Below are positions 1 through 20,000 of a stretch of 20,000 nucleotides of DNA, piece by piece. The notes under the pieces were generated by a model. It was not told where the DNA came from. It worked only from the letters and a program-made list of their open reading frames with translations, and did not search any database. Every line of letters begins with the position of its first letter. The stretch's first letter is position 1. The position numbers and the translations under genes are program-made. The stretch lies in sequence record SRR31156797_2189; one strand, given 5' to 3'.

Positions 1-891
1 CTTGTCAAGCAGGCGCATCACCACCCGTTCGCCAAAAGCGGTAGGCAATGTAGAGACACGGATATCTATATTTTTATCGGCAATACGAATCTCGATTCGC
101 CCATCCTGGGGCAGCCTCTTCTCCGCAATATCCATCTTCGCCAGTATCTTGACACGAGAAATTAACTTTCCCAAAACATGCCTGGGTGGCGAATACATAT
201 CGTAAAGAATGCCATCGACCCTTTTCCTGATCTTGACCCTATTTTTATAAGGCTCGATATGCACGTCACTTGCATTATCACGCACCGCCTGTGAAAGCAC
301 CAGATTCACCAGCTTGATCACGGGTGCATCGCTGGTATCATCCAACAAGTCTGCAGTTTCTTCTATCTGGGAAAAGATGCTATCAGGGTCTTCTTCATGC
401 ATATCCTGCATAACCTGATCTGCAGCATCGTCACTGGTCATGTCATAGGCAGTATTGATAGCTATGAAAATTTCATTTTGGGGTGCCAGTACCATTTCCA
501 TTCCTTCCCATTGCAGCAGGCGTTTGAGATCATCAAGCTGCTGTACAAAAAAGGGCTCTGCAAGGGCAACATACGAACGCTCTGGCGTTGCCACCGGAAT
601 CATCTTAAAACGTTTAAGATAACCAATAGGTACCCGCTTAACAAAAAAGGGCTCAATTTCTTTTGGCAGGGTCGTAATCACTTCCAAGTTGCATTGAATG
701 CTTCTTGCCTGCAGCAATTCCTCTTCCGTTACCAGCTTCTCCAATATCAGGATCTCACCTATACGGCCCCCCTTTTCCTTCTGGCTCTCCAAGGCGGCGA
801 CAAGAGCTGTTTCATCCAACCCGAACTGCTCCTGTAATATTTTTCCGATCGGCTGCATATCCCCAACCATTGTTCCAGGATTACCTTTCAT
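1..891 (-). CDS. gspE: Type II secretion ATPase GspE, 5' part (runs off the left edge; not in the ORF track)
   Basis: Manual translation from ATG 891 (alternative starts 870, 858) is open to position 1 and includes DAPVIKLVNLVLSQAVRDNASDVHIEP, MDIAEKRLPQDGRI and DIRVSTLPTAFGERVVMRLLDK, hallmark GspE/PilB motifs. It lies directly downstream of gspD. Confidence 0.95.
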   Translation of the reverse strand, partial: MKGNPGTMVGDMQPIGKILQEQFGLDETALVAALESQKEKGGRIGEILILEKLVTEEELLQARSIQCNLEVITTLPKEIEPFFVKRVPIGYLKRFKMIPVATPERSYVALAEPFFVQQLDDLKRLLQWEGMEMVLAPQNEIFIAINTAYDMTSDDAADQVMQDMHEEDPDSIFSQIEETADLLDDTSDAPVIKLVNLVLSQAVRDNASDVHIEPYKNRVKIRKRVDGILYDMYSPPRHVLGKLISRVKILAKMDIAEKRLPQDGRIEIRIADKNIDIRVSTLPTAFGERVVMRLLDK

Positions 892-939
892 ACAATTTGC
901 CGACTGCCAAGTTTCTTACTCTGTCCATTTATCGCCATG

Positions 940-3195
940 CTATTGTTGCCCACCACCGGTACGCAGGTGCTCTATGTTGTCTCGAGCAAGCTCCTTTAAG
1001 GCATCATAGGGACTTTGCTGCCACTCATCCTGCTGTTCCTTGCCAGAATCCAATTCCAGGACTTTTTCATACATTTCTCTCGCTCCGGCCACGTTGCCTT
1101 CACGTTCGTAAACAACCCCCAGATTAATGGTGGCGTAAGGGTTTTCAGGATCAATACCCAGGGCCTGAACAAAATAGTCCTTCGCCTCTAAAAATTCACC
1201 ACGCTGCAGTTTGGCAAACCCGAGGTCAGTGAGCGCGGCAGCATGCTCCGAATTTGGTTTTCTATGAAAAAACTGATCAGGTATTTCTGAAGACCCCGGC
1301 TGTACCTGCTCAATGAGATCACGCTTTTGATAGTAAATCTGTGCTACCTCGGCCGGATTTTGAACGATATGGGGGGTGATAAAGATGAACAAGTTTGTTT
1401 TAGTTTCTTTCTCGCTACGAGACTTAAACAGCCAACCGAGGAGGGGAATATCGCCGAGCAGCGGCACTTTGTACTCCCCTGTATCGGTATCCTGGCCAAT
1501 CATCCCTCCCAGGACCACGGTTTCCTCGTTATGAACGACCACAGTCGTATCAGCTGTCCTGGTAAAGGTCGTAGGGCGTCCTTCTTCTGCCCCAGATTTA
1601 ACCTTGATCACCTCCACTCCGATTTCCAAGCGAACCACATCGGCTTGGTTAATCTGGGGGGTAATGGTCAACGTGGTAGCGACATCCTTATATTCATAGT
1701 TGGTGTAATCCTGCTGAGCTGTCGTTGTATTTTGACTGGTAATATAAGGGACATTTTCCCCCACCTTGATGACAGCCTTCTTATTATCAGTGGTTAAAAT
1801 CTGTGGGGTAGCTATAATATTAACATCTTCATCTTGCTTATAGGCATTGATAACCGCCCCCAGGTTGGGAAAAGTAATACCTGCTATCTCCACCCCCTGC
1901 TTCAATACCCCCATGGTAAATCCCGAAGGCAAAACAGGAGGTGTTTCGTTAAACCCCTGCAGAACCCCGTAGGGGTTATCTTTGGTACCACTAAAACCGC
2001 CTATTACCGTACCGGTTTCATCAGCAAAAGACCCAGAGCCGCCATACTGAATCCCTAGTCCAAAATCTTTAGTAACCTGCACTTCCATAATAAGGGCTTC
2101 CATATAGACCATGCGCCGCGGGATATCCAACTTCTTGATAACATCCTCAAGGACCAGGTATTCCTCTCTGGGAGCAGTAATAATCAAGGCATTGGTTTCA
2201 GGATCCGCCATTATCTGTGTGTCAGAGGACAGCAGTGGCCCAGCCTTTCCGGGGGCCTGCTTGGTGCCGGCTGTATTCTTCCCAGGCAGGCTGGTCAAGA
2301 CCTTGACCATTTCTTCAGCATTGGCATGCTGAAGATAATACACACGTATCTTACCCTCACCCCTGGGGACTTGACGATCAAGCTCCTTGAGTAAATTCTG
2401 AATCTTATCAATTTGCGCCTTTGGAGCGAAAATAATCAATTGGTTGGTGCGTTCGTAAGGAATAACTTTAATTGTTTCCGTTCGCTTCCCTTTTACAACT
2501 CGTTTTGCAAATAATTCCCGAATGGATTTGGCTACTGTGACCGCATCAGCATGTTCCAGGGTAATGGTCACGGTCTCCTCGCCGATGGATGGGACATCAA
2601 CGACCTTAATTATTTCCATCAACCGTGAAATATTGGACTGCACATCAGTAATAATCAGCATTCCCGATTGAGCATGGGAAATAAGAACACTGGTTTTAGA
2701 AACAAGAGGAGACAGAATTTTCTTGAGGTCATCTGCGTTGGAATGGATCAGGGGTATGATCTGGGTCACGACCCGATCTTCCGGCATGTCAGCATCACCC
2801 TGGTACAGGGTTGAAATATTTTTAGATCGAGCCTGAACAGCAGGTACAATTTTGATCACCGAACCACTTGGGATGGTTGTAAAACCATGGACCTCCAACA
2901 CAGATTCAAAAACCCGGTAGGCATCTTCTTCGCTGATCCTGGTTGGGGAAATAATGGTCACATTGCCTTTCACAGCCCTATCGACAATAAAGTTTTTCCC
3001 TGTGAGTTCGCTGATATATTTTATAAATAAATTAATGTCGACATCATTAAAATCGATAGTAACATACTTTTGCGGTGCCATTTTCCGCGATGCTCCGTAC
3101 ACTTCGCCGAAACTACCGGTGAAAAGCAGACAGCAACTCAAGCAAACCAGAGATAAAACCAATTTCTTTATCATAAAGCCACACCCGCTCTTCAT
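940..3195 (-). CDS. gspD: Type II secretion secretin GspD with a C-terminal TPR extension
   Basis: Signal peptide, N0 domain (IDFNDVDINLFIKYISELTGKNFIVD), N1-N3 repeats and secretin motif KVPLLGDIPLLGWLFKS...NLFIFITPHIV. Start moved from TTG 3264 to ATG 3195, which has an AAGGGG RBS. Confidence 0.96.
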   Translation of the reverse strand: MKSGCGFMIKKLVLSLVCLSCCLLFTGSFGEVYGASRKMAPQKYVTIDFNDVDINLFIKYISELTGKNFIVDRAVKGNVTIISPTRISEEDAYRVFESVLEVHGFTTIPSGSVIKIVPAVQARSKNISTLYQGDADMPEDRVVTQIIPLIHSNADDLKKILSPLVSKTSVLISHAQSGMLIITDVQSNISRLMEIIKVVDVPSIGEETVTITLEHADAVTVAKSIRELFAKRVVKGKRTETIKVIPYERTNQLIIFAPKAQIDKIQNLLKELDRQVPRGEGKIRVYYLQHANAEEMVKVLTSLPGKNTAGTKQAPGKAGPLLSSDTQIMADPETNALIITAPREEYLVLEDVIKKLDIPRRMVYMEALIMEVQVTKDFGLGIQYGGSGSFADETGTVIGGFSGTKDNPYGVLQGFNETPPVLPSGFTMGVLKQGVEIAGITFPNLGAVINAYKQDEDVNIIATPQILTTDNKKAVIKVGENVPYITSQNTTTAQQDYTNYEYKDVATTLTITPQINQADVVRLEIGVEVIKVKSGAEEGRPTTFTRTADTTVVVHNEETVVLGGMIGQDTDTGEYKVPLLGDIPLLGWLFKSRSEKETKTNLFIFITPHIVQNPAEVAQIYYQKRDLIEQVQPGSSEIPDQFFHRKPNSEHAAALTDLGFAKLQRGEFLEAKDYFVQALGIDPENPYATINLGVVYEREGNVAGAREMYEKVLELDSGKEQQDEWQQSPYDALKELARDNIEHLRTGGGQQ

Positions 3196-3278
3196 ATAAC
3201 AGCCCCTTTCACAACTCCACCTCTTATAACCGGAAACACAGCCTCTTTTAACAACCTGCGACAAACTGACGTTCTCTA

Positions 3279-4007
3279 TTACTTTTCAAGAGCCGCCTCA
3301 AACTCTTCACTCTCCTCATCTACGAATTCCTCTAGACCTTCGTCTTCAGCCATGAGAGGCTCCTCGGGTTCCTCCACCGCTTCTGGAAGCTGTGTACGCC
3401 CTTCCCGAAAGCTGATACGTCTTTTAGGCCTCACCACAGGGACCCTTTTTTGAGCAGCGGCTCTCCCCTTGTTTTGCGTAACCGTTCGTCCTCTGTTGGC
3501 GATAGGGGCTGGAGGGCCGCCCCCTCCCTTTCTTTCCTTAATGCTCAGAGATTCAGTGCGTCCATTCACATCCAAGATCACTCTTCCTCTGCCAATCTTT
3601 CGTATCCTGGCATTTTGCACGCTATCCCCGATACGAAAAAGATCCTGCTTTTTTTCCTGTTCATCGATGATAATCGCTCGGGCATCCATATCATCACCGA
3701 CAACGGTACCGAGCAGCACCAGCTTCAATGAAGTTTCTTCATGGTTTTCATCTTCAGCAGGAAGAGGCTCCTTGTCACCTATCTCCAACAATGCCTGGAA
3801 AATATTTCTGCTGACAATGACCTCATAATCCCCCGACGGAACTGAATTAACGACAACTGTTGCACTTCTATCCTCAGCAGGTTTGACAACCTCGCTCCCT
3901 GCAGGAATAAGTGCCACAAGCCCCTGTTCAACCCGCTCGTACCAAAGAGATACCCCTACGTAGACCAAGGTTGTCAGGGAAAGAATGGTTAACAGTACCC
4001 GTATCAC
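3279..4007 (-). CDS. gspC: Type II secretion protein GspC (TM + HR domain, no PDZ)
   Basis: N-terminal TM, HR domain (LKLVLLGTVVG...AIII...FRIGDSV...VILDVNGRTESL), position immediately upstream of gspD, GTG start with GGAG RBS. Confidence 0.88.
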   Translation of the reverse strand: MIRVLLTILSLTTLVYVGVSLWYERVEQGLVALIPAGSEVVKPAEDRSATVVVNSVPSGDYEVIVSRNIFQALLEIGDKEPLPAEDENHEETSLKLVLLGTVVGDDMDARAIIIDEQEKKQDLFRIGDSVQNARIRKIGRGRVILDVNGRTESLSIKERKGGGGPPAPIANRGRTVTQNKGRAAAQKRVPVVRPKRRISFREGRTQLPEAVEEPEEPLMAEDEGLEEFVDEESEEFEAALEK

Positions 4008-4009
4008 TG

Positions 4010-4942
4010 TTACTGCTCCGTCCTGATTGTCGCAGCCTGAAACAATGAAGACAACTCACCAAAGTTAACTCCTGGGTGAACTGCGTCTCCAGTAATCTTA
4101 AACGCTGCTCCTTCATCCTGCAGTTGAGTCCGCATTATGGACAAAAGCTCACCACCGGTTACATGAGCAAAAAACTCAGTTCGTGGTATCATAGTTCCGA
4201 CAAAATCCAAGGCAGTTTCAGCATAAGGAATGCGCGGCTCAATTTCCCCTGTAAAGTTTGCGGTGAACAATTTCGATGCCACCTGTCCCCCCTTAACAAA
4301 CAGTTTTTCCTCATTGCCCGTTACAATAAAATTCAACTGCGAAAAAGGGAGCAATTTATGACCAAGAATATCTTTCTTCAGCCCCACTTGACCGTTATCA
4401 ATACTCACTTTCACATCCAGATCATTTACCGATGTGAGGTTGCCCTGCACCTTACCCTTAAATTGTGCGTTGATATTCCCCTGAATTTCTCTTTCCAGAA
4501 TTTCTTTTATGCCGCTGACCGAACCAAGCTGCACATCTTTGAGCTGCCCTGCAACAGCAAAGGCACCCATGTTTTGATTTGACCTAACGCTTCCAGAGAC
4601 ACTCCCCCCACTGACCTCTGCTGTATAGCTTATTTCAGGCTGTCGACTCAACAGACTGGCAACTTCCGGTTGCAGTTCAAAGGTTTCAACCTTCAACAAC
4701 CCATTGCTCTCTGCAGATGAAAAAATCTCCATCCCCCTCAGGACCAGTTTTCCAGGAAAACCAATTTCCACCTTAGCCAACTCCACCCTCGCGTGTGGGA
4801 AACGTGCAGTTAGATAGTCTGGAATCCACTGCTGAAAAAAATCCGCAGGAAACAGTACCCACAACATGACAACGGTAGCTGTTACCGTATACAAGGAATA
4901 CCCCATTATATTTCTTCCCCAACGGAGAGTCTTTGCTATCAT
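4010..4942 (-). CDS. gspN: Type II secretion protein GspN
   Basis: N-terminal TM ending WVLFPAD followed by a beta-rich periplasmic region; lies between gspM and gspC as in deltaproteobacterial-type T2SS clusters. Confidence 0.8.
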   Translation of the reverse strand: MIAKTLRWGRNIMGYSLYTVTATVVMLWVLFPADFFQQWIPDYLTARFPHARVELAKVEIGFPGKLVLRGMEIFSSAESNGLLKVETFELQPEVASLLSRQPEISYTAEVSGGSVSGSVRSNQNMGAFAVAGQLKDVQLGSVSGIKEILEREIQGNINAQFKGKVQGNLTSVNDLDVKVSIDNGQVGLKKDILGHKLLPFSQLNFIVTGNEEKLFVKGGQVASKLFTANFTGEIEPRIPYAETALDFVGTMIPRTEFFAHVTGGELLSIMRTQLQDEGAAFKITGDAVHPGVNFGELSSLFQAATIRTEQ

Positions 4943-5015
4943 CAGCCAGCACTCACATGCATTTATTTGTGTTGATCACGACCACGGGATACCTACTGAC
5001 ATTCTTTCCCCCTCT

Positions 5016-5552
5016 CTAGTTAACAGTACTGACAACCTTATCAACGCTGACAATCTGCAAAATAACATCCAGAGTACCTTCCTCCTTATTGTTCTCCTGA
5101 ATAGTAATGCGTTTGATACCGACCAGATTTTGAGGAGACTCTGTGGTTTTAAGAAAAGCAACAAGCTGTTTAAGACTTATAGCCTGTAATTTCATTTCAA
5201 CCATACTTTGCTTCAGCACCTCATCAGCAGTGAGCTCCGAGGGCTTCATATATGCAATCCGCTCTTTAATCTTAATATCGTCCGCATTTTTCTCTAAAAA
5301 AGAAAACAGGCTGAACCCGGCTACACGTTCATTAAGCTGACTGGCAATGGAATTGCTTTTTTGACTGAAAAGGGCATAACGCTGCTGCATTTGTTCCATT
5401 TCACCAAGCTGTCGCTGCCGGGTGACAACATTTTTTTTCATTTTTTCACGATTTTCCACCAAAGGGAAAAAGATGAATTGCAGGAGCAAAAAAAATGCAA
5501 GACTGACCCCTGCAATGATCACAGCGTTCTTTTCCCGTGATGTCATCTGCAT
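5016..5552 (-). CDS. gspM: Type II secretion protein GspM
   Basis: TSREK N-terminus, TM, coiled coil, ferredoxin-like C-terminus (LKQLVAFL); start overlaps the gspL stop (TGATG). Confidence 0.88.
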   Translation of the reverse strand: MQMTSREKNAVIIAGVSLAFFLLLQFIFFPLVENREKMKKNVVTRQRQLGEMEQMQQRYALFSQKSNSIASQLNERVAGFSLFSFLEKNADDIKIKERIAYMKPSELTADEVLKQSMVEMKLQAISLKQLVAFLKTTESPQNLVGIKRITIQENNKEEGTLDVILQIVSVDKVVSTVN

Positions 5553-7015
5553 CAGCTCTCACCCAACTCCAGTTGTATCTCAAACCGGATCTTCCTGGTC
5601 TTTTTATCTGCTGTTGCAGATACAATCTGCACGCCACTGTACAATGGGGACTGTGACAAAAGACTTTTAATTTCATTAACCGTATTAAAGGTAGCCGTCA
5701 TCCCACGTATGCGTATTGCCTTTTGATCTATCACCATTCTTGAGACTTGGAGCGACAAAGTATCTGGGATGCGTGATGAAATATCTGCCAGAAAGTCCAA
5801 TATCCTTTGCTGGTCGGTATAAACAGGCATGTTGGTTTCAGAAGACTCCAGTTCTCTCAGGGCAACCTTCATCTGCACGTAAGGATCCTGGATACGGGTA
5901 GCACGGGTAAACTGCTCCCGGTAGAGCAGTTCCATCTGCTGCCGTAACCGATGACTCTTTGCGGTTAAATTTCTATTTTCGAGAGTGTAATAGCCGACAA
6001 TACAACCTATACAAACAAGGATAGCTGCTGCCGCTGCGGTTACCTGCTTCCTTGACTTAAAAATTGTCTTCTTGGGCGCCAGCTCTCCCTGCCGGAAATT
6101 AAATCCCGTATTCTTGCCCACTCGATAGAGCGAGAGGCTCAACGCTGCAGCAAATTCTCCCCGCGGTAGGCTGTCGGTATCCTCTGGAACATTGAGCTCC
6201 ACCAAGGAAGTGAGATCCACATGCTCCACCACCGTCCCCAACTGTAGTTCTAGCGCGCTGCACACCTCTGCATTTTCGATAAAATCTCCGGTTACAAGCG
6301 TTTGCTCTAGTTTGTCTACCGGAAAACCCATGGATTGCAGAAAACCCATCGTTCGGCCTACAGCCTGCTGAAACACCTCCAACTGTGCCCCAATATCGTT
6401 AACATCATACCCGTCATGCATCATCTGTGGCAGAGCAGGTAATTTACGACAGAACTGACAAATACCGTTGTGGATCAACAACAGGGTAGCTGAGGTAGTA
6501 TAAGCCTCCAATATAAGGTGCCACCCTTTCTTAAAATGGTGTCCAACTAACTCTGCAACAGCAACCGCAGCAGGCAGGACAACTTCAGGCTCGGCACCAT
6601 GTTGTTGGAGGCGGTCAAGGACATCACCCACCATCGCTTTTTCGGCGGCAAAAGCAAGGAGAGTGCTGCTAGAATTTGTTTTCCCAAGTATATTAAAATC
6701 TGTGACCACGTCTTCCATGGGCTGGATCAATTGATCTTCCAACTCAAAAGGCAGGGTCTGGGTAATATTTTTTTTATCGGAAAAAGGCAGCTCCAAACTG
6801 CGCACACTCACAGCAGCAAGCGGCAGCCCGCAAACACATTCTCCACCTTGCCAGCCAAGCTTTTCAAGAAGTCCTTCCACCGGTGCAGCTGCATCATCCG
6901 AGGGAAAGGGGACAGAAGCACTAGAGTCCAGCACCACGGTCTTGCCCTGTTGTTCTGTCACAACACCAGTAAGGCAATCGTCACCGTAATATAACCCAAG
7001 AAACTTCTTATTCAT
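5552..7015 (-). CDS. gspL: Type II secretion protein GspL
   Basis: Cytoplasmic actin-like region (RSLELPF...LPFELEDQL), single TM, and PilN-like periplasmic C-terminus (IRIRGMTATFNTVNEIKSLL). Confidence 0.9.
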   Translation of the reverse strand: MNKKFLGLYYGDDCLTGVVTEQQGKTVVLDSSASVPFPSDDAAAPVEGLLEKLGWQGGECVCGLPLAAVSVRSLELPFSDKKNITQTLPFELEDQLIQPMEDVVTDFNILGKTNSSSTLLAFAAEKAMVGDVLDRLQQHGAEPEVVLPAAVAVAELVGHHFKKGWHLILEAYTTSATLLLIHNGICQFCRKLPALPQMMHDGYDVNDIGAQLEVFQQAVGRTMGFLQSMGFPVDKLEQTLVTGDFIENAEVCSALELQLGTVVEHVDLTSLVELNVPEDTDSLPRGEFAAALSLSLYRVGKNTGFNFRQGELAPKKTIFKSRKQVTAAAAAILVCIGCIVGYYTLENRNLTAKSHRLRQQMELLYREQFTRATRIQDPYVQMKVALRELESSETNMPVYTDQQRILDFLADISSRIPDTLSLQVSRMVIDQKAIRIRGMTATFNTVNEIKSLLSQSPLYSGVQIVSATADKKTRKIRFEIQLELGES

Positions 7016-7092
7016 CTCTGTCTCGTTAACTTCCCAATTTGTAATTATTTAGCGAATAACAAAAAACTCGTATCAACCTCGACCTGTAATTG

Positions 7093-7214
7093 TTGAGCAG
7101 TGCTCAAAAGCCGTATAAGCAGGATGAAAACGATAGCAATGCTACGTTTTCCTGCCTGATCGTGGGAAGAGGTAAACGCGGACTCCCCAGGGTGCTGCTG
7201 AACAGTTACCCTGG
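7093..7214. repeat. Three inverted repeats in the gspK-gspL spacer
   Basis: TTGAGCA-G-TGCTCAA (7093-7107, perfect); GCAGG..AAAACG.TAGC-AAT-GCTA-CGTTTT-CCTGC (7119-7155); CCAGGGT...ACCCTGG (7187-7214). Confidence 0.75.
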
Positions 7215-7215
7215 T

Positions 7216-8274
7216 TTATTGAATCCGCCAGTGCAGAAGTGTCTGCTCCATGTTTTCTGCTCGCAGGAGTACCCCCCTGCCAATGCGCTTAGCGCCGTCG
7301 TCTTCGGCTGTAAGGGTAACGGCAAAGGCCTTGGCCGTGGTTGTAAGCAGAGCTTCATCCAGTGTTATATCCCCGGGAAAACCACTGACCCCTCTGTACC
7401 AGGATATGGCTTTAAGATTTTCGCTATTATCCGGCTCTTCCCTATATGCTTTCAAATCGCTAATCATTTCTTCACTCAACTCAGGTTCCAGGGCTGCTAG
7501 AACCGTTCCTGGAGCTGTATTCAAATTAATTTTGCCGTCATCAACCGCTACGGTAATATACCCTCCAATGCCCTCATACTCTTCGTCACCATAAAAAAGC
7601 TCAGGTGTCATACCCTTTACAAACAAAAGTTCTTCTATTGCCAGCATGGGTCCATTTCGACAAGTGTATCCTGGAGAGAGTGATTGATAATATGCATTTT
7701 CCGCGCCATTTCCTCGTGCTTCATCATCTTCATCTATCCAATCACGAATGGCATCAAGTAAATCTATCACCTGCTGCTCATCATCAATTGCAAATTTCCC
7801 GGAGAGCAGGAATCTTGTCCAAACTTGTTCGACCTTTTCAGCCTGCTCTCTCTTCTCTTGAGCAGAAGTCGGTTTTTCACTGTCTTGCCCATTCTCGCCT
7901 TGATCAGATGAGACAGGTTTTTCCAGCAGGGCATGAATCTGTAATTTTCCTGAAAGATCATCCACAGCGCATGTCAGGGAAATCCCACCTGTCAACGCAG
8001 CAAGCTGTTCTCCATCAATGGTGGCCCAGCTATCGAGAAGGGAATCGTAACTATTGACCTGCTGATCACTATATAGGGCAGCCTGAACTATATTAAGCCC
8101 GGTATACACTGCACTTTCCAAAGCGAGTGTTTTCTGAACCACCGCAGCATCTTCAATCTGCCCGTCAACATCAACCAGCAGCTGCATGGTCATGGTCACC
8201 AAAAAACTCACGGTTAACAGGGCCAACAACAGAGCCACACCTTTTTGATTCTTGAGCAAATGTCTATTGCTCAC
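7216..8274 (-). CDS. gspK: Minor pseudopilin GspK
   Basis: QKG|VALLLALL prepilin site, DAIRDWIDEDD, NGPMLAIEELLFVKG and GKINLNTAP motifs. Confidence 0.95.
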   Translation of the reverse strand: MSNRHLLKNQKGVALLLALLTVSFLVTMTMQLLVDVDGQIEDAAVVQKTLALESAVYTGLNIVQAALYSDQQVNSYDSLLDSWATIDGEQLAALTGGISLTCAVDDLSGKLQIHALLEKPVSSDQGENGQDSEKPTSAQEKREQAEKVEQVWTRFLLSGKFAIDDEQQVIDLLDAIRDWIDEDDEARGNGAENAYYQSLSPGYTCRNGPMLAIEELLFVKGMTPELFYGDEEYEGIGGYITVAVDDGKINLNTAPGTVLAALEPELSEEMISDLKAYREEPDNSENLKAISWYRGVSGFPGDITLDEALLTTTAKAFAVTLTAEDDGAKRIGRGVLLRAENMEQTLLHWRIQ

Positions 8275-8944
8275 TCCTGGCCTCCTTTATAATACTGGCG
8301 GTGGGCAACCATACCCCGGAACGAAAAGAAAGAGCAGCTTTGCGCTCGCTGCTCTGCCAGAATTCCAGCGTAATAAAAATTGCTGCCGGCATGAGGACAC
8401 GCTCCTGCTCCCCGTCTTTATCCGGCACGCTCTCCCATGTGTCATTTTTTTGACCATCCGAGTCCAAGTAGGTCAATTCCAGAGATCGAAGATTTGCACA
8501 CAAAGTGTACCCCCTTTGCTCATCACTCTCCTCGGTAAATATTGATAGGCTGTCTGACCTGAGCAGTTTCAATGATCCTTGTTCATTTTCATCTTCTACC
8601 ACTTCATAACTGATAGTGGTGCTCCCTTTATCTGGTCGCCCACCATCAAAAACCAAATGAGCCATAGAACTAAAAATCACACTATCTGCCCGCTGACCAT
8701 TAATCTCATTTTTCGCACCCACAAACCCAACCTCCCCATCGGCAACTGCAGCAGTCAAATCTTCTCTCATCCTCTCCAGGGTAATTCGTGCCTGACGATA
8801 AATATCTTTTTGATTTCCAGTTGCAGTGAGAAGGGATACCGTACTGCTTAAGGCAAAGCCGACCATGGAACTCACCACTGCCAAGATTGATACGGCAAGC
8901 ATTACCTCCAGTAAGGTGAAGCCCCTGTTAGTTATTCTGATCAT
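8264..8944 (-). CDS. gspJ: Minor pseudopilin GspJ
   Basis: RG|FTLLEVMLAV N-methylation motif and ERMREDL; start moved to ATG 8944; lies between gspI and gspK. Confidence 0.88.
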   Translation of the reverse strand: MIRITNRGFTLLEVMLAVSILAVVSSMVGFALSSTVSLLTATGNQKDIYRQARITLERMREDLTAAVADGEVGFVGAKNEINGQRADSVIFSSMAHLVFDGGRPDKGSTTISYEVVEDENEQGSLKLLRSDSLSIFTEESDEQRGYTLCANLRSLELTYLDSDGQKNDTWESVPDKDGEQERVLMPAAIFITLEFWQSSERKAALSFRSGVWLPTASIIKEARSEQ

Positions 8945-9353
8945 CGGGAACAATTTTTTTAAAAATCGTGGCATGTACCGTAAGGTATTGCTTTTCATCT
9001 TCAACAAAGGCAACAGTTAAAATAAGTTGCTTCAGCATCCCGCCAGCTTCTGGGATGCCGATGTCATCTTCAGACACGGGGAGAACTTCTGCACTCCAGG
9101 AAAATTCGGTAAACCCCTCTTCAAAAGCTCCGCTGTCGCTCGCTACCTGCTCAAAGTCCTGCAAACGAATCTCTGCAATTTTCTTCTGGGCCAGCAAAGC
9201 AGCAACCGTATCAAAACGGGCATCAGTGGCAACAGAAATTGTTTGCGACTGTGACCCCAAAAGGCTGACCAGAGCAATTGCCAATACTGCAACGGCAATC
9301 ATCACCTCAAGCAGGGTGAACCCATGTGTATAAGGCATTCGGTACAATTTCAT
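8928..9353 (-). CDS. gspI: Minor pseudopilin GspI
   Basis: HG|FTLLEVMIAVAVLAIAL and AALLAQKKIAE; start moved to ATG 9353 (alternative 9338). Confidence 0.88.
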   Translation of the reverse strand: MKLYRMPYTHGFTLLEVMIAVAVLAIALVSLLGSQSQTISVATDARFDTVAALLAQKKIAEIRLQDFEQVASDSGAFEEGFTEFSWSAEVLPVSEDDIGIPEAGGMLKQLILTVAFVEDEKQYLTVHATIFKKIVPDDQNN

Positions 9354-9360
9354 GGAAAGG

Positions 9361-9897
9361 CTACCGAAAGGTATCCTCTTTAAGGGATAAATATCCCTGA
9401 TGGATTGTGACATTCCCGACAAAGGGGGACAATTTGAGCGTCATTTGGTCGCCGCCCTGATCCCGGATATGGATCAAGCACGGTTCAAGGTAGCCTTTGT
9501 CGCTGAAACGTAACGAAAAAGCCCCAGAGGTTTTTTTTTCTGCTGCTGCAAAGGAAACATCTGTAAGTACCACTGAATCAGGAAATTGGAGGGTTGGGAG
9601 GTTATCTTGTTCATCATTTACAAGATCCTCTTCTCCAGGCACTTTTTTTTCGACAGGCAGCACCTTGAAACGGCGAGCCTGGGAATCATATTCTAAAAAA
9701 TAAGGTTGTGATGTGCGCACCGCCAACCGGGATGTCTGGGTAATCAGTAAGGTAAGTTTGCGGGCTGTCTGCTTAAGAGGGTCGCTGAAAACAAAGTTGG
9801 AAAAACGAGGCACGGCAAAGGCCATGGTTACTCCAATGAGCACCATGACCAATACCAGCTCGATGAGAGTGAACCCTCTCATGTTTTGAACAGTCAA
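9361..9897 (-). CDS. gspH: Minor pseudopilin GspH
   Basis: RG|FTLIELVLVMVLIG...AVPRF; follows gspG; start TTG 9897 or ATG 9882. Confidence 0.85.
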   Translation of the reverse strand: MTVQNMRGFTLIELVLVMVLIGVTMAFAVPRFSNFVFSDPLKQTARKLTLLITQTSRLAVRTSQPYFLEYDSQARRFKVLPVEKKVPGEEDLVNDEQDNLPTLQFPDSVVLTDVSFAAAEKKTSGAFSLRFSDKGYLEPCLIHIRDQGGDQMTLKLSPFVGNVTIHQGYLSLKEDTFR

Positions 9898-9925
9898 TTT
9901 ACTCCCTTAAACACACCACAAGGGT

Positions 9926-10390
9926 CTACTCGATTTCCCAGTTGTTAATATCAGCATCATTGCCATCACCGCCAGGTTCGTTATCCGGTCCGTAACTGAT
10001 CAGGTCAAACTCTCCGTTAAGACCTGGGCTTATATAGATAAAATCGTTGTCCCAAGGATCGGATGGAACCTTTCCCTTCTCCAAATAGCCACCGTCACGC
10101 CACCTCTTGGCCAGGCGACCAACAGAAGGCGGTTCAACCAAGGCCTGCAATCCTTGCTCGGTTGACGGATACTGCCCATTATCAAGCTTGTACAATTTTA
10201 GGGCTTGCTCAAGCGAACCAATCTGAATGGCCGCCTTAGTCCTTCTGGCTTCTTCCGGCCTGTCCATGATGCGGGGGACTATAAGTCCGGCAAGAATCCC
10301 CAGAATAACCATAACCACCATCAACTCTATAAGGGTGAAGCCCTGCTTGTTCCAAAGCCGTCTGTCCCCGGTACATTCCTTCATAAACAC
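9926..10390 (-). CDS. gspG: Major pseudopilin GspG
   Basis: QG|FTLIELMVVMVILG, ALKLYKLDNGQYPSTEQGLQAL, DPWDNDFIY and GDGNDADI; GTG start with GAGGAG RBS. Confidence 0.97.
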   Translation of the reverse strand: MFMKECTGDRRLWNKQGFTLIELMVVMVILGILAGLIVPRIMDRPEEARRTKAAIQIGSLEQALKLYKLDNGQYPSTEQGLQALVEPPSVGRLAKRWRDGGYLEKGKVPSDPWDNDFIYISPGLNGEFDLISYGPDNEPGGDGNDADINNWEIE

Positions 10391-10433
10391 TCTATACGCT
10401 CCTCATCACTCTCTAAAAAGTATCGGCGTGCAG

Positions 10434-13112
10434 TTAACGCTGCACCCACATACTCAAAATTCGACCGGTTCGCACAGTCAAATACCCGACCAGCAATCCC
10501 CCTGTCACACTTGTACCCACTGCCGACCATATCCCCATATGCAGAGCCAGCCATGAAAAAACGATAACCGGCAGCAACAACATTCTTACAATAAACCGCA
10601 TCCACGCCCTGGAGGCAATATAATCTGCCACAGGCGGAGAAACCGCATAATAAAAATCCACGAATTTCCTTCCCTGCTCAACCTGCAGGAGATATGCATC
10701 CCTGAAGTCACGAAGAACTTTCACCATGGGATGAAATACTGAGCCATAGGAAGCGGTGGCAATAAAACAGGAATCATCAGTCCTGAAAGTGAGTTCATCT
10801 CCGTAAAAAACGGTACCGCCAACGACGGCATACGCCCGCACATAAAAAGTTGTTCCAGGCTGGAGGTTTGTCAAAATTGAACTGTATCTGCCGCTCCCGC
10901 TCCCGTCTTCGGTTTCGCCTTCCTTCACAAAAGTGCTGGTAGATGAGGATCCAAAAAGCCCATCAGAGTCTCCTTCGCTGGTATCATCATCTGCTGCCAC
11001 GGCCTCGGCCACCAAAAAATTCCCGGTCGTCCGTAACATTTTTTCGAGCATGGCTGTTGTTGTATCCACGTTAACGGTAAATGCCACTGAAGAAACAGCT
11101 TCCTCTCCATCGCTGGTTTGACACCGCACATAATAAGTATAACTACCATCAGCGAGATCAGAAAGGTCTGTACTGTGGGTTGTGGTACTGGAACTGGTTA
11201 TTACTGTCATCGAGTCGAAATCGGCGTCTTCTCCTGAGTTATAACGACACGTACTTGAAAGGGAGGTAGTGGCAGAAAGGGTAACAGTCGCTGTCGTAAC
11301 TTCTTCGCCACTGCTCGGATTAGTGATGGTGACAGTGAATTCGTCATCGGACCCACTACCACTGCCCTTGTATTGCGGGTAAGGTGCAATATTGAAAACC
11401 ACACCCTTTGCGGTGACCGTCCCTAAACCGGACAAAATCTCTCCACCTGTCAAGGCACCGGTTCTGGTTACTTCACTAACCGGGATAGTACGAATATAAC
11501 TACTAGTTGCAGCTGCAAGAGAGGTAACAGTGGAGTCAGATAATTTTGTTACTGTCAGCGTCTCGGTGTCATTGCTGTCGGTAGAGGTTCCGACCACCAC
11601 CACTTCACCATTTTCCAGGACAGTCAGCGCGTTGCCAGCAGAATCACCATTTTCCGAGGCAAGAATCGTTACCTGTGCCTCATCGGATTCACTATCGGTA
11701 AGTTCTGCTGCTACAGCCCTACCAACGAAGAAAGAAGAAAGCTCATCAATAACTAAATGGAGTAACGATTGTATTCCTGAAATATCCTGAGGGCCTTCCA
11801 ACAAGGCAGTATCTGCATCGTTAATGCTGCCCCCGTCCTCACCATTTAAAAAGCTATCAAAAGAATCCTGCATCTGAATTTCCTGAGCATGTTCAGAAGT
11901 AGACCCATCTTCAAAGGTTCCGGGAACAACCTGCAAATCAGACACCTGAATTGGCTCCTCCAAGGCATCACCATTTTGATCTTGCTCAATGGTATCAACC
12001 GCATTACCGCCACTCAAGCTATAAGTCCCGACAAGAACATTACGAATCCCCGATCGGGTCGCAAACCCTGTAAAAGCAACCTTTGCGTCATTAAGTATTT
12101 TCACATCATACAAGGCATCATCTTCAGGCCCCGCATAAATTGAAACAACCCCAGAGCCATTAAAAGATGTATCTAGTACTCCATTTGCAGTAAAGCGAAA
12201 CAACTCCGCATCGAACTGATTGTCGTTTTCCACAGACGCCGCAAGGTATATTTGCCCTTCTTCTGTTGCTGTAATACCATAGCCCTCAGAGTTACCGACT
12301 ATGTCCGAAGCAACGGCAACGCCCTTGATGCCAAAGCTTGTATCAGTAACGCCATCGGCAGTCACCCCTACCAAAGCAAGAGATGTTTTTTGGTCTTCGG
12401 AGTATGAGCCAGAGATGACAATTCTACCGCTTTCCTGCACCAAAACACCTTCAGCTACTGCATCATCCCCAATACCGATCAGGCTTAACCCCTCTTCGCC
12501 AAAACCAGCATCCAAGGTGCCGTCATCATAAAAACGACCAACCACAATTATGCTTCCACTTGTCCCTTCAGCCACGCCCGCAATAATAATTTTATTATCT
12601 TGAGTAACGCCAAGCGCGGTAATCTCATCGTGACCGCTCCCAACCTGCATAACCACTGAGCCTTGGTCGCCAAAGCTGTTGTCAAGAGTCCCGTCTGGAA
12701 AATAACATGCCAGGGCAAAATCGCGATCCGTGTCACTTTCACTGTAGCCTGCAGCAACAATTCTTCCATCGGCAAGCAGGCCAACTGATAAAATTTCATC
12801 ATCCGCCAGCCCGATGGGTGTCACCACCCTACCGTCAAAATTAAATGACGGATCATAGCTGCCGTCTGCCAGGTAACGGATGAGCGAAAAATCCTGATCT
12901 GCAGTGCTGGACTTTGACCCGGCTACGATAATTGCTCCATCAGATTGTACAACAACTGCAAACCCTTTATTACTTATCCCCCCGAAGGACTCACTAATCT
13001 GCCCACTATCGCCAAAAGCAGTGTCTAGAGTATAGGCCCCGAACGCAAACTCAGTACAAAAAAGAAACACCACCAGTAAAATCCACCAGCTAAGAATATT
13101 TATTTTTCGCAT
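10434..13112 (-). CDS. Large secreted surface protein with delta-60 (DUF5122-type) propeller repeats, nested Ig/FN3-like domains and a CFI-box-CTERM tail
   Basis: Signal peptide (…EFAFG|A); six ~57-aa repeats starting DGxLDxxFgxxG plus a split seventh; LQPGTTFYVRAYA FN3 motif; C-terminal CFIATASYGS...VLRDFRDAYL...FYYAVSPPVA followed by hydrophobic segments and basic residues. Start moved to ATG 13112 (GGAG RBS). Confidence 0.9.
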   Translation of the reverse strand: MRKINILSWWILLVVFLFCTEFAFGAYTLDTAFGDSGQISESFGGISNKGFAVVVQSDGAIIVAGSKSSTADQDFSLIRYLADGSYDPSFNFDGRVVTPIGLADDEILSVGLLADGRIVAAGYSESDTDRDFALACYFPDGTLDNSFGDQGSVVMQVGSGHDEITALGVTQDNKIIIAGVAEGTSGSIIVVGRFYDDGTLDAGFGEEGLSLIGIGDDAVAEGVLVQESGRIVISGSYSEDQKTSLALVGVTADGVTDTSFGIKGVAVASDIVGNSEGYGITATEEGQIYLAASVENDNQFDAELFRFTANGVLDTSFNGSGVVSIYAGPEDDALYDVKILNDAKVAFTGFATRSGIRNVLVGTYSLSGGNAVDTIEQDQNGDALEEPIQVSDLQVVPGTFEDGSTSEHAQEIQMQDSFDSFLNGEDGGSINDADTALLEGPQDISGIQSLLHLVIDELSSFFVGRAVAAELTDSESDEAQVTILASENGDSAGNALTVLENGEVVVVGTSTDSNDTETLTVTKLSDSTVTSLAAATSSYIRTIPVSEVTRTGALTGGEILSGLGTVTAKGVVFNIAPYPQYKGSGSGSDDEFTVTITNPSSGEEVTTATVTLSATTSLSSTCRYNSGEDADFDSMTVITSSSTTTHSTDLSDLADGSYTYYVRCQTSDGEEAVSSVAFTVNVDTTTAMLEKMLRTTGNFLVAEAVAADDDTSEGDSDGLFGSSSTSTFVKEGETEDGSGSGRYSSILTNLQPGTTFYVRAYAVVGGTVFYGDELTFRTDDSCFIATASYGSVFHPMVKVLRDFRDAYLLQVEQGRKFVDFYYAVSPPVADYIASRAWMRFIVRMLLLPVIVFSWLALHMGIWSAVGTSVTGGLLVGYLTVRTGRILSMWVQR

Positions 13113-13240
13113 GAGCAAAGTCTCCATCTCGCTATTCAATTTACGGCTTTTTTTGCATCTAAAAGCAATAGTGATTTGCCGAGGTCACAATTTTCATTCT
13201 TGGATGGCCGAGTCAAAAAAGCATCGGCCTAAAACTATTA

Positions 13241-13256
13241 TGCATTTTTCACGCCA
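13241..13256 (-). promoter_or_regulatory. Candidate sigma-54 (-24/-12) promoter for the surface protein and gsp operon
   Basis: Minus strand reads TGGCGTGAAAAATGCA, i.e. GG-N10-GC with exact spacing, about 130 nt upstream of the ATG. A GGCCGA..TCGGCC hairpin (13206-13229) lies at the predicted 5' end of the transcript. Confidence 0.55.
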
Positions 13257-13398
13257 CTTAACACACACTAACAACACCTTTGCAGCACAAAAACCACCTT
13301 TCTTGGTTACCTCCATCCTGCATCGCTTGCCTGCTACCTATACTTTAAATCAACCATCCTTTTGGGCGTGATGGAATTCTCCAAAATCAATGAGGTCA

Positions 13399-14439
13399 TC
13401 ATTTCCCAAAACTGCAGACAGGATATTGACAATGCTTGCAGTTGCGACAAAGTCCGCCATGCCCCATTTCAGCAAGCTCTCTCCTGCCTATGGATTCGCC
13501 AGCCAGGATACGCGGCAAGACAAGATCTAACACTGTAATATGGTGAAACATGCCGCATGCCGGTACCCCTATGACAGGGACCTCGCCGATTCTCGCCACC
13601 AGAAACATCGCTCCCGGAAGAACCGGTGTTCCGTACACCATGTCTGACGCTCCTGCTTCCTTGATCCCCAACCGGGTAACATCATCAGGGTCAACCGACA
13701 TGCCGCCGGAGGTAACGATCAATTCCGCTCCCATTGCAAGACTTTTATGGATCTCCGCAGCAATATGCTGCGGATCATCAGGCGCAAAGCCAACGCTAAC
13801 GACTTCTGAATCCAGTGCCTTGAGTTTGTCCCGCAGGACCTGCTCAAAACGATCTTCTATTCTTTTATAATAAACCTCACTGCCAGTAATTACCAGTCCA
13901 GCTTTCACAGAACGCAGTGGCTGAACGCTGACAACCCCCTCCTCCAAGGTAGCTATGGAAACTGCCCGGTTGACCAGCCGCCTCCTAGCCACCAACGGTA
14001 TTAATCGAGTAGCCGCAACCTGTTCGCCCTTCTGCACAGGAGTGTTTGCCTGCAGAGTGGCACACATTACTTCCCCCAGCATATTAAATTGCAGCAAGGC
14101 CTCTTTATTTATTTTCAAAATGCCGTTACAAGCAGCCTTGAGCGCCATTTTTCCCTCAACAACTTCATCTGCAAATTCAATCTGGGAACCAGCTAACGCC
14201 TGTGCAAGCAACAGGCCTGCCTCATCTTCATGTATCTCTTCGGCAGTTAACTGCAAAACATAAATGTGTTCTTTACCGAGCCTCCGAAGGTGATCGATAT
14301 CTTCAGGCCGAATAATATGCCCCTTTTTAAAGGCACGTCCCTTAAATTCATCACGAACTATCTCTGTGATATCATGGGGGAGAACCATCCCTACTGCCTG
14401 CCCCACCGGGATACTTTTTTTATGTGATATATCAGCCAT
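13399..14439 (-). CDS. MoeA-like molybdopterin-binding protein with C-terminal Cys cluster
   Basis: AVGMVLPHDITEI...FKKGH N-terminus, VITGSEV, TSGGMSVDPDDVT, YGTPVLPGAM, GVPACG; ends GGLCRNCKHCQYPVCSFGK. Confidence 0.9.
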   Translation of the reverse strand: MADISHKKSIPVGQAVGMVLPHDITEIVRDEFKGRAFKKGHIIRPEDIDHLRRLGKEHIYVLQLTAEEIHEDEAGLLLAQALAGSQIEFADEVVEGKMALKAACNGILKINKEALLQFNMLGEVMCATLQANTPVQKGEQVAATRLIPLVARRRLVNRAVSIATLEEGVVSVQPLRSVKAGLVITGSEVYYKRIEDRFEQVLRDKLKALDSEVVSVGFAPDDPQHIAAEIHKSLAMGAELIVTSGGMSVDPDDVTRLGIKEAGASDMVYGTPVLPGAMFLVARIGEVPVIGVPACGMFHHITVLDLVLPRILAGESIGRRELAEMGHGGLCRNCKHCQYPVCSFGK

Positions 14440-14492
14440 CTAACCGTTCCAAATAAAGTTTTTCATCAACATTCCGACTCAAGAGAGCAAGG

Positions 14493-14519
14493 ATTATACA
14501 GACTACAGATAATTGTCAG
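14493..14519 (-). promoter_or_regulatory. Possible sigma-70 promoter for the molybdopterin-binding gene
   Basis: Minus strand CTGACA-N15-TATAAT about 55 nt upstream of ATG 14439; the spacer is shorter than optimal. Confidence 0.35.
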
Positions 14520-14899
14520 CGCCAACTCTACCTCTTACATTAAAAAAAGCAACTCCACATACGCATCCACAAGTGAGTTAAACAGCCCCCTGTTCATCTT
14601 CGTTTCTCACCAAAGGCATTACAGACACCTTTAAATCAGAAAACTGATAATTCAAGCCAATGTTTATGGCCTCTTTTCAGTCCTATGGTGTTGAATGGAA
14701 GAGTCAGGCTAAAAAACATGAGAAGTGGCACCGTACTGCTGGGTACCCTATGTCAAGTATACGGCAAAATAAACGCAGGAAAAAACACACAGCTGCGACG
14801 CCAGGCTCGGCAAAAAATAGTGACTGCATTCCCAGAGGATTGCTAAGCTATTTTCCCAAAACATAGGCTTTTTTTGTATGATGCGGCCCAGAGGCAGCG

Positions 14900-15699
14900 G
14901 TACACGCCCTTGATGACCTAGGGAAAGTGTGGATGAACATTGCTCTGGCACTTCTCACCCGAGGGTATAATGTCTGGCTGCTGAACTATCCCAATGGCCA
15001 CCCCATAACCGAGTCGAGTCCCTGTTTGCCAATGAGTTGCTTGGTCTCTGGGAGCATGGTGTTATCACCATCGACATTGTTGCCCACAGTATGGGCGGTC
15101 TTGTTCCTCCCGACCTGCCGACCAGCCAAAGTATGAATTACAATAAATTGCAAGCTGAAGACCGTGTGCCGAAAAGCAATACGCTTATAATGGTGGCCCC
15201 CCTAACCATGGATCACCGATTGCGCGCTTCCATTTACTTGGGGAAATCAGAGGCCATTTCGTCCGATTGATAAATGGCAGGACAAGGTGGTCGGATGCCT
15301 TTTTTGATGGTGCAGAAGAGGCTCAAATAGATCTTTTGCCAGACAGTGCCTTTGTGACGAAACTCAATCAGCGGCCACTCCCGAAGGAAGTTGATACTCT
15401 CATTATTGCGGGCATTTCGTCCCCCAGGGACAATAGCGACATCATCTCTGCAAAGGCCAATATTAAGGAAGTGGTCCCGGAATTTAGACAAGAGGTCGAC
15501 ATGATAGGGGGAATATATGCAGCCCATGATCAATGGCCTGGGCGACGGTCTGGTTACCGTTAACTCAACCCGCCTGCAAGGGATCCCCCATATTGCGAAA
15601 GGTACGCACCTGTCGATGATACGTAACATCGGCAAGAATAGCCAGGGCGTAGCGCTAGCTATCCCGGTTATCATAAAGAAGTTGGCAGAATCCAAGTGA
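14900..15699 (+). pseudogene. Frameshifted lipase/esterase-type alpha/beta hydrolase
   Basis: Four consecutive frame segments join into VHALDDLGKVWMN / LFANELL...DIVAHSMGGLV...LIMVA / PNHGSPIAR...DLLPDSAF / GLGDGLV...GTHLSMIRN. Frameshifts lie near 15020, 15200 (C run) and 15515; no intact 5' end. Confidence 0.85.
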
Positions 15700-15772
15700 C
15701 ATTGATCAAGCACCTTTCATCTGTTGCCAGCTGCTCCCAAAGTGTCAGCAGGGACCCCTTTTCATGCTCCCT

Positions 15773-16573
15773 TCATATAATATGTTGACGAATTTTTGTA
15801 ACCAGCAGCTCTGCTAAAATAACAACCGTAAAAATGCTCAACAAGATAACGGAAACCCTGTCCCAGTAAAAAAGATTAAGCGCCGTATCAAGTACCATAC
15901 CAACCCCTCCGGCTCCTACCAGGCCAATTACTGCTGATTCGCGTACATTAATATCCCACCTGAAAAGAAAAATAGCCCAGAATGCGGGAACAACCTGCGG
16001 CCAATATCCTTTCAAAAAAATGGACGGCCAAGGTGCTCCTGCGGCCGCCAGAGCTTCCACAGGGCCAGGATTCACCTCTTCAAGTGCCTCGGCAAAAAGT
16101 TTGCCCACAAACCCTACAGAACGAAATCCGATACATACTGTCCCTGCCAATGGACCCGGCCCAAAAATAGCAACAAACAGCAACGCCCACACCAGAGAAT
16201 TAACCGACCGGGACGACACCAGGATAAGCTTTGCCAGCCAGTTCAAGAGGGGCACGCGCACAATATTATTGGCTCCCATAATCCCCACAGGAATGGCCAA
16301 AACAATGGCAAGCAGAGTGCCAAGAGTCGCAATATGCAAGGTTTCCACCATAGCATGGTGAATACCGCCCGGATAATAGGCAAGATCCAGTGGCCACATT
16401 CTGCTCAGTAGATCAATTATCTGGGTCGGGGCGTCATAGAGAAACTCAGGAATGACCTCCACCGTGCGTAATGATGCAGAAAGAACCACTGCAAACCCAA
16501 GAAAAACAGCAAACCTGGCCAACCTCTCTGCCGGTGAAAACCTGTTCCATGTATGGCTGGGTGCAGTACTCAT
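15773..16573 (-). CDS. phnE: Phosphonate/phosphite-family ABC permease PhnE (second copy)
   Basis: ETLHIATLGT, GKLFAEALEEV EAA loop, RWDINVRESAVIGLVGAGGVG; ATGA overlap with the upstream permease. Confidence 0.93.
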   Translation of the reverse strand: MSTAPSHTWNRFSPAERLARFAVFLGFAVVLSASLRTVEVIPEFLYDAPTQIIDLLSRMWPLDLAYYPGGIHHAMVETLHIATLGTLLAIVLAIPVGIMGANNIVRVPLLNWLAKLILVSSRSVNSLVWALLFVAIFGPGPLAGTVCIGFRSVGFVGKLFAEALEEVNPGPVEALAAAGAPWPSIFLKGYWPQVVPAFWAIFLFRWDINVRESAVIGLVGAGGVGMVLDTALNLFYWDRVSVILLSIFTVVILAELLVTKIRQHII

Positions 16574-17361
16574 TGAAAAACCTTCTTAATCTGAACAGAG
16601 ATAAATTCACTAACCATTACCAGGCCAATGATCGATATAAGGATAGCGGCTAGAAAATCGTAATCAAACCGTTGGAATGCTGCAAAAAGCGTCCCACCTA
16701 TACCACCGGCACCGACAATACCGACCATTGTCGAATTACGTAAATTGGCATCAAATTGATAGGAAGAAAACCCAATGAAACGGTTGAGCACCTGCGGCAA
16801 TACCGCATACAAAATCACACTGATAAAGGGTGCACCGGAAGCACGCAATGCCTCAACGGGCTTAAGAGAAATTTCTTCAATGGCTTCGGCAAACAACTTG
16901 CCGATAAAACCGATGGAAGCAAATATAAGGGTAAGAATACCAGCCAAAGGGCCAAAACCGACAGCCTTGACAAATAATATTGCAAAAATAACAGGATGAA
17001 AAGACCGGCACAACGCAATAAGGGTTCGAAACAACCATGTGACCCACGCCGGCATAAGGTTCCGAGCAGCCAGGAGTCCAATCGGCAGCGAGAAAAAAAC
17101 GCCAAAAGCCGAAGCAATAACTGCAATCTCAATAGTTTCGATTAAATTTTCAACAAGCAACTTCCACCTGGAAAAATCGATCGGCACCATCTCGCTGAGA
17201 AACTGACCGCCGTTACCAATCCCCTGGATAAATCGAGTCCACGATACATCCAGATAATTCGCTGCATATAGTGCATAGAGAAAAGCCAAGGCCCATCCTG
17301 CTCGCACCCACCAGTTGGCCTTGAAAGGATTACCGTATTTTTGACTTGCAGCAGAACTCAT
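16570..17361 (-). CDS. phnE: Phosphonate/phosphite-family ABC permease PhnE (first copy)
   Basis: [35 protein letters not shown]; start moved to ATG 17361, which overlaps the phnC TGA. Confidence 0.93.
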
Positions 17362-18122
17362 TGCAGCCAATCCTCCCCCCCGTAAATATCTTTCAGGTGC
17401 TCATTGGTCAGCTCTGAAGGAGAGCCGTCGTAAACAATCCCCCCTTTAGATAAACCAATAACCCTGGAGGTAAAGCGTTTTGCCAGTTCCACATCGTGGA
17501 TATTTATAATAAGGGGAATTCCGCGCTCCTCGGACAAGGAAACAAGCAGCTCCATAATTTCCACACTGGTTTTCGGGTCCAGTGACGAGGTCGGCTCATC
17601 GGCCAAAAGTACATGCGGCTCCTGCATGACTGCCCGAGCAATCCCAACCCGCTGGCGCTGTCCCCCAGACAGGCTATCTGCACGCTGCCTGGAAAAATCA
17701 ATCAAACCAATTGATTCCAGCAGTTCGAATGCCCGGTCAATATCCTCTTGCGGGTATTTCCTCAGCCAGGCACGCCAGGGAGACACATAGCCAAGCCGGC
17801 CACTCAGGACATTCTCCATCACAGAAAGTCGCTCAACGAGATTAAATTCCTGAAAGACCATTCCTATCTTTCTTCTCGCCTGCCGAAGCGCTTTACCGTT
17901 CAGCTCGGTAATATTCTCGTCACTTACAAACACATTTCCCGCTGTGGGGGGAATAAGTTTATTGACGCAGCGAATAAGGGTGCTTTTTCCCGTTCCGGAA
18001 GGACCGATAATAGCTACACTGGCCTTGCCACTCACCTTAAAACTTATATCTTTTAACACCGGCTTGCCGACAGTGTATTCCTTTACCAGATTCTCTACCC
18101 GAATCGATTTTATGGACGCCAT
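17358..18122 (-). CDS. phnC: Phosphonate-family ABC ATPase PhnC
   Basis: Walker [59 protein letters not shown] 18122 with AAGG RBS. Confidence 0.95.
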
Positions 18123-18149
18123 TCTCAACCTTTATCAGCGGTCATGTAA

Positions 18150-18260
18150 TGCAAAACCGGCCAAACGTATTTGTGACCGGTTCTGCAAATAAAAGTGCAT
18201 CATGCCCTCTGTATCTATTAATGAGGCGTGATGCAGTAAAAAAACAGCCTACTGTTTTTT
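18150..18260 (-). terminator. Intercistronic stem-loops upstream of phnC, one terminator-like
   Basis: TGCAAAACCGG/CCGGTTCTGCA (18150-18187); TGCATCATGCC/GGCGTGATGCA (18196-18235) followed on the minus strand by CTTTTATTT; AAAAAACAG/CTGTTTTTT (18239-18260). Confidence 0.55.
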
Positions 18261-18323
18261 GGCCTTTTTCTTAGCAGCCTTAGCCGCATCTTTTTCAGCC
18301 ATCTTGTTCAGGCCAGCCTGATT
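18249..18323 (-). pseudogene. Probable 3' remnant of the ABC substrate-binding gene (phnD-like)
   Basis: Orphan frame NQAGLNKMAEKDAAKAAKKKAKKQ* begins exactly where similarity to G1P dehydrogenase stops and sits where phnD is expected, before the stem-loops and phnC. The phnD identity is inferred from position and tail character. Confidence 0.55.
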
Positions 18324-18756
18324 TAGAGGCGGCCGTGGGAACGGTTATATAGGGTTTGTGTTGTAAATATGCCACCCATTTGACCAGATCATTAATAACA
18401 CCGCTGCCCACAGCGATATACAAATCCGCCAAAGAAGCATTCTCCATGAGATAGTCTTTGGTCTTATCATCTGCTGCCGGCTCCTCACCATCCTTATCAG
18501 GAACTATAAAATGTGCAACCTGCCGCCCGGATGCTGCAAGTTGCCCGGCTACCTGTTCTCCAGCTTTTTTCCAGGTGCGCTGATCAGCAACAATCAAGTA
18601 CTGTTGTCCGTTCGTTATATCTGCGGCTGTTTGCACTAGCGTTGCAAAAGCATCGCGGCTGTAGAGTAATTTCTCTGTTGGTATATGGTGACGCTTGCCG
18701 CAAGCGCAATCAAAGGTGGTCCCCAATAAAGTCGTTAAGTCCATAATACTTCCCAT
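18295..18756 (-). pseudogene. egsA: Truncated sn-glycerol-1-phosphate dehydrogenase (AraM/EgsA family), N-terminal ~144 aa only
   Basis: CACGKRH, LIVADQRT, IAVGSGVINDLVK and YITVPTAAS motifs. The sequence breaks inside the conserved PTAASxxG motif and stops 9 codons later; full-length family members are roughly 350-450 aa. Confidence 0.82.
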
Positions 18757-18960
18757 ACCGTAGTGATAAAGTTATCGGGAGGAAAACAACAATCGTTCCC
18801 TTCAGCCTTCACCTTAATCGACATCTAAAAATTACGCCCCATTTGCATAAAGCCGCCCCGCCAAAACAGATATCCTTTCTCAAAAATAGCCTGCCTCGAA
18901 ACTCCAGCTTTATGCTATACTGCTTTATAATGAGAAATTTTATGATTGTACGGAGAACTT

Positions 18961-19287
18961 ATGCAGCTTCACAAGAAATACCTTCTTTGCTTTTCCGCCC
19001 TGCTCACTCTTTCCGGGTGCGGCAGTGAACCACCACCTTTTGAAACAATATACACCTCCCAAAACGATGTGATGGTCACTTATCAAGGTAAAAATTACCA
19101 TCTCAACCGTTTTCAAAGAACCGACGGTCTCCCTTTTCAATACAGGTTTGAAAACGATGGTGATCTTGACCTTATGGTCAACGGCAAAGAATACGAAATA
19201 GACAGCCCGTACGATAGAGACAAAAAGAAGACAACTAAAAAAACTGCAGTAAAAAAGAAAAAGCCCCAAAAAAAGACTAAAAACTAA
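18961..19287 (+). CDS. Small hypothetical lipoprotein with Lys-rich tail
   Basis: ATG 18961 with GGAG RBS; signal MQLHKKYLLCFSALLTLSG|C with LSGC lipobox; upstream TGcTATACT and TATAAT -10-like boxes (18913-18931). Confidence 0.85.
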   Translation: MQLHKKYLLCFSALLTLSGCGSEPPPFETIYTSQNDVMVTYQGKNYHLNRFQRTDGLPFQYRFENDGDLDLMVNGKEYEIDSPYDRDKKKTTKKTAVKKKKPQKKTKN

Positions 19288-19357
19288 CAACATCCTGCCT
19301 TTACCACCATCAGATACAGAAAAGAACTCACCTAAACTTTTTACAGGAATCTTAAAT

Positions 19358-19537
19358 ATGGAATTACATGAAAATCAAGCAGCGCTTGTGCTGACAATTG
19401 ATGACAAGGGAGAAATATCAGTTGACGTTGCAGCACAAGATAGCACCTCTTTACCGGCTGAAGTCTGTAGTGCTATTGCGATGAAGCTTATTGGTGATGA
19501 AAATTTCCAAGAAGAAATAATGGGAGCAATCAAGTAG
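19358..19537 (+). CDS. 59-aa acidic hypothetical protein (not in the ORF track)
   Basis: MELHENQAALVLTIDDKGEISVDVAAQDSTSLPAEVCSAIAMKLIGDENFQEEIMGAIK*; AGGA RBS; protein-like composition; followed by a terminator. Confidence 0.75.
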   Translation: MELHENQAALVLTIDDKGEISVDVAAQDSTSLPAEVCSAIAMKLIGDENFQEEIMGAIK

Positions 19538-19590
19538 TGCGACGACTTATCCGGGCTAAGAAGGAATCATGATCAAAACAGATCGATTGC

Positions 19591-19621
19591 AAAGGCAGGC
19601 CCTCTTGATTCTGCCTTTTTT
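19591..19621 (+). terminator. Rho-independent terminator
   Basis: AAAGGCAG-N12-CTGCCTTT ending in a T6 run, downstream of the two plus-strand genes. Confidence 0.65.
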
Positions 19622-20000
19622 ATATTGATGACATGGAGTATCCTCGGATACCGTGCCAGAGCCTCAGCAAGAGAGCGCCTTTTAATTTTGCTACCATTTC
19701 CTGATCGACACTTTTGTAAAAAACATCATTTACTGATGATCAGTAGACCTGACAAAGGGGTACAATCAAGACCTGTTGCAAAGAGTTTATACTATACATT
19801 GCCAATTACCGGTGAACAGCCGTAAGAAGTACGGCCTCGCCCAGCCCGAACATTTTTTGCGGCATCTTTACAATTGCTTGGCGAGATGCTAACACGGCAA
19901 CAGCTGTAAGATTGTATATTCCGCTGTTACCCAGCACGTACCCAAAAAAGGAAGCCCGCAGTGATCAGTCGAGTTATGATCAAAAGTGGTGTTTGAGGGA

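What the first reader, a model, noticed from the sequence alone, without database searches (positions are those of the whole stretch)
10970..11775. Two internal signal-peptidase-like motifs suggest the surface protein is a processed polyprotein
Seen: two segments about 240 aa apart align without gaps, SLLHLVIDELSSFFVGRAVAAELTDSESD (~11682-11768) and AMLEKMLRTTGNFLVAEAVAADDDTSEGD (~10969-11055), with 10/29 identities and core F-[FL]-V-x-x-A-V-A-A-[ED]. Each is an amphipathic helix, then an A-x-A site, then an acidic low-complexity stretch. Established: A-x-A|A is the type I signal peptidase c-region consensus. Inference: these are membrane-surface helices cleaved in the periplasm without a TM h-region, which would cut the protein into three chains. 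Both motifs lie in inserts that interrupt folded domains (next finding), so the chains could stay together by domain complementation. I know of no description of this for a T2SS cargo.
Basis: partly seen in the sequence, partly recalled or inferred. Interest (0 to 1): 0.8.

Follow-up and report, generated by a model that had tools for sequence, protein, structure and literature searches.

The report
Repeated signal-peptidase-like motif in surface protein
A short sequence that looks like the cutting site of a secretion signal occurs twice inside exposed loops of a large envelope protein encoded at the head of a type II secretion operon; it is real and conserved, but whether it is ever cut is untested.

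Summary
Their pairwise likeness alone is within chance (23 of 300 shuffles reach it). Homologues make it real. Both are copies of one about 25-aa module: an amphipathic helix, then G/S-x-[FL]-[FL]-V-x-x-A-x-A-[A/Q/E], then an acidic or Thr-rich tail. The module cores are as conserved as the folded domains, while their flanks drift. Module 2 arose once in a Desulfobulbaceae clade and is kept in 24 of 27 rows. Module 1 arose once in a nested clade and is kept in 7 of 7. AlphaFold2 places both in low-confidence loops that interrupt a beta-propeller and an FN3-like domain. In five whole genomes the module occurs only in this gene. The -3/-1 pattern fits type I signal peptidase specificity, but the hydrophobic stretch is far weaker than in real signal peptides and the topology is non-canonical. 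My best reading, at 0.35, is an Ala-x-Ala-type processing site. A non-cleaved docking motif is nearly as likely. Cleavage, the three-chain idea and T2SS cargo status remain inference.

The parts
10434..13112 (-). Gene for the delta-60-repeat / CFI-box-CTERM envelope protein. The ORF is open from TTG at 13139; the likely start is ATG at 13112 (residue M10), where homologues begin.
13038..13112 (-). N-terminal signal peptide (residues 10-34, ending A-F-G before AYTLD). The cleavage point is inferred.
   Evidence: sequence; helix 3-19 in the model; hydrophobicity of homologues' N-termini
12018..13034 (-). Beta-propeller blades made of delta-60 / DUF5122 repeats (residues 36-374).
11676..12017 (-). 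Insert 1 (residues 375-488), a low-confidence loop between the propeller body and its last blade. Its C-terminal part carries module 1.
   Evidence: mean pLDDT per 10-residue block 34-57
11700..11777 (-). Module 1: amphipathic helix (residues 455-471) plus core FFVGRAVAAE (470-479). A475 is position -3 and A477 is -1. The candidate scissile bond is A477|A478 (codons 11709-11711 | 11706-11708).
11535..11675 (-). Last propeller blade (residues 489-535), which resumes after insert 1.
   Evidence: strands 480-526 of the model, pLDDT 87-97
11391..11495 (-). N-terminal half of the FN3-like domain (residues 549-583).
11073..11333 (-). Ig-like domain (residues 603-689) inserted in a loop of the FN3-like domain. 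It is absent from short orthologues.
   Evidence: Pfam Y_Y_Y / Big_13 listed for relatives
10986..11060 (-). Module 2: amphipathic helix (residues 694-707) plus core GNFLVAEAVAADD (706-718). A713 is position -3 and A715 is -1. The candidate scissile bond is A715|A716 (codons 10995-10997 | 10992-10994).
10923..10985 (-). Acidic / Ser-Thr low-complexity linker after module 2 (residues 719-739). The same loop is low-complexity in orthologues without the module.
10782..10922 (-). C-terminal half of the FN3-like domain (residues 740-786, with PGTTFYVRAY).
10437..10769 (-). CFI-box-CTERM domain (residues 791-859) and the hydrophobic helical tail to residue 901.
   Evidence: 93 bits, cut-off 40
1..10390 (-). 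Downstream T2SS genes on the same strand: gspG, three pseudopilin genes, gspK, gspL, gspM, one ORF without a family, gspC, gspD with a TPR tail, and gspE (cut by the window end).
   Evidence: synteny; no terminator-like site in the 43-bp gap to gspG

Best explanation
The two segments are copies of one short linear module that is private to this gene family. The module is an amphipathic helix of about 13-17 residues, a G/S-x cap, a hydrophobic triplet [FL]-[FL]-V, two variable and often helix-breaking residues, then A-x-A followed by A, Q or E and an acidic or Thr-rich disordered tail. It was installed twice, each time in a loop of a folded domain that already tolerated variable sequence. It has been kept under purifying selection while staying unstructured in the monomer. 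That is the signature of a site read by another protein. It would bind residues -7 to +1 as an extended strand and cut after A477 and A715. Because both sites lie in loops inside domains, the pieces could stay together. What is shown: the module exists, is conserved, is family-specific, sits in predicted disordered loops, and matches the -3/-1 rule. What is inferred: that it is cleaved, by which enzyme, and what follows from cleavage. My odds are 0.95 that the module is real and functional, 0.35 that it is cleaved at or next to A-x-A, and about 0.2 that the enzyme is signal peptidase I itself.
For: Conservation, with no motif selection: the cores score 0.66 and 0.70 against flanks at 0.36-0.47 in 17 homologues. 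In the 88-row alignment, module 1 is present in 26 rows. Position -1 is Ala in 26 of 26. Position -3 is Ala in 21 and Val in 5. Position +1 is never Pro. Among regex-picked distinct instances (21 of module 1, 67 of module 2), -2 is highly variable (V, I, Y, M, H, F, L, R, E, A, N, Q), -5 is mostly G, P, S, A or T, and +1 is A, Q, V or E. Off-pattern variants found by the HMM still carry only small residues at -1 and -3, for example A-H-G and A-L-A|G. Evolution: module 2 was gained once at the base of a 27-row clade and is kept in 24 rows. Module 1 was gained once in a nested 7-row clade and is kept in all 7. Branch support is 99 in both trees. Module 2 persists with one, two or three Ig domains before it, and also with none (P0148, P0151, P0123, P0114), so it is not an appendage of the Ig domain. 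The two modules resemble each other outside the regex-fixed core. In-register helix scores average +1.9 to +3.9, against -10.6 +/- 7.5 for shuffles. Accessibility: both cores are coil with pLDDT below 50 in two AlphaFold2 runs, one of them using an alignment of 36 module-bearing rows only. Type I signal peptidase genes are present in relatives' genomes.
Against: No cleavage data exist. The hydrophobic stretch is too weak for a membrane-inserted h-region. Peak Kyte-Doolittle means over 10 residues are 1.62 and 1.44 (maximum 2.29), against 3.13 (minimum 2.55) for the N-terminal signal peptides of 16 homologues. Over 19 residues they are 1.09 and 0.82 (maximum 1.51), against 2.10 (minimum 1.84). 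The sites follow an already exported propeller, so a canonical N-in/C-out presentation to signal peptidase I is not expected (inference). The AgrD/SpsB precedent for cutting behind an amphipathic surface helix was not upheld (passages of PMC9388083). The module is dispensable. In the tree, 29 of 53 rows have no module 2, including the 22-row sister group, which mostly keeps the same T2SS synteny, and three rows lost it. Among 14 shorter relatives no natural split gene was found; I read the top five, and none begins at a module. The instance sets behind searches were picked with a regular expression that fixes the core, so those counts are partly circular.
Confidence: 0.35

Rival explanations
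1. A non-cleaved docking motif. The helix and the following strand fold only on binding a partner: a T2SS part, the second CFI-box protein of the genome, or another copy of the same protein. Having two copies would give avidity.
For: The module is a conserved island in predicted disorder, with a clear amphipathic helix pattern. It is private to this gene in 5 of 5 whole genomes searched; the next best hit has E = 0.06, as expected for a dedicated partner. The gene heads a T2SS operon in 41 of 54 loci. Each of five genomes holds exactly one other CFI-box protein.
Against: An invariant small-x-small pair with a free -2 position is unusual for helix docking and is the hallmark of a signal-peptidase-type subsite pair. 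No partner co-varies with the module. The TPR tail of GspD and the T2SS genes are present with or without it. Cable-bacteria loci keep the module although the T2SS genes are no longer adjacent.
Confidence: 0.3
2. Signal peptidase I cuts both sites on membrane-surface helices without a transmembrane h-region. This gives three chains held together by split-domain complementation in a T2SS cargo.
For: The same c-region evidence as above applies. Both sites lie in loops inside folded domains. The CFI-box tail would tether the protein near the inner membrane, where the enzyme sits; the domain is and the location is inference.
Against: The hydrophobicity is weak. The helix of module 1 is acidic rather than basic. 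The AgrD/SpsB precedent was not upheld. Cargo status and chain complementation are untested.
Confidence: 0.2
3. An in-plane membrane anchor. The amphipathic helix and the F-F-V patch dip into a membrane leaflet to orient the protein, with no cleavage and no protein partner.
For: The hydrophobic moment is about 0.46, against 0.23 for shuffles. The helix of module 2 often carries K or R at -16 and -13. The position is membrane-proximal, next to the CFI-box tail.
Against: The helix of module 1 carries D, E and H on its polar face. The invariant A-x-A and the strongly acidic tail are not explained. AlphaFold2 gives no long helix through the core.
Confidence: 0.1
4. No function: a chance resemblance between two linkers, or relics of signal peptides left by old gene fusions.
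For: The pair in this one protein is within chance. Both segments sit in variable, low-complexity loops.
Against: The cores are as conserved as folded domains over 40-80% identity. Each has a single origin with long retention. The module follows the inserted Ig domain rather than preceding it, and the FN3-like halves belong to one domain, so a fused N-terminal signal peptide does not fit.
Confidence: 0.05

Closest known systems
C-region and cleavage site of Sec signal peptides, read by type I signal peptidase (family S26)
   Same: Ala at -3 and -1, a free -2, helix-breaking or polar residues at -5/-4, hydrophobic residues just upstream, a helix before that, no Pro at +1, and an acidic or neutral stretch after the site.
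   Different: The module is internal, about 440 and 680 residues behind the real signal peptide. The hydrophobic stretch is short and far less hydrophobic. There is no N-terminal basic region. It follows an exported domain.
Bacterial polyproteins with an internal signal peptide, such as the cytochrome b/c1 precursor FbcH of Bradyrhizobium
   Same: One ORF would be cut at an internal signal-peptidase-type site into chains that work together.
   Different: In FbcH the internal signal is a true membrane-spanning segment after a membrane protein domain. Here the preceding domain is a soluble exported propeller, and the sites lie inside domains rather than between them.
AgrD amphipathic leader of S. 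aureus, once assigned to signal peptidase SpsB
   Same: A membrane-surface amphipathic helix was proposed to be followed by a signal peptidase cut without a transmembrane h-region.
   Different: Reconstitution and an spsB deletion argued against SpsB, and MroQ was assigned instead (passages of PMC9388083). The precedent therefore does not stand.
GlyGly-CTERM / rhombosortase surface proteins of the Vibrio cholerae T2SS (VesB)
   Same: An exported protein with a C-terminal sorting domain that includes a membrane segment is linked to a T2SS and needs proteolytic processing (abstract start of PMC6219818, seen in the listing).
   Different: The tail here is a CFI-box-CTERM domain, not GlyGly-CTERM. 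Its processing enzyme is unknown. The modules studied here are internal, not C-terminal.
Short linear motifs / binding-coupled folding elements in disordered regions (general concept, recalled)
   Same: A short conserved island inside fast-evolving, predicted disordered sequence.
   Different: These are mostly described for eukaryotic cytosolic proteins. This one lies in loops of periplasmic or surface domains of a bacterium.

Membership tests
Type I signal peptidase substrate site (signal peptide) | Small uncharged residues at -1 and -3 | tested here: met
   Module 1 has Ala at -1 in 26/26 rows and A21/V5 at -3. Module 2 has Ala at -3 in 54 of 67 filled rows and at -1 in 56 of 68; the other rows are module-less sequences aligned there. 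Regex-picked sets give 66/67 and 66/67.
Type I signal peptidase substrate site (signal peptide) | No Pro at +1 | tested here: met
   There is no Pro at +1 in the 26 module 1 rows or in the filled module 2 column.
Type I signal peptidase substrate site (signal peptide) | Hydrophobic h-region able to sit in the membrane | tested here: not met
   Peak Kyte-Doolittle means are far below those of the true signal peptides of 16 homologues, with no overlap of the ranges.
Type I signal peptidase substrate site (signal peptide) | N-terminal position with a basic n-region and N-in/C-out topology | tested here: not met
   The sites are at residues 477 and 715, behind an exported propeller. The helix of module 1 is acidic.
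Type I signal peptidase substrate site (signal peptide) | Actual cleavage after -1 | not testable with these tools
   This needs MS or blots. SignalP is not available here.
Delta-60 repeat / DUF5122 beta-propeller proteins | Repeats matching TIGR02608 / PF17164 above the cut-off, and a propeller fold | tested here: met
   178.9 bits against cut-off 76.5 and 101.5 bits against cut-off 27. The propeller is modelled at pLDDT above 90. The top structural matches are propellers such as CylK.
CFI-box-CTERM proteins (NF041770) | C-terminal domain starting C-F-I-A-T-A, with a hydrophobic tail, scoring above the cut-off | tested here: met
   93 bits against cut-off 40, residues 791-859.
T2SS substrate (cargo) | Export that depends on the T2SS | not testable with these tools
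   Only synteny is available: gspG lies directly downstream in 41 of 54 loci.
Short linear motif in a disordered region | Short conserved island flanked by poorly conserved, predicted disordered sequence | tested here: met
General sorting or processing signal shared by many proteins of a genome | Occurs in several unrelated proteins of the same genome | tested here: not met
   A module profile searched in 5 whole genomes hits only this gene (E 1e-9 to 1e-7). The next best hit has E = 0.06.

The most novel reading that the evidence does not exclude
A signal-peptidase-type (Ala-x-Ala) cleavage module has been installed twice into loops inside folded domains of an exported protein. A single-chain precursor would then be cut in the periplasm into three chains that stay assembled by split-domain complementation: a propeller minus its last blade, and an FN3-like domain in two halves. 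The C-terminal chain would keep the CFI-box membrane tail. This would be a way to make a multi-chain envelope protein linked to a T2SS, and a signal peptidase substrate class with no transmembrane h-region.
Probability: 0.2. Interest if true: 0.75.

Novelty: new variant of a known kind. Interest (0 to 1): 0.5.

Why it matters
If the sites are cut, this would be an internal, loop-embedded substrate class for an Ala-x-Ala protease. It would also be a bacterial example of a precursor turned into a non-covalent multi-chain protein by nicking inside domains. If the sites are not cut, the module is a conserved docking element in a protein that heads the T2SS operon across Desulfobulbales, and it could give a handle on how that system recognises its partner. 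Either way the test is simple, because the candidate new N-termini are defined and Desulfogranum marinum is available as a named strain (DSM 2058). The family also contains cable-bacteria proteins that keep module 2.

Tried and rejected
1. Pairwise significance: the single pair does not exceed shuffles, so the case rests on homologues.

2. Whole genome of the window: none is held, so I used genomes behind related loci instead.

3. Module as a general signal: rejected, because no other gene in 5 genomes carries it.

4. Module as a structural return linker of the Ig insert: rejected, because fragments P0148, P0151, P0123 and P0114 carry it without an Ig domain and AlphaFold2 does not dock it.

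5. Co-variation with the TPR tail of GspD or with T2SS synteny: none found.

6. Natural split genes at the module: among 14 shorter relatives, the five best were read and all are internal-Met fragments that do not start at a module.

7. Recent intragenic duplication: the DNA shares only 39 of 87 bases.

8. Prepilin-peptidase, lipobox and rhomboid-type readings of the module: judged by eye against recalled consensus patterns and dropped. There is one extra residue between G and F, no conserved Glu at +5, no Cys, and a non-hydrophobic residue at P4.

9. Complex prediction of the D. marinum signal peptidase (L081) with module 2: the job waited in a full queue for many calls, was accepted, and came back NOT FOLDED. 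It gives no result either way.

10. ESM Atlas look-up of the module: no usable hit.

11. Earlier notes of this scan: nothing found.

12. Literature: 0 papers for 'CFI-box-CTERM', 'delta-60 repeat' and the four-term internal-signal-peptide query. One irrelevant paper turned up for DUF5122, and one search was irrelevant.

13. Foldseek against the PDB returned only generic propeller matches.

Full report
**What is there.** The finding lies in one long minus-strand ORF, window 10434-13139 (901 aa from a TTG; homologues begin at the ATG at 13112, residue M10). The protein has an N-terminal signal peptide. It has delta-60 / DUF5122 beta-propeller repeats (TIGR02608 178.9 bits, PF17164 101.5 bits) and a C-terminal CFI-box-CTERM domain (NF041770, 93 bits against a cut-off of 40, residues 791-859). 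Directly downstream on the same strand lies a T2SS operon: gspG, three pseudopilin genes, gspK, gspL, gspM, one ORF without a family, gspC, gspD with a TPR tail, and gspE. No terminator-like site lies in the 43-bp gap before gspG.

**The observation.** They align without gaps with 10/29 identities. By itself this is not beyond chance. The BLOSUM62 score of 42 is reached in 23 of 300 shuffles of residues 380-790 and in 12 of 100 shuffles of the whole protein. The DNA shares 39 of 87 bases.

**Homologues.**
- A search with residues 370-800 gave 35 proteins at E <= 0.001, among them proteins named by their sources as from Desulfogranum and Candidatus Electrothrix.
- In a MAFFT alignment of 17 of them (40-80% identity, no motif selection) the two cores have mean majority-residue fractions of 0.66 and 0.70. 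Their flanks score 0.36-0.47 and the folded domains 0.59-0.77.
- A scan of one genome per species gave 538 confirmed relatives, of which the best 80 were kept. Of these, L001-L054 are relatives from Desulfobulbales-type records, most matching nearly the whole protein. L055-L080 match only the FN3-like part.
- In an 88-row alignment, module 1 is present in 26 rows. Ala is at -1 in 26 of 26, -3 is A in 21 and V in 5, and +1 is never Pro. Module 2 has Ala at -3 in 54 of 67 filled rows and at -1 in 56 of 68. The remaining rows are module-less sequences aligned into those columns.

**Consensus.** The consensus is h-x-x-h-h-x-x-h-G/S-x-[FL]-[FL]-V-x-x-A-x-A-[A/Q/E]-[D/E/T]. It comes from regex-picked and hand-curated distinct instances, 21 of module 1 and 67 of module 2. 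The core of those sets is fixed by the regular expression, so the hhalign result (probability 97.4%) and the counts are partly circular. The helix part was not constrained. There, in-register scores of module 1 against module 2 average +1.9 to +3.9, against -10.6 +/- 7.5 for shuffles.

**Anatomy.**
- Two AlphaFold2 runs were made. One used the full protein with 88 rows (mean pLDDT 82.6). The other used residues 535-901 with 36 module-bearing rows (mean pLDDT 81.0).
- They give a propeller (residues 36-374) whose last blade (489-535) follows a low-confidence insert (375-488).
- They also give an FN3-like domain in two halves (549-583 and 740-786). These halves are separated by an Ig-like domain (603-689), a helix (694-707) and a disordered stretch.
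- Helices cover residues 455-471 and 694-707. The cores FFVGRAVAAE and FLVAEAVAAD are coil with pLDDT below 50 in both runs.
- Orthologues without the modules have an uninterrupted low-complexity loop at the same place in the FN3-like domain.
- The claim that both motifs lie in inserts interrupting folded domains therefore holds.
- Module 2 also occurs after two or three tandem Ig domains, and with no Ig domain at all (P0148, P0151, P0123, P0114). It is therefore not part of the Ig fold.

**Evolution and distribution.**
- Trees of 53 rows were built from the window plus 52 locus ORFs of at least 640 aa. The fragments L023 and L036 were left out.
- Module 2 needs three changes: one gain at the base of a 27-row clade and two losses. 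It is kept in 24 of the 27 rows.
- Module 1 needs one change: a nested 7-row clade, kept in 7 of 7.
- Branch support is 99 in both FastTree and IQ-TREE.
- A profile of the module searched in five whole genomes hits only this gene (E 1e-9 to 1e-7). The next best hit has E = 0.06.
- In the 235 proteins held at that point, all profile hits of 8 bits or more lie in proteins of this architecture. Module 2 sits 33-69 residues before the PGTxYYVRAY motif.
- gspG lies directly downstream in 41 of 54 loci. Of the 13 exceptions, three have under 300 bases of downstream sequence, and six cluster with cable-bacteria records.
- GspK and GspL homologues were found elsewhere in three of the four cable-bacteria genomes searched.

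**Interpretation.**
- A short, twice-installed, family-private island of conservation in exposed loops is most simply a site read by another protein.
- Its most specific feature is the invariant small-x-small pair with a free middle position, preceded by helix-breaking residues and a hydrophobic patch and followed by A, Q or E and acidic residues. That is the specificity of type I signal peptidase. Genes of that family are present in relatives' genomes.
- Against the canonical enzyme, the modules are far less hydrophobic than the real signal peptides of the family, with no overlap of ranges.
- They also follow an exported domain, so the usual membrane presentation is not expected.
- The one precedent I could name for cutting behind a surface amphipathic helix was AgrD and SpsB. 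It was not upheld in reconstitution or in a deletion strain (passages of PMC9388083).
- I therefore rate cleavage at A-x-A by some protease at 0.35, signal peptidase I itself at about 0.2, a non-cleaved docking motif at 0.3, a membrane-surface anchor at 0.1, and no function at 0.05.
- No natural split gene at a module was found among shorter relatives.
- The three-chain product, chain complementation and T2SS cargo status are inference only.

**Comparison with what is known.** The module works like the c-region of a signal peptide but is not a signal peptide, because it fails the h-region and position criteria. It resembles internal signal peptides of membrane polyproteins only in outcome. The link between a C-terminal sorting domain and a T2SS recalls GlyGly-CTERM / rhombosortase proteins (abstract start of PMC6219818), but the tail here is a CFI-box domain. 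Searches for 'CFI-box-CTERM' and 'delta-60 repeat' found no paper in the held library.

**Verdict.** The mechanism is plausible but unproven, and one of its defining requirements is not met. I give it moderate interest (0.5). The experiment is cheap and the candidate new N-termini are defined.

Noticed in passing
window 10740-10769 (residues 791-800): The CFI-box signature C-F-I-A-T-A-S-Y-G-S resembles the stretch I-A-T-A-A-F-G-S at the N-terminus of Providencia stuartii TatA, the natural substrate of the rhomboid AarA (peptide sequence seen in a passage of PMC10355837). In TatA it abuts the membrane helix; here the hydrophobic tail starts about 55 residues later. This is a resemblance only.
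   Followed up: partly
L007, L015, L019, L020, L026, L054: The cable-bacteria-type loci show no T2SS gene within their 3.2-10 kb of downstream sequence; four (L007, L015, L019, L026) also keep the upstream MoCF-domain gene, and L020 and L054 gave no hit to any neighbour query. GspK and GspL homologues lie elsewhere in 3 of 4 such genomes searched, about 157 kb away in G005.
   Followed up: partly
window 940-3264 (-): The secretin GspD carries a C-terminal TPR extension (TPR_1/TPR_2, residues about 675-741). The extension is found in 22 related loci, with or without the module.
   Followed up: partly
genomes G001-G005 (behind L001, L002, L012, L047, L054): Each of the five genomes has exactly two CFI-box-CTERM matches: this gene and a second ORF of 333-393 aa. 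The second protein has no module.
   Followed up: no
window 4010-4942 (-): A 310-aa ORF between gspM and gspC has no Pfam match. It is conserved at this position at 20-61% identity in many related loci. It may be a divergent GspN-like component.
   Followed up: no
window 10953-10964 (residues 726-729): A small second conserved patch, G-[LIV]-F, lies 11-14 residues after module 2. F729 is the majority residue in 0.88 of 17 rows, and the patch recurs in distant relatives.
   Followed up: no
window 11850-11990 (residues about 385-430): Insert 1 has an older part shared by orthologues that lack module 1, with patterns like P-V-x-V-S-x-L-Q-V and D-S-F-x-x-F. AlphaFold2 leaves it at low confidence.
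   Followed up: no
G001 (genome behind L001), L083: Besides the main signal peptidase I gene (174.8 bits), the D. marinum genome has a second match above the cut-off with an in-frame TGA (106.4 bits), and two weaker S26-like ORFs of 179 aa.
   Followed up: no
window 13112-13139: The mechanical ORF starts at a TTG 27 bases upstream of the ATG at which all aligned homologues begin. The ATG is the likelier start.
   Followed up: partly
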